Origin: Candidatus Saccharimonadota bacterium
GTDB lineage: Bacteria > Patescibacteriota > Saccharimonadia > Saccharimonadales > JACDBH01
NCBI GenBank assembly: GCA_043743105.1
Contig: JAYTXD010000011.1
Location: 26,001-84,783 of the forward strand
Length of the DNA stretch: 58,783 nucleotides
Reading direction: 5' to 3'
Of the stretch, positions 1 to 58,783 are shown in pieces. Position 1 is the first letter of the stretch, and each line of letters starts with the position of its first letter. The notes under the pieces were generated by a model. It was not told the origin of the DNA. It saw only the letters and a program-made list of their open reading frames with translations, and did not search any database. The translations under genes were made by a program, and so were the position numbers.

Positions 1-747
1 ACCCATAAAAAACCTAGCCGGAAATATATTAAACCAGGTGTAGCTTAAAAGTGTTCCAACTATTGTTAAGCAAAACCCTGCAATCCCATAACGTTTTTCA
101 ATAAAAGCGATAACCGCATACATTGCGAAGGCCGTAGCCGTAAGCCCGCCAGCCAAACCATCTAACCCATCACTAATGTTTACTGCATTAGCAGTCGAAA
201 CAATGACAAGCACAAAAAGCGGAACAATCAACCAGCCAAGCTGGAGCGGGGTACCAACAAACGGAATGTGAATACTACTTACATCGAGCTTTGTATAAAA
301 CCAAATGCCGCCAACAAGCGCTACAGCAGTGATGAGCAACATTTTTAGCTTACTACGCATACCGGCTATACCGCCAGTGCTATGAATGTTTAACATATCA
401 TCAACAAATCCAATAAGCCCTGCCCCTGCCATTGCCGCCAGTGGCAACCATGTTTGGCTACGCGACAAGTTAAATAGTAGCGTCACAATAACGGTAGAAA
501 CAACAAAAATAATACCAGCTGCAGTTGGAATATTACGTTTTAGCTTTGCACCGTGAAGCTGTTGAAAAACAGTCGCTTTTGCCCCTGTTGCATCAGTTGT
601 GCGACCTTTCTTCCACCATTCGTGCTTAAATGCATAGTTGGTGTAGATTGGTGTTAAAAGCATGCTGAGCGCAAAGCCGGCAAAACCTAATAAAAATATT
701 TTACCGAGAGTGTGTGTATTTACGATAATATTGATGGTTTCTGACAT
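1..747 (-). CDS. mraY: Phospho-N-acetylmuramoyl-pentapeptide transferase MraY (5' part; gene runs off the left edge)
   Basis: Not in the ORF track because it is open at the edge. My minus-strand translation from ATG at 745-747 gives MSETINIIVNTHTLGKIFLLGFAGF..., multi-TM, with the NAVNISDGLDGLAGG motif typical of MraY. It lies directly downstream of ftsI in the dcw cluster. Confidence 0.85.
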   Translation of the reverse strand, partial: MSETINIIVNTHTLGKIFLLGFAGFALSMLLTPIYTNYAFKHEWWKKGRTTDATGAKATVFQQLHGAKLKRNIPTAAGIIFVVSTVIVTLLFNLSRSQTWLPLAAMAGAGLIGFVDDMLNIHSTGGIAGMRSKLKMLLITAVALVGGIWFYTKLDVSSIHIPFVGTPLQLGWLIVPLFVLVIVSTANAVNISDGLDGLAGGLTATAFAMYAVIAFIEKRYGIAGFCLTIVGTLLSYTWFNIFPARFFMG

Positions 748-820
748 GTTTGGTGTTACCTGTTTATCAGCTTATTATACCCTGTTTTAGTTAAATATTC
801 CGTCTTTAGCTGAATCATTA

Positions 821-2623
821 TCATTTTTTTGGGGTGACTCCATAATTGTTTATAAGCATCGTTGCCATATCCGAAAAAATTGGTGCAGCCGTACGTGCAC
901 CAGCAAAACCGCCGATGCCTGGTTCGTTGACGCGTACGAGCACCACGTATTGCGGCTTATCACCGCCCACAAATCCGGCAAATGTCCCTGTAAAACGGTC
1001 GGTATAATAACCCCCAGCTGGGTTGGCAATCTGGGCAGACCCTGTTTTACCGCCTATCATATAGCCCGCTGGCATATTTGGCATGCCATAAAACGTGTGG
1101 TTAGAACTAAAAACATACTGCATCAACGTCGATACGTCAGCGCTAGTAGCTGGTGTTACAACCGTGCGGACCGACTTAATAGCGTTAATGGTCTTTTTGC
1201 CGAAGGCATCGGTGGTCGATTCAACCAAATGAGGTTGATAATACATACCCCCGTTAATAGCCCCCGCATAGGCACCTGCCATTTGCAGTATGGTGGCCGT
1301 CATACCTTGTCCAAATGATGTGTTAGCATAAGTAATATTACGCCCATTACCTGTGTCTGGATCAGGTACAATACCCCCAGTTTCACCCGCCTGCTCAATA
1401 CCAGTTAAAGTACCAAATCCAAAGTGATTCACCATATAGTCATGCCACGTATCCCGCGCCTTTTTGTTAATCTCGCCGCCACCCATTTGTTGCAACATAT
1501 ATACCGCACCCGTATTCAAAGACAGCCGCAGTAAGTCACCAATACTCTTAACACCAGGCCCTCCATCTTCTTCGACGTTACTTACTACATAACCATCAAT
1601 TGGGATTTTGGCTGGGTCGTAGTAGGTCGTATCTTTTGTAATAACGCCCTGGTTTATTGCAGCCGCAGCAGTCAGAGGCTTCATAATTGACCCCACTTCT
1701 AGAGGTGAATCCACAGCCTGGTTACCTAGCGCCGACAAGTCGGTAATACTTGCAAGCTTAGATGGGTCATAGGTTGGGTAATTTGCCATAGCCGTAATAG
1801 CTCCTGTTGTCACATCCATAATCACCGCACTACCACTTTTACTCTTGGCTCTATCAAGCCCCTTTTTTAATATTTCCTCTAGCTGTCGCTGGGCACCAAT
1901 ATCAATTGTCAACTGTACTTTGTCGCCTGACTTTGGGTCTGTCTGAATGTTTTCTTTGTTAGATACCAAAGGCACACCCTGTGCATCAGTAATAGCCTTT
2001 AGCTCACCTGGCGTGCCACCAAGCTTGCTGTTAAGCTTTTCTTCCAATCCGTATTGCCCATTGCCTTCATCATTGACAAATCCAAGCAGCTGCGCCGCCA
2101 ATTGTCCATCTGGATATGTCCTATATGATTCTTCGCGCGTACCAACACCATTAAATTTGAGCTTATTCAACTGTATACTTTGGTCTCTGCTAAGTTTTTT
2201 AGCTAAGACTACATAACGTAATCCTGGCGTTTTTAATAAATCACTCACTTTATTAGTATCACCACCAATAATTTTTGAAATGGCTGCAGCTTCTTTGAGT
2301 GAATCTTTAACGTACTTAGGATCTGCAAACAAGGTATACTTTTTTTCATTAAGTACTAATGGTGTTGACGCGTCGCCGTCATAAGCATATATAGTCCCCC
2401 GCTCTGCTGGTATTTCGTACTGTTTGAGCTGTGACTGCAAGGCCGCTTTTTGATAAAAATCGTGCTTAATGACCTGTAAATAAAACATTCGAACGACAAA
2501 TATAGCTGTTAAAAAAATCAAAGCGCTGTAGATAACACGGACACGTTTAACAGTACTCACTGGCTTTACTTCTGTGGATGCCATTTTAGGTTGGTTTTTG
2601 CGGTACGGTGTTACTGCGGGCAT
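821..2623 (-). CDS. ftsI: Penicillin-binding protein / peptidoglycan D,D-transpeptidase FtsI (class B PBP)
   Basis: 600-aa ORF with an N-terminal TM anchor and the transpeptidase motifs SIMK (SxxK), SNV (SxN) and KTGS (KTG). It lies between ftsL and mraY. Stop codon is TGA. Confidence 0.9.
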   Translation of the reverse strand: MPAVTPYRKNQPKMASTEVKPVSTVKRVRVIYSALIFLTAIFVVRMFYLQVIKHDFYQKAALQSQLKQYEIPAERGTIYAYDGDASTPLVLNEKKYTLFADPKYVKDSLKEAAAISKIIGGDTNKVSDLLKTPGLRYVVLAKKLSRDQSIQLNKLKFNGVGTREESYRTYPDGQLAAQLLGFVNDEGNGQYGLEEKLNSKLGGTPGELKAITDAQGVPLVSNKENIQTDPKSGDKVQLTIDIGAQRQLEEILKKGLDRAKSKSGSAVIMDVTTGAITAMANYPTYDPSKLASITDLSALGNQAVDSPLEVGSIMKPLTAAAAINQGVITKDTTYYDPAKIPIDGYVVSNVEEDGGPGVKSIGDLLRLSLNTGAVYMLQQMGGGEINKKARDTWHDYMVNHFGFGTLTGIEQAGETGGIVPDPDTGNGRNITYANTSFGQGMTATILQMAGAYAGAINGGMYYQPHLVESTTDAFGKKTINAIKSVRTVVTPATSADVSTLMQYVFSSNHTFYGMPNMPAGYMIGGKTGSAQIANPAGGYYTDRFTGTFAGFVGGDKPQYVVLVRVNEPGIGGFAGARTAAPIFSDMATMLINNYGVTPKK

Positions 2624-2634
2624 TTCAACTCTTT

Positions 2635-2758
2635 ATGACTCGCGTACAATAGTGCAGTTTGCGATGAAGCCCGTGTAAGAAAATCGATACGTACTTAAGC
2701 TACAGTAAGATTTTTTGACGCAGGGCTTCACCCAAAATGTGCATTGTACGCGAGTCAT
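2635..2758. repeat. 124-nt nested hairpin element in the ftsL-ftsI spacer
   Basis: Perfect 16-bp arms ATGACTCGCGTACAAT (2635-2650) and ATTGTACGCGAGTCAT (2743-2758), plus an inner 8-bp stem TGAAGCCC (2665-2672) / GGGCTTCA (2723-2730). Confidence 0.85.
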
Positions 2759-2760
2759 AT

Positions 2761-3108
2761 TTAATTTTGAATTACAGCACTAGGCGCAACAGAAACTAAG
2801 GAGTTCGACACGGCACTATTATTGGCGCGGTCAAGTGCCTGTAGGCGCGCAGAAGCAACTTCGAGTTCATCGTGTTCGCTCTGCAGGGCGGTGGCTTGAG
2901 TACGTAGCGCGTTAATTTTATAGCCGTAAGCATTTGTCTTCGTTACTTGAGTTAGGTACAAAAGTCCTAAGACGCTTGCAAGGACAATTAGTACAATGGT
3001 GTTACTAATTGGACCAAAGCCCTTTAGCTCCCGCTTAAAACTAACAGCATTCTGATTTCGCGTCGCGTAACGCTGACGACCCATTGCTAGAGAAGAAGAA
3101 TATGTCAT
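2761..3108 (-). CDS. ftsL: Cell division protein FtsL-like (single TM + coiled coil)
   Basis: 115-aa ORF with one TM helix (NTIVLIVLASVLGLLYL) followed by a coiled-coil segment (ALRTQATALQSEHDELEVASARLQAL). It occupies the canonical position between rsmH and ftsI. Confidence 0.6.
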   Translation of the reverse strand: MTYSSSLAMGRQRYATRNQNAVSFKRELKGFGPISNTIVLIVLASVLGLLYLTQVTKTNAYGYKINALRTQATALQSEHDELEVASARLQALDRANNSAVSNSLVSVAPSAVIQN

Positions 3109-3313
3109 GTTATATTTTGATACTTTTTGTTTTTATATTTGTTGTTTTATAGGTTATGTTTTTAGTCTTTTGGTAAATGTGGTGCACAGGCAGCCTAAAT
3201 AGACTACCCGTGCATACAGTGCCCTTTTAAAGGACTCTGACCCTTACTTTATAAGCTCGGGAGTTACTTTTTACCGTAATTGGCATAAGTGCTATTCCCC
3301 TTTCTTTTTGTTT

Positions 3314-4210
3314 TTATTTTTTAGCAACGGCTCGAAGCTTTGTGCTACGGGCGCGCGGATTGAAAACTAATTCATTTTGTCCCGGAACAACAGGTTTCTT
3401 GGTAAGCAAAATCAGTTCGGTATCATACCTGTCTCCAGCAACATCTTGGAAAAACTGTTTAACGATCCTATCTTCTAAACTTTGGAAAGATAAGACAACT
3501 AGACGCCCTCCCGGGGCAAGCAGTTCCACCCATAACGGTAAGGCTTTTTTGAGGAGCCCCAACTCATCATTCACGGCAATCCGGAGCGCTTGGAACGTTC
3601 GGGTCGCCGGATGGACTTTACTATGCCCCGGCCAAGCCTGGGCAACGATCTGGGCAAGTTGTAGCGTTGAGCTAACAGGACGATTTTTGATTATCCTGTC
3701 CGCAATTTGCGAGGCTTTTGGTTCCTCTCCATATGTTCTCAAGACCCAGGTCAAGGCAGCTTTATCATAATTATTCACTATAATTTCTGCTGTTAATTCC
3801 TGACGTTGATCCATCCTCATATCGAGTGACGCATCTCGGCTAAAGCTAAAGCCACGACTCGCCGTATTAAGGTGCGGTGACGACACGCCTAAATCCGCCA
3901 ACACTAACTGAAACCTACGATTATCTCGTAGCAAACTTCGGGCTGCACTCACATAATCTTCGTGCATTATGCTGATGCCACTACCCACGAACTTCGAACT
4001 CAGCTGGGTTACGGCCATCTCATCACGATCGACGAGCACCGAACCGGCAGCATTAAAGGTGCGTTCCAGTACTTGCTCAGCGTGCCCACCGTACCCGGCC
4101 GTTAGATCGAGATATTTCTCCTCTTTCTTGGGGTCTAAAAAATGAAGCACTTCATCGAGCATTACTGGAATATGTTGTTGGTTTTTGTTTTGGATATTGG
4201 ATTTTTGCAT
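3314..4210 (-). CDS. rsmH: 16S rRNA (cytosine1402-N4)-methyltransferase RsmH
   Basis: 298-aa ORF with HIPVMLDEVLHFL and DLTAGYGGHA SAM-binding motifs typical of RsmH/MraW. It is the second gene of the dcw cluster. Confidence 0.9.
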   Translation of the reverse strand: MQKSNIQNKNQQHIPVMLDEVLHFLDPKKEEKYLDLTAGYGGHAEQVLERTFNAAGSVLVDRDEMAVTQLSSKFVGSGISIMHEDYVSAARSLLRDNRRFQLVLADLGVSSPHLNTASRGFSFSRDASLDMRMDQRQELTAEIIVNNYDKAALTWVLRTYGEEPKASQIADRIIKNRPVSSTLQLAQIVAQAWPGHSKVHPATRTFQALRIAVNDELGLLKKALPLWVELLAPGGRLVVLSFQSLEDRIVKQFFQDVAGDRYDTELILLTKKPVVPGQNELVFNPRARSTKLRAVAKK

Positions 4211-4582
4211 GTTTTTCTTGTTTTTGTTTTTTGCAAGGTCACCGAATCAGCAGTCAACTTTTTGTTTTTTTGGGTGAACGTTTTTGTTTTTGTTGGTTAT
4301 CCGTTAGCTTTTAACGGAAAAAATGAGATACGAGAGCCGGTTTTGAGACCAACTAATTCATCTTTTCCTGATGGTAACAGATATTCTAGAGACTTTCTAA
4401 GTGTGTGAGGTGGAGTTTTGGGAGGTGTTTTGTTTGAAAAAGGTGCGAGGGTGTTTTATGAAGTGGTTATCCCCTTGTTTCCCACTTGTTGACTGCCGAA
4501 TCGCTAATCTCGAGTCGGACTTACTTTTTGCTGCTTGCCTAGATTGTTAAAGATAAAACACTAAATCAGAAAAATGCGTTGC

Positions 4583-4936
4583 CTAGCTCTTTGCTAAGAT
4601 CCGCCAGTATTTGCCGGCCCGTACCGCGACTACATCTTTGGTTATCAAAGCGTAATCTAAGTGGTGTTGATCCAAGGGTATCCTACCCTGCCGGGCGTCC
4701 ATGACGCTTTCGACTCTGCCCATCCGGAATTGAACGTTAAGATCGGCCGTTTGCTCATCTAGGATATTTCCTTTGAGCTTTGGTTCGACTTCTTCGTCCC
4801 ATACCATTTTTGGGTAGAGATGCAGATAGTTCTGGAATCCTCGGGTGATGACTACGCCGCCAGCAAACTCGTGTCGAAGTTCAGCGGGTATGGTTAGCCG
4901 CCTCTTGTCGTCAAGTTTCCGTTCGAAGTAATCCAC
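4583..4936 (-). CDS. mraZ: Transcriptional regulator MraZ (short form)
   Basis: 117-aa ORF with a GTG start at 4934-4936 and a DDKRRLTIPAELR SpoVT/AbrB-type motif. It is the first gene of the dcw cluster and is shorter than the usual ~150 aa. Confidence 0.75.
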   Translation of the reverse strand: MDYFERKLDDKRRLTIPAELRHEFAGGVVITRGFQNYLHLYPKMVWDEEVEPKLKGNILDEQTADLNVQFRMGRVESVMDARQGRIPLDQHHLDYALITKDVVAVRAGKYWRILAKS

Positions 4937-5009
4937 CTATCTCGGTCCTTTAGTGTTAATTTGTAGTGGTTTTTGTGTTTTTGTTTTATGGCTAAGTCTA
5001 TTTTTGGCT

Positions 5010-5057
5010 TACCCACGATTACCCACTGACAAGAGCATACTACCCACGATTACCCAC
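5010..5057 (-). promoter_or_regulatory. Candidate MraZ operator: four GTGGGTA boxes with 10/21/10-bp spacing upstream of mraZ
   Basis: The 19-bp unit TACCCACGATTACCCACTG occurs twice (5010-5028, 5041-5059). On the mraZ strand this gives GTGGGTA at four helically phased positions, 75-120 nt upstream of the mraZ start. Confidence 0.55.
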
Positions 5058-5365
5058 TGCAAGTATATTATCCATAATACTGAGCTAGAATGTGGCACTT
5101 ATCCACAGATTCACCAGATTACGGCATATGTACACAACCTGTAGTGTATAGAATATTAATTAGACACTACAGGCAGCGGTTAGGGTCTTATAACCTAATA
5201 CAATAATTTGCTCCCTTCGGTTATTTCCTAGGAGGTTTCACCCTATGATTTAACCGCTGGAGACGTATTTTACGCTCATAAATCACTATACCTAAAAACT
5301 CCCACGAACTGTAATTATGCTGGTATAGAGCTTTAAAGACATAAATCGGCAAAGTAAGGTAAAAG

Positions 5366-5511
5366 GGACTTATGACCATACCTTGAAAGAGACTAAAAAG
5401 CTCAGAGTGAAGCCGGTTAATTACCAATGAGACCAGGCTAAATATTAATAAAGGCTCATTGGGAATTTTACCGCGCGTGAACGGTCTCTTTCAAGGTATG
5501 GTCATAAGTCC
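5366..5511. repeat. 146-bp element bounded by a perfect 28-bp inverted repeat (MITE-like or long hairpin)
   Basis: GGACTTATGACCATACCTTGAAAGAGAC (5366-5393) is the exact reverse complement of 5484-5511. The 90-nt loop contains an 8-bp inner stem CCAATGAG (5424-5431) / CTCATTGG (5455-5462). Confidence 0.85.
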
Positions 5512-5537
5512 AAGGCAAAAAGCCAACGGGAGCTGGT

Positions 5538-6986
5538 CTATTCTTCAGAACCTGATCGCAGATGCTCTATCTGCTTAGCCCACCACTGCGCACTTGGCCG
5601 TACTGTTCGCTTCATGCCCTTTTCGCGGTCAACGTGTACCAGCCCAAATTTCGGCCACCAGCCAAAAGCCCATTCGAAGTTATCCAGCAAACTCCAGTGC
5701 ATATAACCAATAAGATGCACGCCGGCTTTTCTTGATTTAATCAGTGACAGCAACGTTTCCTTGATCCACCACTGCCGGAATTCATCCTTGACATCTGCCA
5801 CACCGTTTTCGGTTATCATAATTGGCTTGTGGTAGCGCAGCCACAGTTTTGTCGCCACTTCACCGATACCATTCGGCTCCATATAAAACCCTAGGTCACT
5901 CTTTGGCTCAAAGGGCTGGCTTATCTTGGCACCGTCAAAATAGTTCGTAAAATAATAGTTGAAACCGATGAAATCGATTCTCCGCTTTGTGCGGTCATAA
6001 AAATAATAGTTCCCAAATTTGTCGGCTACCTTCACAGCTATTTTGCTCAAAAACTTGTCATTTTTTGGCACATTGTTGGCCATCTGCACGGCGGCGCTGA
6101 TCTGCAGTTCTGGATTGGCTTTTTTCATGATGAGATATGTCAGTTTATGCGCCTTAATAAGCACAAAGAACATGCGGATTCTCATGAACAGCGGTGCTTG
6201 CGGTGGCACAGGCACACCGGCGTTCCATTCCGGATACGTAATATAAATATTCGGCTCGTTCACGGTTAGAATATACTTTACTTCGTCGCCAAATTCCTCA
6301 GCCACTTTGCTGGCAAACTTCAGAAAATAGCCGACGTTAGCGTTCTTACCAAAAGCTCCCTTATCTTCAAACCACACTGGGTGGGTCCAGTGCCAGAGGT
6401 TCAAGACAGGTTCGATACCTCGCTTCTTAAGCTCTGCGATGTAGTTGTGATAATGATCAAATGCGCTTTTGTCCCATACGCCTTCTTCGGGCTCTACCCT
6501 GCTCCATTCCAAAGTAAAACGGAAAGCATTCAAGCCAAGATCAACTAAAATATCAAAATCTTCCTGGTATCGATGAAAGTGATCGACACCTTTGCCCGAT
6601 ATGTAGTTTTCAGGAGTCTTTGCTTCTGGCAGAATCTTAATTCGTTGCCATTCCGGCAGTGCCAACATCCGCTTCTCAACACCATCGGCCAATTCTTTGG
6701 CATGAGCCAGCTCCCAGACGGTCCATTGGTCATAGTTTCCTCCCTCAACTTGGTGGCCAGCTGTACTTGCCCCCCACAGAAAATCATCCCCAAACAACTG
6801 CACCGACCTAGTCTTGCTACTGACAGAGTCAGCGGCCTGGCCTCGGTCTTGAGGCGCAGAAACGGATGTTCCGCTCCGTTGCTCGCTCACCGTAGTATTC
6901 TTACGCCTTGCTCCGCTACTCACGGAGACATCCGTTTCTGCATCCTCCTGCAGTTGTTTGGTCTCAAATATTTTAGCCATTAGCAT
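5538..6986 (-). CDS. Glycoside hydrolase family 1 (beta-glucosidase-like) with disordered N-terminal extension
   Basis: 482-aa ORF with GH1 motifs NAFRFTLEWSRVEP, acid/base TVNEPN and nucleophile ITENG. The real start may be the second ATG at 6978-6980, which has TACAAT 8 nt upstream. Confidence 0.85.
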   Translation of the reverse strand: MLMAKIFETKQLQEDAETDVSVSSGARRKNTTVSEQRSGTSVSAPQDRGQAADSVSSKTRSVQLFGDDFLWGASTAGHQVEGGNYDQWTVWELAHAKELADGVEKRMLALPEWQRIKILPEAKTPENYISGKGVDHFHRYQEDFDILVDLGLNAFRFTLEWSRVEPEEGVWDKSAFDHYHNYIAELKKRGIEPVLNLWHWTHPVWFEDKGAFGKNANVGYFLKFASKVAEEFGDEVKYILTVNEPNIYITYPEWNAGVPVPPQAPLFMRIRMFFVLIKAHKLTYLIMKKANPELQISAAVQMANNVPKNDKFLSKIAVKVADKFGNYYFYDRTKRRIDFIGFNYYFTNYFDGAKISQPFEPKSDLGFYMEPNGIGEVATKLWLRYHKPIMITENGVADVKDEFRQWWIKETLLSLIKSRKAGVHLIGYMHWSLLDNFEWAFGWWPKFGLVHVDREKGMKRTVRPSAQWWAKQIEHLRSGSEE

Positions 6987-7032
6987 CTATTGTAACAGAC
7001 ATCGTTAGCCCCCCACTCTGTGAAAAAACACA

Positions 7033-7150
7033 TATACTCGACTTACGCAAACTACCGAGCCGTCTGACACTGCTCTACTGGATAAAAACAGTTTTTACCA
7101 CAGCCGAATCAGTCCCAGATCGGCACACTATTTTGCGTAAGCCCGAGTTA
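7033..7150. repeat. Palindromic intergenic repeat family 1, long copy
   Basis: Both ends match the reverse complement of the 36340-36410 copy: TATACTCG-ACTTACGCAAACTACCGAGCCGTC and TCGGCACACTATTTTGCGTAAGCCCGAGTTA. This copy has about 52 nt of extra central sequence. Confidence 0.75.
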
Positions 7151-7200
7151 AGCTGTGGTGGTTGCTTCCGAATTGTGGGCTTTTTTACTCCCAATGGCTA

Positions 7201-8748
7201 CTAGGCAATAATCTCATCACCGAAGTGTTTTTTTAAACGGCTCCGAATGGAGCCAGGGTGGCGGCCCAAAAGATTAGAAAGCTGCTTCACTGTGTTTTCA
7301 GATCCAAACAGATCAATAAGCTTTTGGTCTTCTTTTTTACTCCATGGTTTATAGGCATTCGGATAAGATTCGCGCATTTTCTCTAGCTTTTCATTCCAGC
7401 TGCCGGCTTTAGCCTTTGGCTTTTCTTCTTTCGCAACTTCAGGCTTTAGCCTGCGCTCCGCTTCCCTAGCCTCCCAGGTTTGAATAAGGCCTTGGTTATC
7501 ACTCACAGCAGCGTCACTGCGCGCCCTAAGCTCGGCATCAATCTCGCGCGCAAGCGGTGATACGCGGAGTGCCATACCATTAAATCCATCCAAAATTAAG
7601 TGCTTCAGCCCCCGCACACGGCTTAAAGCCACATATCCCATGCCCTCGACAAAAGCCCGCCGCAGGTCAATCCGTGCGCTGTCGAGCGTCATACCCTGGC
7701 TTTTGTGCACCGTAATTGCCCAGGCCAAACGGAGCGGCAGCTGCGTGACCATCGCCCGTCGTTTTTCGCCGTCAATCAGTTCCCAAGTGTCGGGTTTAAT
7801 TGTCACTTTTCGGCCGCTCAGTAGATGCACCACCGGGTAATCTGTATGTGGCTCAAAGCCCACCACAGTACCAAGACTTCCGTTTACATATTTTTTTTCT
7901 TGGCTATTCTTGATACACATCACAATTGCGCCTTGTTTGAGCCGCAGGGTCTCGGATGCCAAGCATGACCGCATTAGCGTTTCAACATATTGTTTGCTAC
8001 CACTCGTTTCCATCGGATATTCATGCATGTCGGTGGTCAGCTCCGCCAAATGCTCAAGATTAATCTCATCAACATCGGCATTGGTGGTCAAAAGACGTGT
8101 ACGTGGTGTAAACGGGTCATCCAATGCATCGGCACGTGCACTGAGTGCGTTGAGCTGGGTGCGTGTTAAAAATCCGGCGCGTATGCCATTCAGGATGTCC
8201 GTATAGGCGCTGTCATCCACTTGGCGATATTGCTTTTCTAAATAACAGACAGCGAATGCTCCGCTGGCCCAGGCCTGCGAGGCGGTCACAAAACTGCCTG
8301 CTCGGCTGTCAAATCTGCTGACTGGCGGCAACTGAAAAAAGTCACCACACAGCACTACCTGCAAACCGCCAAACGGCCTGTCGCCGCCACGAACTTTGCG
8401 GGCTACTTCCTCAACCATATCGAGCCTAAAGTCGTGCAGCATACTAATCTCGTCTACTATCAAAACATCGGTATTCATAATAGTGTCTTGCCGGGCTTTA
8501 GACAATTTTTGGATAAAACCACGCCCCAGTTCATCCCGTACACCAATACCACTCCAGGCATGCAGCGTATTACCGTTAAGGTGCGTTGCCGCCAATCCGG
8601 TCGTCGCTGTCACGGCGATAGTCCTGCCCTCTTTCCGCGCGCGCTTGATAAATTGGTTAAGCAAGTAGGTTTTGCCTGTACCAGCAGCCCCCGTCAATAA
8701 AACTGACTGCCCCGATTCTAATATTGCTAGTGCTGCGTCCTGTGTCAT
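7201..8748 (-). CDS. Pif1/RecD-family SF1B DNA helicase with C-terminal HTH-like tail
   Basis: 515-aa ORF with Walker A GAAGTGKTY, Walker B LIVDEISM, GDFFQLPPV and TVHKSQGMTLD motifs. The Lys/Glu-rich linker is followed by a WSKKEDQKLIDLF...LGRHPGSIRSRL helix-turn-helix-like tail. Confidence 0.8.
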   Translation of the reverse strand: MTQDAALAILESGQSVLLTGAAGTGKTYLLNQFIKRARKEGRTIAVTATTGLAATHLNGNTLHAWSGIGVRDELGRGFIQKLSKARQDTIMNTDVLIVDEISMLHDFRLDMVEEVARKVRGGDRPFGGLQVVLCGDFFQLPPVSRFDSRAGSFVTASQAWASGAFAVCYLEKQYRQVDDSAYTDILNGIRAGFLTRTQLNALSARADALDDPFTPRTRLLTTNADVDEINLEHLAELTTDMHEYPMETSGSKQYVETLMRSCLASETLRLKQGAIVMCIKNSQEKKYVNGSLGTVVGFEPHTDYPVVHLLSGRKVTIKPDTWELIDGEKRRAMVTQLPLRLAWAITVHKSQGMTLDSARIDLRRAFVEGMGYVALSRVRGLKHLILDGFNGMALRVSPLAREIDAELRARSDAAVSDNQGLIQTWEAREAERRLKPEVAKEEKPKAKAGSWNEKLEKMRESYPNAYKPWSKKEDQKLIDLFGSENTVKQLSNLLGRHPGSIRSRLKKHFGDEIIA

Positions 8749-8822
8749 AAATAATCCTTAAGTAACAGTATAGACTAGTGTTTCGCCTTCGTCTGGTCAA
8801 GGATTAAATCTACAACACCTTT

Positions 8823-9446
8823 TTATTTTTTTGTAGGTTTTTTATTAAAACCCCTATACGCCAAATCGCGGCGCTTTTCGTCCAAACGTATAATGTATTT
8901 TTCGAATGGTTTTAACAGACTTGAATACTGCCAGTTGGGCGCTAGCAAGCTATCTAACTTATTTTGCTCTACCAGATATTCTACTAGGCCAAAAAAGTCT
9001 CCGTCACCTGATACAACCACGGCTTTGTTATAGTTTGGCATTTCTTTTACGGCATACAGTACCAGCTCGGCGTCAACATTACCTTTGGTAGCTGGTTTTT
9101 TATCCTCCGGCTTTTCGGTATGCATTTTAATGCGCTCAGCCAGCTCGGCCTTTTCTTGATCTGTCGTCTGCTTAGCAAACATCTCAAGTGTTGGCTTTAG
9201 CACTATTAAATACCCCAGATCATGCATCTGGTCATACAGCTTTTCGTTATCGGGCAGATAGCCAATAAACATATAAGCCTTTTCTACATTGTGTCGTTCT
9301 TTTAAATAAATACGAAACTTGCGCCAGTCCATCTTCCAACCCATTTTTTGCACGCCAAGATTAAGGTTTTGACTATCGATAAAAGCATAGTTAGCCTTAG
9401 GCTGCTGAGGTTTCTGCGGTTTTTTGTTTCGCCGGAACGGTTTCAT
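8823..9446 (-). CDS. NYN/LabA-like domain protein (predicted RNase)
   Basis: 207-aa ORF with FIDSQNL, KGNVDAELV and VVSGDGDF acidic motifs of NYN (LabA/DUF88) domains, plus a charged insertion. Confidence 0.7.
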   Translation of the reverse strand: MKPFRRNKKPQKPQQPKANYAFIDSQNLNLGVQKMGWKMDWRKFRIYLKERHNVEKAYMFIGYLPDNEKLYDQMHDLGYLIVLKPTLEMFAKQTTDQEKAELAERIKMHTEKPEDKKPATKGNVDAELVLYAVKEMPNYNKAVVVSGDGDFFGLVEYLVEQNKLDSLLAPNWQYSSLLKPFEKYIIRLDEKRRDLAYRGFNKKPTKK

Positions 9447-9504
9447 TTACCTATATCATACCACTATGGCTTCATATGGCCGATAATCACATCAATCACA
9501 AGAT

Positions 9505-10410
9505 CTAGCCAACGAAATTAAGTATTACAATACCAGTTACAATCAGTACGCCCGCCACAAACTTACGTCCTATCGTCTTTTTATCAATTTTTTCTTTTAT
9601 AAGATGTGGCACTAATTTGGTTAATACATAGCCGAGCAGTATTGATAGAAACACTTCACTCGCCCCAACCGATGCAGCTAAACCGGCATTAACGTAGGTA
9701 AATGATTTAAACTGCGCTAACAAAGCGAGCATAAAAAGTAGTTCACTTACGCCCACTACAAGAAGCATTTTTAAGTGAAATGGCCGCATGTTAGACTTAA
9801 AACCTTTTAACGTGGGTTTGTGAAAATAAGTGAATAAAATACCAAAAATTGCATAGCCAATTGTCTGAAAATAAGTGTAAGAGACCGTATTGTTTCTATC
9901 CAGAACTGATTTAGAAATGACCAAAACTGCCGTAGTAAATATTGTTGCCCCGAACATAATTGGGATTATTTTTGTGCTATGCAAATGAAAACCCTTACGT
10001 GACAAAGTTGCTATAGTGATGCCGCTTAATATAGTAAGTACCGCAAATAACTGCAGCGGCCGCAAAGAGTGATGAAGGAAGATAAACTCAGCCACCATTG
10101 TCATCGGTACGATGACCTGGGTTAATAACGTAACGACACTCGCATCTTCCATATTGTAAGCCTTGAAATAAAATATAGCTGCAACACCTATTAGCATTCC
10201 CGACAGGATGGCCAACATAACATCATGATTGTTCTGTAGTCCCTGTCTACCAAACAAAATCCATGGAACAGCAATCAAAAACATAGCCGCGATTGCGTGG
10301 ACAACAACAATTCCTCGTTGGTCCCTTGCAACTTTACTAATAGAATACTTAGCAAACATTGTTGCCGCAGCATAAAAAACAGCCGACATGAGTGCGTAAA
10401 TAATCCACAT
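9505..10410 (-). CDS. EamA/DMT-family transporter
   Basis: 301-aa ORF with about 10 predicted TM helices in two similar halves, typical of the drug/metabolite transporter superfamily. Confidence 0.7.
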   Translation of the reverse strand: MWIIYALMSAVFYAAATMFAKYSISKVARDQRGIVVVHAIAAMFLIAVPWILFGRQGLQNNHDVMLAILSGMLIGVAAIFYFKAYNMEDASVVTLLTQVIVPMTMVAEFIFLHHSLRPLQLFAVLTILSGITIATLSRKGFHLHSTKIIPIMFGATIFTTAVLVISKSVLDRNNTVSYTYFQTIGYAIFGILFTYFHKPTLKGFKSNMRPFHLKMLLVVGVSELLFMLALLAQFKSFTYVNAGLAASVGASEVFLSILLGYVLTKLVPHLIKEKIDKKTIGRKFVAGVLIVTGIVILNFVG

Positions 10411-10433
10411 ATTATGTAAACTATACCTTAAAT

Positions 10434-10862
10434 TTACTTCTTATGCTTGGCAATATAGTCCAAACGAGCCTGGTTAGCGTACTTGTCAGCCATTTCATTG
10501 CCCGGGTCATCGTTGTGGCCACGCACCCATACCAGTACCGCTCTCGACCCTCTATACAGTGGGCAAACTTCCTGCACAATATCGAGGTTTTTTATCACCC
10601 CACCCTTTTTCTTCCACCCGTTTGCTTCCCACGCAATCGACCATTTGGTAATGACATTTATCCAAAACTCGCTATCGGTAAAAATTTCACACTCCTCACC
10701 ATTTGCATCTTTTATAGCGGCAATAATTGCCAAGCCTTCCATGCGTATGTTGGTTGTGTTGGCTTCACCGTCCATTATTGCTGGCTTCATTTCTTTAATG
10801 ACAGCAAACCCCCCATTGCCAGGGTTTGGCTCGCAGCTTCCATCGGTATAGTACGTAATCAT
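10434..10862 (-). CDS. rnhA: Ribonuclease HI
   Basis: 142-aa ORF that aligns by eye to E. coli RNase HI: YTDGSC (Asp), NIRMEGLA (Glu), FTDSEF (Asp), WVRGHNDDPGNEMADKYA (His/Asp). Confidence 0.9.
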   Translation of the reverse strand: MITYYTDGSCEPNPGNGGFAVIKEMKPAIMDGEANTTNIRMEGLAIIAAIKDANGEECEIFTDSEFWINVITKWSIAWEANGWKKKGGVIKNLDIVQEVCPLYRGSRAVLVWVRGHNDDPGNEMADKYANQARLDYIAKHKK

Positions 10863-10877
10863 CTTTGCTAGTATAGC

Positions 10878-11417
10878 CTATAATCCTCGCATACGGCGTT
10901 CTAAAACGTCATAGCCTTCATGTACTTCATCGTTTTTACCTATACCAAGTTTATGCATAAGTCCCCATAACTCAGCAACCACTTTGTCGTGATCTGCGTC
11001 ATCGGCCGTCAACATTTCTGCCTCTATAAATACACCAAGCCCCGGCACTTCATCGTAACAAATTTCTATGTCGCCACTATGTCCTTTTCGCCGGATTTTT
11101 GTAAGGTCAGAATACGGCACATAATGTATTTGCTTGATGATGTTCTCAAGCTCTGTAACATCAATAATTTCAGTCTCATGCTCAATACTATCTAGGTGCC
11201 CAACCACAGAACGCTTGAGAGTAAATATATGTTTTTTGTCATTTTCAGTTCTAATTCTCAACCAATTTGAGTTCAGCGCATTATCAACGCCTCCTGGCTC
11301 ACTAAAAACTCTGTCGTGCTGCTTAATCGGTGCTGATAATTCAATTTCTAGCACTCTAATAGCATTTTCAAGTTTTTTCCTATCTTTAACCAATGCTTTA
11401 ATTTCAATCTCTCTCAT
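10878..11417 (-). CDS. CYTH-domain protein (CyaB-like class IV adenylyl cyclase / triphosphatase fold)
   Basis: 179-aa ORF starting MREIEIKALV, which carries the ExExK signature of the CYTH family. Its start overlaps the stop of the upstream hydrolase by 4 nt. Confidence 0.75.
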   Translation of the reverse strand: MREIEIKALVKDRKKLENAIRVLEIELSAPIKQHDRVFSEPGGVDNALNSNWLRIRTENDKKHIFTLKRSVVGHLDSIEHETEIIDVTELENIIKQIHYVPYSDLTKIRRKGHSGDIEICYDEVPGLGVFIEAEMLTADDADHDKVVAELWGLMHKLGIGKNDEVHEGYDVLERRMRGL

Positions 11418-11977
11418 GTATTTAGCAGTTCCTTTAGCACTTCAAATTTCCTATAAGGTTGATTATACGTACCAGAGCCCATATGACCCTGCCGCTCTGC
11501 AAATATAAACTTGGCATTAAGTTTTTCAGCAACAGGACGTGCCTGCTTATCATCACATCCCCATGGGTCATTATCAGAATTAATTAATATAAATTCTGTA
11601 GCCTTAGTTTTAATAGTAACCCAGTCAAAATTTTTAGGGAGCATACTGTTTTGCCCATCAGACTGCGGTATATAATAGCCCGCAACTAAGATTACCTGCT
11701 TAACTGTAGCGCTTAGACTCTCTAGGATGTTTAAAATCAGTGGGCATGCCGAAGAATGACCAATAATAACCGTCTGCTCATCAACTGGAGGCATATGCAT
11801 CTCAATAAAATTTCTCGTTTCCTCCAGAGTTGGCGCCTCAGTGTGCGGCAACAGCGGCCACCAGACACTATACCCTTTTGATTCTAAATACAGCTTTGTA
11901 TCTTCAAACCAAAAATAATCGGTGTCGCTCCCACCGTGCCCATGCAGCAATAAAGCCGTTTTCATTCTTTTATCCAT
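11414..11977 (-). CDS. Alpha/beta serine hydrolase (YdeN/RBBP9-like)
   Basis: 187-aa ORF with LLHGHGGS, the nucleophile elbow GHSSA and later Asp/His residues. It overlaps both neighbours (8 nt and 4 nt). Confidence 0.65.
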   Translation of the reverse strand: MDKRMKTALLLHGHGGSDTDYFWFEDTKLYLESKGYSVWWPLLPHTEAPTLEETRNFIEMHMPPVDEQTVIIGHSSACPLILNILESLSATVKQVILVAGYYIPQSDGQNSMLPKNFDWVTIKTKATEFILINSDNDPWGCDDKQARPVAEKLNAKFIFAERQGHMGSGTYNQPYRKFEVLKELLNT

Positions 11978-12554
11978 TAGATTGCTTTACCACTTTTTGG
12001 CGAAAGTATATGTTAAGTCCAAGCGCAAAACCTACGAGCGATAGATATATTGGAAACCCAGCGCTTATAAAACTAATATGCTTAACAGCTAAAAATGATA
12101 TGCCCGAACCTACACCGCTAATAATAAATGCTTGCCACCCCTCTTCATGCGGTGCAATCCATGAGTGATAAAATGTCGGGACGGCACCAAAAAAATCTGC
12201 GCTCATATTAAAAATAATCGCGTAGTTGGCATTTTTGCTTAATAACCAAGCAACCAGCCCGGCGACTGATATAACCTGGCTGACAGCATCTATCCACGAG
12301 TAGGTGTGGTCACCATGTTTGAGTGCAAACACGAGAATAGTTACTTCGATCAGCGTGGCAATGCCCGTTAAAAAGGCACTGGTATATGACCTATGACTAA
12401 GTTCCGCTACGGTCGCAATGCCCGTAATAAGTGACCACGTTGCCCACGAAGCAATGCGCGGCTTAACCTTACCCGATATTGTTTCCTTTAAGTACGGGAT
12501 AAACCCAATAGCGGCAATTAAAGGACCCACAATCGAAAGTAATTCTCTCATCAA
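11970..12554 (-). CDS. 7-TM integral membrane protein, family unassigned (possible PQ-loop/SWEET-like topology)
   Basis: 194-aa ORF with seven hydrophobic segments by eye. P-x-polar loops follow TM1 (IPYLKETISGK) and TM5 (VPTFYHSW). It starts 15 nt downstream of the DUF4868-like gene. Confidence 0.5.
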   Translation of the reverse strand: MMRELLSIVGPLIAAIGFIPYLKETISGKVKPRIASWATWSLITGIATVAELSHRSYTSAFLTGIATLIEVTILVFALKHGDHTYSWIDAVSQVISVAGLVAWLLSKNANYAIIFNMSADFFGAVPTFYHSWIAPHEEGWQAFIISGVGSGISFLAVKHISFISAGFPIYLSLVGFALGLNIYFRQKVVKQSNG

Positions 12555-12569
12555 CGTATATTAGCAGCT

Positions 12570-13637
12570 TTAACGCACTTGTGGTGCCAAAAGCTCCTCT
12601 TCATCGAGTGGTTTTAGTGGGCGTTTTTTGATAATTTCAAAGCGTTCCCCGCTAATAGGCGATTCAAAATAATCTTCATTGAGTAAGTTTACGAATCTGG
12701 TCAGATCGCGGTCATCCATAATAATAATTGCACCACTGTCGTCGGTCATAAGCCCAACTCCCATTTCATCCGAGTGGTCTATAAGGTCTTGCTGCTTGAT
12801 CTTGCCCGGCTCGAGTTTCTGCATTTTTTTAATGGTCGATGGCTTGCCTTTTATAAGTGACTGTAAGCTAACACCGTCCGCAAAGCTTAGCTTAAAGTTT
12901 TCCTCTATTTCTTTAACTTTTTGGGTGGCAATACTTGCGGCTTTTGCATCATAACCAAACAAAGCCTTAAGTTTTGCCTGGTTAAAGACAAACAGATCTT
13001 GGCCCACAACGAGTAACTGGTTTTCGCCAGGGATTTTAAGCGCGCTCATTGCATCAAAAGGCTTAAAGATACCATCCTTCAAAAGCCACGCAGTGTGGCC
13101 CTTCATGATTTGTGATGTTGGAATACTTTTGACAAGGTAGAACGGCTTATCCATATCTTTGTGCGTGCAGTGCGCAATAACTCCCTTCATTCGCTTTAGG
13201 TCGTGTTCTTGATCGTTAAAAACTTCAATATTGCCTTGTTCGTGCTTAATCCAGTTCAGTACTTCAACGAGCTTATCGACATTTTTTACTGGTGTCCGCT
13301 GCAGCACATTATCTTCTGACTCGGCTTCTTCAAAACCGCGAACTATCAGGCCTTTTTCTACTCCACCTAATATAAACTCCAGAATTTCGTCTAAAAATAA
13401 GGGGCGCAACTGCCTGGCCACATCACCGCCAAGTTTAGTACGGTACACGGTGTTATTTTTGTTGAAAAAGTATAAATCTATCTTTAAATCATCAATATAT
13501 TGCACCAAGTTATTTGCCCAGGCAAAGACATCGGTTTCTACGTAATCTTTCGACCACGAATTTACTGGCGCCATTATATCTTGGTTGGCGGCCGCACTAT
13601 TTTTTGTCATAACTTCTGTTTGGTTGTTTTCGTCCAT
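12570..13637 (-). CDS. Hypothetical soluble protein, DUF4868/KwaB-like (tentative)
   Basis: 355-aa ORF with no enzymatic motif. The segments IDLYFFNKNNTVYR, KPFYLVKSIPTSQIMKG, LLVVGQDLFVFNQAKLKALFGYD and LLNEDYFESPISGERFEIIKKRP resemble my recollection of DUF4868 proteins. This needs an HMM check. Confidence 0.45.
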   Translation of the reverse strand: MDENNQTEVMTKNSAAANQDIMAPVNSWSKDYVETDVFAWANNLVQYIDDLKIDLYFFNKNNTVYRTKLGGDVARQLRPLFLDEILEFILGGVEKGLIVRGFEEAESEDNVLQRTPVKNVDKLVEVLNWIKHEQGNIEVFNDQEHDLKRMKGVIAHCTHKDMDKPFYLVKSIPTSQIMKGHTAWLLKDGIFKPFDAMSALKIPGENQLLVVGQDLFVFNQAKLKALFGYDAKAASIATQKVKEIEENFKLSFADGVSLQSLIKGKPSTIKKMQKLEPGKIKQQDLIDHSDEMGVGLMTDDSGAIIIMDDRDLTRFVNLLNEDYFESPISGERFEIIKKRPLKPLDEEELLAPQVR

Positions 13638-13645
13638 AAGGTCTT

Positions 13646-13651
13646 ATTCTA
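13646..13651 (-). promoter_or_regulatory. -10 box TAGAAT 8 nt upstream of the DUF4868-like gene ATG (leaderless-type)
   Basis: The minus strand reads TAGAAT-AAGACCTT-ATG. This marks the start of the transcription unit containing the candidate system. Confidence 0.4.
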
Positions 13652-13722
13652 GCGTAAGCGACGTTATAAAGCTGCTGTAAAATTTTCTTTTTTTTATGAC
13701 CATTATTTATGCAGCCGCACCG

Positions 13723-14136
13723 CTACAGTTCGGCGTAAAAACATTCATAATCACCGCCTTTTTGCATACCAAGTTCCTCATAACGACTCGTAAGATCTTC
13801 CCTATTTTCGTCCGAATAAATAAGCACTTCGCTATGCCCACGCGATTGTAAAACACCTGATGCTGCAGTATATAAGGTCTTGGCAACATCGGCACTATTA
13901 TTTTTGGTTACGAAACGATAAAACCAAGCTATACGACCATCTTCAATAATAGAAATAGTGCCCATAATTTCACCGTTTTCATCGTCAACAATTATAGACT
14001 GCGGGTCACGGGTAACTTTTGCAAGCAACGTCTCCCGACTATCACGCTTTTCGTCGAACGAGCCACCATACCACTCGCTGTGTTGGTAGAGCGATTTTAT
14101 TTGGTCATAATCTGCATCAGTATAGCCACGAATCAT
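13723..14136 (-). CDS. GNAT-family N-acetyltransferase (small)
   Basis: 137-aa ORF of GNAT-like size and pattern (GTISIIEDGRIAWFYRFV..., acidic C-terminal strand). The assignment is from pattern only. Confidence 0.55.
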   Translation of the reverse strand: MIRGYTDADYDQIKSLYQHSEWYGGSFDEKRDSRETLLAKVTRDPQSIIVDDENGEIMGTISIIEDGRIAWFYRFVTKNNSADVAKTLYTAASGVLQSRGHSEVLIYSDENREDLTSRYEELGMQKGGDYECFYAEL

Positions 14137-14170
14137 GTCTCTATCATAACAGATTTAAAAGAGTGTATAC

Positions 14171-14329
14171 TTGGTTATATGCAAAGACGAATCGCCGTAC
14201 GGTCAAGAAGAAATAGCCGAATATGGCTTTGTTGATCCAAGCACCAAAAACGTTTTACCCGACTTTTTGACTACCGCCAAGTTCGACCCAGAAACGCTTT
14301 TGACCCCGCAGATCTTTGACTACCTGTAG
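14171..14329 (+). other. Unannotated 52-codon plus-strand ORF (small protein or C-terminal gene remnant)
   Basis: My translation of the frame starting at TTG 14171 gives ...KDESPYGQEEIAEYGFVDPSTKNVLPDFLTTAKFDPETLLTPQIFDYL*. It is below the track's length cut-off. Its stop at 14327-14329 overlaps the sipW 3' end. Confidence 0.25.
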
Positions 14330-14835
14330 CTGTAGTGCCGATATACATGCTGGTGATCGTAGCGCTTGCTCAAGCGCTTAACTTCATACACCATCACAAA
14401 TGCTGCTGGTGTGTATATAGCAAGAATAAGTCCTATTGGACTATGCAACCAGTCGAGCTCTGCCCCTAATCTTGGCGTAACTTTGTAGACCACACCAATT
14501 AAACGACTAGCAGGAAAAGGCAGATCCTCACGCACCAAGGCATCACCTTTAGTTACTAGCCTACCTGTTTGGTAGTCAACGCGAGCTAAACGGTGCGATA
14601 CCACTACACGGCCATCAGCTGGGCTACGGTAGCTTATAACATCACCAACGCGTAACTTTTGTAAGCTAACACTACGCACCAACACAGCGTCACCAGGGTT
14701 AATAAATGGTACCATGCTGCCTGTTTGTGCACTCAATAACCTGTCCCCTGTTTTGTATCTATAGGCTGCAAACATGCTACTAGTAAGCAGGAAGATAACG
14801 ACAAAATAGATTGCAACCTTTTTAAAGACTTGCAT
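14320..14835 (-). CDS. sipW: Signal peptidase I, SipW/archaeal-type (S26B)
   Basis: 171-aa ORF with an N-terminal TM, the catalytic Ser context TGSMVPFINPGDAVLV, the His context VVSHRLARV and a C-terminal TM. It lies 6 nt downstream of a TasA-like gene. Confidence 0.8.
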   Translation of the reverse strand: MQVFKKVAIYFVVIFLLTSSMFAAYRYKTGDRLLSAQTGSMVPFINPGDAVLVRSVSLQKLRVGDVISYRSPADGRVVVSHRLARVDYQTGRLVTKGDALVREDLPFPASRLIGVVYKVTPRLGAELDWLHSPIGLILAIYTPAAFVMVYEVKRLSKRYDHQHVYRHYSYR

Positions 14836-14841
14836 AGACTA

Positions 14842-15420
14842 CTATGAGGCTTGCGCTGCTCCGATAAAGACAAAGTCTATGTTGCCAAGGCTTGCACCAC
14901 TGCCCGTAAATGCATCTGCTGCCATCGAAATCTGAATTTTATACTGATAGGCCGTTGCGGCTGGCAAGATATCGGTTAAAGCAGTGCCCCCAGCTGCATA
15001 GGTGCTAATAAGAACAGCGAGCGTTATGGTTTGCGATGTACCACCTGGCACGTGTGTGACAATAACAGAAACTTTGCTAAGGTCTACATTACTCAAGTTA
15101 GTTGGCGACGTACTTACTGCCAGTTTAACCTGGCTTCCAGTTGTGCCTGAATTTTTTAGCCAGAATGAATTACCTGCAGCCGGTACCGCTGGCCCACCAG
15201 GTACAACACCAGTGAAGTCAAAACCGGTGTGCGAGCTTGTATAAGTAACGCCATCGGTACTAATTTTAAGGTCGGCTGTAGCACTTTCGATGGTGTTACC
15301 AGCTAGAACTGCCTGCTGGCTTTGCAGCGCCGCAAAAGTTACACCACTTACCAAGGCTACAACAACAACCATAACCGTAAATGCTCGTAATAAAGGCTTA
15401 ACGTTAGACTGCCTACGCAT
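14842..15420 (-). CDS. TasA/camelysin-like secreted protein with SipW-type signal peptide
   Basis: 192-aa ORF with a basic N-terminus and hydrophobic core ending VSGVTFAALQS (SipW-cognate type signal). The mature part is Thr/Ser/Gly-rich and looks like a beta-sandwich. Confidence 0.65.
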   Translation of the reverse strand: MRRQSNVKPLLRAFTVMVVVVALVSGVTFAALQSQQAVLAGNTIESATADLKISTDGVTYTSSHTGFDFTGVVPGGPAVPAAGNSFWLKNSGTTGSQVKLAVSTSPTNLSNVDLSKVSVIVTHVPGGTSQTITLAVLISTYAAGGTALTDILPAATAYQYKIQISMAADAFTGSGASLGNIDFVFIGAAQAS

Positions 15421-15552
15421 ATCTGTCTCCTATTAGTTATGCGTATAATTGCATCAGCATAAATATAAGTCAACAGTTTTTATTTTTTGTCTATTTTAGT
15501 ATAAACGTAAGCTCTACGTTTTTTCTCAATAATATTTCTATAATTTTGCCGC

Positions 15553-16875
15553 TTAAAGATCCTGTATATTCACCCGCGTTTGCTCAGTCGTATCGCGGTC
15601 TCGCACTGTAACGGTACCATTTTCTAATGTCTCAAAATCAATAGTAATATGCTTTGGTATACCAATCTCATCACTGCGTCGATAGCGTTTACCAATATTG
15701 CCATTATCATCCCAAATAACTGCACCGTGTTGTTTCTTAAGCTGCATATAAACTTCCCGTGCCTTTGCAACCAGCTCTTCTTTGTTGCGCAACAGTGGCG
15801 AAACAGCATACTTTACAGGCGCAATACGTGGGTCAAGTTTTAACACCACCCGTGTTTCGCCGTTAATTTCTTCTTCGTGATAGGCGTCTGTCAAAACAGC
15901 CAGCAACATACGTCCTACTCCTACGGATGATTCAATCACAAATGGTGTAAAGCGCTCTTTCGTTTCTTCATTAAAATACTGCAAGTCCTTGCCGCTGGCC
16001 TTCATATGCGAACTGAGGTCAAAGTCAGTACGATCATGAGTACCCCACAACTCTTTAAATCCTTGAGGAAACTTAAAATAAATGTCGTGTGCGGCTGCGG
16101 CATAGTGGGCTCGCTCGTCGGCAGCATGTTCGTGCCACTGTAAATTACCTTCATCGATCCCAATTCGTTCTACTAAAAACTTCCAGGCAAACTGGCGCCA
16201 TTGTTCGTATGTTTCTTTTTCTTCTGCAGGATTAATAAAATATTGCATTTCCATTTGCTCTAGTTCACGTACCCTAAATATAAAGTCGCGCGGGCTAATT
16301 TCATTACGAAAAGCTTTACCAATTTGGGCAATACCAAATGGTAGCTTGGCTCGCATTGTTTCACGCACATTTTGAAAGTTCGTAAATATCGAACCAGCGG
16401 TTTCTGGGCGCAAATACGAAAGACTTGTCTCGTCCTCAAGTGGGCCTACCCAAGTTTTCATCATCATATTAAAGACGCGTGGCTCACTTAAGACATTACC
16501 GTCTGGTGACTTTTTGTCTTTTAATAGCTTTGCCAGTTCTACAAGATCGGTTGAGTCAACACCCGCCAGATGATCTGCTCGGTAACGCTTGTGTGTGACT
16601 ACGTCTTCAACCATTGGATCAGTAAAGCCTGCAACGTGTCCACTAGCCGCCCAAAGTTTTGGATTTTGGATAATAGCACCGTCAACGCCGTAAACATTGT
16701 CTTGTTCGCGTACAACCGCCTTCCACCACTCGGCCTTAAGGTTGTTTACCAGCTCAACACCCAAGGGGCCATAATCATAAAATCCTGCGAGACCACCATA
16801 AATTTCACTCGCCTGAAACACAAAGCCACGACGCTTGGCCAAAGAAACAATATCTTCCATTTTTGCATTACTCAT
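15553..16875 (-). CDS. glyQS: Glycine--tRNA ligase (dimeric class II type)
   Basis: 440-aa ORF with an N-terminus MEDIVSLAKRRGFVFQASEIYGGLAGFYDYGPLG characteristic of GlyQS, plus class II motifs. Confidence 0.9.
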   Translation of the reverse strand: MSNAKMEDIVSLAKRRGFVFQASEIYGGLAGFYDYGPLGVELVNNLKAEWWKAVVREQDNVYGVDGAIIQNPKLWAASGHVAGFTDPMVEDVVTHKRYRADHLAGVDSTDLVELAKLLKDKKSPDGNVLSEPRVFNMMMKTWVGPLEDETSLSYLRPETAGSIFTNFQNVRETMRAKLPFGIAQIGKAFRNEISPRDFIFRVRELEQMEMQYFINPAEEKETYEQWRQFAWKFLVERIGIDEGNLQWHEHAADERAHYAAAAHDIYFKFPQGFKELWGTHDRTDFDLSSHMKASGKDLQYFNEETKERFTPFVIESSVGVGRMLLAVLTDAYHEEEINGETRVVLKLDPRIAPVKYAVSPLLRNKEELVAKAREVYMQLKKQHGAVIWDDNGNIGKRYRRSDEIGIPKHITIDFETLENGTVTVRDRDTTEQTRVNIQDL

Positions 16876-16954
16876 ACTGATGCTTATTATACGGTCTTAG
16901 GCACAGAAGATAAACCAATCTACTCGTTTTAACCGCAAAATACCAATAACAAGT

Positions 16955-17647
16955 CTAAAATGGTATCACATACTGCCGTGCCATAGTCCGAACTATTGGT
17001 ATCAGCTCCGCTAAATAACCCCTTATATCTGCAACTTTCAAAAGCATCTCAGGAGGATTATGGCAAAGCAGCCGTAAAAGCTTAATGTGATTCTGCGTAA
17101 ACTGTCCGCTTGGCAACCCGAAAAATGCCATATCATCAAAACTAAACTGAAACGTCCCATTTTTTGGCAAATCATCTCCTTTTACATCATGTGTAAAGTT
17201 GGGCAGGTGCCCCAGCAACCGCATCAAATGTAGTAGGTACGAAGCCTCAGCTAAATCTTTTGGCGCCTCCAGATTATTAAGCGCCGTTAAGCTTGTAACC
17301 AACAACTCATAAAACTCGGGGCCGCCTTCGTCCTCAAGTACGCGGTTCAATATTTTTAGCATGTCATAGCCCAACATGGTCCTGTCTATATCGGTCACAA
17401 TCTTGCCAAAATGTGTCTCCAGCCGAGTTGACACTAAGGTATGCAGCTCACTCCTGCCCTGAATATAGGTAATGTCACTAACGCTAAAAAGCTCAATGCC
17501 GCCAGCCAACTTACTTTTGGCTTTACGCACACCCTTTGCCATTGCGCGAACCTTACCTTCTTCTGACGTTAAGAATGTCATAATTCTGTCGGCCTCACCA
17601 TAGTCGGTCCGCGTTAAAACAACGGCTTTAGTGCTAAACTGCTTCAT
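16955..17647 (-). CDS. recO: DNA repair protein RecO
   Basis: 230-aa ORF with the OB-fold N-terminus KAVVLTRTDYGEADRIMTFLTSEEGKVRAMAKGVRK typical of RecO. Its start overlaps the stop of the receiver gene by 4 nt. Confidence 0.8.
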   Translation of the reverse strand: MKQFSTKAVVLTRTDYGEADRIMTFLTSEEGKVRAMAKGVRKAKSKLAGGIELFSVSDITYIQGRSELHTLVSTRLETHFGKIVTDIDRTMLGYDMLKILNRVLEDEGGPEFYELLVTSLTALNNLEAPKDLAEASYLLHLMRLLGHLPNFTHDVKGDDLPKNGTFQFSFDDMAFFGLPSGQFTQNHIKLLRLLCHNPPEMLLKVADIRGYLAELIPIVRTMARQYVIPF

Positions 17648-18036
17648 GCCAATTTATTTTGTTTGAGGCCAACAGCTCGCCTAACTTGCCTTCCAAGCTG
17701 GTCCAATGATGTATCGGGTTTATACAAATATACGCAAACGCCTAAGTCTGCTAGTGTAGCATCCGATACTCCCGCACTCCGCTGGCTTATACCGCTTAAA
17801 ATAACTACCGGCACTGCCAGCCAGTCGACATACGACCTAAACTCGTACAAAAATTCGATGCCGCTATGCCCTGCTAGCAACAGCTCAACAATAATAAGAT
17901 CAGGGTGTAGCACGTCAGCCGCAGCCACTCCCGTCTGGGCGTTTTCGCACCAACTCACTTCGTAGGCTTCACGCTCCAAATAGCGTACATACTGCTCCGC
18001 AAGCATACGGTTAGGCTCTAGTAGTAAAATCTTCAT
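17644..18036 (-). CDS. Stand-alone receiver-domain protein with atypical active site (Asp-to-Glu at the phospho-acceptor position)
   Basis: 130-aa ORF that aligns by eye to CheY. The DD pocket reads EP (LLLEPN), D57 reads E (DLIIVELLL), T87 reads S (VVILSG) and K109 is conserved (YLYKPD). Confidence 0.65.
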   Translation of the reverse strand: MKILLLEPNRMLAEQYVRYLEREAYEVSWCENAQTGVAAADVLHPDLIIVELLLAGHSGIEFLYEFRSYVDWLAVPVVILSGISQRSAGVSDATLADLGVCVYLYKPDTSLDQLGRQVRRAVGLKQNKLA

Positions 18037-18038
18037 CG

Positions 18039-18752
18039 TTATACAAGGCTTAGTTGGTTGCTCGACTGTAGTGTTACCGCAAGCCCAAACAACCCTCTAA
18101 AACGTGCCACACGCACCGAGCTATCCAAAGCGCTAAATAATGCATCGGCTACAAATACTCCTGCCCCACTACCCGCGCTAAAATCACCCAGTGGCTGGCG
18201 CGCAATTCCTTTTAAGACCTTTGCTTGTTTTAGTAGGCCACTGTTTAGCTTGTTGGTTTCGCTATAAACCCCCGTACTCATGCCTTTGGCGGTCTTACGC
18301 ACACCAAGTGTTATGGTTGTCAAAGCACCAGGACGGCTAGCTGCATCTATAAAGCTATACCCCAACAACTCGAGTGCCGACTGCACTACTTCTCGACGTG
18401 CCATTACGGGGGCAAATTTACCACTCAGTCGAAGGTCAATTTTGCAATCATGGGCTTTAGCATAAGTGTCTAGTGATTGCGCCGTGTCATATAATACCGA
18501 ACTCAGCGAAACCGTTTCAAGATTCATACGTGGCTCACTTTGAAGCTGGACGCTCAACAAATAGCTATCAATAAGTTTTAGTGCAGAATTACTGGTAAGG
18601 GCGATGGTTTGAAGCAGCTGCTCAAGCTCATCTTTGTTAGGGTGTGTACGTAACAACTCAGCGGCATGTTTAACAGTTACAAACGGCAGCTTAACCTGTT
18701 CCGCTAGTGTCGTAAATAATAACCCATTAGACTGCGCAATAATATCGCTCAT
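18039..18752 (-). CDS. Cytoplasmic histidine-kinase-like protein with degenerate ATPase motifs
   Basis: 237-aa ORF with no TM. It has a DHp-like helix with His (FVTVKHAAELL) and a catalytic-domain-like region, but no clear N-box Asn or G1 DxGxG. Only GSGAGVFVADAL resembles the G2 box. Confidence 0.5.
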   Translation of the reverse strand: MSDIIAQSNGLLFTTLAEQVKLPFVTVKHAAELLRTHPNKDELEQLLQTIALTSNSALKLIDSYLLSVQLQSEPRMNLETVSLSSVLYDTAQSLDTYAKAHDCKIDLRLSGKFAPVMARREVVQSALELLGYSFIDAASRPGALTTITLGVRKTAKGMSTGVYSETNKLNSGLLKQAKVLKGIARQPLGDFSAGSGAGVFVADALFSALDSSVRVARFRGLFGLAVTLQSSNQLSLV

Positions 18753-18807
18753 AGAAGTAAACCCTCACTCTGAAAGCAAGTTCCATTGTAGCATACTATA
18801 GAGGTCG

Positions 18808-19464
18808 TTAGGGCGAGTAGGTAACGCTTGGGAGCACCGTATTCATAAAGTCAGCAGTATTATTTAGCCCTTCAGTCCAGATAACAATTGTCTTGTCGCG
18901 CAGAGGCAAATAAATGAGAACTCCTTTAACTTTTTTGTTGCTCAGCACACCCGTTACTATTGAACCTCGTACGCTTGGTAATTTGGCAGGAATATATGCC
19001 GAAACAGACGCCGTACCAGCCTTAACTGCAGCATCGTATGTTTTTAGAATTGCGGGATAGGTCTGGCCTGAAACCTGTACACGAAGCGCAAACTGCGATG
19101 TTGGTGAAGAGATATCTGGAATAAAGTCGGGATTAAAATAGATATCAACAGGTACAGCCGCACTAGCAGTGGGAATGTATTCATTCCATGTTTTTGGAAA
19201 GTCAAATGTTAGAGTTCCGTATGTTTCTGGACCTTTAAAGGTTTTGACTGGAGATTTTTCTTTTTCAGCAAAGGCTAAATCTTTTTTAGCTGCCTCAACT
19301 ATAACCGCTTTCTTGGCTGCTACTGCCGCTTTGTCGTCGCTGTTATTTTTATAATCCTGCCTGCCCATAAATGCCCAAACACCAAACCCAAGCGACCCCA
19401 ACAATAGGACCAATACAATGATTAGCGGCAATACTAACGACCCTTTTTCATTAAGCTTACGCAT
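18808..19464 (-). CDS. Membrane-anchored hypothetical protein
   Basis: 218-aa ORF with an N-terminal TM (LVLPLIIVLVLLLGSLGFGVWAF) and an extracytoplasmic domain without recognisable motifs. TATAAA lies 6 nt upstream of the ATG. Confidence 0.5.
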   Translation of the reverse strand: MRKLNEKGSLVLPLIIVLVLLLGSLGFGVWAFMGRQDYKNNSDDKAAVAAKKAVIVEAAKKDLAFAEKEKSPVKTFKGPETYGTLTFDFPKTWNEYIPTASAAVPVDIYFNPDFIPDISSPTSQFALRVQVSGQTYPAILKTYDAAVKAGTASVSAYIPAKLPSVRGSIVTGVLSNKKVKGVLIYLPLRDKTIVIWTEGLNNTADFMNTVLPSVTYSP

Positions 19465-19512
19465 ATTGTCTTTATAGTACCATAACCGCTACACCACGGT
19501 GAAGCCTTTACG

Positions 19513-19558
19513 CTATAGCCCCCGCAAATCAAAATGTGTAAATTTTGATTTGCGGGGG
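19513..19558. repeat. Repeat family 2, minimal hairpin copy
   Basis: CTATAGC followed by perfect 17-bp arms CCCCCGCAAATCAAAAT (19519-19535) / ATTTTGATTTGCGGGGG (19542-19558) with a 6-nt loop. Confidence 0.8.
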
Positions 19559-19563
19559 CAATA

Positions 19564-20058
19564 CTATTTATATTCATACAGCATTAAGCCGCCATTTTTA
19601 ACAGTTGGTACACGGCCAGGGATTTTAAAGGCGTAGCTCACAAGTTTAACGGGTTTATCCAACTCTTTCATAATTTTTCCGTCAAGTTTGGGCATAAACT
19701 TATCAAGCAAAAATACGTAAATTCCATCGCAAGGCGGTAAGGTAATATGCCAATAGTTTCGGCATCGGAAAGTCACTAGTTTGCGGTAACGCCAGCAACT
19801 AATTTGGCTATATAAAACAAGTAACGGATTGAGCTCATACCCAATCCCTCGTATACCCTTTTGAGCTGCTTGTTTGAGAACGCGGCCATCTCCGCTGCCC
19901 AGCTCCAACATAATTTGGCCAGGTTGTAGGTCTAGTAAATCCAGGGCCTTTTGTGCCTGCGGTTTAAGCGTTGGCAAATATGGTGCCCCAAATATAATAA
20001 CAAATGAAAAAACAAGTAGTAAAGCCGTCAAACCAATAATCACAATATTCATACGCAC
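19564..20058 (-). CDS. Class I SAM-dependent methyltransferase with N-terminal TM helix
   Basis: 164-aa ORF with the motif I sequence LELGSGDGRVLKQAAQKG. The start is either GTG at 20058 or ATG at 20052. Confidence 0.6.
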   Translation of the reverse strand: MRMNIVIIGLTALLLVFSFVIIFGAPYLPTLKPQAQKALDLLDLQPGQIMLELGSGDGRVLKQAAQKGIRGIGYELNPLLVLYSQISCWRYRKLVTFRCRNYWHITLPPCDGIYVFLLDKFMPKLDGKIMKELDKPVKLVSYAFKIPGRVPTVKNGGLMLYEYK

Positions 20059-20104
20059 ACTCAGTATATAGATAACTCCTGCGCTATAAAAAAGTAAAAA
20101 TGTA

Positions 20105-20133
20105 TTGACGTAGTATACCTTCGGTAGTATACT
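20105..20133 (+). promoter_or_regulatory. Sigma-70-type promoter of the membrane-protein/padR operon, overlapped by direct repeats
   Basis: TTGACG (20105-20110), a 17-nt spacer, then TATACT (20128-20133). GTAGTATAC is repeated at 20110-20118 and 20124-20132 (14-bp period). AAGGAG (20155-20160) lies 7 nt before the GTG start. Confidence 0.6.
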
Positions 20134-20167
20134 TGCGGTATATTAAAACTTTTTAAGGAGTTATGAC

Positions 20168-21085
20168 GTGGAAGAAACTAAAAAAATAAGCCGTTTTCGC
20201 AAATCATGGCTCTTAACAAAAGGCGCCTGGCGTTCGGTAATGCTCGATAAAGAGCTCCTTACTCTTCCACTTATCGGCTTTGCCGCATCACTGCTGTTTC
20301 TCGTCCCGTCAATAGCGCTCTTTGTCATAAACCCAGCTCACCTTTTGTATCACTCACTGGTCAATGACAGCGCCAATAACTGGCAGCTATCTCCGCTTGG
20401 TTACATCTTCGCAATACTCATGCTAATTATGCAGGCTATCATCTCAGCAGTTACTGCTGGCGCCATAACCCACGGAGCTATCGAACGTTTCAAAGGTAAC
20501 GACCCCACAGTAAAAACGAGCATTAGTGCTGCACTACACCGCGCAGGATCATTAACGGGCTTCACCATTTTTAGCTTTACAATTGGTTTTATTATTTCTG
20601 AAATCGCTAACCGTATACCATTTTTGGGTGGCAAGATAGTCATGTGGCTTGCTGGCAGCGCCTGGAACATTGCATCATTCTTTGCCATCCCCGCAATCAT
20701 CTCCAGCGATGTACCACTTGGACCTATCCGTGCAACCAAGCAAAGCACGGCCATCATTAAAAAGGTATGGGGCGAAAGTCTCATTATAAGTGTTGGAATT
20801 GGTCTCGTTGCACTGCTAGGCTTCCTTGGTTACTTTGTTGTTGCTGGCCTCGTGGTAGGCGTCAGTGCTGGCGTCACAGGCTCCGGCATTGTAGGTGGCA
20901 TTCTTGGCGGTATCGCATTCCTTGGTTTATTGGCCGGCATAATTTTGGTCTCAGTTTTGCAGACCTATGTTAAAGCGTCGGCTTACTATTACGCGACCAC
21001 TGGTATCTCGCCAATTGCCTTTGACAGCCAACTTTTGCGCCAAGCATTTACTGCTAAAAAAGCTCGCAAGTTATTTGCTCGTTAA
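20168..21085 (+). CDS. Multi-pass membrane protein (DUF6159-like, tentative), co-transcribed with padR
   Basis: 305-aa ORF with a GTG start 7 nt after AAGGAG, about six TM helices and a Gly-rich C-terminal TM region. Confidence 0.5.
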   Translation: MEETKKISRFRKSWLLTKGAWRSVMLDKELLTLPLIGFAASLLFLVPSIALFVINPAHLLYHSLVNDSANNWQLSPLGYIFAILMLIMQAIISAVTAGAITHGAIERFKGNDPTVKTSISAALHRAGSLTGFTIFSFTIGFIISEIANRIPFLGGKIVMWLAGSAWNIASFFAIPAIISSDVPLGPIRATKQSTAIIKKVWGESLIISVGIGLVALLGFLGYFVVAGLVVGVSAGVTGSGIVGGILGGIAFLGLLAGIILVSVLQTYVKASAYYYATTGISPIAFDSQLLRQAFTAKKARKLFAR

Positions 21086-21096
21086 GAGGTGTGCCT

Positions 21097-21462
21097 ATGC
21101 TCGACACATATGAACAAAATTTGCTGGATGGCTGGGAAGAAGTCTACAAAAAAGGCCAGCTAAAGCTGTGGATTTTACTCGCACTTAAAGATAATCCCAA
21201 ATACATGCCAGCTATCAAGGAATTTATTGCCGGCAGAACAAACGGCATCTTAGAGGCAGACGACAAGAGTATGTACCGCGCCCTGCGCCAATACAGCCAT
21301 GCCGAAATTATCATCTTTCAGCTCGACCCTAACAACCAAGGCCCCGATCGTAAGCGCTACGCCCTTACCGCAACAGGAATAAAACTCCTTACCGCGTTCA
21401 CACAGCGGAACATTATCGACATATTTTTTGCCGATGCTACCAAGCGACTTCTTGAGTCTTAA
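21097..21462 (+). CDS. PadR-family transcriptional regulator
   Basis: Winged-helix pattern (KLWILLALKDNPKYMPAIKEFI...DKSMYRALRQY...RKRYALTATG). I prefer ATG at 21097 (AAGAGGTG 5 nt upstream) over the track's GTG at 21091. Confidence 0.7.
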   Translation: MLDTYEQNLLDGWEEVYKKGQLKLWILLALKDNPKYMPAIKEFIAGRTNGILEADDKSMYRALRQYSHAEIIIFQLDPNNQGPDRKRYALTATGIKLLTAFTQRNIIDIFFADATKRLLES

Positions 21463-21467
21463 TAGTT

Positions 21468-21662
21468 CTATTCAAACTTTGCTTTGAGTTTGGTGATTTT
21501 ATTTTCGGCTACTTTGAGTGCAGCTTCAAGCTGATGCACCAGCTCCATACCTCGTTCGTAGGCTTTGAGTGCGTCGTCTACATCAATGTCATCCTGCTGT
21601 AATGTGCCTAGCACTATATCTAATTCTTGTCTTAATTCGGCATAGGTTGGTTGCTTTGTCAT
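21468..21662 (-). CDS. xseB: Exodeoxyribonuclease VII small subunit
   Basis: 64-aa helical ORF (YAELRQELDIVLGTLQQDDIDVDDALKAYERGMELV) immediately downstream of xseA. Confidence 0.85.
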   Translation of the reverse strand: MTKQPTYAELRQELDIVLGTLQQDDIDVDDALKAYERGMELVHQLEAALKVAENKITKLKAKFE

Positions 21663-21666
21663 ACTG

Positions 21667-22779
21667 TTATTGTACCTCGATGTTAATAATTCCGTCCGAA
21701 AGCAGCACTTCTAATTTTTGCCCAGGTTTAGTTTGCGTGGTAGAACGGACTGCTGTTTTACCCTGACGCAACACTGCATATCCCCGTTTTAAAATAGTTT
21801 GAGGATTCAAAATTGACAATAGTTTAACTGCGTAACTAATAGCTTCCCGCTTTGTAACAAAAAGATCCTGCACGGTTTGATGCAGTGTGTCTCGCTGGAT
21901 GCCAACATCTTTTTTACCTGCTTGCACCGGTGCACTTAACAAACGCCCCGTTTCGGCCCGTACTGTTGTAAGCTCACTTAATAACTGCGCACGATCGGGC
22001 ACAAGTAGCTCGGCAGCATTACTAGGCGTACTAGCTCGCACATCGGCAGCGAGTTCGGCCAAACTCGTGTCAACTTCGTGTCCAATAGCAACAAGTGTTG
22101 GAATCCTACTAGCCGCCACAGCCCGCGTCACGGATTCCAAGTTGAATGTTTGCAAATCATCAGCACTGCCACCACCCCGTATTATCACTAATACCTCGGG
22201 TGGGGTGCCCATAGCATTAAAGTGCTCCACTGCCCGCACAATCTGCCCAGCCGCTGGCTCACCTTGCACCTGTACGTCAGCGTGCTCAATAGTTATCCCA
22301 CGAAAACGAACATTAATAATCTTTATAAAGTCAGCGTATGCCGCCGACTCGCCACTCGTTATAAGTCCTATGCGCTCTGGAGGGTATGGTAGCGCCCGTT
22401 TACGACTATCCTCAAACAGTCCTTCACGCGTTAACTTTTTTAACAGCAAATCAAAGGCTTTTTTTATTGTTCCCTCGCCCGCCAGCGAAATATTTTGGAC
22501 ATTTACACTAAACCCGTAGAGCTGATGTAAACGCGGACTGCCCGTAACACGCAAGGTCATACCCTCTTCAAGTGGTCCAGGCAGGCTATACACTGTGCCA
22601 AAAAACTTAACACTCGAATAGTCGTCTTTTAGGTCAAAATACACCCAGCGCCCCTTACTTACACGGAAATTAGCCAACTCACCTTCAACTACAACGCTCG
22701 GGAAAGCAAATTCGAATGTTTGGTTAACAAGCCCTACGAAATCACTCGGTGTTAGTGCACTAGACGACAGTATTTCCAC
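21667..22779 (-). CDS. xseA: Exodeoxyribonuclease VII large subunit
   Basis: 370-aa ORF with a GTG start, an N-terminal OB fold (VVVEGELANFRVSKGRWVYFDLKD) and the catalytic region IGLITSGESAAYADF...RGGGSADDL. Confidence 0.85.
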   Translation of the reverse strand: MEILSSSALTPSDFVGLVNQTFEFAFPSVVVEGELANFRVSKGRWVYFDLKDDYSSVKFFGTVYSLPGPLEEGMTLRVTGSPRLHQLYGFSVNVQNISLAGEGTIKKAFDLLLKKLTREGLFEDSRKRALPYPPERIGLITSGESAAYADFIKIINVRFRGITIEHADVQVQGEPAAGQIVRAVEHFNAMGTPPEVLVIIRGGGSADDLQTFNLESVTRAVAASRIPTLVAIGHEVDTSLAELAADVRASTPSNAAELLVPDRAQLLSELTTVRAETGRLLSAPVQAGKKDVGIQRDTLHQTVQDLFVTKREAISYAVKLLSILNPQTILKRGYAVLRQGKTAVRSTTQTKPGQKLEVLLSDGIINIEVQ

Positions 22780-22798
22780 TATCTACCTATGCCCTTAA

Positions 22799-22870
22799 AG
22801 GTTAAAATTTGTGAAAAATATACAAGCTTATTTATTAATAGGCTTGGTATATTTTTCACAAATTTTACCT
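22799..22870. repeat. 72-nt AT-rich long hairpin between the UPF0104 gene and xseA
   Basis: 29-nt arms AGGTTAAAATTTGTGAAAAATATACAAGC (22799-22827) / GCTTGGTATATTTTTCACAAATTTTACCT (22842-22870). The core AAAATTTGTGAAAAATATAC is perfectly paired, with two 1-nt bulges. Confidence 0.8.
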
Positions 22871-22909
22871 CTTTAATCATCGTAGCTATATTAGCAGTAA
22901 TACTGTCGC

Positions 22910-24019
22910 TTAGTGCACAGGAGGGGTTCCATCGTGGTGCTCCTTCGCGTCAATTCGCTGCTCTGATACTTCAACGGCACGTTCTATGTGGTTACCCGAA
23001 CGCTTCAATGCGCGCTGGTACAAATAATAGCCAATCGGCAGCGAGTACAACATATTAAGAACCCGATAAACAACCGTTGCTGAGAGCGCTAAAGCTTTAT
23101 CGACACCAGCACTCGTTAAGGTAGCGGTCATTAGACCCTCATAAATACCAACACCTCCTGGCAAAATAGCTACAAGGCCAGCAAAGTTAGCCACTGCGTA
23201 CGCAATAATAAGCGCCCCAGGGTTTACGAACGTTCCAAAGGCTAAATACACTGCATAAATGGTCAGGACATCAGTTACATTAACGAGTAATGCCCAAAGT
23301 AACGGCTTTTTTAAATTGCGCCAGTCCTGACTCAGTACCATATAGTCACGGTGCAAGTCTTCCATGGTGCTCTCTACCTTAGCAATATTAATTGTCTCGC
23401 GTTTATGCCGTCTAAACACACCAATAATTTTATTAAGTGCTTTTGGTAACCAGCCGGTAAAAGCCTTAATCCTAACCTTATCACTAATGATATATGTACC
23501 TACAACTGCGCCAAATAGCGTCATAAAAGCAATCGACGAACTAATCAAAATTGTCAGTGGGCTGGTATGTCTACGCAGGGCCAAAATAAGCATGCCTAAA
23601 AATAACAGGGCCAAAAATGAAATAAAGGTCAGTGCAAAACGCACAATTTGCGCCAGCGTACTCTTAGCCGTACTAATTCCCGACTGCTTTAGCCGCAAAC
23701 TCAGATAGCTAAAACCACTCACACCTCCGCTTGGAAAGACGTGATTTACAAAGTTTAGCTCAATCGTTATAGACATCATGGTACTCAGCTTTAAATCTTC
23801 GCCTTGACTCTTAAAATAATCCTTATAAAGCCGTGCAACCGAATAATAATTTATGGCCTGCAACGGGATCATCAGCAGTAAGGCGGCCGCATTTAGCTGA
23901 CCTAGTTTTTTAAAAGCAGCAATAATAGCTGCGCGCGATATAATCACCAAAACCACTAGTGCGCCAATAGTAAACACATTTACCCAAAACTTGATATCTT
24001 TTTTCATTGCTTTAGCCAT
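22910..24019 (-). CDS. UPF0104/flippase-like (lysyl-phosphatidylglycerol synthase TM-region-like) membrane protein
   Basis: 369-aa ORF with about eight TM helices and the overall pattern of the UPF0104 family. A perfect TATAAT lies 12 nt upstream of the ATG. Confidence 0.5.
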   Translation of the reverse strand: MAKAMKKDIKFWVNVFTIGALVVLVIISRAAIIAAFKKLGQLNAAALLLMIPLQAINYYSVARLYKDYFKSQGEDLKLSTMMSITIELNFVNHVFPSGGVSGFSYLSLRLKQSGISTAKSTLAQIVRFALTFISFLALLFLGMLILALRRHTSPLTILISSSIAFMTLFGAVVGTYIISDKVRIKAFTGWLPKALNKIIGVFRRHKRETINIAKVESTMEDLHRDYMVLSQDWRNLKKPLLWALLVNVTDVLTIYAVYLAFGTFVNPGALIIAYAVANFAGLVAILPGGVGIYEGLMTATLTSAGVDKALALSATVVYRVLNMLYSLPIGYYLYQRALKRSGNHIERAVEVSEQRIDAKEHHDGTPPVH

Positions 24020-24169
24020 ATATTGGGGTAATTATACTCTATTTCTAATAAACCGTAAGCGTGACCGTAAAAGGAAAAAGTTCTGGCTTCGCCGAACTTT
24101 TTTACGAATGGAATGAGCTGTAACCCTGCCAGCAAAAACCAACAAAGAGTGTAAAAGTTTATCAGGGGT

Positions 24170-24193
24170 CCCCACGGAACCTGTTCCGTGGGG
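24170..24193. other. Perfect 11-bp GC-rich hairpin abutting the -10 box of the GC-rich methyltransferase gene
   Basis: CCCCACGGAAC-CT-GTTCCGTGGGG (24170-24193) is followed directly by TATACT (24194-24199) and, 8 nt later, the ATG at 24208. Confidence 0.7.
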
Positions 24194-24199
24194 TATACT
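24194..24199 (+). promoter_or_regulatory. -10 box TATACT 8 nt upstream of ATG (leaderless-type arrangement)
   Basis: TATACT-ATAACCAT-ATG, with no Shine-Dalgarno sequence in between. Confidence 0.45.
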
Positions 24200-24207
24200 A
24201 TAACCAT

Positions 24208-25374
24208 ATGCAATCACTAATTATTCTTGGGCGTCAGCCAGCGCTTGGGCTTGCCGAGCTAGAGGCACTCTACGGTGCCAATCACATTAAGCCCGTTGGC
24301 CCCGAAGCCGCCATACTCGACATCGAACCGCAGCACATCGACTTCAACCGTCTTGGCGGCGCAATAAAGCTGGCACAGGTCCAGACCGAACTCGCCACCA
24401 CCGAATGGAAAAGCATCGAATCCTACCTGGCCACATCCCTGCCCAACATCCTCAAAAGCCTGCCTGAGGGTAAATTTAAGCTGGGCCTCAGCGCCTACGG
24501 CCTGCGCGCCCGTGCCCCCGAACTCAACGCCAGCGGCCTTCGCCTTAAGCGGCTCATCAAAGACGCTGGCCGCAGCGTCCGTGTCGTTCCCAACAAGACC
24601 GCCACGCTCAACAGCGCCCAAGTCCTCCACAACCAGCTGACCAACACTCTGGGACTCGAAATCGTAGCCTACAGAAATGGCAGCAAGACATTTATCTGCC
24701 AGACCATCGCCGAACAAGACATCGAAGCCTACAGTAGCCGCGACCAGAACCGCCCCAAGCGTGACGCCAAAGTCGGCATGCTGCCACCCAAACTTGCCCA
24801 GATCATCATCAACCTCACCGCGCCCACTGCCGATGCCACCGTACTCGACCCGTTCTGCGGCACCGGCGTCGTCCTCCAAGAAGCCCTCCTCATGGGCTAC
24901 CAGGTCTACGGCACCGACCTCGAACCCCGCATGATCGAATACTCCCGCGCCAACCTTGACTGGCTGCACGAACGCCGCGACGGCAACTTTGCTATCCGTC
25001 TTGAACCTGGCGATGCCACCACCCACACCTGGGAACCCCTGCCCACCGTCGTAGCTGGCGAAACCTACCTCGGCAAGCCCTTGTCCAAAGAACCAGACGA
25101 GAATCTCCTGCACGCCATTATGTCCGAATGCGACCGCATCCACCGCGGCGCCCTTACCAACCTTGCCCGCCAGCTGCCCAAAGGCACCAAGCTCTGTTTG
25201 GCTGTACCCGCCTGGAAGCGCAAAAAGGGCTTCGCTCACCTTAAAACGCTTGATTATCTCCGTGAACTAGGCTATAATCGTATAGAATTTAGGTTTGCGC
25301 GCCAAGAGGACCTCATCTACTTTAGAGAAGACCAATTTGTCGCCCGCGAACTCGTCGTTTTAGTAAAGAATTAA
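24208..25374 (+). CDS. SAM-dependent methyltransferase, Trm11/UPF0020-like (GC-rich compositional outlier)
   Basis: 388-aa ORF with the motif I sequence VLDPFCGTGVVLQEALLMGYQVYGTDL. The expected (D/N)PPY motif is replaced by GETYLG. Codons overwhelmingly end in G or C, unlike the neighbours. Confidence 0.6.
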   Translation: MQSLIILGRQPALGLAELEALYGANHIKPVGPEAAILDIEPQHIDFNRLGGAIKLAQVQTELATTEWKSIESYLATSLPNILKSLPEGKFKLGLSAYGLRARAPELNASGLRLKRLIKDAGRSVRVVPNKTATLNSAQVLHNQLTNTLGLEIVAYRNGSKTFICQTIAEQDIEAYSSRDQNRPKRDAKVGMLPPKLAQIIINLTAPTADATVLDPFCGTGVVLQEALLMGYQVYGTDLEPRMIEYSRANLDWLHERRDGNFAIRLEPGDATTHTWEPLPTVVAGETYLGKPLSKEPDENLLHAIMSECDRIHRGALTNLARQLPKGTKLCLAVPAWKRKKGFAHLKTLDYLRELGYNRIEFRFARQEDLIYFREDQFVARELVVLVKN

Positions 25375-25386
25375 GGATAATGCCCC

Positions 25387-25659
25387 ATGTCACACGTTAA
25401 AGCTGGTGGAACAAGCAAGAACAATCACAACAACGCCGGTCACCGCCTCGGTGTCAAACTCTTTGGTGGCGAAAAAGTCACTGTTGGCCAGGTTATCGTC
25501 CGCCAGGTTGGTATGAGTAAGCGTGGTGGCGAAGGCACAAGCGTCTCACGTAACTACACCATCCACGCGGCCAAAGATGGTGTCGTTAACTACTCCCAGC
25601 GCAAAGTTCGCACCTTCACGGGCAAAAGCGTCTTCCGCACCGAAGTCACTGTCAAATAA
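25387..25659 (+). CDS. rpmA: 50S ribosomal protein L27
   Basis: 90-aa ORF (SHVKAGGTSKNNHNNAGHRLGVKLFGGEKVTVGQVIVRQVG) that matches the L27 consensus. Confidence 0.9.
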   Translation: MSHVKAGGTSKNNHNNAGHRLGVKLFGGEKVTVGQVIVRQVGMSKRGGEGTSVSRNYTIHAAKDGVVNYSQRKVRTFTGKSVFRTEVTVK

Positions 25660-25711
25660 CCACCAGGCCTAAGTATTAAAAACCCGCTCATCGGCAGGTT
25701 TTTAAATGGGA

Positions 25712-27085
25712 TTATCGAGGGATATCTTCTGAAGAAATAATCTTGTTATTTAGAGTGCTAGGAATAATACCGGCACCTTCAATTAACTTCCCAGCTAACT
25801 TAACCTGGCGATAAGCATCACGCTCTTCTTTATTACGGAAATAACCCCAGTATTCTCGTCCGCTTGGTTTTTTATCTAATGTATCGGCAAGTTTACCTAC
25901 AAAGTGTTGAGCAACATCGATAATATATACCTCACCACTGTTTGTATCAACATAACGGCTCCATTCATGGGCACCACGACCCGTATCGCTTTGGTTCACT
26001 TCTGTCGTAAACCGGCCGTTCAACATTCCTCGTTCAAAGGCGTCACCACCCAACCATGAGACTGCAAGCGCCATATGGCGGCATACTCCTTTGCCGGCCA
26101 TTAAATAGTTATTAAGTGCTGCTTTTCTATGTCCATTATTACCACTCGCTACATCTTCAGATTCTGCATTGACAAATGCCATGTCATAGCTCATTGCTTC
26201 GTTTACTGTTTCATAAATTGCGTTTATAATTTCTTCTACGCTCAAACTGGCATTGCGGTTCTTTTGGAATAATCCTATTTTTGCAGCCTTTTCTAACTTA
26301 CTATCTAAAGAAGCACGTAATTCATTAAATTCTTTAGGATATTTTTTGCTATCGACTACGATTGCTTCACCGCCTGCAACCCAACTACGGATATCTACAT
26401 GACCATCGATCGGGAAAGTATCCCGACCAATAGTTGGACGGCCGGCAAACATTTCAGTTTCCTTAGGCCCATCTTTACGGAGAAGGCCTTGTAATCGAGC
26501 TGCATCCTCTGCAGTCATAGTATGGTCGGGACTAAAATCGTAAGACTCTTCTTTAGGCATAACATTTCCTCGATACGCGCTACCGTTCGAAGATGTATCA
26601 TTTATTTCAACTCTTCCTGAGTTGAGCGACAACGAAATATGTTTGCCAGATATTCCTGCGCTAAACGGCTTACCCATAAGGCGGGTACCGTCAGCTGTGT
26701 TTTCTTGCTGGAAGGGTTTGTTACGACCAATTGTAAGCGGTCTACCTACTTCTAACTCTACCCAATGAAATCGTGGCATAATAGTTGCATTTCCGTCTTC
26801 ATCCCAGGTAATACCAGCAACATAAACTCTGTCTTCCTGATTATAAGAGCTTTTGACGATGGCTAATTGAGCCCCCGTGCCCCTATGGTCATACAGTTCA
26901 AGTTCTCCAACGACACTTATACCTTCGAGTGGATTTGGCACAATACCTAGGTCATTATTATCATAGATAGGCGCTTCGGTAGAAATCACTACACCACTGT
27001 CGTGCAAAGGTTCTAGTGATACTTCTGAGCGCTTCGCTTCAGGAAGTTGCAGTTCTGTATATAGTGGGAGAGTTGCTTCTGACAT
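25712..27085 (-). CDS. FHA-domain / transglutaminase-like cysteine protease fusion protein
   Basis: 457-aa ORF. FHA signature: LTIGRN...ISGKHISLSL...EINDTSSNGSAYRGN. C-terminal transglutaminase-core triad: GKGVCRHMALAVSWLG (Cys), GAHEWSRY (His), YIIDVAQ (Asp). Confidence 0.7.
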   Translation of the reverse strand: MSEATLPLYTELQLPEAKRSEVSLEPLHDSGVVISTEAPIYDNNDLGIVPNPLEGISVVGELELYDHRGTGAQLAIVKSSYNQEDRVYVAGITWDEDGNATIMPRFHWVELEVGRPLTIGRNKPFQQENTADGTRLMGKPFSAGISGKHISLSLNSGRVEINDTSSNGSAYRGNVMPKEESYDFSPDHTMTAEDAARLQGLLRKDGPKETEMFAGRPTIGRDTFPIDGHVDIRSWVAGGEAIVVDSKKYPKEFNELRASLDSKLEKAAKIGLFQKNRNASLSVEEIINAIYETVNEAMSYDMAFVNAESEDVASGNNGHRKAALNNYLMAGKGVCRHMALAVSWLGGDAFERGMLNGRFTTEVNQSDTGRGAHEWSRYVDTNSGEVYIIDVAQHFVGKLADTLDKKPSGREYWGYFRNKEERDAYRQVKLAGKLIEGAGIIPSTLNNKIISSEDIPR

Positions 27086-27167
27086 GTTTTTTGTTTCTTA
27101 TTTAACAGATTACATAATAGCATAAGCTTTAATAAATGTCAATAAGGTGTTGCTGATCTATAACAAT

Positions 27168-27187
27168 AACGCCCCTTTTGGAGCGTT
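27168..27187 (-). terminator. Putative intrinsic terminator after the Pro/Gln-rich receiver gene
   Basis: AACGCCCC-TTTT-GGAGCGTT hairpin (one mismatch) flanked by A- and T-rich runs, 26 nt downstream of the stop at 27213. Confidence 0.45.
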
Positions 27188-27212
27188 TTATTGTGCATTG
27201 CTCAGTAAAAAT

Positions 27213-27830
27213 CTAGGAGAGGCCGAGGTGGTGCTTGATTTTGTCGACGACATCGGCAATAACAACCTGTGATTTAACCAAATAGTCGTCGGCTCCGAGA
27301 CTTTCGGCTTTTTCACGGTCGCTGTCTTGGCTAAGTGCAGTAAGCATAATTATCTTAATGTTGGTAGTTTCGGGCGTATTGCGTAAAATATCGAGCACAT
27401 CAAAGCCGTTAACCTGCGGCATCATGGCGTCAAGCAAAATAAGGTCCGGGTGAAATGCTAACGCAGTTGCAAGGGCGTCTTCCCCGTTGGGTACACGTTT
27501 AACGTCAAAACCTTCGGCGTCTAGACGGGTTAAATATACTTCCGCTAGTCCGTCATCATCCTCGACATACAGAATTTTTTTCATTTGACCTGTTGATTCT
27601 TGAGGTGCTATTGGTTGTTCAGGTTCTGTTAGTACTGTTGGCTGTGGCTCTTGAACTGGTTCAGCAATCTGGGCTGGTTCTGTTTGTACTGGATCGATTG
27701 GTACTACTAGATCTGCTGGTGCCGATGGCTGCTGTACTAGTTCTGTTGGCGTTGTTAATACAATTGGTACTACTGGCGCCATTGACTCTACAGGTTCTAC
27801 TGGTGCTGCTGAGGTTGAATTATTATCCAT
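27213..27830 (-). CDS. Stand-alone response-regulator receiver with Pro/Gln/Glu/Val-rich N-terminal extension
   Basis: 205-aa ORF with canonical receiver residues (YVEDDD, LILLDAMMP, IIMLTA, YLVKS). It is preceded by about 85 aa of low complexity and has no output domain. Confidence 0.8.
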   Translation of the reverse strand: MDNNSTSAAPVEPVESMAPVVPIVLTTPTELVQQPSAPADLVVPIDPVQTEPAQIAEPVQEPQPTVLTEPEQPIAPQESTGQMKKILYVEDDDGLAEVYLTRLDAEGFDVKRVPNGEDALATALAFHPDLILLDAMMPQVNGFDVLDILRNTPETTNIKIIMLTALSQDSDREKAESLGADDYLVKSQVVIADVVDKIKHHLGLS

Positions 27831-27872
27831 AAAGCTAATGCTAGCACATCACATCGCCAGCGCCTAACAAGT

Positions 27873-27957
27873 TTATGGCCAGCTTATTGTCGACAAGGGC
27901 TATATAGCCATCCAGAAATCAAAACCTGTCTTTTTGACCGCGCCTGACTGGCCATAG
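27873..27957. repeat. Repeat family 2, partial copy in inverse orientation
   Basis: 27917-27955 is the reverse complement of the core TATGGCCAGTCAGGCGCGGTCAAAAAGACATGTTTTGATTT with one mismatch. It has its own 9-bp inverted repeat TATGGCCAG / CTGGCCATA. Confidence 0.7.
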
Positions 27958-28021
27958 GTAATGGTACGGTGCAGCCAAGCCCAGAGGCATCCGCCCCGAA
28001 TGTGCCTTTGGCTGAGTGCGG

Positions 28022-29623
28022 CTATTTGACGAGGTGAGCTATAAAGCCATTAAACATAGGATGTGGTCTATTTGGGCGACTCTTGAATTCGGGATGAAAC
28101 TGGCTGGCAATAAAAAATGGATGGTTGATGCCTTCTATCATTTCTACGAGGTGATTATCTGGAGATGTACCGCTAGCACGAATGCCCCAAGCTTCGTACT
28201 GGTCGCGGTAGTCGTTGTTGCATTCGTAGCGGTGACGGTGACGCTCAACAATAATGTCGGATTTGTATAGTTTGTGCGCTAAGCTACCTAAGATAACTTT
28301 ACAATCATAGTTACCGAGACGCATCGTTCCACCAGTGTTTTCTTTGCCCTCTTGCCCTTGAATGGTCGTAATCACAAGATCCTTGGCTTGAGGGTTAAGT
28401 TCTTTGGTAGAAGCATCGCTAAGACCTGCGTTACGAGCAGCTGCAACGACAGCCATCTGAAGCCCCAGACATAAACCAAGGTATGGAACGTTGTGTTTAA
28501 GCGCATACTGCGCGGCTTTAATTTTGCCCTCAAGCGCGCGCGTGCCAAAACCACCAGGCACAACAATACCGTCGCAACTACTCAAAATTTCGCTGACATT
28601 GCTTTCGGCATTCTCAAGTTTTTCGGCGTCAATCCATCTAAGGGTGATAGCTGTGTCGTTCCAAAGTGCGGCTGATTTAAGAGCCTCAAACACCGACATA
28701 TAGGTATCCTGGTTGTCCATGTACTTGGCAACAATACCCACCGTTACGGTGCGATCGTGCTTAGTTTGGGCCCGTTTGACTACTTCGCGCCAGGCTTTGA
28801 GGTCGGGCTTTTTGACCTTGAGGTCGAGCTGTTCGGTAATAATATCGGCGATTTCGGTATCTTCGAGTGTGAGTGGAACTTCATAAATACTTGAGGCGTT
28901 AGGCAGCATAGCAATAGCCCTTGGTGGTACGCCACAAAACAAGCTCAGTTTTTCGCGGATGCTTTCGACGGGCATTTCTTCACTTCTGGCTACCAAAATA
29001 TCGGGTGCGATGCCAAGACCACGTAGTTCGCGCACGGAGTTTTGGGCTGGTTTGGTCTTAGTTTCTTTACTTGTACCAAGAAACGGCAAATATACTAGGT
29101 GTACGTACAGGCAGTTTTCACGGCCTACTTTGATACCTAGTTCGCGGATGGCTTCAATGAAGCTAAGTGATTCGTAGTCGCCGACCGTGCCGCCGATTTC
29201 GACGATGTGGACGTCAAAGCCTTTGCCTGCTTCAATGATATAGTCTTGGATAGCAGCCGTGAGGTGCGGGATAATCTGGACGTCTTCGCCTTTATACAAA
29301 CCTGCGCGTTCGTCTTGGATTACTTTCAAAAGCACACGGCCACTCATCAGGCTGCTAGATTGTGTCAGTTCTTGGTCTAAAAATCGCTCGTAATGCCCAA
29401 GGTCGAGGTCGGTTTCGGCCCCGTCTTTGGTTACAAAACACTCGCCGTGCTCACGCGGATTAAGGGTACCAGCATCAACATTAAGATATGGGTCACACTT
29501 TTGGAGGTTAACGTTTAAACCTCGAGCTTTTAGAATATTACCGATAGAGGCGGCAGTGATGCCCTTTCCTAATCCGGAAAGCACACCACCTGTTACAAAC
29601 ACGAACTTAGTCGGTCGCTTCAT
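28022..29623 (-). CDS. pyrG: CTP synthase
   Basis: 533-aa ORF with the N-terminus KFVFVTGGVLSGLGKGITAASIG and the glutaminase domain GLCLGLQ...HRHRYE typical of PyrG. Confidence 0.95.
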   Translation of the reverse strand: MKRPTKFVFVTGGVLSGLGKGITAASIGNILKARGLNVNLQKCDPYLNVDAGTLNPREHGECFVTKDGAETDLDLGHYERFLDQELTQSSSLMSGRVLLKVIQDERAGLYKGEDVQIIPHLTAAIQDYIIEAGKGFDVHIVEIGGTVGDYESLSFIEAIRELGIKVGRENCLYVHLVYLPFLGTSKETKTKPAQNSVRELRGLGIAPDILVARSEEMPVESIREKLSLFCGVPPRAIAMLPNASSIYEVPLTLEDTEIADIITEQLDLKVKKPDLKAWREVVKRAQTKHDRTVTVGIVAKYMDNQDTYMSVFEALKSAALWNDTAITLRWIDAEKLENAESNVSEILSSCDGIVVPGGFGTRALEGKIKAAQYALKHNVPYLGLCLGLQMAVVAAARNAGLSDASTKELNPQAKDLVITTIQGQEGKENTGGTMRLGNYDCKVILGSLAHKLYKSDIIVERHRHRYECNNDYRDQYEAWGIRASGTSPDNHLVEMIEGINHPFFIASQFHPEFKSRPNRPHPMFNGFIAHLVK

Positions 29624-29706
29624 CCTTGGCCGTATTACCTCTCACATTAAACTTATGCTACCGATAGTACCACGCGCCGCTAGACAAGAGCAAGCACAAC
29701 ACAAAA

Positions 29707-30933
29707 CTATTTTTTAAGTTTTGCAAATGCAGCTTCTAGCTGTGGGTCACGGCTGGCTTTAATATCTTCGTCGGTTATTTTTACTTCTTGGTCTGGCTTA
29801 ATACCTTCTTTGTCGATGTTTTTGCCAGCGGGCGTGAACCAGCGTGCAATAGTAACTTTGAGCAAGCTGCCATCCTTGAGATCAATTGGTTGTTGCACGC
29901 TACCTTTGCCGTAGCTTTTGAGGCCCATGAGTATTGCAACTTTATTGTCATGCAATGCGCCGGCCGTTATCTCTGATGCGCTAGCACTACCACTGTCAAT
30001 AAGTGCCACTGTTGGCAAGCCAGCCAGGGTTGCTTCACCCTTTGAACTATAGGTTTGAATGATTTTACCGTCTCGGCGCTCGGTGAGTACTGTTTTGTTT
30101 TTTAGCCACAAACTCGATACACTCACAGCCGCATCAAGCAGACCGCCCGGGTTGCCCCGCATGTCAAGCACGACTCCAACTACATTCTTGGACTTAAAGT
30201 CTGTTGCAGCAGCTTGTGTAAGGCTAGTGGTGTCTTCGCCAAAGCGGCTAATGGTAAGGATACCGATGCCGTCTTTGACTTCACTTTTCACACTTGGAAC
30301 TTTAATCGCTTCTCGGGTCACGTTAATTTCGAGTGGCGCATCATCACGAACAACTGTAAGCTTTACGGTCGTCCCAGCTTTGCCTCTAATGACCTTGACG
30401 GCATCGTTTATAGTAAAGCCGCTGGTACTTTTGCCATCTATGGACGCAATTATATCTTTTGCTTTAAGTCCGGCTTTTTCGGCTGGGTAGCCTGCTAATG
30501 GAGAGATAATCTGAATGCTGCCATTAGCATCCTTGCCTAACTCAGCTCCAATGCCTTCAAAGGTTCCGTCAAGTTGACCGTAAAAATCCTTGGCATCATT
30601 AGGGCTAAAGTATTCGGTGTACGGGTCGCCTGCGGCGTTTGCAAGGCCCGTTTTCATTCCATCCAAAAGCTTTGCTTCATCTATTTTGCCATCAAAATTG
30701 TCTTTTATTGACTGGTAAATAATATCCACAGAAGCATAATCTAGTCTAGGGGAGAGCTTCTTATTTTCTGAAGTTACACTATATCGACGCAGGTTTAGTT
30801 TGCCTCCACCAACTGCCCAACCAGCAGAAAATACTACCAATACACTAACAAGTATTGGTACGACTTTCTTGACTGCAGTCATTACACTTTTTTTTGACAC
30901 AACATCAGCATCTTTTGGTTTCACGTATGGCAT
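29707..30933 (-). CDS. ctp: Carboxy-terminal processing protease (S41 family, PDZ-containing)
   Basis: 408-aa ORF with an N-terminal TM, a PDZ domain (GYPAEKAGLKAKDII), MRGNPGGLL, the Ser context DSGSASASEI and the Lys context SYGKGSVQ. Confidence 0.85.
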   Translation of the reverse strand: MPYVKPKDADVVSKKSVMTAVKKVVPILVSVLVVFSAGWAVGGGKLNLRRYSVTSENKKLSPRLDYASVDIIYQSIKDNFDGKIDEAKLLDGMKTGLANAAGDPYTEYFSPNDAKDFYGQLDGTFEGIGAELGKDANGSIQIISPLAGYPAEKAGLKAKDIIASIDGKSTSGFTINDAVKVIRGKAGTTVKLTVVRDDAPLEINVTREAIKVPSVKSEVKDGIGILTISRFGEDTTSLTQAAATDFKSKNVVGVVLDMRGNPGGLLDAAVSVSSLWLKNKTVLTERRDGKIIQTYSSKGEATLAGLPTVALIDSGSASASEITAGALHDNKVAILMGLKSYGKGSVQQPIDLKDGSLLKVTIARWFTPAGKNIDKEGIKPDQEVKITDEDIKASRDPQLEAAFAKLKK

Positions 30934-31011
30934 TCCTCTTATGTAGTAGGTCTATTGTAGCACGGCAAATTAATTCATAACCTGAGAGCTTTTTAACAGT
31001 ATATTAGTTAG

Positions 31012-32241
31012 CTAATTAAAGTGGATAAACTCAACGCCTGAGGTTATAAACAAATCCATTTCACTATAATAGCCACCAATCGGCATATTCATTTGGCTTA
31101 TATGTATTGTACCGTCACTATTAACATTTTCCACAATTCCAACATGACCTGGATACCCAAATGGCATATAGACTACATCCCCGTGTTGAGGGTTATTAGT
31201 AATATAGCCATACGAACCATCAGGATGGTTTTTTGCATTTTGTGGCCATTGATTTGCATTCCCTTTGCCAGACACATTTGGTACTTGTTTACCTTCTCGA
31301 GATAAGTAATCGGCAATGTAGTGTACGCATTCACGAGCATATTCAAGCCCCCAACTGTCGAGAGTGCTTTGCAAATATTGATCATAACCGGCCCAACAAT
31401 AGCTATAACCACCACCACAATTCATACCCCCTGTAAAGTTTTTGTACTTTACTGGCGATCCAGTCTGACTTTGACCATTAGACCCTATGACTGCGGCTTG
31501 AGCTGCGGCTTGAGCTGCCCTTAATTGAGCTAAACTCGATGCATTTGACTTAATTTGGCTATCTATTGCTGATTGCTGATCTTGATTAGCATTTAACAAT
31601 CTATCTTGCTCATATTTTTGGCTATTCAGCTGATTCTGAAGTATAGTCTGCTGATCGATTAACTCATTTAATTTAGTTTGCTGATCTTTGAGCTGTACTT
31701 TAAGTGCAGTTACTGTATCGAGGGTGTTTTTTATCTTGTCCTTAACTGTATTGCGATACTGTTGCTTATCAAAGTAAGCACTCAGGTCCTTACTGGTTGC
31801 CAGCATTTCTATAGTACTAATATCACCTTCTAAATACATCTGCTTGATGTTTTCGCCGAGTACTTGTTTTTGCTGATCTAATTTTGTCTGAGCGGCAATG
31901 ATTTGCGTCTGTAAGTCTGCACTTTTAGACTTATTACTGTCGATCTGAGTCTGAGAATCATTTATCTGGGTTTGTAAATTGCTAATAACTGTTTGTAAAC
32001 TATCTGCCTGTGACTGTAGTACTTTTTTCTCGCCTTGTTTTTGGTTATTATCTGATTGAATCTGGTTGATTTTATCTTGGTAAGTGTCTGCACGCGCAAT
32101 TGGAATAGATACGGCCGTGCCTAATATTAGCATGGCTGAGGCAACCAAGGCTGTATGTCTTGTGAATTTTTGAGCTAAATTAATTTTGGATTTTGGATTT
32201 CGCATGTTTTTATTGGTCCTGCGACGATTTAATAATACCAC
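31012..32241 (-). CDS. PcsB-like peptidoglycan hydrolase: coiled-coil domain + C-terminal CHAP domain
   Basis: 409-aa ORF with a GTG start 5 nt after AGGAG, a signal/TM segment and a long Gln-rich coiled coil. CHAP motifs: ARECVHYIADYL (Cys) and YPGHVGIVENV (His). It is adjacent to ftsEX. Confidence 0.75.
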   Translation of the reverse strand: MVLLNRRRTNKNMRNPKSKINLAQKFTRHTALVASAMLILGTAVSIPIARADTYQDKINQIQSDNNQKQGEKKVLQSQADSLQTVISNLQTQINDSQTQIDSNKSKSADLQTQIIAAQTKLDQQKQVLGENIKQMYLEGDISTIEMLATSKDLSAYFDKQQYRNTVKDKIKNTLDTVTALKVQLKDQQTKLNELIDQQTILQNQLNSQKYEQDRLLNANQDQQSAIDSQIKSNASSLAQLRAAQAAAQAAVIGSNGQSQTGSPVKYKNFTGGMNCGGGYSYCWAGYDQYLQSTLDSWGLEYARECVHYIADYLSREGKQVPNVSGKGNANQWPQNAKNHPDGSYGYITNNPQHGDVVYMPFGYPGHVGIVENVNSDGTIHISQMNMPIGGYYSEMDLFITSGVEFIHFN

Positions 32242-32347
32242 TAAATCTCCTGTATGGTAAGGCGCTTATGATTATCTTACCGGACTATTAACTATACCAT
32301 AGCCTTCCCATTATAACTTGAGGAAAAAGTGTCTATGAAGAAACCGT

Positions 32348-33292
32348 TCACGCGCCATGCTTAATGCGGAGGTAGCGCTGAGTGGCCACAAATGATGAGC
32401 CAACACCGATAAGTATACCTATTCCAAGTTGTGCACCAACAATCGTCCAAAAATGAGCGGCAAAATAAGTGCTAGAATACGTGATATCAAGCAGTCCAAA
32501 ACTACTGGCATTAAGCGTACTACTAGCGACCGAAAATACGGCGTTACAAAGTACAACCGATATAACAGCCGAAGACACACCAATCAGAAAACTCTCGACC
32601 AAAAATGGCCCACGAATATACCACCTGCCTGCACCAAGTAAGCGCATAATGCTGAGTTCGTCACGACGGTTAAAAATAGCCATTTGTATTGTGTTAAAAA
32701 TAATTAGCACAGAAATAAACGCAAAAACAATAACACCTACTATACCCGCCTTACGGATAAAACTAGTAGCCTTAGCTATCTTATCGATAGCTTCTTTACG
32801 GTCACCCGAATACGACGTTTCGTCAGATTGCAATGCTTTGATGGAAGGTTTCTCTAAATACGATTTGATACTTTCGATATGGTCTGGGTCTCGTAACTTA
32901 ACCTGTAAACTAGCCGGTAGCGGGTTATCGGTCTGTGAAATAGCAAGCTGAAGGTCGATGTTATCTTTGTTGGCAGCAATATAATCCTTTAATGCTTGTT
33001 GCTTGGTGGTGTAGTTTATTGCTTTGACGTTGTTAATTTTTTTGAGATCTTTAATTATGCCTTCACGCTCTGCATTAGTAATGTTGTCTTTGAGGTACAC
33101 GGAAATATCTATTTTGTCGCGGATAGCCTGGACAGTGTAGCTGAATGTTGCATTGGCAATGACCGAAAACAAGACGATTGTAAGTGTAATTATCATCACT
33201 GCCATAGCGGCTGCACTCAACCATGCGTTACGGACAAAGTTATTTGTGCCGCCGAGTATAATACGCCAAAAAGTTGTGAGCTTGCGGTTCAT
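32348..33292 (-). CDS. ftsX: Cell division permease-like protein FtsX
   Basis: 314-aa ORF with four TMs and a large first extracytoplasmic loop. It overlaps the ftsE stop by 4 nt. Confidence 0.85.
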   Translation of the reverse strand: MNRKLTTFWRIILGGTNNFVRNAWLSAAAMAVMIITLTIVLFSVIANATFSYTVQAIRDKIDISVYLKDNITNAEREGIIKDLKKINNVKAINYTTKQQALKDYIAANKDNIDLQLAISQTDNPLPASLQVKLRDPDHIESIKSYLEKPSIKALQSDETSYSGDRKEAIDKIAKATSFIRKAGIVGVIVFAFISVLIIFNTIQMAIFNRRDELSIMRLLGAGRWYIRGPFLVESFLIGVSSAVISVVLCNAVFSVASSTLNASSFGLLDITYSSTYFAAHFWTIVGAQLGIGILIGVGSSFVATQRYLRIKHGA

Positions 33293-33975
33293 GCCTTGTA
33301 GGTTCCCCCTGAATGGTCACTAGTAACCTTGCCACCATCAATAGTTATAACGCGGCGTTTGAGCTTGTTTACAATATCCTGGTTATGGGTTGTGAGCAAA
33401 ACTGTAGTGCCAAAACGGTTAATTTTTTCGAGTACACGGATGACGTCCCAGGCATGCTTAGGGTCAAGGTTTCCGGTAGGCTCATCGGCTATCAGGATTT
33501 TTGGCTGCCGCACAATTGCCCTAGCAATTGCTACACGTTGGCGTTCGCCACCCGATAGTTCTAAAGGCATACTTTTTTCTTTGCCTTTAAGCCCAACAAT
33601 GTCTAGTACTCGTGGTACGGTATGACGAATTTCCTTAGTAGAAATACCAATAATTTCTAGAGCAAACGCTACGTTTTCGAAGACAGTTTTATTGGGTAGT
33701 AACTTAAAATCTTGAAACACCACACCAATACGGCGGCGTAACCGCGGTACATCCTTATCTTTAAGATGTTCATAGTCAATGCCGCCAACTATAATCTTGC
33801 CGCTAGTTGGTTTTTCTTCGCGGGTCAATAGCTTTAAGAGCGTCGACTTCCCTGCTCCACTTGGCCCAACGATAATCACAAATTCTTTTGGTTCGATATG
33901 TAGCGAAATACGCTCCAGTGCAGTGGAATCACTTTTTTTGCTATAACTCTTGCTAACTCGGTCTAGTAATATCAT
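33289..33975 (-). CDS. ftsE: Cell division ATP-binding protein FtsE
   Basis: 228-aa ORF with Walker A GPSGAGKST, signature LSGGERQR and Walker B ILIADEPT. TATACT lies 8 nt upstream of the ATG. Confidence 0.9.
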   Translation of the reverse strand: MILLDRVSKSYSKKSDSTALERISLHIEPKEFVIIVGPSGAGKSTLLKLLTREEKPTSGKIIVGGIDYEHLKDKDVPRLRRRIGVVFQDFKLLPNKTVFENVAFALEIIGISTKEIRHTVPRVLDIVGLKGKEKSMPLELSGGERQRVAIARAIVRQPKILIADEPTGNLDPKHAWDVIRVLEKINRFGTTVLLTTHNQDIVNKLKRRVITIDGGKVTSDHSGGTYKA

Positions 33976-33983
33976 CAGACTCT

Positions 33984-33989
33984 AGTATA
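33984..33989 (-). promoter_or_regulatory. -10 box TATACT 8 nt upstream of the ftsE ATG (leaderless-type)
   Basis: The minus strand reads TATACT-AGAGTCTG-ATG. Confidence 0.45.
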
Positions 33990-34015
33990 GCAAACCGCTC
34001 ACGCTCATCCCACCG

Positions 34016-34900
34016 CTAAAAGCCACGAAAGCGTAATAATCGTTTTTTTAAGCGGATATGACGAACTGTTTGGAATGCTGCTGAGGCGATCAAAAGTCCT
34101 CCAATGATTGAACTAGCCACTACTGTTGTACGTTGATTAAGACGCACCCACCTACGCATAGGTGACAAGGCACTAACGGGGTTTTCGACCGTCATATTTG
34201 TAGCCTCGTTCAATATGCGGCCTGCAGTTGTAGTGATTTGCATAACAACTAGATGCGGGCCATTACTAAGAAGCGTCGTATCAAGCGCAAAATTGGTAGT
34301 TGTTGGAAGCAATTTGCCATCAACATTGTAGATAACCTGCGCTATTATTCCAGGGTTGCGAGCAATTGTTTGGCTTGGAATAATAAGTCCACTAATCGGA
34401 CCTGCGCTTGGTGATGGTACCTGGGTCGCACCCGTAGTCTCAATTGCACTCGTAGGCACGCTATCGGATTGACAGTTGTTGCCGTCGGCTATAGGGACGC
34501 AGTCGGTTTTTACTAGTAACAAACGATCTATTCTAACGCCAGCACTACTACCAATGAGTTTTGCAGCGTTATTAGTGGTACGCTCAAAATCGTAGCTAAC
34601 TCTAGAGCTTAAATCACCGTCCTGAAACGACACCCAGGTCCATTGATCAGGCGATATGCTGCTGCCACCTATTACATAGCAGCGTTGGCCATTTATTTCG
34701 AGCTGATATTGGTTATGCGTTGTGTCTGGTACCTGCATGCGTGTCCAAATTGTGTATGTACCACTGCTGGATAATGCGGTAATTTTGACTGATATAGCAC
34801 CATACTGCGATACGTTATTGCAGGCCGCCTGTACCGAATGTTTGTTGGAAATTACCATCATTACACAGAGAATACTTAAGAAAATCGTGCGTTTTTTCAT
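34016..34900 (-). CDS. Cell-surface protein: signal peptide, CBM-like beta-sandwich, Ig-like region, C-terminal TM anchor
   Basis: 294-aa ORF with the signal peptide MKKRTIFLSILCVMMVISNKHSVQA, a YTIWTRMQVP...WTWVSF pattern like carbohydrate-binding modules, and a C-terminal TM followed by a basic tail. Confidence 0.45.
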   Translation of the reverse strand: MKKRTIFLSILCVMMVISNKHSVQAACNNVSQYGAISVKITALSSSGTYTIWTRMQVPDTTHNQYQLEINGQRCYVIGGSSISPDQWTWVSFQDGDLSSRVSYDFERTTNNAAKLIGSSAGVRIDRLLLVKTDCVPIADGNNCQSDSVPTSAIETTGATQVPSPSAGPISGLIIPSQTIARNPGIIAQVIYNVDGKLLPTTTNFALDTTLLSNGPHLVVMQITTTAGRILNEATNMTVENPVSALSPMRRWVRLNQRTTVVASSIIGGLLIASAAFQTVRHIRLKKRLLRFRGF

Positions 34901-35153
34901 GCTTACGCTAAGTATACCACTGCACTCGATAAAATATGTTCATCAGATAATGGGCACTGTTTGCCTTATCGGTGTCATTAAAATAGGAAGAAGCTACAGT
35001 TCAAACCTTAGGACTTTTACCCCTCTACCTATTGGGTCCCATTGCCTATATCCTAGGAGTTTAGTCCTAGTGATTTAGGAGCGTACAACTGTCTCCAGCG
35101 GATAAATTATCTGTACTAAAACCTCCAAGGGGATAGTCTATGTGCGTGTGAGT

Positions 35154-35225
35154 AGGAGTTTCGGATATTTCATTTTTAAGCGTCAAATCGCAGCCCAGCG
35201 GTAAAATGAAATATCTGAAACTCCT
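35154..35225. repeat. 72-nt long hairpin immediately downstream of prfB
   Basis: 23-nt arms AGGAGTTTCGGATATTTCATTTT (35154-35176) / AAAATGAAATATCTGAAACTCCT (35203-35225) with one G:T position and a 26-nt loop. Confidence 0.8.
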
Positions 35226-35244
35226 AGGAGAACTCCTCTGGTGG

Positions 35245-36330
35245 TTAGGCTTCAATGATGGAGTCGGTGTAGGCATCGATAAAACCGTCTAGATCGCCTG
35301 CTAATACGCCCTCGGTGTCGCTTGTTTCGTGAGAAGTGCGTAAATCTTTTACCATTTTGTATGGATGCAACACATAGCTACGTATTTGGTTTCCCCACTC
35401 AGCTGACTGGTTAATACCCTTTAGGTCAGCTAGTTTTTCTAGGTGCTGTTCGAGCTGCAGTTGAACGAGTCGTGAACGGATGATGGTCATGGCAGTTTCA
35501 CGGTTTTGGAGCTGCGAGCGCTCGTTTTGGATAGCAACCGTAATACCTGTTGGAATGTGGGTTATCCGAACAGCAGAATCGGTCGTATTCACACTTTGCC
35601 CACCCTTACCACCACTTCTATACACATCAATCTTAAGGTCTTTTTCATCAATTTCAAGAAGCTCAGGCTGGTCAATTTTAGGCACCACCTCTACTTTTGC
35701 AAATGAGGTCTGACGCAGTGAATCCGAGTTAAACGGGCTCAACCGTACCAAACGGTGCACGCCATGCTCACCTTTAAGTTTGCCGTATGCCAGTGGGCCA
35801 GCAATTTCGAACGTTACACTTTTGATGCCCGCTTCTTCGCCTACCGATTCGGCGATTGTCGTAAGAGTAAAGTCGTGTGCTTCAGTCCAGCGAACGTACA
35901 TACGGAGCAGCATTTGTGCCCAATCTTGCGCATCGGTACCACCTGCACCAGCATAGATACTCATAATAACGTTGCCCTCATCATGTGGTTGGCTGTATCT
36001 AAGTTCGCCCTTTAGTGCTTTAAATTTTTTGGCAAGGCTACTCAGCTGCTGAGAAAGTTCCACTTGCATCATTTCATCGTTGAGCGAACCTAGCTCTTGT
36101 AAATCTGTAGCCTCCTCAAGTAGTTGCTGCCATGGTTCAACTCTTGCTTTGAGCGCAGACTGTTCTTTCATTACAATGCCAGCTTTTTGGGCATCTTGCC
36201 AAAAGTTTGGGTCGGTAGTTTGTTTTGTCAGCGTAGAAAGTTTTTTAACCAATTCTTCAAGTTTAACTCTCTCGCAGGCACTGGTGATAATTTTTGCTTG
36301 TTCGACAATTTGTTTTTGTAGCTGTTCCAT
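35245..36330 (-). CDS. prfB: Peptide chain release factor 2 (single uninterrupted ORF, no programmed frameshift)
   Basis: 361-aa ORF with the SPF tripeptide (RLSPFNSD) and GGQ (SGGKGGQSVN). The N-terminal region is in frame. Confidence 0.9.
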   Translation of the reverse strand: MEQLQKQIVEQAKIITSACERVKLEELVKKLSTLTKQTTDPNFWQDAQKAGIVMKEQSALKARVEPWQQLLEEATDLQELGSLNDEMMQVELSQQLSSLAKKFKALKGELRYSQPHDEGNVIMSIYAGAGGTDAQDWAQMLLRMYVRWTEAHDFTLTTIAESVGEEAGIKSVTFEIAGPLAYGKLKGEHGVHRLVRLSPFNSDSLRQTSFAKVEVVPKIDQPELLEIDEKDLKIDVYRSGGKGGQSVNTTDSAVRITHIPTGITVAIQNERSQLQNRETAMTIIRSRLVQLQLEQHLEKLADLKGINQSAEWGNQIRSYVLHPYKMVKDLRTSHETSDTEGVLAGDLDGFIDAYTDSIIEA

Positions 36331-36337
36331 TATAAAT

Positions 36338-36343
36338 AGTATA
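36338..36343 (-). promoter_or_regulatory. -10 box TATACT 7 nt upstream of the prfB ATG, formed by the terminus of the family 1 repeat
   Basis: The minus strand reads GCCCGAGTATACT-ATTTATA-ATG. AGTATACT is itself a palindrome. Confidence 0.45.
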
Positions 36344-36410
36344 CTCGGGCTTACGCAAAATGGCGTACCGACCTGTGACTGCTCGGTAGTTTAGCGTAGG
36401 CCCGAGTATA
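36340..36410. repeat. Palindromic intergenic repeat family 1, short copy
   Basis: TATACTCGGGCTTACGC (36340-36356) pairs with GCGTAGGCCCGAGTATA (36394-36410) with one mismatch. It fills the spacer between the M16 peptidase gene and prfB. Confidence 0.8.
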
Positions 36411-36412
36411 GC

Positions 36413-37717
36413 CTAAAGAGGTTTGGAGCTTTCGTCCTGCCATAACTGGCTCATCAGTGCATGTAGATCGTCTGCTAACGGCTTACCTGCGCTACCTAAA
36501 AACCCAAGTGCCCAGGTTTTGTCTTGAAACATAAGCTCGGTTGTTTTAACAATATTGGTCTTTGTTACTGCCTTAATACGCTCGGGGATTGCATAATAGT
36601 CGTCAATTTCGTCTTCAAAGTAATAACGGTTACTGTATCCAGCTGCTGTACCACCAACTGTTTGCCCGCTACGCTGATATCGGCCTAACATATACTGTTT
36701 TGCGGCATCAATATCAGCTTCTACTATTTGGCCATCACGCACGGCATTAAGCTCTCGAACTATAATTTCAAACAAAGCTTTAGCGTTTGACGGCTGAATT
36801 TGAGCGCCAAACCACCAAGATACGTTGCTAGTCATTTGATTAAAACCAGAGCTCATCGAATATACTAGGCCTTTTTCTCGGGCCGAACCCAATATGCGTG
36901 AATAAAGAGTTTCTGTCAGCATAGTATTAATTAGCTGCCCAGCATCCCACTGATCTTCATCTAACCTTTCTAGATGAAAGGTATCCATAATAAAATAAAG
37001 GTTCTTAACACTTTGGTTGCGCAAATATAGTGGTTTTGTTAACTTAAGCGGTGTTTCAACCGGCAAAGCTATTCGGCCATTACCTTTTGGCAAAGACATA
37101 TCTTCCAACATGCGCAAAATACTAGCTCTATGACCTTTAATGCTGCCCGCAATAATAAAGCGCATATTACTGGTGGTATGTGTGCGTTTATAATGTTCTT
37201 CGACGTCTTTTTTGTTGTTATTGTGCAGTAGTTTTAGGCGTTCACGGTCGGTTTTGCCCTGATAGCCACAATATGTACGCATAGCAAGGCTAAGGTGCCT
37301 GAAGTGGTTATTGGCGCGACCATTAAGTTCCTCACGAACATTGCCCATTTCGGCCTCAAATTCTTCGTCCAAAAATAGCGGCTGGCTAATCGAAAGTAGC
37401 ATCAAATCAAAAATACGTTCCCATTCAAAGGCTGCACACTCGGCTTCGTAAGTAATGTCGTATACACCAGTGCTTGCGTTGTTATAGGCTCCGTTTTTTT
37501 CAAATTCTGCCTGAAATATCCTTGCTTTAGGGTGTAGCTTATTGGCACCTAGTAGCACGTGTTCCATAAGGTGCGGGGTTTCCCACTTTGCCGGGTCAAC
37601 CAAATATTCTCCAGCACGAAAGTTAAACTCATAGGTCATAACCAGTGCGTCAGGCACGTCAATAAGTAAGCCTTCGGCTCCGTTTGCAAGTACTACTTTT
37701 TCTACAGTGTGTTTCAT
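36413..37717 (-). CDS. M16-family (insulinase/pitrilysin-like) zinc peptidase
   Basis: 434-aa ORF with the inverted zincin motif HLMEH near the N-terminus and a two-lobed size typical of M16. Confidence 0.75.
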   Translation of the reverse strand: MKHTVEKVVLANGAEGLLIDVPDALVMTYEFNFRAGEYLVDPAKWETPHLMEHVLLGANKLHPKARIFQAEFEKNGAYNNASTGVYDITYEAECAAFEWERIFDLMLLSISQPLFLDEEFEAEMGNVREELNGRANNHFRHLSLAMRTYCGYQGKTDRERLKLLHNNNKKDVEEHYKRTHTTSNMRFIIAGSIKGHRASILRMLEDMSLPKGNGRIALPVETPLKLTKPLYLRNQSVKNLYFIMDTFHLERLDEDQWDAGQLINTMLTETLYSRILGSAREKGLVYSMSSGFNQMTSNVSWWFGAQIQPSNAKALFEIIVRELNAVRDGQIVEADIDAAKQYMLGRYQRSGQTVGGTAAGYSNRYYFEDEIDDYYAIPERIKAVTKTNIVKTTELMFQDKTWALGFLGSAGKPLADDLHALMSQLWQDESSKPL

Positions 37718-37793
37718 AATAAGAAATGGAGGCTTGGTGAAGCGCCAAGGTGAAGTTTGCTAAAACTAAAACCTTAACGCTAACCGCTACACC

Positions 37794-40391
37794 CTACTTT
37801 TTCCTCTTTTTGGCTTTAGACTTATTTTTACGTTCTGTTTTGCGTTGTTTTTGCTTTTTGTTTTTTGATGCAACAGCCTTCGTGGCGCTTTTTGCGTTGG
37901 GGTTAAAATCTTGTTCGTCGAACTCTTCGACATCAAGTATTTTGTCTGCATTGTCAACCGACTGACGAGCAGCACGAGTAAGGTCGGTTTCGGTTGGCTC
38001 ATCTATATCCGTAGGACGCGCGTTAAATAATGTACGAAGTACATCGTTACGAAGCGTAATCTGCATGGCTGCGAACAAGACTTGTGACTGACGACGGTAT
38101 TCGACCAACGGGTCACGTTGCCCGACGCTCAGCCAATGGATACCTTCACGCAAATGGTCCATATTTTCGAGGTGCTGCATCCACAAATTGTCGAGGACTT
38201 GCAGATAGACATCACGCTCTAGCTTGCGCATTAGCTCATCACCAAAGGTAGTTTCGCGACCGTCGTAGAGCTCTAGCGCTTCTTGTTTAAGTACGTCTGC
38301 AAACTTGCTTGCATCCGCATCAAAAACACGGTCCAATGTAGCCTCTTCAAATGGAAACACTTCACTAATTATATTTTCAAATTTATCGGTTGTCGAATCT
38401 GGAGAAGCAGCAAGGGCCGCAACTTCTTCTTTGATGAATTCTTTAATACGCGTCTTGATTGTTGCCTGAAGTAAAATCTCGCGGCGCATGATGTAAATAG
38501 CCTTACGGTGACGGTTCATGACGTCATCGTATTGAACGACGTTTTTACGCTGGTCAAAATTAAAGCCTTCAACTTTTTTTTGCGCTGCTTCAAGACTTTT
38601 ACTAATTATACGGTTTTGAATTGGTGTCTCGTCGTCAACCTTAAGGCGCTCCATAATAGAACCAATACGGTCACCGCCGAAAATACGCAACAGTTCATCT
38701 TCGGTACTTACAAAAAACTGAGTTTCGCCTGGGTCACCCTGGCGACCAGAACGTCCACGGAGCTGATTGTCGATACGCCGTGATTCGTGACGCTCGCTAC
38801 CAAGCACAAACAAACCACCCAGCTCTTTGACGTCTTCATCAAGGACAATGTCGGTACCACGACCAGCAATGTTGGTCGCTAGTGTAACCGCACCTTTTTG
38901 ACCTGCTTTTGCAACAATAGTTGCTTCACGCTCGTTGTTTTTAGCGTTTAAAACTTGGTGAGGAATATTGGCCTTTTTAAGCAGATTGCCAAGTTCTTCG
39001 TTTTTTTCAATTGATACGGTACCAATAAGTACTGGCTGACCCTTGGTGTGCAGTTTCTTAACCTCATTAACAATTGCCTTGAACTTACCCTTTTCGGTCT
39101 TATAAATTCGGTCGGTGTCGTCCTTACGGGCTATTTTGCGGTTACTTGGAATCTCGACTACATCCAGCTTATATATCTGATGAAACTCCTCGGCTTCAGT
39201 AAGTGCGGTACCAGTCATACCACCTAGCTTTTCGTAGAGTCGGAAGTAGTTTTGGAAAGATATAGTTGCAAGCGTCATAGACTCTTCTTGCACTTCAACA
39301 CCTTCTTTGGCTTCTATGGCCTGATGAAGGCCCTCGTTATAGCGACGCCCTTTAAGCATACGCCCCGTAAACTCATCGACAATCACCACTTCGCCGTCAT
39401 TGCTAACAACATAGTCTTTGTCGCGTTTAAAAAGTAGCTCTGCCTTAAGTGCTTGCTCAAGGTGATAAATATTACGGATGTTTTCGGTAGAATAGAGGCT
39501 TTTAAGACCTAGGATCTTTTCGATTTTTTCGACACCTTCATCAGTCAAAATAACCGTGCGGCGCTTTTCGTCAATCTCGTACATACCCTCTTTAAGTTGC
39601 TTTACGACTTTAGAAAATTGGCCATAACTGGCGCCGCTAGCTACAGCTGGTGCCGATATAATAAGCGGCGTACGAGCTTCATCAATTAAGATTGAGTCGA
39701 CTTCGTCAACGATTGCATAATGCAAGTCTCGCTGGCGTAGCTGTTCTACTTCGCGGACCATATTGTCACGCAAGTAGTCAAAGCCGAGCTCATTATTAGT
39801 ACTGTAGGTAATATCTGCCTGGTACGCTTCTTGACGAGTTGAAGGTTTAAGATGCTTGAAGCGGCTATCGTCATGACTGTCGTCAGAAAAGTTAGGGTCA
39901 TATATAAATGATTGGTCAGGAATAATAACACCGGTGCTAAGGCCTAAGAAGTGATATACTGGTGCCATCCAACCAGCACCTATACGAGCAAGGTAGTCGT
40001 TAACGGTAACAAGGTGTGCGCCTTTTCCTGCAAGTGCATTGAGATACAGTGGCAAAGTTGCAACAAGCGTTTTGCCTTCACCGGTTTTCATTTCGCCTAC
40101 GTTACCCTCGTGCAATACCATGCCGCCAATTAGCTGCACATCAAAGTGACGTTGCTTAAGTGTACGAAACGCAGCTTCGCGCACCAATGCAAATGCATCC
40201 GGAAGTAGTGCGTCGAGCGTTTCTTTATCGAAACGCTTTTTAAGCACGGCCGTTTGGGCTTTTAGTTGCGCATCAGACATTCTTTGATACTTTGGTTCAA
40301 GCTTATTAACAACGGCCACGCGTTTACGCAAGCGTTTAATGGTTTTTGCTTGCGGATCGCCCAAAACACGCTTTAAGAGTCGGTTATTCAT
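37794..40391 (-). CDS. secA: Preprotein translocase ATPase SecA (Lys-rich tail instead of zinc-finger C-terminus)
   Basis: 865-aa ORF with MKTGEGKTLVATL, DEVDSILIDEARTPLIIS and TNMAGRGTDI-like (TNIAGRGTDI) motifs. The C-terminal 40 aa are KKQKQRK-type and contain no Cys. Confidence 0.95.
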   Translation of the reverse strand: MNNRLLKRVLGDPQAKTIKRLRKRVAVVNKLEPKYQRMSDAQLKAQTAVLKKRFDKETLDALLPDAFALVREAAFRTLKQRHFDVQLIGGMVLHEGNVGEMKTGEGKTLVATLPLYLNALAGKGAHLVTVNDYLARIGAGWMAPVYHFLGLSTGVIIPDQSFIYDPNFSDDSHDDSRFKHLKPSTRQEAYQADITYSTNNELGFDYLRDNMVREVEQLRQRDLHYAIVDEVDSILIDEARTPLIISAPAVASGASYGQFSKVVKQLKEGMYEIDEKRRTVILTDEGVEKIEKILGLKSLYSTENIRNIYHLEQALKAELLFKRDKDYVVSNDGEVVIVDEFTGRMLKGRRYNEGLHQAIEAKEGVEVQEESMTLATISFQNYFRLYEKLGGMTGTALTEAEEFHQIYKLDVVEIPSNRKIARKDDTDRIYKTEKGKFKAIVNEVKKLHTKGQPVLIGTVSIEKNEELGNLLKKANIPHQVLNAKNNEREATIVAKAGQKGAVTLATNIAGRGTDIVLDEDVKELGGLFVLGSERHESRRIDNQLRGRSGRQGDPGETQFFVSTEDELLRIFGGDRIGSIMERLKVDDETPIQNRIISKSLEAAQKKVEGFNFDQRKNVVQYDDVMNRHRKAIYIMRREILLQATIKTRIKEFIKEEVAALAASPDSTTDKFENIISEVFPFEEATLDRVFDADASKFADVLKQEALELYDGRETTFGDELMRKLERDVYLQVLDNLWMQHLENMDHLREGIHWLSVGQRDPLVEYRRQSQVLFAAMQITLRNDVLRTLFNARPTDIDEPTETDLTRAARQSVDNADKILDVEEFDEQDFNPNAKSATKAVASKNKKQKQRKTERKNKSKAKKRKK

Positions 40392-40471
40392 ACGATGTGT
40401 CTGTCTCCCTGTAATTCAGTAATACTATTGTACCCGATAACGGGACTGATAAACAGATGTAATTTTGACTT

Positions 40472-40834
40472 TTAAGCCTCACGTCGGCGTAAACGCCCTG
40501 CCATACGACGTAAAAGATGTGGATTGGTGTGTGTTTCTTTATATTTTTTAAGTTGATTGACAAGTTTTGCCTCAACAATATCAATAGCGGCAAACATATT
40601 GCTGGTAGCTTCTTTGGCATTTAGCACTTCGTGCGGCATATATACAATCAGTTCGGCCGTACATTTTTTGTTGCTCTGGGCCTTGTTTTCCTTGAGTTTT
40701 ACTTCAACATGGGCACTTTCGCGGGAGTTTTTAGGCATATAACGCTCCAGCTTGGTAACGGCCTTCGCTACGTATTTCTTTAGCTTTTCATCAGTATCTG
40801 CATGTACACCTTTTACTTCAAACTTTTGTATCAT
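40472..40834 (-). CDS. hpf: Ribosome hibernation promoting factor / RaiA family (short form)
   Basis: 120-aa ORF (FEVKGVHADTDEKLKKYVAKAVTKLERY) with AGGAG 5 nt upstream. It is in the conserved position upstream of secA. Confidence 0.8.
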   Translation of the reverse strand: MIQKFEVKGVHADTDEKLKKYVAKAVTKLERYMPKNSRESAHVEVKLKENKAQSNKKCTAELIVYMPHEVLNAKEATSNMFAAIDIVEAKLVNQLKKYKETHTNPHLLRRMAGRLRRREA

Positions 40835-40888
40835 AAAATCTCCTGTTTATTTGACGTGTTAGCTATTTAGCTGCGTGTGTCGCCACAT

Positions 40889-42136
40889 TTATATTATGCT
40901 CTTACCGCCCATATATGGCTGTAAGACTTCTGGCACGCGTAATGTTCCATCTTCGTTTTGATAATGTTCAATTACCGCGACCAAAGAACGCGCTAATGAA
41001 ACTGCTGTTCCGTTTAGCGTATGTAGAACTTCAACGCTGCCGTCACTTCGGCGAACGCGGATATTGAGATTACGGGCTTGAAAATCGGTGCAGTTACTGC
41101 AGCTTGTGAGTTCACGGTAGGCTCCGTCAACTGGCGACCAGTATTCGAGGTCGTATTTTTTAGCAGCAGGCGCGCCAAGATCACCGCTGGCGATGTTGAT
41201 TATATGATACGGTATACTGATTGACTGCCAGATTTCTTCTTCGATAGATAAAATTCGCTCATGCAGTTCTTTACTTTTTTCCGGTACACAGAACGCATAC
41301 ATTTCAAGCTTATTAAACTGGTGAACCCTGAATAAACCACGTGTATGCTTGCCGTATGTGCCAGCTTCTTTTCGGTAGCATGGGCTTAGACCCACGTAAA
41401 GGAGTGGTAAATCTTTTTCGTCAATGATCTCGTCCGCATGGTAACCCGTTATAGGCATCTCGGCAGTTGCTATCAGAGACAAGTCTTCTCCTTCTATAAA
41501 ATATTCGTCACTTTGATCGGTACTTCGTGGTGCAAAACCAGCACCAGTCGCAGTCCGGCTGTTAACAAGATTTGGGACTATCATGAATGTAAAACCTTTT
41601 TTTATCACAAAATCTAGGGCGTACTGAATTATGGCGTTTTCAAGCAGTGCTAAGTCACCCTTTAGAAAATAAAACTTAGTACCAGCAACTTTTGCGCCAC
41701 GTTCAAAATCTAGCCAACCCCGTTTTGTGGCGAAATCTAAATGATCCTGCGCGCCAGTTTTTTGGTCGCCGAACTTTTTAATTTCAATGCTAGCGCTTTC
41801 GTCACCCACCGGCACATCGTCAAACGTCGGGTTTGGTACGCCCTGCATAATGGCTTGGAATTTTTCTTCAATAACTCCTAAGTCTGCTTCAAGTACATTT
41901 AGCTCGGTTTTGATTTGTTTACCCTCTTCAATCTGCGCTTGGTCTGGCTTACCACCACCTTGCATCTTGGCAGCATTTTCATTCTTTTTCTGACGGAGTG
42001 CTTCAACGCTATTAAGGAGGTCACGTCGCTCGGCGTCTATATTAAGTAGATCTGCAATAACTACTTTATAGCCCTTTTCACGAGCCTTTTTTTCTACAAG
42101 TTCGGGATTATCCCTGATATATTGAATGTCTAGCAT
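40889..42136 (-). CDS. serS: Serine--tRNA ligase
   Basis: 415-aa ORF with an N-terminal coiled-coil arm (MLDIQYIRDNPELV...) and a class II core (FRVHQFNKLE, TLNGTAVSLARSLVAVIE). Confidence 0.95.
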   Translation of the reverse strand: MLDIQYIRDNPELVEKKAREKGYKVVIADLLNIDAERRDLLNSVEALRQKKNENAAKMQGGGKPDQAQIEEGKQIKTELNVLEADLGVIEEKFQAIMQGVPNPTFDDVPVGDESASIEIKKFGDQKTGAQDHLDFATKRGWLDFERGAKVAGTKFYFLKGDLALLENAIIQYALDFVIKKGFTFMIVPNLVNSRTATGAGFAPRSTDQSDEYFIEGEDLSLIATAEMPITGYHADEIIDEKDLPLLYVGLSPCYRKEAGTYGKHTRGLFRVHQFNKLEMYAFCVPEKSKELHERILSIEEEIWQSISIPYHIINIASGDLGAPAAKKYDLEYWSPVDGAYRELTSCSNCTDFQARNLNIRVRRSDGSVEVLHTLNGTAVSLARSLVAVIEHYQNEDGTLRVPEVLQPYMGGKSII

Positions 42137-42142
42137 ACGGGT

Positions 42143-42148
42143 AGTATA
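42143..42148 (-). promoter_or_regulatory. -10 box TATACT 6 nt upstream of the serS ATG (leaderless-type)
   Basis: The minus strand reads TATACT-ACCCGT-ATG. Confidence 0.45.
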
Positions 42149-42169
42149 GCGCGTAAAATGATTAAACTC

Positions 42170-42338
42170 CTATAGCACCCGCAAATCAAAATATGTAAAT
42201 TTTGAGTGATGGATGACTGAGCTATAACTACTGGTTTTGTGACAAAGCATATCCGTAGATATGGTGCGAAGCAAACCAGTAGTTATGGCCAGTCAGGCGC
42301 GGTCAAAAAGACATGTTTTGATTTACCGGGGGCTATAG
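42170..42338. repeat. Repeat family 2, composite copy with about 120-nt internal insertion
   Basis: The left end CTATAGCACCCGCAAATCAAAATATGTAAATTTTGA matches the 19513 copy, and the right end TTTTGATTTACCGGGGGCTATAG closes it. The interior has its own roughly 26-bp imperfect inverted repeat (GACTGAGCTATAACTACTGGTTT / AAACCAGTAGTTATGGCCAGTC). Confidence 0.8.
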
Positions 42339-42348
42339 TTAAACTTTA

Positions 42349-43128
42349 TTACAAGTTTTTTAGGTATTTTAACGTAAGTTCGGTGCGTGCCTTGGCATAC
42401 ATACAGTAGTCACAGTCGCCGCCCATGGCAGCTGTACCAACAGCAGGCATATCGCCGTCCATGCATTCTTTCATTCTAATAATTGTGGGCTCTACCCAAT
42501 CAGCTTTACCGGTATACGGAATGACTTTAGTGCGGAATTCTATCCGGTCGTTAAAACCATCCATGTCCATCCTGCCATTGGTATACACAAAATAACCGGT
42601 GTCGTTAACCTTAAGACCATTTTGACGCAGGAGCCATTGGTAGACTTCCATCTGCCGCTTATAGCTAATTTGCCAATCCGAGCTAATGTCTACTTCTTTG
42701 GCTTTTGAGGTAGCCTTATAGTCAACCACAATTACATTGCCATCCCCGTCAACCCACAGGTCATCCACCGCCCCAAAAACATGTAGATTGGTTGGCTTAT
42801 GTATGGCAACAACGCCCACAAAGTTTTCGCGCCATTTGTCTAAGCTATCGTGCGCAAAAGGTACGGCATCCACGCCAAATTCGATCATAAGTGGATGTGG
42901 CTGCTTTTTACTACGGTAGCCGTCGAATTCTTTTTTAAACAGTTCATCAATAGTTTTATTTATGTTAAATGGTGGCGTGTTTGGCCTAGTAATTTTTAGC
43001 CGTGTATCGAGCCAAAAACAGCGCGGGCACTGCATATACAGCTCAATTTTGGAGCGCGAAATCTTAAAAGCCGTGGTTTGACCCAACTTATACGGCTGAC
43101 TGCGTTCTCTCCAGTAGTTATTTGCCAT
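42349..43128 (-). CDS. PD-(D/E)XK nuclease, Cas4/RecB-like, with four Cys (CxxC ... CxxC)
   Basis: 259-aa ORF with N-terminal CPRCFW, the core GAVDDLWVDGDGNVIVVDYKAT (D...D-x-K), the QxxxY motif RQMEVYQWL and C-terminal CDYCMY. Confidence 0.7.
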   Translation of the reverse strand: MANNYWRERSQPYKLGQTTAFKISRSKIELYMQCPRCFWLDTRLKITRPNTPPFNINKTIDELFKKEFDGYRSKKQPHPLMIEFGVDAVPFAHDSLDKWRENFVGVVAIHKPTNLHVFGAVDDLWVDGDGNVIVVDYKATSKAKEVDISSDWQISYKRQMEVYQWLLRQNGLKVNDTGYFVYTNGRMDMDGFNDRIEFRTKVIPYTGKADWVEPTIIRMKECMDGDMPAVGTAAMGGDCDYCMYAKARTELTLKYLKNL

Positions 43129-43198
43129 GCTGCTCTATTGTACCAGGCACACTGTATGTTTTAATGGCCATTTTTTTGAAATGACTATGCGAGACGAT

Positions 43199-44260
43199 TT
43201 AGATTGTTCCGAACTCACCTACATGATTATCTGCTGTAGGAGATACTACCGCACACTGCTCGCCTTTAAATGCGGCCGATATATCGGTGTCCGATTTTGC
43301 CGAGCTACATATTATATTCCCTACGTTATCAGTATCGACATATTTCCATTTATCACCGTCTTTTTTATAATAGTGAGCTATTGAATTCCCGTAGAGAAAC
43401 GCTATTTTGTAACCGGCAGTTGTCGAAGGCTTAACGTATGTCGGAGGATAAATATAGACACCGTATGCAAAATCATTATCGCTGGCTATCTTTATGGCCT
43501 CCGAGGCAGCGTCCTTTGCTTTACTAGCAGATCTTGTAGATGCACAAGATAATTTAATTACGGCTACGCTTACAGGTTTGTTCTCTTTATTTTTTAATTT
43601 GCCCGTTTGATCAAGCTCAACCTTTAAAACCAAGGAGCAAACATTAGTGCTGTCCTTCAAATATACAACGTTCCTACAGTCTGGACCCTGCCCCCCAGGT
43701 CCCACATAAGGACCTTCCTTGAACCCAACTTCTCTGCCGTATTTAGCATCGCTAAAAAATTTCGTCACTGTATCTAGATTTTGCTTAAACTTGTTACTGA
43801 ATGCATTACAATCGTACGGCTGGTCTTTGGATTCTGTGTCTTTGGCATCAAACTGACCAAACTGGTAGAGCTTGGATATATCTGCCTCAACACCCGTATA
43901 GTGTGTGTCGTCAACCTTTATATACGCAGTCGAATATTCCAAGTCGATAGCTGGTTTAGCGACTAGTGCTGATGATAATTTACTATCTATTTTAGCTACT
44001 ATTGCAGCTGCTTTAGAAGTTGAATTTTCTTTTTTTACAATTCCTTTAGTCCCATTACTCCTTAAAGTAAACCACCACACTACAATAGATACACCTACAA
44101 GTAATGCTACTAAAACGAGCGTTGCAATTTTTTTACTGAGTAGTTTAGCCGTTGGTTTTAACTTATTATCTTTGGTCAAATCATTTAGTTTTTGGGGTGT
44201 GATTGAGTTCTCGGCATCTATTGTCTCGTCTGATTTATTTTCCTGTCCTTCTATCAACAT
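43199..44260 (-). CDS. Membrane-anchored extracytoplasmic hypothetical protein
   Basis: 353-aa ORF with a charged N-terminus, one TM (IATLVLVALLVGVSIVVWWF) and a Cys-containing external domain. No family recognised. Confidence 0.45.
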   Translation of the reverse strand: MLIEGQENKSDETIDAENSITPQKLNDLTKDNKLKPTAKLLSKKIATLVLVALLVGVSIVVWWFTLRSNGTKGIVKKENSTSKAAAIVAKIDSKLSSALVAKPAIDLEYSTAYIKVDDTHYTGVEADISKLYQFGQFDAKDTESKDQPYDCNAFSNKFKQNLDTVTKFFSDAKYGREVGFKEGPYVGPGGQGPDCRNVVYLKDSTNVCSLVLKVELDQTGKLKNKENKPVSVAVIKLSCASTRSASKAKDAASEAIKIASDNDFAYGVYIYPPTYVKPSTTAGYKIAFLYGNSIAHYYKKDGDKWKYVDTDNVGNIICSSAKSDTDISAAFKGEQCAVVSPTADNHVGEFGTI

Positions 44261-44353
44261 TCTGCTTATCCTTAATTATAAGCTGATTATATAGGACTTT
44301 TCTAACTAATGCCAAGATACAAAAAACGAGCTAGTTATATCTGCCTACGCTGA

Positions 44354-44923
44354 TTATGTTGCTGCAACTAAACCATCGGCTATTGTATGGCTGCGAACAT
44401 CAGGTATGCCAACTCCCTCTTTAGTTTTTACTTCCGCTGAAGCGTAAAGCAATAAGCTATTAATTTCAAAGACTTCTGGGTCGGGAGCGAGCAAACCCGT
44501 TGGGAACTCATTTTGGCCTGTATCACACACTATCACTAATTGTCCGGCCGTCATTCTACCTAATTTACCCCATTGTCCTTCTAATTTATTTAAGTTGATG
44601 CCAGTTAAGTCTTCCCTAAAATAATAAGTGTTAAGTTGCAAATCTAACTTGTTTGGAGTTGGCCAACCACTATTTGTAGCCGCCTCTGGAGTAGCGACGG
44701 GGTCGACCGCGTCAAGTCTATAGCCACTTTTTAGTAATGCCAACCTTGTTAAAGTTTGTAAGTAATTTTTATTGTCACTATTGTCACTATTGACGTCAAA
44801 ATTCTTAAAACGTTCCAATATCAAAGCAGGTATTGCACCTGATAATAATGGTGGCAATAATCTGCGCACAGGTCTGCACCTAGCCTGGGTTGTTTGTACC
44901 TCTTTTGTAATATTCTTTGCCAC
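44354..44923 (-). CDS. Hypothetical protein
   Basis: 189-aa ORF with a GTG start and no recognisable motif. It contains a small SDNSDN repeat encoded by a tandem ATTGTCACT. Confidence 0.35.
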   Translation of the reverse strand: MAKNITKEVQTTQARCRPVRRLLPPLLSGAIPALILERFKNFDVNSDNSDNKNYLQTLTRLALLKSGYRLDAVDPVATPEAATNSGWPTPNKLDLQLNTYYFREDLTGINLNKLEGQWGKLGRMTAGQLVIVCDTGQNEFPTGLLAPDPEVFEINSLLLYASAEVKTKEGVGIPDVRSHTIADGLVAAT

Positions 44924-44956
44924 TAAAATACAATTATAGAGGATTTTGCGCTAACT

Positions 44957-45658
44957 TCAAGTGGCTAATTTAATGACGGCAGCGACAGCAGCTGTTTCGG
45001 CTCTTAATGTTAGGCTTCCAAGATTCAGGTAATTTAACTGTTGGTCTTTAAATAACTTTAACTCAGTTTCAGTCCAACCACCCTCGGGGCCTATCAAAAC
45101 ACCTATGGGGTTTTGAGTATTTGATAGTTGATAGGTAATATTTGAGTTAGCTTCATCACAAGAATATAAAGTTAATTTATCTTTATATTCTTGTGTCGCT
45201 TCTTCAATTGTAATTGGTTCGCGGATGTGTGGAATATCACTTCGGCCACATTGTTCGGCTGCTTCAATGGCTATTTTTTGTGCGCGTTCCAGATTAAATC
45301 CCATCTTTTCTGAACGATCGGCAATGAGTGGCACGAAATTGCTTACGCCGAGCTCTGTACACTTTTGAACCACCCAGTCATTCTTGTCTTTTTTTAATAA
45401 CGACCAAAATAAATAAACATGCTTGTTTGGTAGTTTACGTTCAAATTCGGTTACTAGTTTGAGCTCAGTGGCATCCGGCGCAATGCGTGCAATTTTATAA
45501 AGCCGTTCAATAGCTACTCCGTCGAATAGCACCACTTCATCGCCTTCACGGTAACGAAAAACCTTTATCCATTGATTATGAAGTTCTTTACTATTAATCC
45601 AGACTGTTTGCTTCAACTCTACAGAATCTGGAGCAATATAGAAACGATGTAATCTCAT
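44957..45658 (-). CDS. rsmE: 16S rRNA (uracil1498-N3)-methyltransferase RsmE
   Basis: 233-aa ORF with the MRLHRFYI N-terminus and the C-terminal SPOUT knot region LIGPEGGWTETEL...LGSLTLRAETA. Confidence 0.85.
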   Translation of the reverse strand: MRLHRFYIAPDSVELKQTVWINSKELHNQWIKVFRYREGDEVVLFDGVAIERLYKIARIAPDATELKLVTEFERKLPNKHVYLFWSLLKKDKNDWVVQKCTELGVSNFVPLIADRSEKMGFNLERAQKIAIEAAEQCGRSDIPHIREPITIEEATQEYKDKLTLYSCDEANSNITYQLSNTQNPIGVLIGPEGGWTETELKLFKDQQLNYLNLGSLTLRAETAAVAAVIKLAT

Positions 45659-46272
45659 AATTTAATGCCTAGCAAATCTTGGGGCTTATCGACAATGAAA
45701 CTTGGCCGTTGCTTTACGAGAATGGCGCGCGTGTTAAAACCCCATGTAACAGATACGCCTTTTATGAATGCCAACCGTGCTGCTTGTATATCACGTGTTT
45801 CGTCGCCAATGTACACTGTGTGTTTGCGAGCCATGTGGTGCTTTTTCATAAGTTTACGGATATGTTTTGCCTTTTTGAACAATCCTGCGCCTGATTCTAT
45901 GTCGGTAAAATAATCCGGAACTTTGTTAATCTCTAAAAATTTATCGACACTGTCACGGGTGTTTGAGGTTACTATATACAATTTATCTCCTCTTTCATGC
46001 ATTGCTTTGAGTGTTTCAGGTAGACACGGAAACGATCCAAGGGTCGGAATAATAGCTTTAAAATCTGGCAAACCGCTCAGTAGCAGTTTTGGAAGCTGCC
46101 ACCAGTGCACGCCAAGGCTTCGGATAGCCTTACCAGAGGTCATACCTCTAAGCGCAAGAATTTCTTCTGGGCTTAGGGGATTGTCGGACGAACGGATATT
46201 CTTGTTATACACCGCCACCATAGCCACAAAGCTATCGGCAATTGTACCGTCAAAATCAAAAATATAATTCAC
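45655..46272 (-). CDS. HAD-superfamily hydrolase (phosphoglycolate phosphatase-like)
   Basis: HAD motifs FDFDGTIADS (I), IVTSN (II) and K...GDETRDIQAA (III/IV). The track ORF runs to 46416 and would overlap msrA by 128 nt, so I call the GTG at 46270-46272 just before motif I. Confidence 0.7.
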   Translation of the reverse strand: MNYIFDFDGTIADSFVAMVAVYNKNIRSSDNPLSPEEILALRGMTSGKAIRSLGVHWWQLPKLLLSGLPDFKAIIPTLGSFPCLPETLKAMHERGDKLYIVTSNTRDSVDKFLEINKVPDYFTDIESGAGLFKKAKHIRKLMKKHHMARKHTVYIGDETRDIQAARLAFIKGVSVTWGFNTRAILVKQRPSFIVDKPQDLLGIKL

Positions 46273-46288
46273 CCTACAAGTATACAGG

Positions 46289-46771
46289 CTATTTAATAGG
46301 TTCGTAAGGAATATGACACATGCCACGCCCCGTTCGTTCGGCATATTTTTGATGATAGTCTTCTGCAGGCCAAAATTCTGATGACTGAGTAATTTCCGTA
46401 ACAATAGCTTCGTCAAAGTTTGCTTGTGATTGCCCTTTTATAGCCTCAGCCTGTACTTTTTGGGCATCGGTAGTATAAAAAATTGCCGTACGATAACTGT
46501 CGCCGACATCAGGACCTTGACGGTTCATTTGCGTGGGATCATGTATCTTAAAAAACTGTTTTAAGAGCGTTTCGTAGCTTACTTCTGATGGGTCGAAGGT
46601 AATTTTTAACGCTTCGGCATGCCCCGTAGTATGGCTGCATACATCTTCATACGTTGGCTTTTCGGTATGCCCGCCCGTATAACCAACGACTGTTTCTTTT
46701 ACGCCAGGAACTTGGTCAAAGTAGAACTGCACGCCCCAAAAGCACCCTGCTGCAAAAATCGCTGTTTCCAC
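46289..46771 (-). CDS. msrA: Peptide-methionine (S)-S-oxide reductase MsrA
   Basis: 160-aa ORF with a GTG start, the active-site sequence GCFWGVQ and GYTGG. It overlaps the DUF427 stop by 1 nt. Confidence 0.9.
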   Translation of the reverse strand: METAIFAAGCFWGVQFYFDQVPGVKETVVGYTGGHTEKPTYEDVCSHTTGHAEALKITFDPSEVSYETLLKQFFKIHDPTQMNRQGPDVGDSYRTAIFYTTDAQKVQAEAIKGQSQANFDEAIVTEITQSSEFWPAEDYHQKYAERTGRGMCHIPYEPIK

Positions 46772-47073
46772 TATTCGCTAACCTTAATATCGCGCCAAAA
46801 GGCTACGTAGTTAGAAAAATCTTTTTTTACGATATCAATAGCGCCTGGTTTTGGTTCTGGGTAGCTAAAGGCTGCGTCTTGGCTTTCTGTATCACCAGCC
46901 TTAACCGTAAAGTATTGGCAGACTCCCTTCCATGGGCAGGTATAGGGTGTATCTGATTTTGTTAGGAATTCTTGCTTGACTGAACTCGGTGGAAAATACC
47001 AGTTACCTTCTATATAAATTAGGTCTGCTTTATCAGCCTCGGCAATAACGTGGTCGTTTAGCATTGCTTTCAT
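46771..47073 (-). CDS. DUF427-domain protein
   Basis: 100-aa ORF with the EGNWYFP and CPWKGVCQYF patterns typical of DUF427. Confidence 0.7.
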   Translation of the reverse strand: MKAMLNDHVIAEADKADLIYIEGNWYFPPSSVKQEFLTKSDTPYTCPWKGVCQYFTVKAGDTESQDAAFSYPEPKPGAIDIVKKDFSNYVAFWRDIKVSE

Positions 47074-47113
47074 GATGTTACTCCTTTTAATACTTTTAGT
47101 TTAGCAGATAAAC

Positions 47114-48490
47114 CTATTCTGTTCTAAGGGCTTCAATTGGGTCAAGCTTGGCCGCCTTACGAGCTGGCAAGTAGCCTGCAAGCATAGCAACTATTACCAG
47201 TGCGGCAATAAGTGCAATGATCTGCAAGGGCTTAAAGATCAGCAAACTGTTTCCAGCACCTAAATCAAGCTTTTTAGTAATCCATGGATTAAGCGGGATC
47301 CCAACACCAATTGCAATGACTGCACCTATCACGCCGCCCAAGAATCCGATCCAGCCAGCCTCGAGCATAAAGAGGCTGCGCACGTCACGAGAACGCATAC
47401 CGAGTGCTTTCATCAGGCCAATCTCACGCGTACGTTCGAGGACGCTAATGTACTGCGTATTGACGATGCCAAATATAGAGGCTACAAGCGTGATCAGACC
47501 AAATACGCCAACTAGAATCTGCAAGATATTAACAACTTGCGTAATCTGCTTCTGGATGTCCTTACTTCCCTGTGTAAAATAGCCTTTCTGCTTAAGATCA
47601 GACTGGGCAGCGGCAATATTTTTTTCGTTGGTACCGTCTTTAATGTGGGCATAGACATAGACATACTTGCCATAATTAGTCATACCTTTTGTGGTGTAGT
47701 CATAGACTTCGCGCGCATCTTTAGCCGAAAAAAGTACTGGTAGTGCACCAAAGCTAATGCTGGTTGCTGCCTTTTTTGTGACTGCTACAACGGTATACGA
47801 AACGTCTTTGCTGGGCGGTACCACGGCATTTAAGTCGCTACCCCGCTGAATAAAAGCAAGCAGATCCTCGGCTGTTGACTGCCCAAAAGGTTGCTGGACA
47901 TGAAGTTTAACTGTCTTACCAATTGCATCCTGGGCATTCTTAAAACCCAGCGTACTAATGTAGCCGTCGGGTAATGCTATAGTGCCACTTTTTATATCAC
48001 CGTTTCCTGGGATGGTACCGGCCTGTATTTCAGGTTTTTGAGCAGGGTTAAAGACTTCGCCAGTAACGGTATACTTTTTCTGTCCGTCACGAGTAATATA
48101 ACGAGGCGTTAACTGAAAATTTTCTCTCACATGCTCGATGTAGCTGATCTTTTTTAAGGCAGCAACGTCGGCATCAGTAACCTGCTTTATCTGAATTGTA
48201 CTACCGTTACCACCAACGGTGAGCGAAGAAATTGAATCATCATACTCTTTAGGCGCCGTGTTGGGGCTGCCACTGTTACCTATTTCTTTATCTCTTCCAA
48301 CAATCAGTTCTGCAGGGTCAAAGTTACTTTTTACCAGCCTATCAGTATAGCCTCTTACACCATTGCCGGCAGCTAATGTTGCCGTTAGGGTAAAACCGCC
48401 GACAGCAATAGCAAGCGATGTCAGAATGGTACGGGCTTTGGCGCTGCGTAGTGAACGGCTGCCCCTGCGAATAATATCCGTGGCTCGCAT
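47114..48490 (-). CDS. ABC transporter permease, FtsX/MacB-like
   Basis: N-terminal TM, a large periplasmic-type domain and a C-terminal 3-TM FtsX-like domain (ERTREIGLMKALGM). I start it at MRATDIIRRG (ATG 48488-48490), which overlaps the ATPase stop by 1 nt. Confidence 0.8.
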   Translation of the reverse strand: MRATDIIRRGSRSLRSAKARTILTSLAIAVGGFTLTATLAAGNGVRGYTDRLVKSNFDPAELIVGRDKEIGNSGSPNTAPKEYDDSISSLTVGGNGSTIQIKQVTDADVAALKKISYIEHVRENFQLTPRYITRDGQKKYTVTGEVFNPAQKPEIQAGTIPGNGDIKSGTIALPDGYISTLGFKNAQDAIGKTVKLHVQQPFGQSTAEDLLAFIQRGSDLNAVVPPSKDVSYTVVAVTKKAATSISFGALPVLFSAKDAREVYDYTTKGMTNYGKYVYVYAHIKDGTNEKNIAAAQSDLKQKGYFTQGSKDIQKQITQVVNILQILVGVFGLITLVASIFGIVNTQYISVLERTREIGLMKALGMRSRDVRSLFMLEAGWIGFLGGVIGAVIAIGVGIPLNPWITKKLDLGAGNSLLIFKPLQIIALIAALVIVAMLAGYLPARKAAKLDPIEALRTE

Positions 48491-49170
48491 TATTTTGTCC
48501 CTTTCACGGACTCTATTTTTCCGTCTTTTATGCGTACCTGGATCTTGCAACGTGCAGCAAGGTCATGGTCATGCGTTACGATAATTAACGTACTTCCGAG
48601 TGTTTTGTTAAGATCAAAAAGTAAATCCATAATTTTATCGCCTGTTGCACTGTCTAAGTTACCCGTTGGTTCATCTGCAAAGATAAGTTTAGGCTTGTTA
48701 ACAATGGCGCGCGCAATAGCGAGACGCTGCTTTTGCCCCCCCGACAAACTGTTGGCAAGCTTATCAATTTTGTCTTCCAGCTCAACTTCTTTTAACGCAT
48801 CCTCTACCAGCTGGCGACGTTTGCGGCGCGGTACACCCACTATTTCGAGCGGCAGCATAACGTTTTGATAACACGTTTGGTTTGGCTCAATAAAGAATGA
48901 CTGGAATATAAAGCTCATGTCGGTAAAACGGAACCTGTCAATAGCTTTGGGCTTTAAGGAGCTTAAGTCTTTCTTGTCTATGACAATCGTACCTGAGGTC
49001 ACACGATCCAAGCCACTCATCACATGCATAAGTGTTGATTTGCCTGAGCCACTCTTACCAATAATAGCCACCGTCGCGCCATCAGGAATGTGCAAATTTA
49101 CATCGTCGAGCGCAGTAAATATGCCTTCTTTTTTACCATATTGTTTAGTAACCCCTGTAACGTCTATCAT
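48490..49170 (-). CDS. ABC transporter ATP-binding protein (MacB/LolD-like)
   Basis: 226-aa ORF with Walker A GKSGSGKST, signature LSGGQKQR and Walker B LIFADEPT. Confidence 0.9.
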   Translation of the reverse strand: MIDVTGVTKQYGKKEGIFTALDDVNLHIPDGATVAIIGKSGSGKSTLMHVMSGLDRVTSGTIVIDKKDLSSLKPKAIDRFRFTDMSFIFQSFFIEPNQTCYQNVMLPLEIVGVPRRKRRQLVEDALKEVELEDKIDKLANSLSGGQKQRLAIARAIVNKPKLIFADEPTGNLDSATGDKIMDLLFDLNKTLGSTLIIVTHDHDLAARCKIQVRIKDGKIESVKGTK

Positions 49171-49290
49171 GTAGCGCCCCGTGTTATGTCTTCCACATCA
49201 TACAACACAAGCGTTATCGTTACCGCATCAAAACACAATCATTAGCAAGCGTAGACTGATTTAGAGTGCTATCAATCTGTTATTTGCTGG

Positions 49291-49296
49291 TATACT
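49291..49296 (+). promoter_or_regulatory. Extended -10 box TGgTATACT 8 nt upstream of the ABC-F ATG (leaderless-type)
   Basis: CTGGTATACT-AATACCTT-ATG, with no Shine-Dalgarno sequence. Confidence 0.5.
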
Positions 49297-49304
49297 AATA
49301 CCTT

Positions 49305-50960
49305 ATGCTCCTCCGCGTTAACATCGAAGACAAGCTTATAGGCAATAAGCACCTGCTGCATGACTTGCAGTTTTTTGTTGATGACAACGAAAAAATTGGT
49401 GTGGTTGGCCGAAATGGCGTCGGTAAAACGACACTCTTTAACGTACTCGCCGGCACTGATACCGAATTTGAAGGCTCGATTGACCTTAAAAAAGGTCTCC
49501 GAATGATTGCAACTGCTCAAGAGCACCATAACATTGGTGAGGTGACAGCTGTGCAGTATATCTTAGACCGCCTACCCGACTATAAAAGGTTGAAAGAAAT
49601 TATTGATACCTACCCAGAAACAATGGGTGACAACATGCGTAAGATTCATGAATACTCCGAAGCGTTGGAAAAGTTTGGCGATAAAGGCTACTACGATATT
49701 GAAGACCGAATTATGCAGAACTTGGCCAAGTATCAGATTGACGAGCAAAAAGCATTAATGCCAATGACGGGATTAAGCGGTGGCCAAAAGCGATTTGTAG
49801 AACTCATTTTGGTACAGTTTTCTGAGCCAGACCTGGCTTTAATCGATGAACCGACAAACCATATGGACTATATTGCTAAGAAAGCGTTTATAGAGTGGCT
49901 TGAGGCTGCAAAGCATGCTTGCTTGATCATTACCCACGACCGCGATGTACTCGAAAAAGTTGACCGCATTATTGATCTTAAGGATAAAAAAGCCTTTGGC
50001 TACAAAGGCAACTACAGTGCATATTTAAAACAAAATACGACCAACACTACCAACCAACTACAAAGTTACGAAATTGCTCAAAAAACTATGGCGAACGTAC
50101 GCAGCCAAATTGCCTACGCCATTGCCCGCGCGCCTGGTTATGCCGGTAAATCTGCCAATAACCCGTTTATTGTTATGCGCGACCGTTTACAAAAACAGCT
50201 TAAAGAACTGGAAGCTGCAAACCCCAAGCCGAGCTTTTGGATCGACCAAGAATCGGCTGCAGCGCTTAACCCTAAGACCACTGCCAACTACGAGAAATTT
50301 AAGGCCAAAAATATTAAGATCGATAAACAAACCGAGGGTGAACGTGCGACAACCCTGCTTACACTGAACGGCGTGCAACTTGGCTACGATACTAACCCGC
50401 TCTTTGCACCGGTTAGCTTTGCTCTGCAATCCGCTGAGCGCTTGCATATTATTGGGCGTAACGGAGCTGGTAAAACCACATTGGTGCGTGCTATTGCCAA
50501 TGGCGTTCGAGGCGAAAAAATTCCAACACTTTTAAAGGGCACCATAACGCCTGGGCATCACATTCGTCTTAATATGTACGAGCAAGAAATGGGTGACAAA
50601 CTTCTCGACCTAACCCTGTATGAAGCTATCGAGAGCATTTACAGGGACTTTGACTTAGCCATTAACCCACAGCATATTATGCGCAGTATGGGTGACTACT
50701 TGTTTGAACCTGCCGTTGATTCACAAATATTGGTCAAGAACCTCAGCGGAGGCCAAAAAGCCCGTTTACAGCTTATTAGAATGCTTATCAACAAGCCCAA
50801 CCTACTTATTTTGGATGAGCCAACCAACCACCTTGACCTCCCGAGTATCGAAGAACTAGAAAATGCCCTCAAACCCTACCACGGTGCCATTATTTATATC
50901 TCTCATGACAGCTACTTTGCCCGCAACTTAGGCGGCAAAGAACTCAAAATTGGTAAGTAG
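49305..50960 (+). CDS. ABC-F family ATPase (tandem NBDs, no TM domain)
   Basis: 551-aa ORF with two sets of motifs (GRNGVGKTT / LSGGQKRF / LIDEPTNHMD and GRNGAGKTT / LSGGQKARL / ILDEPTNHLD) joined by a linker. TGgTATACT lies 8 nt upstream of the ATG. Confidence 0.85.
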   Translation: MLLRVNIEDKLIGNKHLLHDLQFFVDDNEKIGVVGRNGVGKTTLFNVLAGTDTEFEGSIDLKKGLRMIATAQEHHNIGEVTAVQYILDRLPDYKRLKEIIDTYPETMGDNMRKIHEYSEALEKFGDKGYYDIEDRIMQNLAKYQIDEQKALMPMTGLSGGQKRFVELILVQFSEPDLALIDEPTNHMDYIAKKAFIEWLEAAKHACLIITHDRDVLEKVDRIIDLKDKKAFGYKGNYSAYLKQNTTNTTNQLQSYEIAQKTMANVRSQIAYAIARAPGYAGKSANNPFIVMRDRLQKQLKELEAANPKPSFWIDQESAAALNPKTTANYEKFKAKNIKIDKQTEGERATTLLTLNGVQLGYDTNPLFAPVSFALQSAERLHIIGRNGAGKTTLVRAIANGVRGEKIPTLLKGTITPGHHIRLNMYEQEMGDKLLDLTLYEAIESIYRDFDLAINPQHIMRSMGDYLFEPAVDSQILVKNLSGGQKARLQLIRMLINKPNLLILDEPTNHLDLPSIEELENALKPYHGAIIYISHDSYFARNLGGKELKIGK

Positions 50961-50961
50961 C

Positions 50962-51834
50962 CTACACAGGCATTAGACGCTTTAAAATGTCTGCCGTTAC
51001 TAGTAGGCTTTCGATTTGGTGCGTACGCATACCCTGTAGCGAGGGGTTGAAGTCTATTTTGTCGTAAAGTGCCATTATCCAAAAGCCAAGAATCCAGGCG
51101 AGCGATGCAAGGTCTAAATTCTCTTGAAAATGCCCAACCACATCAAGCCCTGATTTTTGCACGTTTATAAGCATGCCATTTATATCGAATGTTGCGTTCC
51201 CCAAGCTTGCCCAGTTCCAGTCAACAAGTACGCCCCTGTCTTCGTTTTCATTGTATGCAAAGTTATCACTGCGAGCATCAAAATGTACTAAATCATTCCC
51301 TTGCCACGGATCATGTGCAGCAAGTTCAGTACATCTTTTTACAAATACCTCATCGTGCAAGAGTTCTTGTAGCTTTTTATGTGACCCGGGATAAGATTTC
51401 TCCACCCACTTATAGGTATCAACTGTATAGTCATGTACCTGCCAGGGATTTGGGCCAAAGTGATCATTTTTTGCAAAATACCCAGATATTTGACTCGATA
51501 ATTTAGCCAGATTTTTCATACACGTGATTGCGGCAACTACTTTTTTATGGGTCCATGTATCAGACCAGTCCCATGACGACAGGTCATCAAGGGCCAGACC
51601 GTCCGTTCCGCTGCAGAGCATTTTAGGCGCGCATTTGTCACCGTGTTCGTTAAGCCATTCGTACGCGTATATCTCTTTTTCAAGCCAGGCTTGGGTCATG
51701 TCATCAACGGCCATCTTTATAAACACCGTTTGTCCACTCGGCAATGTTACGACTCCACGCTTAGCCTTCGTAAATCCGCCAGTAACAGGCTTTATGCCGT
51801 TTTCGGCAGCCTTTTTTACATCTTGCCAGTTCAT
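50962..51834 (-). CDS. Phosphotransferase-family kinase (APH/choline-kinase-like fold)
   Basis: 290-aa ORF with the catalytic-loop sequence LVHFDARSDNF (HxDxxxxN) and the metal-binding sequence VLVDWNWA. Substrate unknown. Confidence 0.6.
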   Translation of the reverse strand: MNWQDVKKAAENGIKPVTGGFTKAKRGVVTLPSGQTVFIKMAVDDMTQAWLEKEIYAYEWLNEHGDKCAPKMLCSGTDGLALDDLSSWDWSDTWTHKKVVAAITCMKNLAKLSSQISGYFAKNDHFGPNPWQVHDYTVDTYKWVEKSYPGSHKKLQELLHDEVFVKRCTELAAHDPWQGNDLVHFDARSDNFAYNENEDRGVLVDWNWASLGNATFDINGMLINVQKSGLDVVGHFQENLDLASLAWILGFWIMALYDKIDFNPSLQGMRTHQIESLLVTADILKRLMPV

Positions 51835-51835
51835 A

Positions 51836-53353
51836 CTAAAACTTTACATCTGGGTATATGGCCTTAGTAACATTGTCGTATTCGGTTTTGAGCTGTGGGA
51901 ACGGCACACCTTCGCGCGCAGTGACACCTTCAAAGATCCAAAAGACGCGCTCACTAAATCCAAGACCACAAGTCGGCGGCATACCGTATTCGAGCATTTC
52001 GACGTAGTCGATGTCGAGCATCATCGCTTCGTCGTCACCCGCGTCACGCATGCCCTGCTGTTCCAAAAATCGGTTGAGTTGGTCAACGGGGTCATTAAGC
52101 TCACTAAATAAGTTGCACAGCTCGCTACCAGCAATAACCGCCTGAGCACGCTGCGTAAAGTTCGGGTCTTCGTCGTTTGACTTACTTAATGGAGATATAA
52201 AGGCTGGCGTGTTAATAAGCCAGACAGGCCCCACCACATCCTTGCGGATATTCTTCCAGAGTTTATCGATACCACGTGGAATATTTTCGGTCTTTTCGAT
52301 CTCCAGTTTATGTTTTTTAAGCTCAGACTGAATCTGTGCAATCGTGCAGTTAAAAATATCAATGTCGTAATGGTCTTTTATGACGGTAGCGTAGTCCCAT
52401 TGCTCCCATTTTTTCGTCATATCGACTTCTTTGCCGCCAACCTTAAAATGTAATGTTCCAAATGTTTTTTCTAAAATCGTGCGGAACATGTCTTCCATGA
52501 GCGCCATGCCGTCTTGCCAGTCGGCATATGCCCAATACCATTCCATAGCTACGTGCTCTGGTAAATGCTCGTCTGAGTAGTTTTCGTTTCTAAACCTCGG
52601 ACCAATGTCGTAGACTTTTTCAAAGCCCGCACCAATAAGCCTTTTTAGCGGCAACTCATGGGAGATACGAAGGTAAAAGTCTTGGTCCAATGCATCCATG
52701 TGCGTCACGAAAGGGTTGGCGTCCGCTCCACCGGTGGTATGTTCAAGCACAGGAATATTGACCTCTAAAAAGCCTTTTTCGTTCATGAAGTCACGTGTAG
52801 CTTGCCAGAATTTACTTCTGCGGATAAACCGCTGTCGCACACCTGGGTTGACGTTCATGTCGACATAGCGCCTACGCATACGCTGCTCAATGTCGGTAAA
52901 GCCTTCTTGCTCACTTGGCATAGGACGAAGCGACTTGGTAAGAATACGAAGAATCTGTACATGAACAGATAATTCACCAGTCTTTGTTCTGATAACTGGC
53001 CCTGAGGCTTCAATAAAGTCGCCAGAATCTAGCAACGGAAGTTCGCTTGGCAAATTAAGCTCGCTATTTTTACGATTAGGCGCGGCTTTGCTTTCGTCCT
53101 GCTGAATAAAAAGCTGTAGATTACTCGAGCCATCGTCGCCAATCACCACAAAGGCAATTTTGCCAAATTTTCGAATAGACTTGATGCGACCCACCGCTGT
53201 AACTGTCTTGCCTTCAAGCGCATCAAAACTCGTTGTTATAGTTTCGATATCGTGCGTACGATTAGCTTTGGCCGGGTATGGGTTAACGCCAAGTTTTTTA
53301 AGCTCATCTAATTTGCGTAAACGCTCGTTTCGAAAGTCTTGTAGTGTTGCCAT
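51836..53353 (-). CDS. lysS: Lysine--tRNA ligase (class II)
   Basis: 505-aa ORF with an OB anticodon-binding domain (GRIKSIRKFGKIAFVVIGD) and class II motifs (FRNE..., GGLGFSERVF-like). TATAAT lies 9 nt upstream of the ATG. Confidence 0.95.
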   Translation of the reverse strand: MATLQDFRNERLRKLDELKKLGVNPYPAKANRTHDIETITTSFDALEGKTVTAVGRIKSIRKFGKIAFVVIGDDGSSNLQLFIQQDESKAAPNRKNSELNLPSELPLLDSGDFIEASGPVIRTKTGELSVHVQILRILTKSLRPMPSEQEGFTDIEQRMRRRYVDMNVNPGVRQRFIRRSKFWQATRDFMNEKGFLEVNIPVLEHTTGGADANPFVTHMDALDQDFYLRISHELPLKRLIGAGFEKVYDIGPRFRNENYSDEHLPEHVAMEWYWAYADWQDGMALMEDMFRTILEKTFGTLHFKVGGKEVDMTKKWEQWDYATVIKDHYDIDIFNCTIAQIQSELKKHKLEIEKTENIPRGIDKLWKNIRKDVVGPVWLINTPAFISPLSKSNDEDPNFTQRAQAVIAGSELCNLFSELNDPVDQLNRFLEQQGMRDAGDDEAMMLDIDYVEMLEYGMPPTCGLGFSERVFWIFEGVTAREGVPFPQLKTEYDNVTKAIYPDVKF

Positions 53354-53380
53354 ATACGCTTAATTATACAACAGATGCAG

Positions 53381-53842
53381 TTAGGAGATGTCGGCAATTT
53401 TGTAGGTTGTAGTGTCGGCCGGTGTTTTGATTTCGACTTCATCACCTTCTTTTTTACCAAGCAAAGCTTTGCCAATCGGCGACTCGTCAGAAATTTTGTG
53501 GTTTAGTGGGTCGGCTTCAACTGTGCCGACGACCTGAAATTCTTTGGTGGCACCATCGGGACTTTTAAGCTTTACGCTTGAGCCAAGCTGAACTTTACTG
53601 TCACCTTTTGGCGCTTTTATAATTTCGGAGTTTTGGAGAATGTTTTCGATTTCTTCAATACGACCCTCTTGGCGGCCTTGTTCTTCTTTAGCTTCGTGAT
53701 ATTCGGCATTTTCTGCAAGATCACCTTGTGAGCGTGCAGTCGCAATAGCCTCAGCGAGTTGTGTGCGGTGGCTAATTAACTCGGCTAACTCGGCACTGAG
53801 CTCGGTGTGACCTTCCTGGGTCAAGTGAAATTGTTTTTTCAT
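53381..53842 (-). CDS. greA: Transcription elongation factor GreA
   Basis: Coiled-coil with GDLAENAEYHEAKEEQ plus a C-terminal FKBP-like domain. I start it at MKKQFHLTQEG (ATG 53840-53842), because the 19 extra codons in the track ORF look non-coding. Confidence 0.85.
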   Translation of the reverse strand: MKKQFHLTQEGHTELSAELAELISHRTQLAEAIATARSQGDLAENAEYHEAKEEQGRQEGRIEEIENILQNSEIIKAPKGDSKVQLGSSVKLKSPDGATKEFQVVGTVEADPLNHKISDESPIGKALLGKKEGDEVEIKTPADTTTYKIADIS

Positions 53843-53928
53843 GTGGTTTATTCCTTTATTTGTCAATCGGAAAGGGTTAAAAAATACTGGCTCAATCAAT
53901 AGTTGCCAGAATAATTACAGTATATCAA

Positions 53929-55188
53929 TTATACTGCAGAATCCTGCAATAGTTTTTTAAATTCGTCTGTCGACATAAGTTCGTTTTCTGTTGAAGTACG
54001 CTTTTTAACTTCAATTTTACCGAGCTCAAGTGTCTTATTACTCACGACAATTCGATATGGCATGCCCAGCAAATCGGCATCGGCAAATTTATCACCTGGG
54101 CGGGTATCGCGGTCGTCGTAGAGCACACTTATACCACTTGCCTGCAAATCTGCATACAGTTTGTCGGCAGCTTTTGTAACGGATCCGTCTTGGCCAAGTG
54201 GGGCTAAGTACACCTTGTATGGTGCAATATTTACTGGCCAAACTAGGCCTTTTTCGTCCCCCAATAGCTCTGTAATAACTCCTACGAGCCGTGATGGCCC
54301 AATTCCGTAACAACCCATGAGCACATTTTGATCAGTGTCATTTTCGTCAACAAATGTCAGACCGAGTGGCTTGGAGAATTTATCTTTAAGCGTAAATATG
54401 TTACCGACTTCACATGCTTTGACTTCTTCGAGGTCGGCCCTGTTCAGGCCAAGGTCTTGAAGTACCTCATCGGTATTGACCTCTTCGTTGATGGCGATCA
54501 TTTTTTTACGATCAAGATAAATCGTGTCCTCGCCCGCTTCACAGACTGTTTGGAACTCATGGCTGAATTGGCTAAACATACCACCGCTTGCGAATGTTAT
54601 GAATGTTTGATCGCCTATGCCGAGACGGCTATATACCTGGTGATATGCTTGTTTGATCTTTTCGTACAGCTCTTCGTGCTCGGCTTCTGTACGGGCGAAG
54701 CTATAGAGGTCTTTCATTAAGAACTCGCGGCCACGCATGACACCGCTCTTGGCACGGATTTCGTTGCGGAACTTTGTTTGAATCTGATATGCCAAAACAG
54801 GCAAATCTTTATACGAGTTTATGAACGGCTTAATAGCCCGTGTAATCGGCTCTTCGTGTGTTGGTGCAAGCCCTAATTCTGTTTCACTCTTTAATTTCGT
54901 CTTAAACCAGACATCTACTTTTTCATCGTCCCAACGGTCAGTTAACTTCCAAATTTCTGGGTCCTGAAGAGTTGTAAGCTTCATTTCTTGGCCACCAATT
55001 GCGTCCATTTCCTCTCGAATAACCTGGCTGATGTTTTCTAATACTTTAAGACCAAGTGGCAAAAAGGTGTATGCGCCAGCCATTTCTTTGTGTACATAAC
55101 CTGCGCGGATGAGCAACTGCGCGTTTTTGCTGACTTCGTCCGCAGGAGCTTCTTTTTTAGTTTTGGTGAAAAGTTGTGAAACTCTCAT
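53929..55188 (-). CDS. proS: Proline--tRNA ligase (short bacterial type, no large editing insertion)
   Basis: 419-aa ORF with the N-terminus MRVSQLFTKTKKEAPADEVSKNAQLLIRAGY, class II motifs and a C-terminal anticodon-binding domain. Confidence 0.9.
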   Translation of the reverse strand: MRVSQLFTKTKKEAPADEVSKNAQLLIRAGYVHKEMAGAYTFLPLGLKVLENISQVIREEMDAIGGQEMKLTTLQDPEIWKLTDRWDDEKVDVWFKTKLKSETELGLAPTHEEPITRAIKPFINSYKDLPVLAYQIQTKFRNEIRAKSGVMRGREFLMKDLYSFARTEAEHEELYEKIKQAYHQVYSRLGIGDQTFITFASGGMFSQFSHEFQTVCEAGEDTIYLDRKKMIAINEEVNTDEVLQDLGLNRADLEEVKACEVGNIFTLKDKFSKPLGLTFVDENDTDQNVLMGCYGIGPSRLVGVITELLGDEKGLVWPVNIAPYKVYLAPLGQDGSVTKAADKLYADLQASGISVLYDDRDTRPGDKFADADLLGMPYRIVVSNKTLELGKIEVKKRTSTENELMSTDEFKKLLQDSAV

Positions 55189-55344
55189 AATATGTCCCGT
55201 TTCTCTCTGTTAATCTAATGATTTTTGCAATATGTGAAAGGTACGTGAAAGGTTATAGATACCGCACGGGAGGCATACGAAAAGAAAGCACCTTTAAAAT
55301 AATCATATGGCTATTGTACCCTGCTAGCCCCACTCTGTAAAACT

Positions 55345-56184
55345 CTAAAACCTGGCGTGGAAGAGTGCAAGGAACGCCACGCCATTTTTGAGCGCATGCA
55401 AGAAAATGCCCGGCCACAAGCTGCTCGTTTTTTCACGTAAGACACAAAGTACTACCGACAAAGTAAAGGTATCGAGCGCAGCCACCCATAGCAGTGGCGC
55501 TCCATTGCCAAACTGTAGATGTGCGATGCCAAACAATATGCTGGTTAATATAATTGCGTAACGGGTACGTAACTTACGGCGTAAGCTTGTAAACAAATAA
55601 CCGCGGAACATGATTTCCTCAGCTATAGGCGGCAAAATAACCAATGAAGCAAAAACATAATACAGTTGCCTGCCACTCGCACTGTTAAAGCCTATCTTTT
55701 GCTCTTGGGTGATGTTAATAAGGCTACTAAAGTGCCCGGCAATGACAATAATAATGTAATAACAGACAAAATACACAACATAGCCACTGAGCGCATATGC
55801 AATGTCCGTGAGCGCTGGCCGCACGAGTCCGATTTTTTCTTTGGTAACACGCGCTCGCTTCAATAGCCATAACACCAACCACACAGCAAATACTTCGGCT
55901 AGCATTATGTATAAAAACTGGGCTATAACAGAATTGGCAAGCCAGTCAGAGCCTTGGTCGGCAGTCCAGTTTTTAAGCGCCGGATAAATGGCTATTAAAA
56001 TGCCCGCCCCTATTTGGCTCGCAAAAAAAACAATAATTATAAATATGGCACTAGTGAGCGGGTCGTGTTTATAAAAAGGCCGTTTGCTTTTTTTGTCTAA
56101 GGGTTGTTCGGCAAAACCTGGTTTTACCTTTTTTATTGGCTTAGGCTCTTTGGCTGAGCTCATGTTAAAACTTTTCTTAAACAT
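55345..56184 (-). CDS. CPBP-family intramembrane glutamic endopeptidase (CAAX protease-like)
   Basis: 279-aa multi-TM ORF with the motifs EEIMFRG and FGIAHL. TATACT lies 6 nt upstream of the ATG. Confidence 0.8.
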   Translation of the reverse strand: MFKKSFNMSSAKEPKPIKKVKPGFAEQPLDKKSKRPFYKHDPLTSAIFIIIVFFASQIGAGILIAIYPALKNWTADQGSDWLANSVIAQFLYIMLAEVFAVWLVLWLLKRARVTKEKIGLVRPALTDIAYALSGYVVYFVCYYIIIVIAGHFSSLINITQEQKIGFNSASGRQLYYVFASLVILPPIAEEIMFRGYLFTSLRRKLRTRYAIILTSILFGIAHLQFGNGAPLLWVAALDTFTLSVVLCVLREKTSSLWPGIFLHALKNGVAFLALFHARF

Positions 56185-56190
56185 CTAAAT

Positions 56191-56196
56191 AGTATA
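56191..56196 (-). promoter_or_regulatory. -10 box TATACT 6 nt upstream of the CPBP protease ATG (leaderless-type)
   Basis: The minus strand reads GGTATACT-ATTTAG-ATG. Confidence 0.45.
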
Positions 56197-56214
56197 CCTC
56201 ACCTTTGCATGAGG

Positions 56215-57360
56215 CTAGAAAAACCTTCTGATGTCCACGACTGTTATGACTACAAACAAAAGCATCAGTACCGCAAAACCCGTGCCATGGATCCGTTCTT
56301 CGGTTTTTTGTCTGAGTTCTTTGCGGCGGGCGCGGTAGAGTAGCATCACAAACAAACGGCCGCCATCGAGCGCTGGGATCGGCAGGACGTTCATGATTGC
56401 GAGTGTGAGCGACAAGATTGCAATCACAAACACCACAAGTCCAAAGCCTTGCTTGGATATCTGATAGAGCACCGTGAAGATTCCAACTGGCCCCGAGACT
56501 TGGCTGCCTGCCTGCTCTTGACCGGCCTGGCGGGCTATCTTATTACCGGTAAAGAAACCAGCTGTCAGAGATCCAAGACCCTTGACGGCTTTGCCTAGAC
56601 CCTGAAACGTAGCCACCGTGAAGTCTTTCATGACACCAACAGATACGACTGGTGCTGACCATGTTGAGCGACGGATCTGCATACCACTTTCGGCCGAGTA
56701 CGGTGCTACACCGAGGTGTGGCGAGGTAGTATTAAGCTTGATGTCTTTAGTAGCTAGCGCATTCCCGCGCTTGGTTACAACCGCTACCGTCTTGCCCGAT
56801 TCTTGGTTAGTGGTAGTGCTCAACGTTGCAGGTTTATCAATTTTGACGCCGTTGATTGAAACTATCTGGTCGTCGGCCTTAAGACCAGCAACCGCTGCAG
56901 GTGAATCTTTAACAATATAGTCAATTTTTACAACACCTTTGTTATCGACTTCTTTGACAATCTTTGTATCACTTGCCACCGTAAACTGTTTATCTAACAG
57001 CTTTGGCATGCCACTAAGCGCCACCAGCGTAAACAATACAAAGGCTGCAATAAGGTTCATGACAACACCGGCCATCATGATTTTTGACTTTGCCCAGGTT
57101 GTTGCGGCGCCAAAGGTGCCTTTTTCGGTGTCGTTATCATGCTCGCCTTTGAGCTTTACAAAGCCGCCAAGTGGCAACCAGTTTAAAGAGTAGGTCGTGC
57201 CCTTACGCCTTGCGAGGATCTTAGCACGCGGTGGAAAACCAAGGCCAAATTCTTCGACTTCAACGCCATTACGACGCGCCAATATAAAGTGTCCAAATTC
57301 ATGAAATATAACTAGGCCAATAAACATGAGGAGGCCGATAATAAAATACAGTAATGCCAT
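56215..57360 (-). CDS. rseP: Site-2 protease RseP/M50 family with PDZ domain
   Basis: HEFGHF zinc motif, a PDZ domain (SPAAVAGLKADDQIVSING) and NVLPIPALDGG. I start it at MALLYFII (ATG 57358-57360, TATACT 9 nt upstream) rather than at 57399. Confidence 0.85.
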   Translation of the reverse strand: MALLYFIIGLLMFIGLVIFHEFGHFILARRNGVEVEEFGLGFPPRAKILARRKGTTYSLNWLPLGGFVKLKGEHDNDTEKGTFGAATTWAKSKIMMAGVVMNLIAAFVLFTLVALSGMPKLLDKQFTVASDTKIVKEVDNKGVVKIDYIVKDSPAAVAGLKADDQIVSINGVKIDKPATLSTTTNQESGKTVAVVTKRGNALATKDIKLNTTSPHLGVAPYSAESGMQIRRSTWSAPVVSVGVMKDFTVATFQGLGKAVKGLGSLTAGFFTGNKIARQAGQEQAGSQVSGPVGIFTVLYQISKQGFGLVVFVIAILSLTLAIMNVLPIPALDGGRLFVMLLYRARRKELRQKTEERIHGTGFAVLMLLFVVITVVDIRRFF

Positions 57361-57543
57361 GTAGATCCTAGTATAAAGGTTAACAGTGGCTGGTGCCAAT
57401 CCTTTGAATAAAAAAGACCCTGACGGCTTCGTACGATAGCTTAAAATTGCTGTTCTTCCGAGCAGAACAATTGAGCCGTACTAAAGTACTGTGAGATTGA
57501 GCTGTCGAAGGAAAACAGTAATTTTGGGCATTGTACGCAGCCG

Positions 57544-58107
57544 TCAGACCTTCATGACTTCGGCTTCTTTAGTCGACGTCATTGCTTCAACGCGGGCCTT
57601 TTGCTTGTTCATCATGTCCTCAATCTGGTTGCTGAGGCGCTTTGCTTCGTCTTCACTTACGGCTTTATCTTTTTTAGCCGCGTCTATGCCGTCCATCGCG
57701 TCGTGGCGGACACCACGCATCGTTATCATACATTCCTCTACTTTACCGCCCAGTTGCTTTGCGATTTCTTTACGACGCTCTTCGGTAAGAGCTGGGATTG
57801 GCACGCGTACAACACGGCCGTCGTCACTTGGATTAAGCCCCAAGGATGGATTATCGCGGATTGCAGCTGCAATAGCCTGGATGTTGCCAGGGTCAAAAGG
57901 AGTAATTTGGAGCAGCTGGGCTTCGGGAGCCGTTACGTTTCCAACCTGAATAATAGGCATTGGGGTGCCGTATGCCATTACAACAACACTGTCAAGCATG
58001 CCAGGGTGTGCGCGGCCGGTACGGATCTTTTTCATTTCATCTTCAAAGTGCTCTACGGCTTTTTTAAATCTTGCCTCTGATTCGCTGATAATTTGTGATG
58101 GTTGCAT
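57544..58107 (-). CDS. frr: Ribosome recycling factor
   Basis: Typical RRF sequence (FKKAVEHFEDEMKKIRTGRAHPGMLD...). I start it at MQPSQII (ATG 58105-58107), which is preceded by GAGGAG 4 nt upstream. Confidence 0.9.
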   Translation of the reverse strand: MQPSQIISESEARFKKAVEHFEDEMKKIRTGRAHPGMLDSVVVMAYGTPMPIIQVGNVTAPEAQLLQITPFDPGNIQAIAAAIRDNPSLGLNPSDDGRVVRVPIPALTEERRKEIAKQLGGKVEECMITMRGVRHDAMDGIDAAKKDKAVSEDEAKRLSNQIEDMMNKQKARVEAMTSTKEAEVMKV

Positions 58108-58187
58108 AAAACTCCTCTTATGTACCATGCTAGTATACAACTTCTACACAGTGTTTAAAAATCACGGTAGGTTTGATCATCACGCTT

Positions 58188-58295
58188 GCCGGCAAACAAA
58201 ATATCAGATGAATCAGAACCAGTTGGCTGAAAAATAATCCTGTAGTTATAGCCAGTCAGGCGCGGTCAAAAAGACATGTTTTGATTTGGAATGGC
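58188..58295. repeat. Repeat family 2, partial copy
   Basis: 58241-58287 (TGTAGTTATAGCCAGTCAGGCGCGGTCAAAAAGACATGTTTTGATTT) matches 42279-42325 with two mismatches. A degenerate left arm CCGGCAAACAAAATAT lies at about 58189-58204. Confidence 0.7.
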
Positions 58296-58304
58296 TTGAT
58301 GTAT

Positions 58305-58783
58305 TTAGGCGACTTCGCCGAGGGCGATGCGTGAAAATTTGCGGACAAGGACATTTTCGCCAAGGCGTGCACCGTGCTCTTTGACTAATTGCCCAACGGT
58401 AATGTCTGGGTTCTTAACAAATGGCTGCTCCAAGAGACACTTTTCGGCAAAGTACTTCTTAAGCATGCCGGCAACAATGTTTTCAATCATGTTGTCGGGC
58501 TTGCCATCAGCCTTAGCTTTTTCAGTGAACTCTTTTTTGGCAGCTTCTTGGACGTCGGCTGGAATCGCGTCCATAGACACAAATTCTGGGTTGCTGGCAG
58601 CAATGTGCATTGCAACGTCCTTAACAAGGTCGGTAAAGATTTCGTTGCGGGCCACAAAGTCGGTTTCGCAGTTGATCTCGACCAAAACGCCAATACGGCC
58701 GTCGTGGTTGTAGGTCCCGACAAGTCCGGCGCGGGCTTCGCGCTCGCCGCGCTTGTCGGCCTTGGTCATACCTTTTTTGCGCA
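58305..58783 (-). CDS. tsf: Elongation factor Ts (3' part; N-terminus lies beyond the right edge)
   Basis: The reading frame is open to the window edge. EINCETDFVARNEIF and HIAASNPEFV are typical of EF-Ts. Confidence 0.9.
   Translation of the reverse strand, partial: RKKGMTKADKRGEREARAGLVGTYNHDGRIGVLVEINCETDFVARNEIFTDLVKDVAMHIAASNPEFVSMDAIPADVQEAAKKEFTEKAKADGKPDNMIENIVAGMLKKYFAEKCLLEQPFVKNPDITVGQLVKEHGARLGENVLVRKFSRIALGEVA

What the first reader, a model, noticed from the sequence alone, without database searches (positions are those of the whole stretch)
11970..13651. DUF4868/KwaB-like protein plus 7-TM partner: possible Kiwa-like defence variant heading a translationally coupled operon
The 355-aa product of 12570-13637 has no catalytic motif. 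Several segments (IDLYFFNKNNTVYR; KPFYLVKSIPTSQIMKG; LLVVGQDLFVFNQAKLKALFGYD; LLNEDYFESPISGERFEIIKKRP) resemble what I remember of DUF4868, the domain of the Kiwa effector KwaB. A 194-aa integral membrane protein follows after 15 nt. Canonical Kiwa is KwaA (a roughly 4-TM protein) followed by KwaB. Here the order is inverted and the partner looks 7-TM, so if related it is a variant architecture. The pair has its own leaderless-type promoter (TAGAAT-N8-ATG). The membrane gene overlaps a serine hydrolase by 8 nt, which overlaps a CYTH (nucleotide cyclase/triphosphatase fold) gene by 4 nt, and RNase HI follows after 15 nt. This is the most system-like accessory block in the window.
Basis: partly seen in the sequence, partly recalled or inferred. 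Interest (0 to 1): 0.7.

Follow-up and report, generated by a model that had tools for sequence, protein, structure and literature searches.

The report
Solo KwaB homologue conserved across Saccharibacteria
The 355-aa protein is a real but distant relative of the anti-phage DNA-binding protein KwaB, but it is a stand-alone, strongly conserved chromosomal gene of Saccharibacteria, and the 7-TM gene after it is an unrelated, lineage-specific transporter-like neighbour, so there is no Kiwa-like two-gene system here.

Summary
The 355-aa protein is a full-length KwaB homologue. It scores 47 bits on Pfam PF16162 (cut-off 26.3) and matches nine PADLOC KwaB models. Foldseek's only significant PDB hits are KwaB structures (E~1e-12).

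The "Kiwa variant with a 7-TM partner" reading fails.
- The 194-aa membrane protein has a 7-helix PQ-loop/SWEET/KDEL-receptor-type fold, not KwaA's 4 TM plus beta-barrel.
- It matches no KwaA model.
- It is absent beside the KwaB-like gene in all 27 related loci compared, including relatives 96% and 90% identical.
- Its own homologues sit in four unrelated contexts with no KwaB gene.

The KwaB-like gene is instead vertically inherited across Saccharibacteria (49-96% identity). It occupies a fixed backbone: RecO-GlyRS ... RNase HI/NYN/Pif1 ... MraZ-RsmH. Its dN/dS is ~0.02. It carries its own conserved upstream element (TTTACAGCAG-N20-TAGAAT). Basic residues matching KwaB's DNA contacts are retained.

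Its orthologue in Southlakia epibionticum (SEML1_0265) is non-essential by Tn-seq. It is most likely a KwaA-independent DNA-binding factor. Whether it serves DNA metabolism or defence is unresolved.

The parts
12570..13637 (-). Stand-alone KwaB homologue (355 aa). It has a variable, disordered N-terminal tail (~1-30), an N-terminal alpha/beta (Rossmann-like) domain, a C-terminal DUF4868 domain and a short conserved basic/acidic C-terminal tail.
   Evidence: Sequence and fold matches:
- Pfam PF16162: 3.9e-12, 47 bits against a cut-off of 26.3.
- PADLOC KwaB PDLC00233: 2.9e-13 over residues 43-338, plus 8 other KwaB models.
- NCBIfam KwaB equivalog: only 45.6 bits against a cut-off of 200.
- AF2 model: pLDDT 68, pTM 0.62.
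- Foldseek PDB: only KwaB 9mtn/9mrx/9nyu are significant, at E~1e-12 over ~330 columns.
- A wider profile reaches PDB KwaB by sequence at E 5e-16.

Constraint: 1707 homologue clusters and dN/dS 0.02 against L012.
13646..13651 (-). -10-like hexamer TAGAAT, 8 nt before the ATG. This gives a leaderless or near-leaderless arrangement in this lineage.
   Evidence: Read directly from the sequence. TAGAAT/TAAAAT is conserved at the same place in relatives. The sigma-70 two-hexamer scan found no canonical -35/-10 pair here.
13672..13681 (-). Conserved upstream 10-mer TTTACAGCAG, 20 nt before the -10-like hexamer. It is a gene-specific cis-element of unknown function.
   Evidence: With 0-1 mismatch and the same spacing, it is present upstream of the KwaB-like gene in about 18-20 of 29 loci, including L036 at 53% protein identity. 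The window holds a single exact copy, and the 10-mer is at chance level elsewhere.
11970..12554 (-). 194/193-aa 7-helix membrane protein with a PQ-loop/SWEET/KDEL-receptor-like fold. It is a lineage-specific neighbour, probably co-transcribed here, but not a partner of the KwaB-like protein.
   Evidence: Fold evidence:
- AF2 model: pLDDT 90.9, seven TM helices.
- Foldseek: AtSWEET13 prob 0.99, cystinosin prob 0.98, KDEL receptor TM 0.64. E-values are weak, 0.17-0.5.
- No PADLOC hit. Pfam gives only NMN_transporter at 0.32.

Distribution:
- 49 homologues, the nearest 73-74% identical.
- Absent from 27 of 27 KwaB-like loci.
- Its homologues sit in 4 unrelated contexts.
10434..10862 (-). RNase HI, a recurrent member of the conserved neighbourhood.
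   Evidence: Pfam RNase_H 3.5e-30. It lies near the KwaB-like gene in L009, L012, L013, L023, L027, L035, L036 and in S. epibionticum as SEML1_0262.
8823..9446 (-). NYN-domain (LabA-like) protein, a recurrent same-strand neighbour.
   Evidence: Pfam NYN 4.9e-12. It lies within 8 kb of the KwaB-like gene in 17 of 27 loci, and also in L035 and L036.
7201..8748 (-). Pif1/RecD-family helicase, a recurrent same-strand neighbour.
   Evidence: Pfam PIF1/AAA_30 is recorded on the orthologues. It lies within 8 kb in 16 of 27 loci. It is adjacent to the DUF4868 gene in S. epibionticum as SEML1_0264, K15255.

Best explanation
Gene 13637..12570 encodes a stand-alone, vertically inherited member of the KwaB (DUF4868) family. 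It is a conserved chromosomal gene of Saccharibacteria and not half of a Kiwa system.

Shown:
- It has the two-domain KwaB fold.
- No KwaA is present.
- It sits in a fixed backbone between RecO-GlyRS and the MraZ-RsmH cell-division cluster, usually close to RNase HI, a NYN protein and a Pif1-family helicase.
- It is under very strong purifying selection.
- It has its own conserved promoter region.
- The gene directly downstream in this genome is an unrelated 7-TM PQ-loop/SWEET-fold, transporter-like protein. It was gained only in this lineage, at a spot where gene content turns over. The serine hydrolase and CYTH genes are likewise variable.

Inferred mechanism: like E. coli KwaB, the protein probably forms a dimer that binds ss/dsDNA without sequence specificity through a basic channel. 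The candidate residues are K179, K201, K222 and K270/K271. It would do so without a membrane sensor.

My favoured role, at about 45%, is a conditionally needed DNA-transaction factor. It would hold or stall replication, recombination or incoming DNA intermediates that the co-localised Pif1 helicase, NYN nuclease and RNase HI then process. A KwaA-independent barrier to phage or foreign DNA is the main alternative, at about 30%.
For: Homology:
- Pfam, PADLOC and NCBIfam all give KwaB as the only family.
- Foldseek's only significant PDB hits are KwaB, at E~1e-12 over ~330 columns.
- A sequence profile reaches 9o0i/9mrx KwaB at E 5e-16 and 1.5e-15.

No partner:
- There is no KwaA hit for the downstream protein, for ten membrane-like neighbours in relatives, or for ten further membrane or envelope ORFs of the window, including all its other multi-TM ORFs apart from the Pfam EamA-family transporter, which itself had no hit.
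- Mem194 is absent in 27 of 27 related loci. L012 (96%) reads KwaB-CYTH-RNaseH. L013 (90%) reads KwaB-SerHyd-RNaseH.
- Mem194 homologues occur in 4 of 4 contexts without KwaB.

Vertical inheritance and constraint:
- The same backbone appears in L009, L035 (an 804-kb contig) and L036 at 83%, 49% and 53% identity.
- It also appears in cultured Southlakia epibionticum: SEML1_0262 RNase HI, 0264 PIF1, 0265 DUF4868, 0269 RsmH.
- dN 0.021, dS 1.02 and dN/dS 0.02 against L012, the lowest dN in the block.
- It is more conserved than Pif1 in 14 of 15 loci, NYN in 15 of 18 and RecO in 7 of 7. Identities co-vary with these genes, rho 0.54-0.71.

DNA binding (inferred from mapping E. coli KwaB DNA contacts):
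- R142 maps to K179 (19 of 20 sequences).
- R167 maps to K201 (20 of 20).
- R233 maps to K270 (K or R in 20 of 20).
- K187 lies next to invariant K222 (residues from PMC11785009).

Own regulation: TTTACAGCAG-N20-TAGAAT is conserved upstream in about 18-20 of 29 loci.

Conditional function: SEML1_0265 is NE/NE/NE in Tn-seq, with 37-58 insertion sites and flat read counts.
Against: - In E. coli, KwaB gives no defence without KwaA, so activity of a solo KwaB has no precedent.
- No biochemical data exist for this clade.
- Identity to E. coli KwaB is only ~14-17%. The AF2 model is of moderate confidence (pLDDT 68), and the loop carrying two of the mapped basic residues is modelled poorly (pLDDT <50 for residues 177-204).
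- D169 and N134 of the published DNA-contact set are not conserved.
- The link to Pif1, NYN and RNase HI is regional synteny in a compact genome with changing gene order. It is not a fixed operon, so a functional link is only suggestive.
- 'Phylum-wide' rests on sampled loci and hit counts, not on a presence/absence census of complete genomes.
- KwaA was screened for only in the 58.8-kb window and in the flanks of relatives, not in whole genomes.
Confidence: 0.72

Rival explanations
1. One reading: a Kiwa-like two-gene defence variant. KwaB comes first, and a 7-TM protein replaces KwaA as the membrane sensor, possibly together with the hydrolase and CYTH genes.
For: - The two genes are 15-18 nt apart and probably co-transcribed in this genome. 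The next junctions overlap.
- The protein is a true KwaB homologue.
- In a few relatives some membrane protein, each time a different one, follows the KwaB-like gene: L001, L018, L022, L031.
Against: - The membrane gene is missing from 27 of 27 related loci, including the 96% and 90% relatives.
- Its family has 49 members against 1707 for the KwaB-like family, and it sits elsewhere without KwaB in 4 of 4 contexts.
- There is no KwaA model hit.
- The fold is PQ-loop/SWEET-like with almost no soluble domain, so it lacks the beta-barrel that docks KwaB.
- KwaB's docking loop P100/N101/Q103 is not conserved.
- The hydrolase and CYTH genes are variable.
Confidence: 0.04
2. A KwaA-independent, chromosomally fixed 'core' immune gene. 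The solo KwaB-like protein binds incoming phage or foreign DNA and blocks its replication. It is regulated at the transcriptional level through the conserved upstream element rather than by a membrane sensor.
For: - The only known function of the family is anti-phage and anti-plasmid defence by DNA binding.
- The orthologue is dispensable in phage-free co-culture, as expected of a defence gene.
- A divergent homologue, P0175, lies on a phage- or mobile-element-like contig, which suggests a role in element-host conflict.
- The basic DNA-contact residues are retained.
Against: - Defence genes are normally patchy, horizontally moved and fast-evolving. Kiwa itself is 53% MGE-associated and incongruent with species trees.
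- This gene is syntenic across deep branches with dN/dS 0.02.
- Unrestrained, sequence-independent DNA binding would endanger the host's own DNA. In Kiwa that risk is handled by KwaA tethering.
- No other defence genes flank it.
Confidence: 0.28
3. The resemblance to KwaB is fold-level only. The protein would have a non-DNA function, for example nucleotide or ligand binding through the Rossmann-like domain, or a structural role, unrelated to Kiwa biology.
For: - Only ~14-17% identity to E. coli KwaB.
- Well below the NCBIfam equivalog cut-off.
- The most conserved segment, residues 166-209, is modelled with low confidence.
Against: - Full-length collinear matches to nine KwaB HMMs, and KwaB as the only structural hit.
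- Three of the four basic DNA-contact positions are retained as invariant or near-invariant Lys/Arg.
Confidence: 0.1

Closest known systems
KwaB of the Kiwa anti-phage system (E. coli O55:H7; PDB 9mtn, 9mrx, 9nyu, 9o0i; Pfam PF16162/DUF4868)
   Same: - The same two-domain architecture: an N-terminal alpha/beta Rossmann-like domain plus DUF4868.
- It matches collinearly over ~290-330 residues.
- Basic residues at three of four DNA-contact positions are retained.
- The aromatic residue at Y157 is kept as an invariant Phe.
   Different: - No KwaA partner is present.
- The KwaA-docking loop is not conserved.
- It carries ~30 extra variable N-terminal residues and a ~15-residue conserved charged C-terminal tail.
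- It is vertically inherited and syntenic under strong purifying selection, rather than MGE-borne and horizontally mobile.
- It scores 45.6 bits against the 200-bit NCBIfam equivalog cut-off.
KwaA of Kiwa (4 TM helices plus an intracellular six-stranded beta-barrel; tetramer)
   Same: Only that the downstream protein in this window is an integral membrane protein of about 190 aa.
   Different: - It has 7 helices and no beta-barrel or other soluble domain.
- It matches no PADLOC KwaA model.
- Its fold matches SWEET, cystinosin and the KDEL receptor.
- The gene order is the reverse of Kiwa's.
- It does not co-occur with the KwaB-like gene in relatives (KwaA description from PMC11785009).
PQ-loop / SWEET / KDEL-receptor (TOG-type 3+1+3) seven-helix membrane proteins, including PnuC-like transporters
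   Same: - The Mem194 AF2 model (pLDDT 90.9) has seven TM helices.
- Its best structural matches are AtSWEET13 5xpd (prob 0.99), cystinosin 7zkz (prob 0.98) and KDEL receptor 7rxc/8apy (TM 0.64).
- Conserved P-Y and P-T motifs lie in helices 1 and 5.
- There is a weak Pfam NMN_transporter hit.
   Different: - Foldseek E-values are weak (0.17-0.5).
- No Pfam PQ-loop or MtN3 hit.
- No internal repeat is detectable by profile-profile comparison.
- The substrate is unknown.
SEML1_0265 of Southlakia epibionticum ML1 (hypothetical protein, DUF4868; Wang et al., Cell 2023, PMC10633639)
   Same: - A DUF4868 protein of 337 aa in a cultured Saccharibacterium.
- The same neighbourhood: RNase HI, PIF1-type helicase, GH1, YvcK, RsmH. 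This matches L035 and L036.
   Different: - I could not align its sequence here, so orthology is inferred from annotation, length and synteny.
- No 7-TM, hydrolase or CYTH gene follows it.

Membership tests
Kiwa defence system (KwaA + KwaB) | A KwaB component with the DUF4868 domain (Pfam PF16162) above the gathering score | tested here: met
   47 bits against a cut-off of 26.3, E 3.9e-12, residues 163-328.
Kiwa defence system (KwaA + KwaB) | Full-length two-domain KwaB fold (Rossmann-like N-domain plus DUF4868) | tested here: met
   PADLOC KwaB PDLC00233 covers residues 43-338 of a 320-position model. In Foldseek only KwaB 9mtn/9mrx/9nyu are significant, at E~1e-12 over ~330 columns, TM 0.42-0.50. 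The model is of moderate quality (pLDDT 68).
Kiwa defence system (KwaA + KwaB) | KwaB equivalog by NCBIfam NF041623 (curated cut-off 200 bits) | tested here: not met
   45.6 bits. Ten more distant representatives of the clade also score 22-68 bits or nothing.
Kiwa defence system (KwaA + KwaB) | [quoted passage not shown] | tested here: not met
   - No KwaA hit for the 194-aa protein.
- No KwaA hit for ten membrane-like neighbours in relatives.
- No KwaA hit for ten further membrane or envelope ORFs of the window.
- The 194-aa protein has 7 helices and a SWEET/PQ-loop-like fold.
- It lies downstream of the KwaB-like gene, not upstream.
Kiwa defence system (KwaA + KwaB) | Conserved co-occurrence of the two genes across relatives | tested here: not met
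   0 of 27 related KwaB-like loci carry the membrane gene. 0 of 4 membrane-gene contexts carry KwaB.
Kiwa defence system (KwaA + KwaB) | KwaB residues that dock KwaA (P100/N101/Q103 loop; R35, Y157) | tested here: inconclusive
   P100/N101/Q103 map to Q134/G135/E138 and are not conserved. Y157 maps to invariant F191 and R35 to K68. Interface residues can co-vary with a partner, so this is weak evidence on its own.
Kiwa defence system (KwaA + KwaB) | DNA-contact residues of the DUF4868 channel (R142, R167, K187, R233, N134, D169) | tested here: inconclusive
   R142 maps to K179, R167 to K201 and R233 to K270, all conserved as basic residues. K187 aligns to A221, beside invariant K222. N134 and D169 are not conserved. 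The alignment is at ~14% identity.
Kiwa defence system (KwaA + KwaB) | Patchy, horizontally transferred, frequently MGE-associated distribution | tested here: not met
   The chromosomal backbone is syntenic across 49-96% identity. dN/dS is 0.02. Identities co-vary with neighbouring core genes. This contrasts with the description of Kiwa in PMC11785009.
Kiwa defence system (KwaA + KwaB) | Protection against phage or plasmid | not testable with these tools
   The only related experimental datum is that the S. epibionticum orthologue is non-essential in phage-free co-culture.
PQ-loop / SWEET-type 7-TM proteins (for the 194-aa neighbour) | Seven TM helices in a 3+1+3 arrangement with structural similarity to SWEET, cystinosin or the KDEL receptor | tested here: met
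   AF2 pLDDT 90.9 with helices 2-26, 33-52, 56-79, 86-104, 108-132, 139-154 and 161-187. Foldseek prob 0.96-0.99 and TM up to 0.64, but E-values of only 0.17-0.5.
PQ-loop / SWEET-type 7-TM proteins (for the 194-aa neighbour) | Sequence-level membership (Pfam PQ-loop or MtN3 hit, or a detectable internal repeat) | tested here: not met
   Pfam gives only NMN_transporter at E 0.32. hhalign of the N-half against the C-half finds nothing.

The most novel reading that the evidence does not exclude
DUF4868/KwaB may have a second life outside Kiwa. In Saccharibacteria a KwaA-independent KwaB is a vertically inherited, strongly constrained chromosomal gene with its own conserved operator-like element (TTTACAGCAG-N20-TAGAAT). 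It would act either as a cellular DNA-handling factor working with Pif1, NYN and RNase HI, or as a hard-wired phylum-level immune gene. It could represent either the ancestral cellular form from which the Kiwa effector was recruited, or a domesticated effector.
Probability: 0.35. Interest if true: 0.65.

Novelty: new variant of a known kind. Interest (0 to 1): 0.45.

Why it matters
For the scan, this removes a false 'new defence architecture'. The gene pair is a chance adjacency in one lineage, so annotation pipelines should not call Kiwa here.

The finding also has a positive side. KwaB is known only as the effector of a mobile two-gene anti-phage system, and it is inactive without KwaA. A solo KwaB clade that is syntenic, under dN/dS ~0.02 and conserved across a whole ultrasmall-genome phylum implies that the fold can work without a membrane sensor. 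Either it has a cellular DNA-metabolism role, or Saccharibacteria carry a fixed innate immune gene.

Both ideas can be tested directly. S. epibionticum is genetically tractable, and its orthologue (SEML1_0265) tolerates disruption.

Tried and rejected
1. A PDB sequence search with the narrow Saccharibacterial profile (A1) did not reach KwaB. A wider profile (A4) did.
2. Viral-contig scans found no relatives, using P0175 and A1. A4 was too divergent to yield search patterns. So IMG/VR gives no support for phage-borne copies, although L037 looks like a mobile element.
3. I looked for a regulon of the TTTACAGCAG element. The window has only the one exact copy, and near-matches are at chance level.
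4. The canonical sigma-70 -35/-10 scan found nothing upstream of the gene. TTTACA lies 24 nt from TAGAAT, too far for a standard -35.
5. I tested whether different membrane proteins next to the gene in other lineages might be cryptic KwaAs. None hit any KwaA model.
6. I looked for an internal 3+1+3 sequence repeat in Mem194. None is detectable.
7. I considered horizontal acquisition of Mem194 from its composition. Its GC3 of 0.41 is within the window's 0.43 +/- 0.07, so this is uninformative.
8. I tried GlyRS as a conservation yardstick and rejected it, because it behaves anomalously (see the notes).
9. Literature: no paper in the library links DUF4868 or KwaB with Saccharibacteria or Patescibacteria.
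Full report
**1. Observation**

The ORFs and junctions are exactly as described.
- A 355-aa ORF lies at 13637..12570 (-).
- A hydrophobic 194-aa ORF lies at 12554..11970. Its start is more likely ATG 12551, because the public gene call for the identical protein is 193 aa (P0121).
- The membrane ORF overlaps a Ser_hydrolase gene by 8 nt.
- The Ser_hydrolase gene overlaps a CYTH gene by 4 nt.
- RNase HI follows 15 nt later.
- TAGAAT (13651..13646) precedes the ATG by 8 nt.

Pfam confirms the Ser_hydrolase, CYTH and RNase_H identities. The CYTH protein also passes the NCBIfam class IV adenylate cyclase (CyaB) cut-off.

The window is a compact Saccharibacteria-type chromosome segment with 52 of 57 genes on the same strand. 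Co-orientation is therefore a genome property. The run of four very tight junctions still suggests local co-transcription.

**2. The 355-aa protein is a genuine, distant KwaB homologue**

- Pfam PF16162 (KwaB/DUF4868) scores 47 bits against a cut-off of 26.3.
- Nine PADLOC KwaB models match. The best covers residues 43-338 of a 320-position model.
- NCBIfam's KwaB equivalog matches collinearly, but at 45.6 bits against a cut-off of 200.
- An AF2 model (pLDDT 68, pTM 0.62) finds only KwaB structures as significant PDB matches. These are 9mtn, 9mrx and 9nyu, at E~1e-12, prob 1.0, ~330 aligned columns and 16-17% identity.
- A profile of diverse family members reaches PDB KwaB by sequence alone, at E 5e-16 and 1.5e-15.

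**3. The 194-aa neighbour is 7-TM but is not a KwaA analogue**

According to the Kiwa structural study, KwaA has four TM helices plus an intracellular six-stranded beta-barrel that docks KwaB. Deleting either gene abolishes defence (PMC11785009).

The 194-aa protein differs from KwaA in the following ways.
- It matches no PADLOC model.
- Its high-confidence model (pLDDT 90.9) is seven helices with almost no soluble part.
- Its best structural matches are AtSWEET13, cystinosin and the KDEL receptor, at prob 0.96-0.99 and TM up to 0.64. E-values are weak, 0.17-0.5.
- At the sequence level there is only a 0.32 hit to the PnuC-type NMN_transporter family.
- No internal repeat is detectable.

It is best described as an uncharacterised transporter-type membrane protein with a PQ-loop/SWEET-like fold.

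**4. The pair is not conserved**

- The KwaB-like protein has 1707 homologue clusters. The top 120 are 66-96% identical.
- The membrane protein has 49. Apart from the window's own protein, the nearest is 73-74% identical.

I mapped the window's genes onto 27 related loci, four from contig look-ups and 23 from a scan of species-representative genomes. All are Saccharibacteria/Saccharimonadales MAGs. The membrane gene is absent from every one.
- The 96% relative L012 reads KwaB-like, CYTH, RNase H, EamA, NYN, Pif1.
- The 90% relative L013 reads KwaB-like, Ser_hydrolase, RNase H.
- The 83% relative L009 has CYTH upstream and RNase H directly downstream.

Conversely, four homologues of the membrane protein (54-74% identity) lie in unrelated contexts with no KwaB gene. 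The contexts are RidA/methyltransferase, FMN_red/RibD_C, an HTH/AHSA1 region, and GrpE-DnaK-DnaJ-RimK.

The immediate neighbours of the KwaB-like gene are heterogeneous across loci. None of ten membrane-like neighbours matches KwaA, and none of ten further membrane or envelope ORFs of the window does either. The slot just downstream of the KwaB-like gene is a place where gene content turns over, and the 7-TM gene is a lineage-specific occupant.

**5. What the KwaB-like gene is instead**

It sits in a deeply conserved chromosomal backbone. The order is ExoVII, response regulator, RecO, GlyRS, then a variable stretch, then [RNase HI, NYN, Pif1-family helicase, KwaB-like in varying order], then a variable stretch, then MraZ, RsmH, FtsL-like, PBP.

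- This order is seen in the window and in L009 (83%).
- It is seen in L035, which lies on an 804-kb contig (49% identity), and in L036, an NCBI Saccharibacteria MAG (53% identity).
- It is also seen in the cultured Southlakia epibionticum ML1. There SEML1_0265 is annotated DUF4868 and is flanked by RNase HI (0262), a PIF1-type helicase (0264), GH1 (0266), YvcK (0267) and RsmH (0269) (PMC10633639 supplementary tables).
- NYN lies within 8 kb in 17 of 27 loci and Pif1 in 16 of 27.

Selection is strongly purifying.
- Against L012, dN = 0.021, dS = 1.02 and dN/dS = 0.02, the lowest dN in the block.
- The protein is more conserved than Pif1 in 14 of 15 loci, NYN in 15 of 18, RecO in 7 of 7 and RsmH in 8 of 10.
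- Its identity co-varies with those of Pif1, NYN, MraZ and RecO (rho 0.54-0.71), as expected for vertical descent.

This is the opposite of canonical Kiwa, which is horizontally mobile, ~53% MGE-associated and incongruent with host phylogeny.

At 50% clustering the family comprises only 165 representative clusters. The intermediate representative I followed up (P0175) again has Saccharibacterial or Patescibacterial relatives.

**6. Regulation**

The gene has its own conserved upstream region: the 10-mer TTTACAGCAG, 20 nt of variable sequence, then TAGAAT/TAAAAT.
- It is found with 0-1 mismatch in about 18-20 of 29 loci, including L036 at 53% protein identity.
- The 10-mer is not enriched elsewhere, so it is gene-specific.
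- It is too far from the -10 (24 nt from TTTACA) to be a standard -35, and the sigma-70 scan finds no canonical promoter there.
Other lineages have leaders of 40-150 nt.

What binds the 10-mer is unknown.

**7. Likely mechanism (inference)**

I recovered the E. coli KwaB sequence from the PDB alignment. Its numbering was verified on N134, R142, R167, D169, K187 and R233. I then mapped the published DNA-contact residues onto the family.

| E. coli KwaB residue | Residue in this family | Conservation |
|---|---|---|
| R142 | K179 | 19 of 20 sequences |
| R167 | K201 | 20 of 20 |
| R233 | K270 | K or R in 20 of 20; K271 invariant |
| K187 | A221 | invariant K222 next door |
| N134 | S171 | not conserved |
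| D169 | P203 | D not retained; Pro invariant within the family |

The KwaA-docking loop P100/N101/Q103 is not conserved.

The segment equivalent to KwaB's flexible DE loop (residues ~166-209) is the most invariant part of the family, yet it is modelled with low confidence. That pattern fits a surface that becomes ordered on binding.

I therefore propose a KwaA-independent, KwaB-type DNA-binding dimer.

Tn-seq in S. epibionticum calls the orthologue non-essential at all three time points. It has 37-58 insertion sites and flat read counts. The function is therefore conditional.

Two roles remain open.
- **A DNA-transaction role**, acting on replication, recombination or incoming DNA intermediates together with the co-localised Pif1, NYN and RNase HI. 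I favour this because of the phylum-wide vertical conservation and the fixed, DNA-metabolism-rich neighbourhood.
- **A hard-wired, sensor-less barrier to foreign DNA.** This is favoured by the family's only known function and by a divergent copy (P0175) on a contig with phage or mobile-element content. That content includes an FtsK/SpoIIIE-exonuclease fusion, a tail-like protein and a ParB-like protein.

The present data do not decide between them.

**8. Comparison and novelty**

The protein belongs to the DUF4868/KwaB family at the domain and fold level. It fails the defining features of the Kiwa system: no KwaA, no conserved pairing, not an NCBIfam equivalog, and not mobile.

Public annotations already label relatives 'DUF4868 domain-containing protein' or 'KwaB-like domain-containing protein [Candidatus Saccharibacteria]'. 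The domain call is therefore not new.

I found no published description of a solo, vertically inherited, strongly constrained KwaB clade spanning Saccharibacteria with its own conserved cis-element. I rate it a new variant of a known kind, of moderate interest. The specific claim handed to me, a Kiwa-like variant with a 7-TM partner, is not supported.

**9. Limits**

- The claim of conservation 'across Saccharibacteria' rests on sampled loci, hit counts and one cultured genome, not on a completeness-controlled census.
- KwaA was excluded only within the window and the locus flanks.
- The residue mapping is at ~14% identity on a moderate-confidence model.
- The SEML1_0265 sequence itself was not available to align.

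Noticed in passing
window 13672-13681 (-) and 13646-13651 (-); the same element lies upstream of the KwaB-like gene in L001, L003, L009, L012, L013, L015, L016, L019, L022-L025, L027, L031, L034, L036: A gene-specific conserved cis-element, TTTACAGCAG-N20-TAGAAT. The 10-mer is 24 nt from the -10-like hexamer when counted from TTTACA, which is too far for a normal -35. It is at chance frequency elsewhere. It could be an operator or a site for an alternative sigma factor, and its binder is unknown.
   Followed up: partly
L037:8001-8963 (protein P0175) and flanks L037:1-16963: A divergent KwaB-like gene (37% identical to the window's) sits among many small overlapping unannotated ORFs. Neighbours include an FtsK/SpoIIIE-PD-(D/E)XK exonuclease fusion, a tail-like protein, a ParB-like/methyltransferase protein and a strong PHROG of unknown function. 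The context looks like a phage or mobile element. The IMG/VR scans found no relatives.
   Followed up: partly
window 15553-16875 (-) GlyRS: The window's GlyRS is 75% identical to that of the distant L035 but only 52-54% identical to those of L009 and L013. By every other gene, L009 and L013 are far closer relatives. This suggests two GlyRS types and a replacement within Saccharibacteria.
   Followed up: no
window 10878-11417 (-): The CYTH protein passes the NCBIfam TIGR00318 class IV adenylate cyclase (CyaB) cut-off, at 71.4 against 57.95 bits. Its position relative to the KwaB-like gene changes between close relatives: downstream in the window and L012, upstream in L009, absent in L013.
   Followed up: partly
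window 14320-14835 (-) and 14842-15420 (-): An archaeal/SipW-type signal peptidase I (TIGR02228, 5.8e-18) lies next to a 192-aa secreted or membrane-anchored Ala/Thr/Gly-rich protein with no family hit. The pair is conserved in L009 and L013. It resembles SipW-plus-cognate-substrate arrangements.
   Followed up: no
window 19564-20058 (-): A 164-aa ORF gives a PADLOC hit to mad2 (MADS system component, 8.8e-10) and weak hits to type II methyltransferases. It may simply be a small methyltransferase-like protein.
   Followed up: no
window 12570-12620 (-), protein residues ~338-355: The KwaB-like family carries a conserved C-terminal tail that E. coli KwaB lacks. It consists of a basic patch (KKRPLKP) and then an acidic D/E-E-E cluster, and it is predicted to be disordered. 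It may be a short linear interaction motif.
   Followed up: no

Follow-up and report, generated by a model that had tools for sequence, protein, structure and literature searches.

What is a 71-nt palindromic stretch doing between two genes of a very reduced genome, and does it act on its neighbours or is it a product of movement? The stretch (36340-36410) lies in a window of 58,783 nt, the whole of the DNA analysed here (C11:26001-84783), from host genome G000, an assembly of 686,513 bp in 43 contigs with 44% G+C and 86% completeness. It runs TATACTCGGGCTTACGC...GCGTAGGCCCGAGTATA between the stop codon of an M16-family peptidase gene and the ATG of prfB, and can be written as TATA-CTCGGGCTTACGCAAAATGGCGTACCGACCTGTGACTGCTCGGTAGTTTAGCGTAGGCCCGAG-TATA. 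Folded as gene-strand RNA it forms a hairpin of -35.6 kcal/mol (z = -5.4), a stability equalled by none of 200 shuffled sequences, so that the hairpin element placed between these two genes by the initial annotation is indeed present. All the genes around it are on the minus strand: prfB, encoding release factor 2 in a single 361-aa frame (35245..36330; scoring 448.6 bits with TIGR00020, whose cut-off is 370), the M16 peptidase gene (36413..37717; Pfam Peptidase_M16 and M16_C), whose stop codon is 2 nt from the distal TATA, and its neighbour secA (37794..40391). Two TATACT hexamers were also found on the minus strand where they had been reported, one 7 nt before the prfB ATG (proximal; 36338..36343, read 36343 to 36338) and one at the other end of the stretch (distal; 36405..36410, read 36410 to 36405).

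The stretch belongs to a dispersed family. An exact terminal pattern, ACTSG(N1-2)CTTACGCAAA, occurs 33 times in G000 compared with 0 occurrences of a reversed-pattern control, an excess far above chance expectation, and pairing of the ends gave at least 21 complete elements of 65-166 bp plus 14 solo or truncated ends, which bears out the earlier description of a dispersed repeat with further copies across the genome. A terminal inverted repeat of 15-17 bp, CTSGR(G)CTTACGCAAA (the family termini can also be written as CTSGRCTTACGCAAA), is carried on both ends of 21 copies. Two main subfamilies differ inside these ends, A having CTCGGGCTTACGCAAAATGGCGTGCCGA... and B having CTGGACTTACGCAAAATCGCTCGTTCCCAGG..., while a few copies are chimeras or a third type. 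Two chimeric elements (C43:44888-45043 and C38:21017-21177) have left and right halves from different subfamilies, which suggests recombination between copies. Each subfamily is represented by full forms of 151-166 bp, middle ones of 112-116 bp and short ones of 65-75 bp, and alignment showed the shorter forms to be internal deletions (a series of 166, about 115 and 67-69 bp). The prfB copy is one of these A derivatives. Its 63-bp body (36344..36406) retains, of the 166-bp full-length copies, the left arm as far as ..GACCTGTGACT and, on the right, the arm starting with GCTCGGTAG..., with a left terminal inverted repeat identified by the terminal pattern (CTCGGGCTTACGCAAA; 36344..36359, plus strand) and a right one (reverse complement CTCGGGCCTACGCTAAA; 36390..36406, minus strand) with two mismatches to the consensus. 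One pair of deletion breakpoints is common to three short A copies at different loci; the prfB copy was shortened at a pair unique to it. Within G000 the copies agree at 89-97%, and nested insertions occur in the family.

De novo ORF calls (705 ORFs) made 90% of the genome coding and placed each of the 21 paired copies between genes, five of them spanned only by short or doubtful ORFs; the element itself is non-coding, the ORFs across it being short and spurious. Neighbouring genes are arranged in tandem around 12 copies, convergently around 5 and divergently around 4. All small repeats together amount to 22,032 bp, about 3.2% of the 0.69-Mb genome, and at about 20 of its contig ends the sequence breaks off within related families of palindromes, implying that such repeats limit the assembly of genomes of this kind. 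Other palindromic, MITE-like families are present in the window itself (42162-42347, 19512-19563, 27901-27965 and 58236-58302), with ends TATAGCCCCC... or TATAGCCAT...; they comprise full copies of ~170 bp, with a central ATCYATAGAT-like palindrome as in the long A and B forms, together with short derivatives and fragments, and they end beside TATA or TTTA. These families also lie at about 20 contig ends and are the main cause of contig breaks. Two further structures were noted in the window: a 126-bp palindromic element at 2634-2759 (ends TATGACTCGCGTACAAT...ATTGTACGCGAGTCATA), with a second copy at C19:13701-13803, and a 164-bp inverted repeat at 22755-22918 (GTGCACTAGACGACAGTATT...AATACTGTCGCTTAGTGCAC), which is single-copy in the assembly.

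A second A-subfamily copy within the window, of the middle size class, has a 111-bp body at 7037..7147, a GH1 gene on one side and a gene for a PIF1-like helicase on the other, and flanks of TATA (7033-7036) and TTAA (7148-7151). Including its flanks (7033-7151) it folds to -41.5 kcal/mol (z = -5.6). The match of the prfB stretch to both ends of this longer element, estimated by eye as roughly 85-90%, was close to what BLAST returned (87% over 39 nt and 85% over ~32 nt). A TATACT at every terminus, as also proposed, was found at both ends of 36340-36410 and at the left end of 7033-7151, but the right end of the latter reads GAGTTAA.

Evidence that the family inserts as a mobile element came from its flanks. 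Bodies have the form CT...AG, with T-N-N-A around all 21 paired copies and one of the 42 flanks deviating (41/42 fit TNNA, versus 7.3% genome-wide); 16 of the 42 are TATA. The four flanking bases are identical on the two sides in 10 of 21 copies (permutation mean 4.2, p about 0.001), about half of the copies having no such identity, and the next four bases outward are identical in 0 of 21. The same held in G030, a genome of the same order but another family, in which 16 of 30 pairs in the 371 kb read had matching flanks, or 15 of 29 after removal of one end-sharing pair (permutation mean 4.4, with 15 reached by 0 of 100,000 shuffles); matching flanks there include TCTA, TAGA, TGTA and TACA. 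We write the duplication as 4 bp, although its outermost T and A may be part of the element ends, which makes the true length 2-4 bp.

At prfB the insertion can be read directly against unoccupied sites. The window has cat-tataaatag-TATA-[63 bp]-TATA-gcctaaag, whereas two genomes of the same genus have a single TATA between matching flanks at the M16-prfB junction: cat-tggtgttag-TATA-gcctaa in G001 and cat-tctaaatag-TATA-tcgtacc in G002. The TATA adjoining prfB (36340..36343) and that adjoining the M16 gene (36407..36410) are the two copies of the target duplicated on insertion. The element is missing at prfB, too, in contigs of other sediment samples, whose identity to the window is about 91-95%: one (X3, depth 2) joins 36343 to 36409 with 14 unrelated bases between, skipping the element, and another (X5, depth 3.4) departs from the window sequence at 36343. 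Two other A copies (C11:17891 and window 7037) are likewise absent from G001 and G002, with flanks too diverged for the duplication to be read, so that the clean empty-site comparison is that of one insertion site, prfB. Absence of the element at prfB from relatives as close as the 91-95% identical contigs argues against a needed function.

The sequence at 36344-36406 is hence a real and recently inserted MITE (a miniature transposable element with inverted repeats): short and non-coding, bounded by terminal inverted repeats and a target-site duplication, and dispersed in copies that are present or absent among relatives. The family is new, and the kind of element is ordinary. With considerable confidence, we interpret it as a non-autonomous DNA transposon of a family found so far only in Saccharibacteria-type genomes.

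The distribution of the family is extremely patchy. Of 61 related genomes, 6 have exact ends (33 occurrences in G000, 98 in G030, 3 in G046 and one each in G027, G044 and G050), and none were detected in the 2 same-genus or 19 same-family genomes searched. A full-length A query matched, by BLAST, only G000 apart from two weak matches of the central part in G057, and the A-type arm had 0 loci in a collection scan covering one genome per species. That scan found the B-type end at 47 loci, every one a short copy, in two records of Candidatus Saccharibacteria MAGs; metagenome contigs had 1 locus and viral contigs 4, of which three look like chance matches in coding sequence and one is a true 161-bp copy. 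Abundance in two distant Saccharibacteria genomes, and absence of matches in the two congeners searched, points to horizontal spread, and the copy on a virus-catalogued contig is noted alongside this pattern. Between G000 and G030 the termini of copies are identical while interiors are only about 74% alike, as expected if a transposase binds the termini.

The virus-catalogued contig (IMG/VR; L138) carries a diversity-generating retroelement at 1214-4371, comprising a reverse transcriptase, bAvd and a template/variable repeat pair of 127 nt with 87% identity, with a target gene having an FGE-sulfatase-like domain; the insertion point of the 161-bp MITE, which has matching ends, lies between bAvd and the variable repeat. 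In G030, contig ends (C2:1-450, C2:88420-88838, C1:96327-96528 and C8:1-202) consist of MITEs nested in MITEs, where the central TATAGA-like palindrome of one element serves as the insertion target for other families.

How could such an element enter the junction upstream of prfB and leave the gene expressed? The variable duplicated target points to staggered cutting, and we propose that an enzyme making such cuts, and encoded outside the present assembly, would move the element in trans by binding its conserved ends. The 63-bp copy inserted into the TATA of a pre-existing TATACT 7 nt upstream of the prfB start. One duplicated TATA, with the native CT, keeps a TATACT before prfB, and the second, with the CT of the element, makes a further TATACT, which still has the original sequence upstream of it and would read through the hairpin. 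With one TATACT kept and another made, expression of prfB would be expected to survive the insertion. The hairpin itself is probably a by-product of palindromic transposon ends and not a selected RNA.

Whether TATACT is likely to act as a -10 box was assessed from motif counts before the start codons of 507 de novo ORFs of at least 150 aa in G000. TANNNT hexamers numbered 53, 32, 40 and 30 at gaps of 6-9 nt and were at about background (~16) at a gap of 10. The commonest hexamers 6-10 nt before these starts were TATACT (29 occurrences, background 3.6) and TATAAT (28, background 4.6), and TATA[AC]T was found at this spacing in 57 of the 507 ORFs (~11% of starts), often preceded by TGn. This peak is probably a signature of leaderless transcripts and suggests that many G000 mRNAs may be leaderless. 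A separate Shine-Dalgarno peak lies 5-12 nt before starts, and the genome encodes a full-length sigma-70. By this motif test the proximal TATACT, with its 7-nt gap, fits the genome-wide leaderless-type spacing, and the statistics indicate that it is probably the -10 box of a leaderless prfB mRNA. However, TATACT occurs at equal spacing before prfB in G001 and G002, both without the element, and the box is therefore ancestral and not supplied by the insertion. The distal TATACT, a putative box made of duplicated TATA and element CT, has kept the native sequence upstream of it and points into the element. The proposal that the element supplies -10 boxes is thus partly right, in that TATACT is the top -10-like hexamer and the distal box was created by insertion, but it fails for the box next to prfB.

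The strongest competing explanation takes the element as a portable regulatory module, whose insertion donates a promoter, terminator or RNA hairpin and whose copies are retained for that function. Its appeal lies in the use of the leading -10-like hexamer of G000 and in the geometry of insertion, since entry into a TATA (the sequence of 16 of the 42 flanks) yields an inward-facing TATACT at each end. Two of the 21 copies, at prfB and before the left gene at C26:757, place TATACT 6-7 nt before a start codon (the junction box at C26:757 is at 6 nt), and Correia elements have been reported to form promoters at their ends (PMC2649163, PMC10969869). Against this, the box at prfB predates the insertion, and a consensus scan for -35/-10 pairs (hexamers 16-18 nt apart) gave four promoter-like sites, none of them at either TATACT. 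The terminator role suggested initially found no backing, as the hairpin is followed by TATACTATTTATA without a T-run and 0 terminator-like sites were predicted in 35800-37000. Nor did the suggestion of an RNA-structure module hold up: no Rfam match was obtained, and the transcribed strand gave the more stable fold in just 3 of the 12 tandem, co-oriented copies, so that the absence of strand bias gives no sign of the hairpin being selected as RNA. Copies also lie in all gene contexts, tandem, convergent and divergent. We accordingly regard retention as a regulatory module as improbable, and prefer a MITE that happened to insert into a likely promoter.

The search for an autonomous partner or a transposase able to move the element turned up none. 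Pfam models for DDE_Tnp_1 (PF01609), DDE_3 (PF13358), rve (PF00665), DDE_Tnp_1_2 (PF13586), DDE_Tnp_4 (PF13359), DDE_5 (PF13546) and DDE_Tnp_1_4 (PF13701) had no match in G000 (86% complete); PF13843 also had none, but it is uninformative, having no match in control genomes either. No IS-sized multi-copy repeat was found in G000 or in 371 kb of G030, the few longer G000 repeats being pairs of 68-76% identity, and collection scans with the element ends returned only short copies. Candidate partners or autonomous forms were examined and rejected: rve matches in G030 belong to a decayed IS3-like fragment without matching ends; inverted ends 2.4 kb apart in G030 enclose ordinary genes (DprA-like and others) and no transposase; a 12.6-kb stretch of G000 C7 between two solo ends holds polA, rpoD and dnaG; and where G030 contig ends extend over 400 bp into repeats, several MITEs have inserted into one another and there is no ORF.

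The only transposase-like genes found in G000 were two Y1_Tnp (HUH) ORFs of 204-208 aa (PF01797, 40.2 bits against a cut-off of 23), IS200-like or RAYT-like, at C15:14815-15429 and at about 24.6-25.2 kb of C38, associated with private hairpin pairs AAGAACTGTTCTT and TAAGGTCTCACCTTA. These genes raise the alternative that one of the two, as a RAYT-like transposase, has spread the family as repeats of the REP/REPIN type, and it is consistent with this that MITE-rich G030 has Y1 genes whereas the congeners G001 and G002, free of the MITE, have none, and that small subterminal hairpins can be seen by eye in the element arms. Nevertheless, each Y1 gene is bracketed by its own hairpin, which occurs only twice in G000, and not by MITE ends; and the NCBIfam RAYT model (NF047646) scored 39.9 bits, below its cut-off of 80. 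Across genomes the fit to the element distribution is poor: Y1_Tnp was found in 19 of 61 genomes, being present in 15 of 55 without the terminal pattern and missing in 2 of 6 with it. Single-strand transposition by IS200/IS605 Y1 enzymes is not known to leave a variable duplicated target, and the variable duplication seen here is unlike its product. Spread by these Y1 enzymes is thus very unlikely. As for the original label of REP/MITE-like, the MITE part stands, given the terminal inverted repeats and target-site duplication, whereas REP in the strict, RAYT-associated sense does not apply to repeats that are absent from the flanks of both Y1 genes.

That the element is a gene for a structured non-coding RNA, or an RNA regulating prfB in cis, as a very stable hairpin directly upstream of prfB might suggest, is scarcely credible, as no Rfam family reached its gathering threshold (the sole match being to a plant microRNA model, MIR439, at 22.6 bits versus 90), the element is missing at prfB in congeners and in the 91-95% identical contigs, copies occur in every orientation and context, and their stability has no strand bias.

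The recently inserted MITE is of mild interest chiefly for its setting, which combines a reduced genome, a missing transposase and insertion into a likely leaderless promoter that was preserved by duplication. Even a very reduced genome can evidently undergo a recent burst of transposition. The preference for TATA, along with the TATACT/TATAAT signal at ~11% of starts, provides a testable case of a transposon entering a promoter without silencing the gene. More speculatively, palindromic families in G000 all end beside TATA/TNNA, and several (the A and B long forms, Y and Z) have a central ATCTATAGAT-like palindrome. It is conceivable, though we consider it a long shot, that A, B and the other palindromic families of G000 form a Saccharibacteria-specific, Correia-like superfamily of MITEs that aims at the -10 box of its own 0.7-Mb reduced genome, rebuilds the consensus TATACT on both sides through a 4-bp duplication and CT termini and so donates or duplicates leaderless-type promoters, moved by an enzyme outside the recognised transposase families or by one that a phage or the host bacterium supplies externally.

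Among known systems, REP/REPIN-RAYT repeats share with the present family the form of extragenic palindromes in a genome encoding Y1 (HUH) transposase-like genes, but the present repeats end in long terminal inverted repeats, carry a duplicated target and do not flank those genes. IS-derived bacterial MITEs such as MITEAba12, RUP and ERIC are, like the present family, described as multicopy, intergenic elements with terminal inverted repeats, target-site duplications and nested insertions, and sigma-70-like boxes have been reported in several bacterial MITE families (PMC10969869). Many IS-derived families can be paired with a parent IS whose ends match theirs; none was found for the family described here. 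The words Patescibacteria and "candidate phyla" are absent from the main text of that MITE review (PMC10969869), and full-text searches of the literature collection used, with papers judged mostly by title and abstract, turned up none among those listed that deals with MITEs of Saccharibacteria or of the candidate phyla radiation.

Correia elements of Neisseria (CREE/NEMIS) and the present family are unrelated in end sequence and in phylum. The duplicated site is TA in Correia elements and TNNA with variable middle bases here. Binding of IHF and cleavage by RNase III are established for Correia elements; promoter activity at the junction has been reported for them and is putative here, on the basis of motifs. 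Yet both are, by the published description of Correia elements, short non-coding palindromes with terminal inverted repeats and a duplicated target, mostly intergenic, with -10-like boxes possible at the junction and no known transposase (PMC2649163). Correia elements also fall by internal deletion into three size classes, of 153-157, 104-108 and 69-73 bp (PMC2649163), compared with 151-166, 112-116 and 65-75 bp here. By description, and without claiming membership, the MITE family at prfB therefore appears most like Correia elements in its architecture, its size classes and its mode of working.
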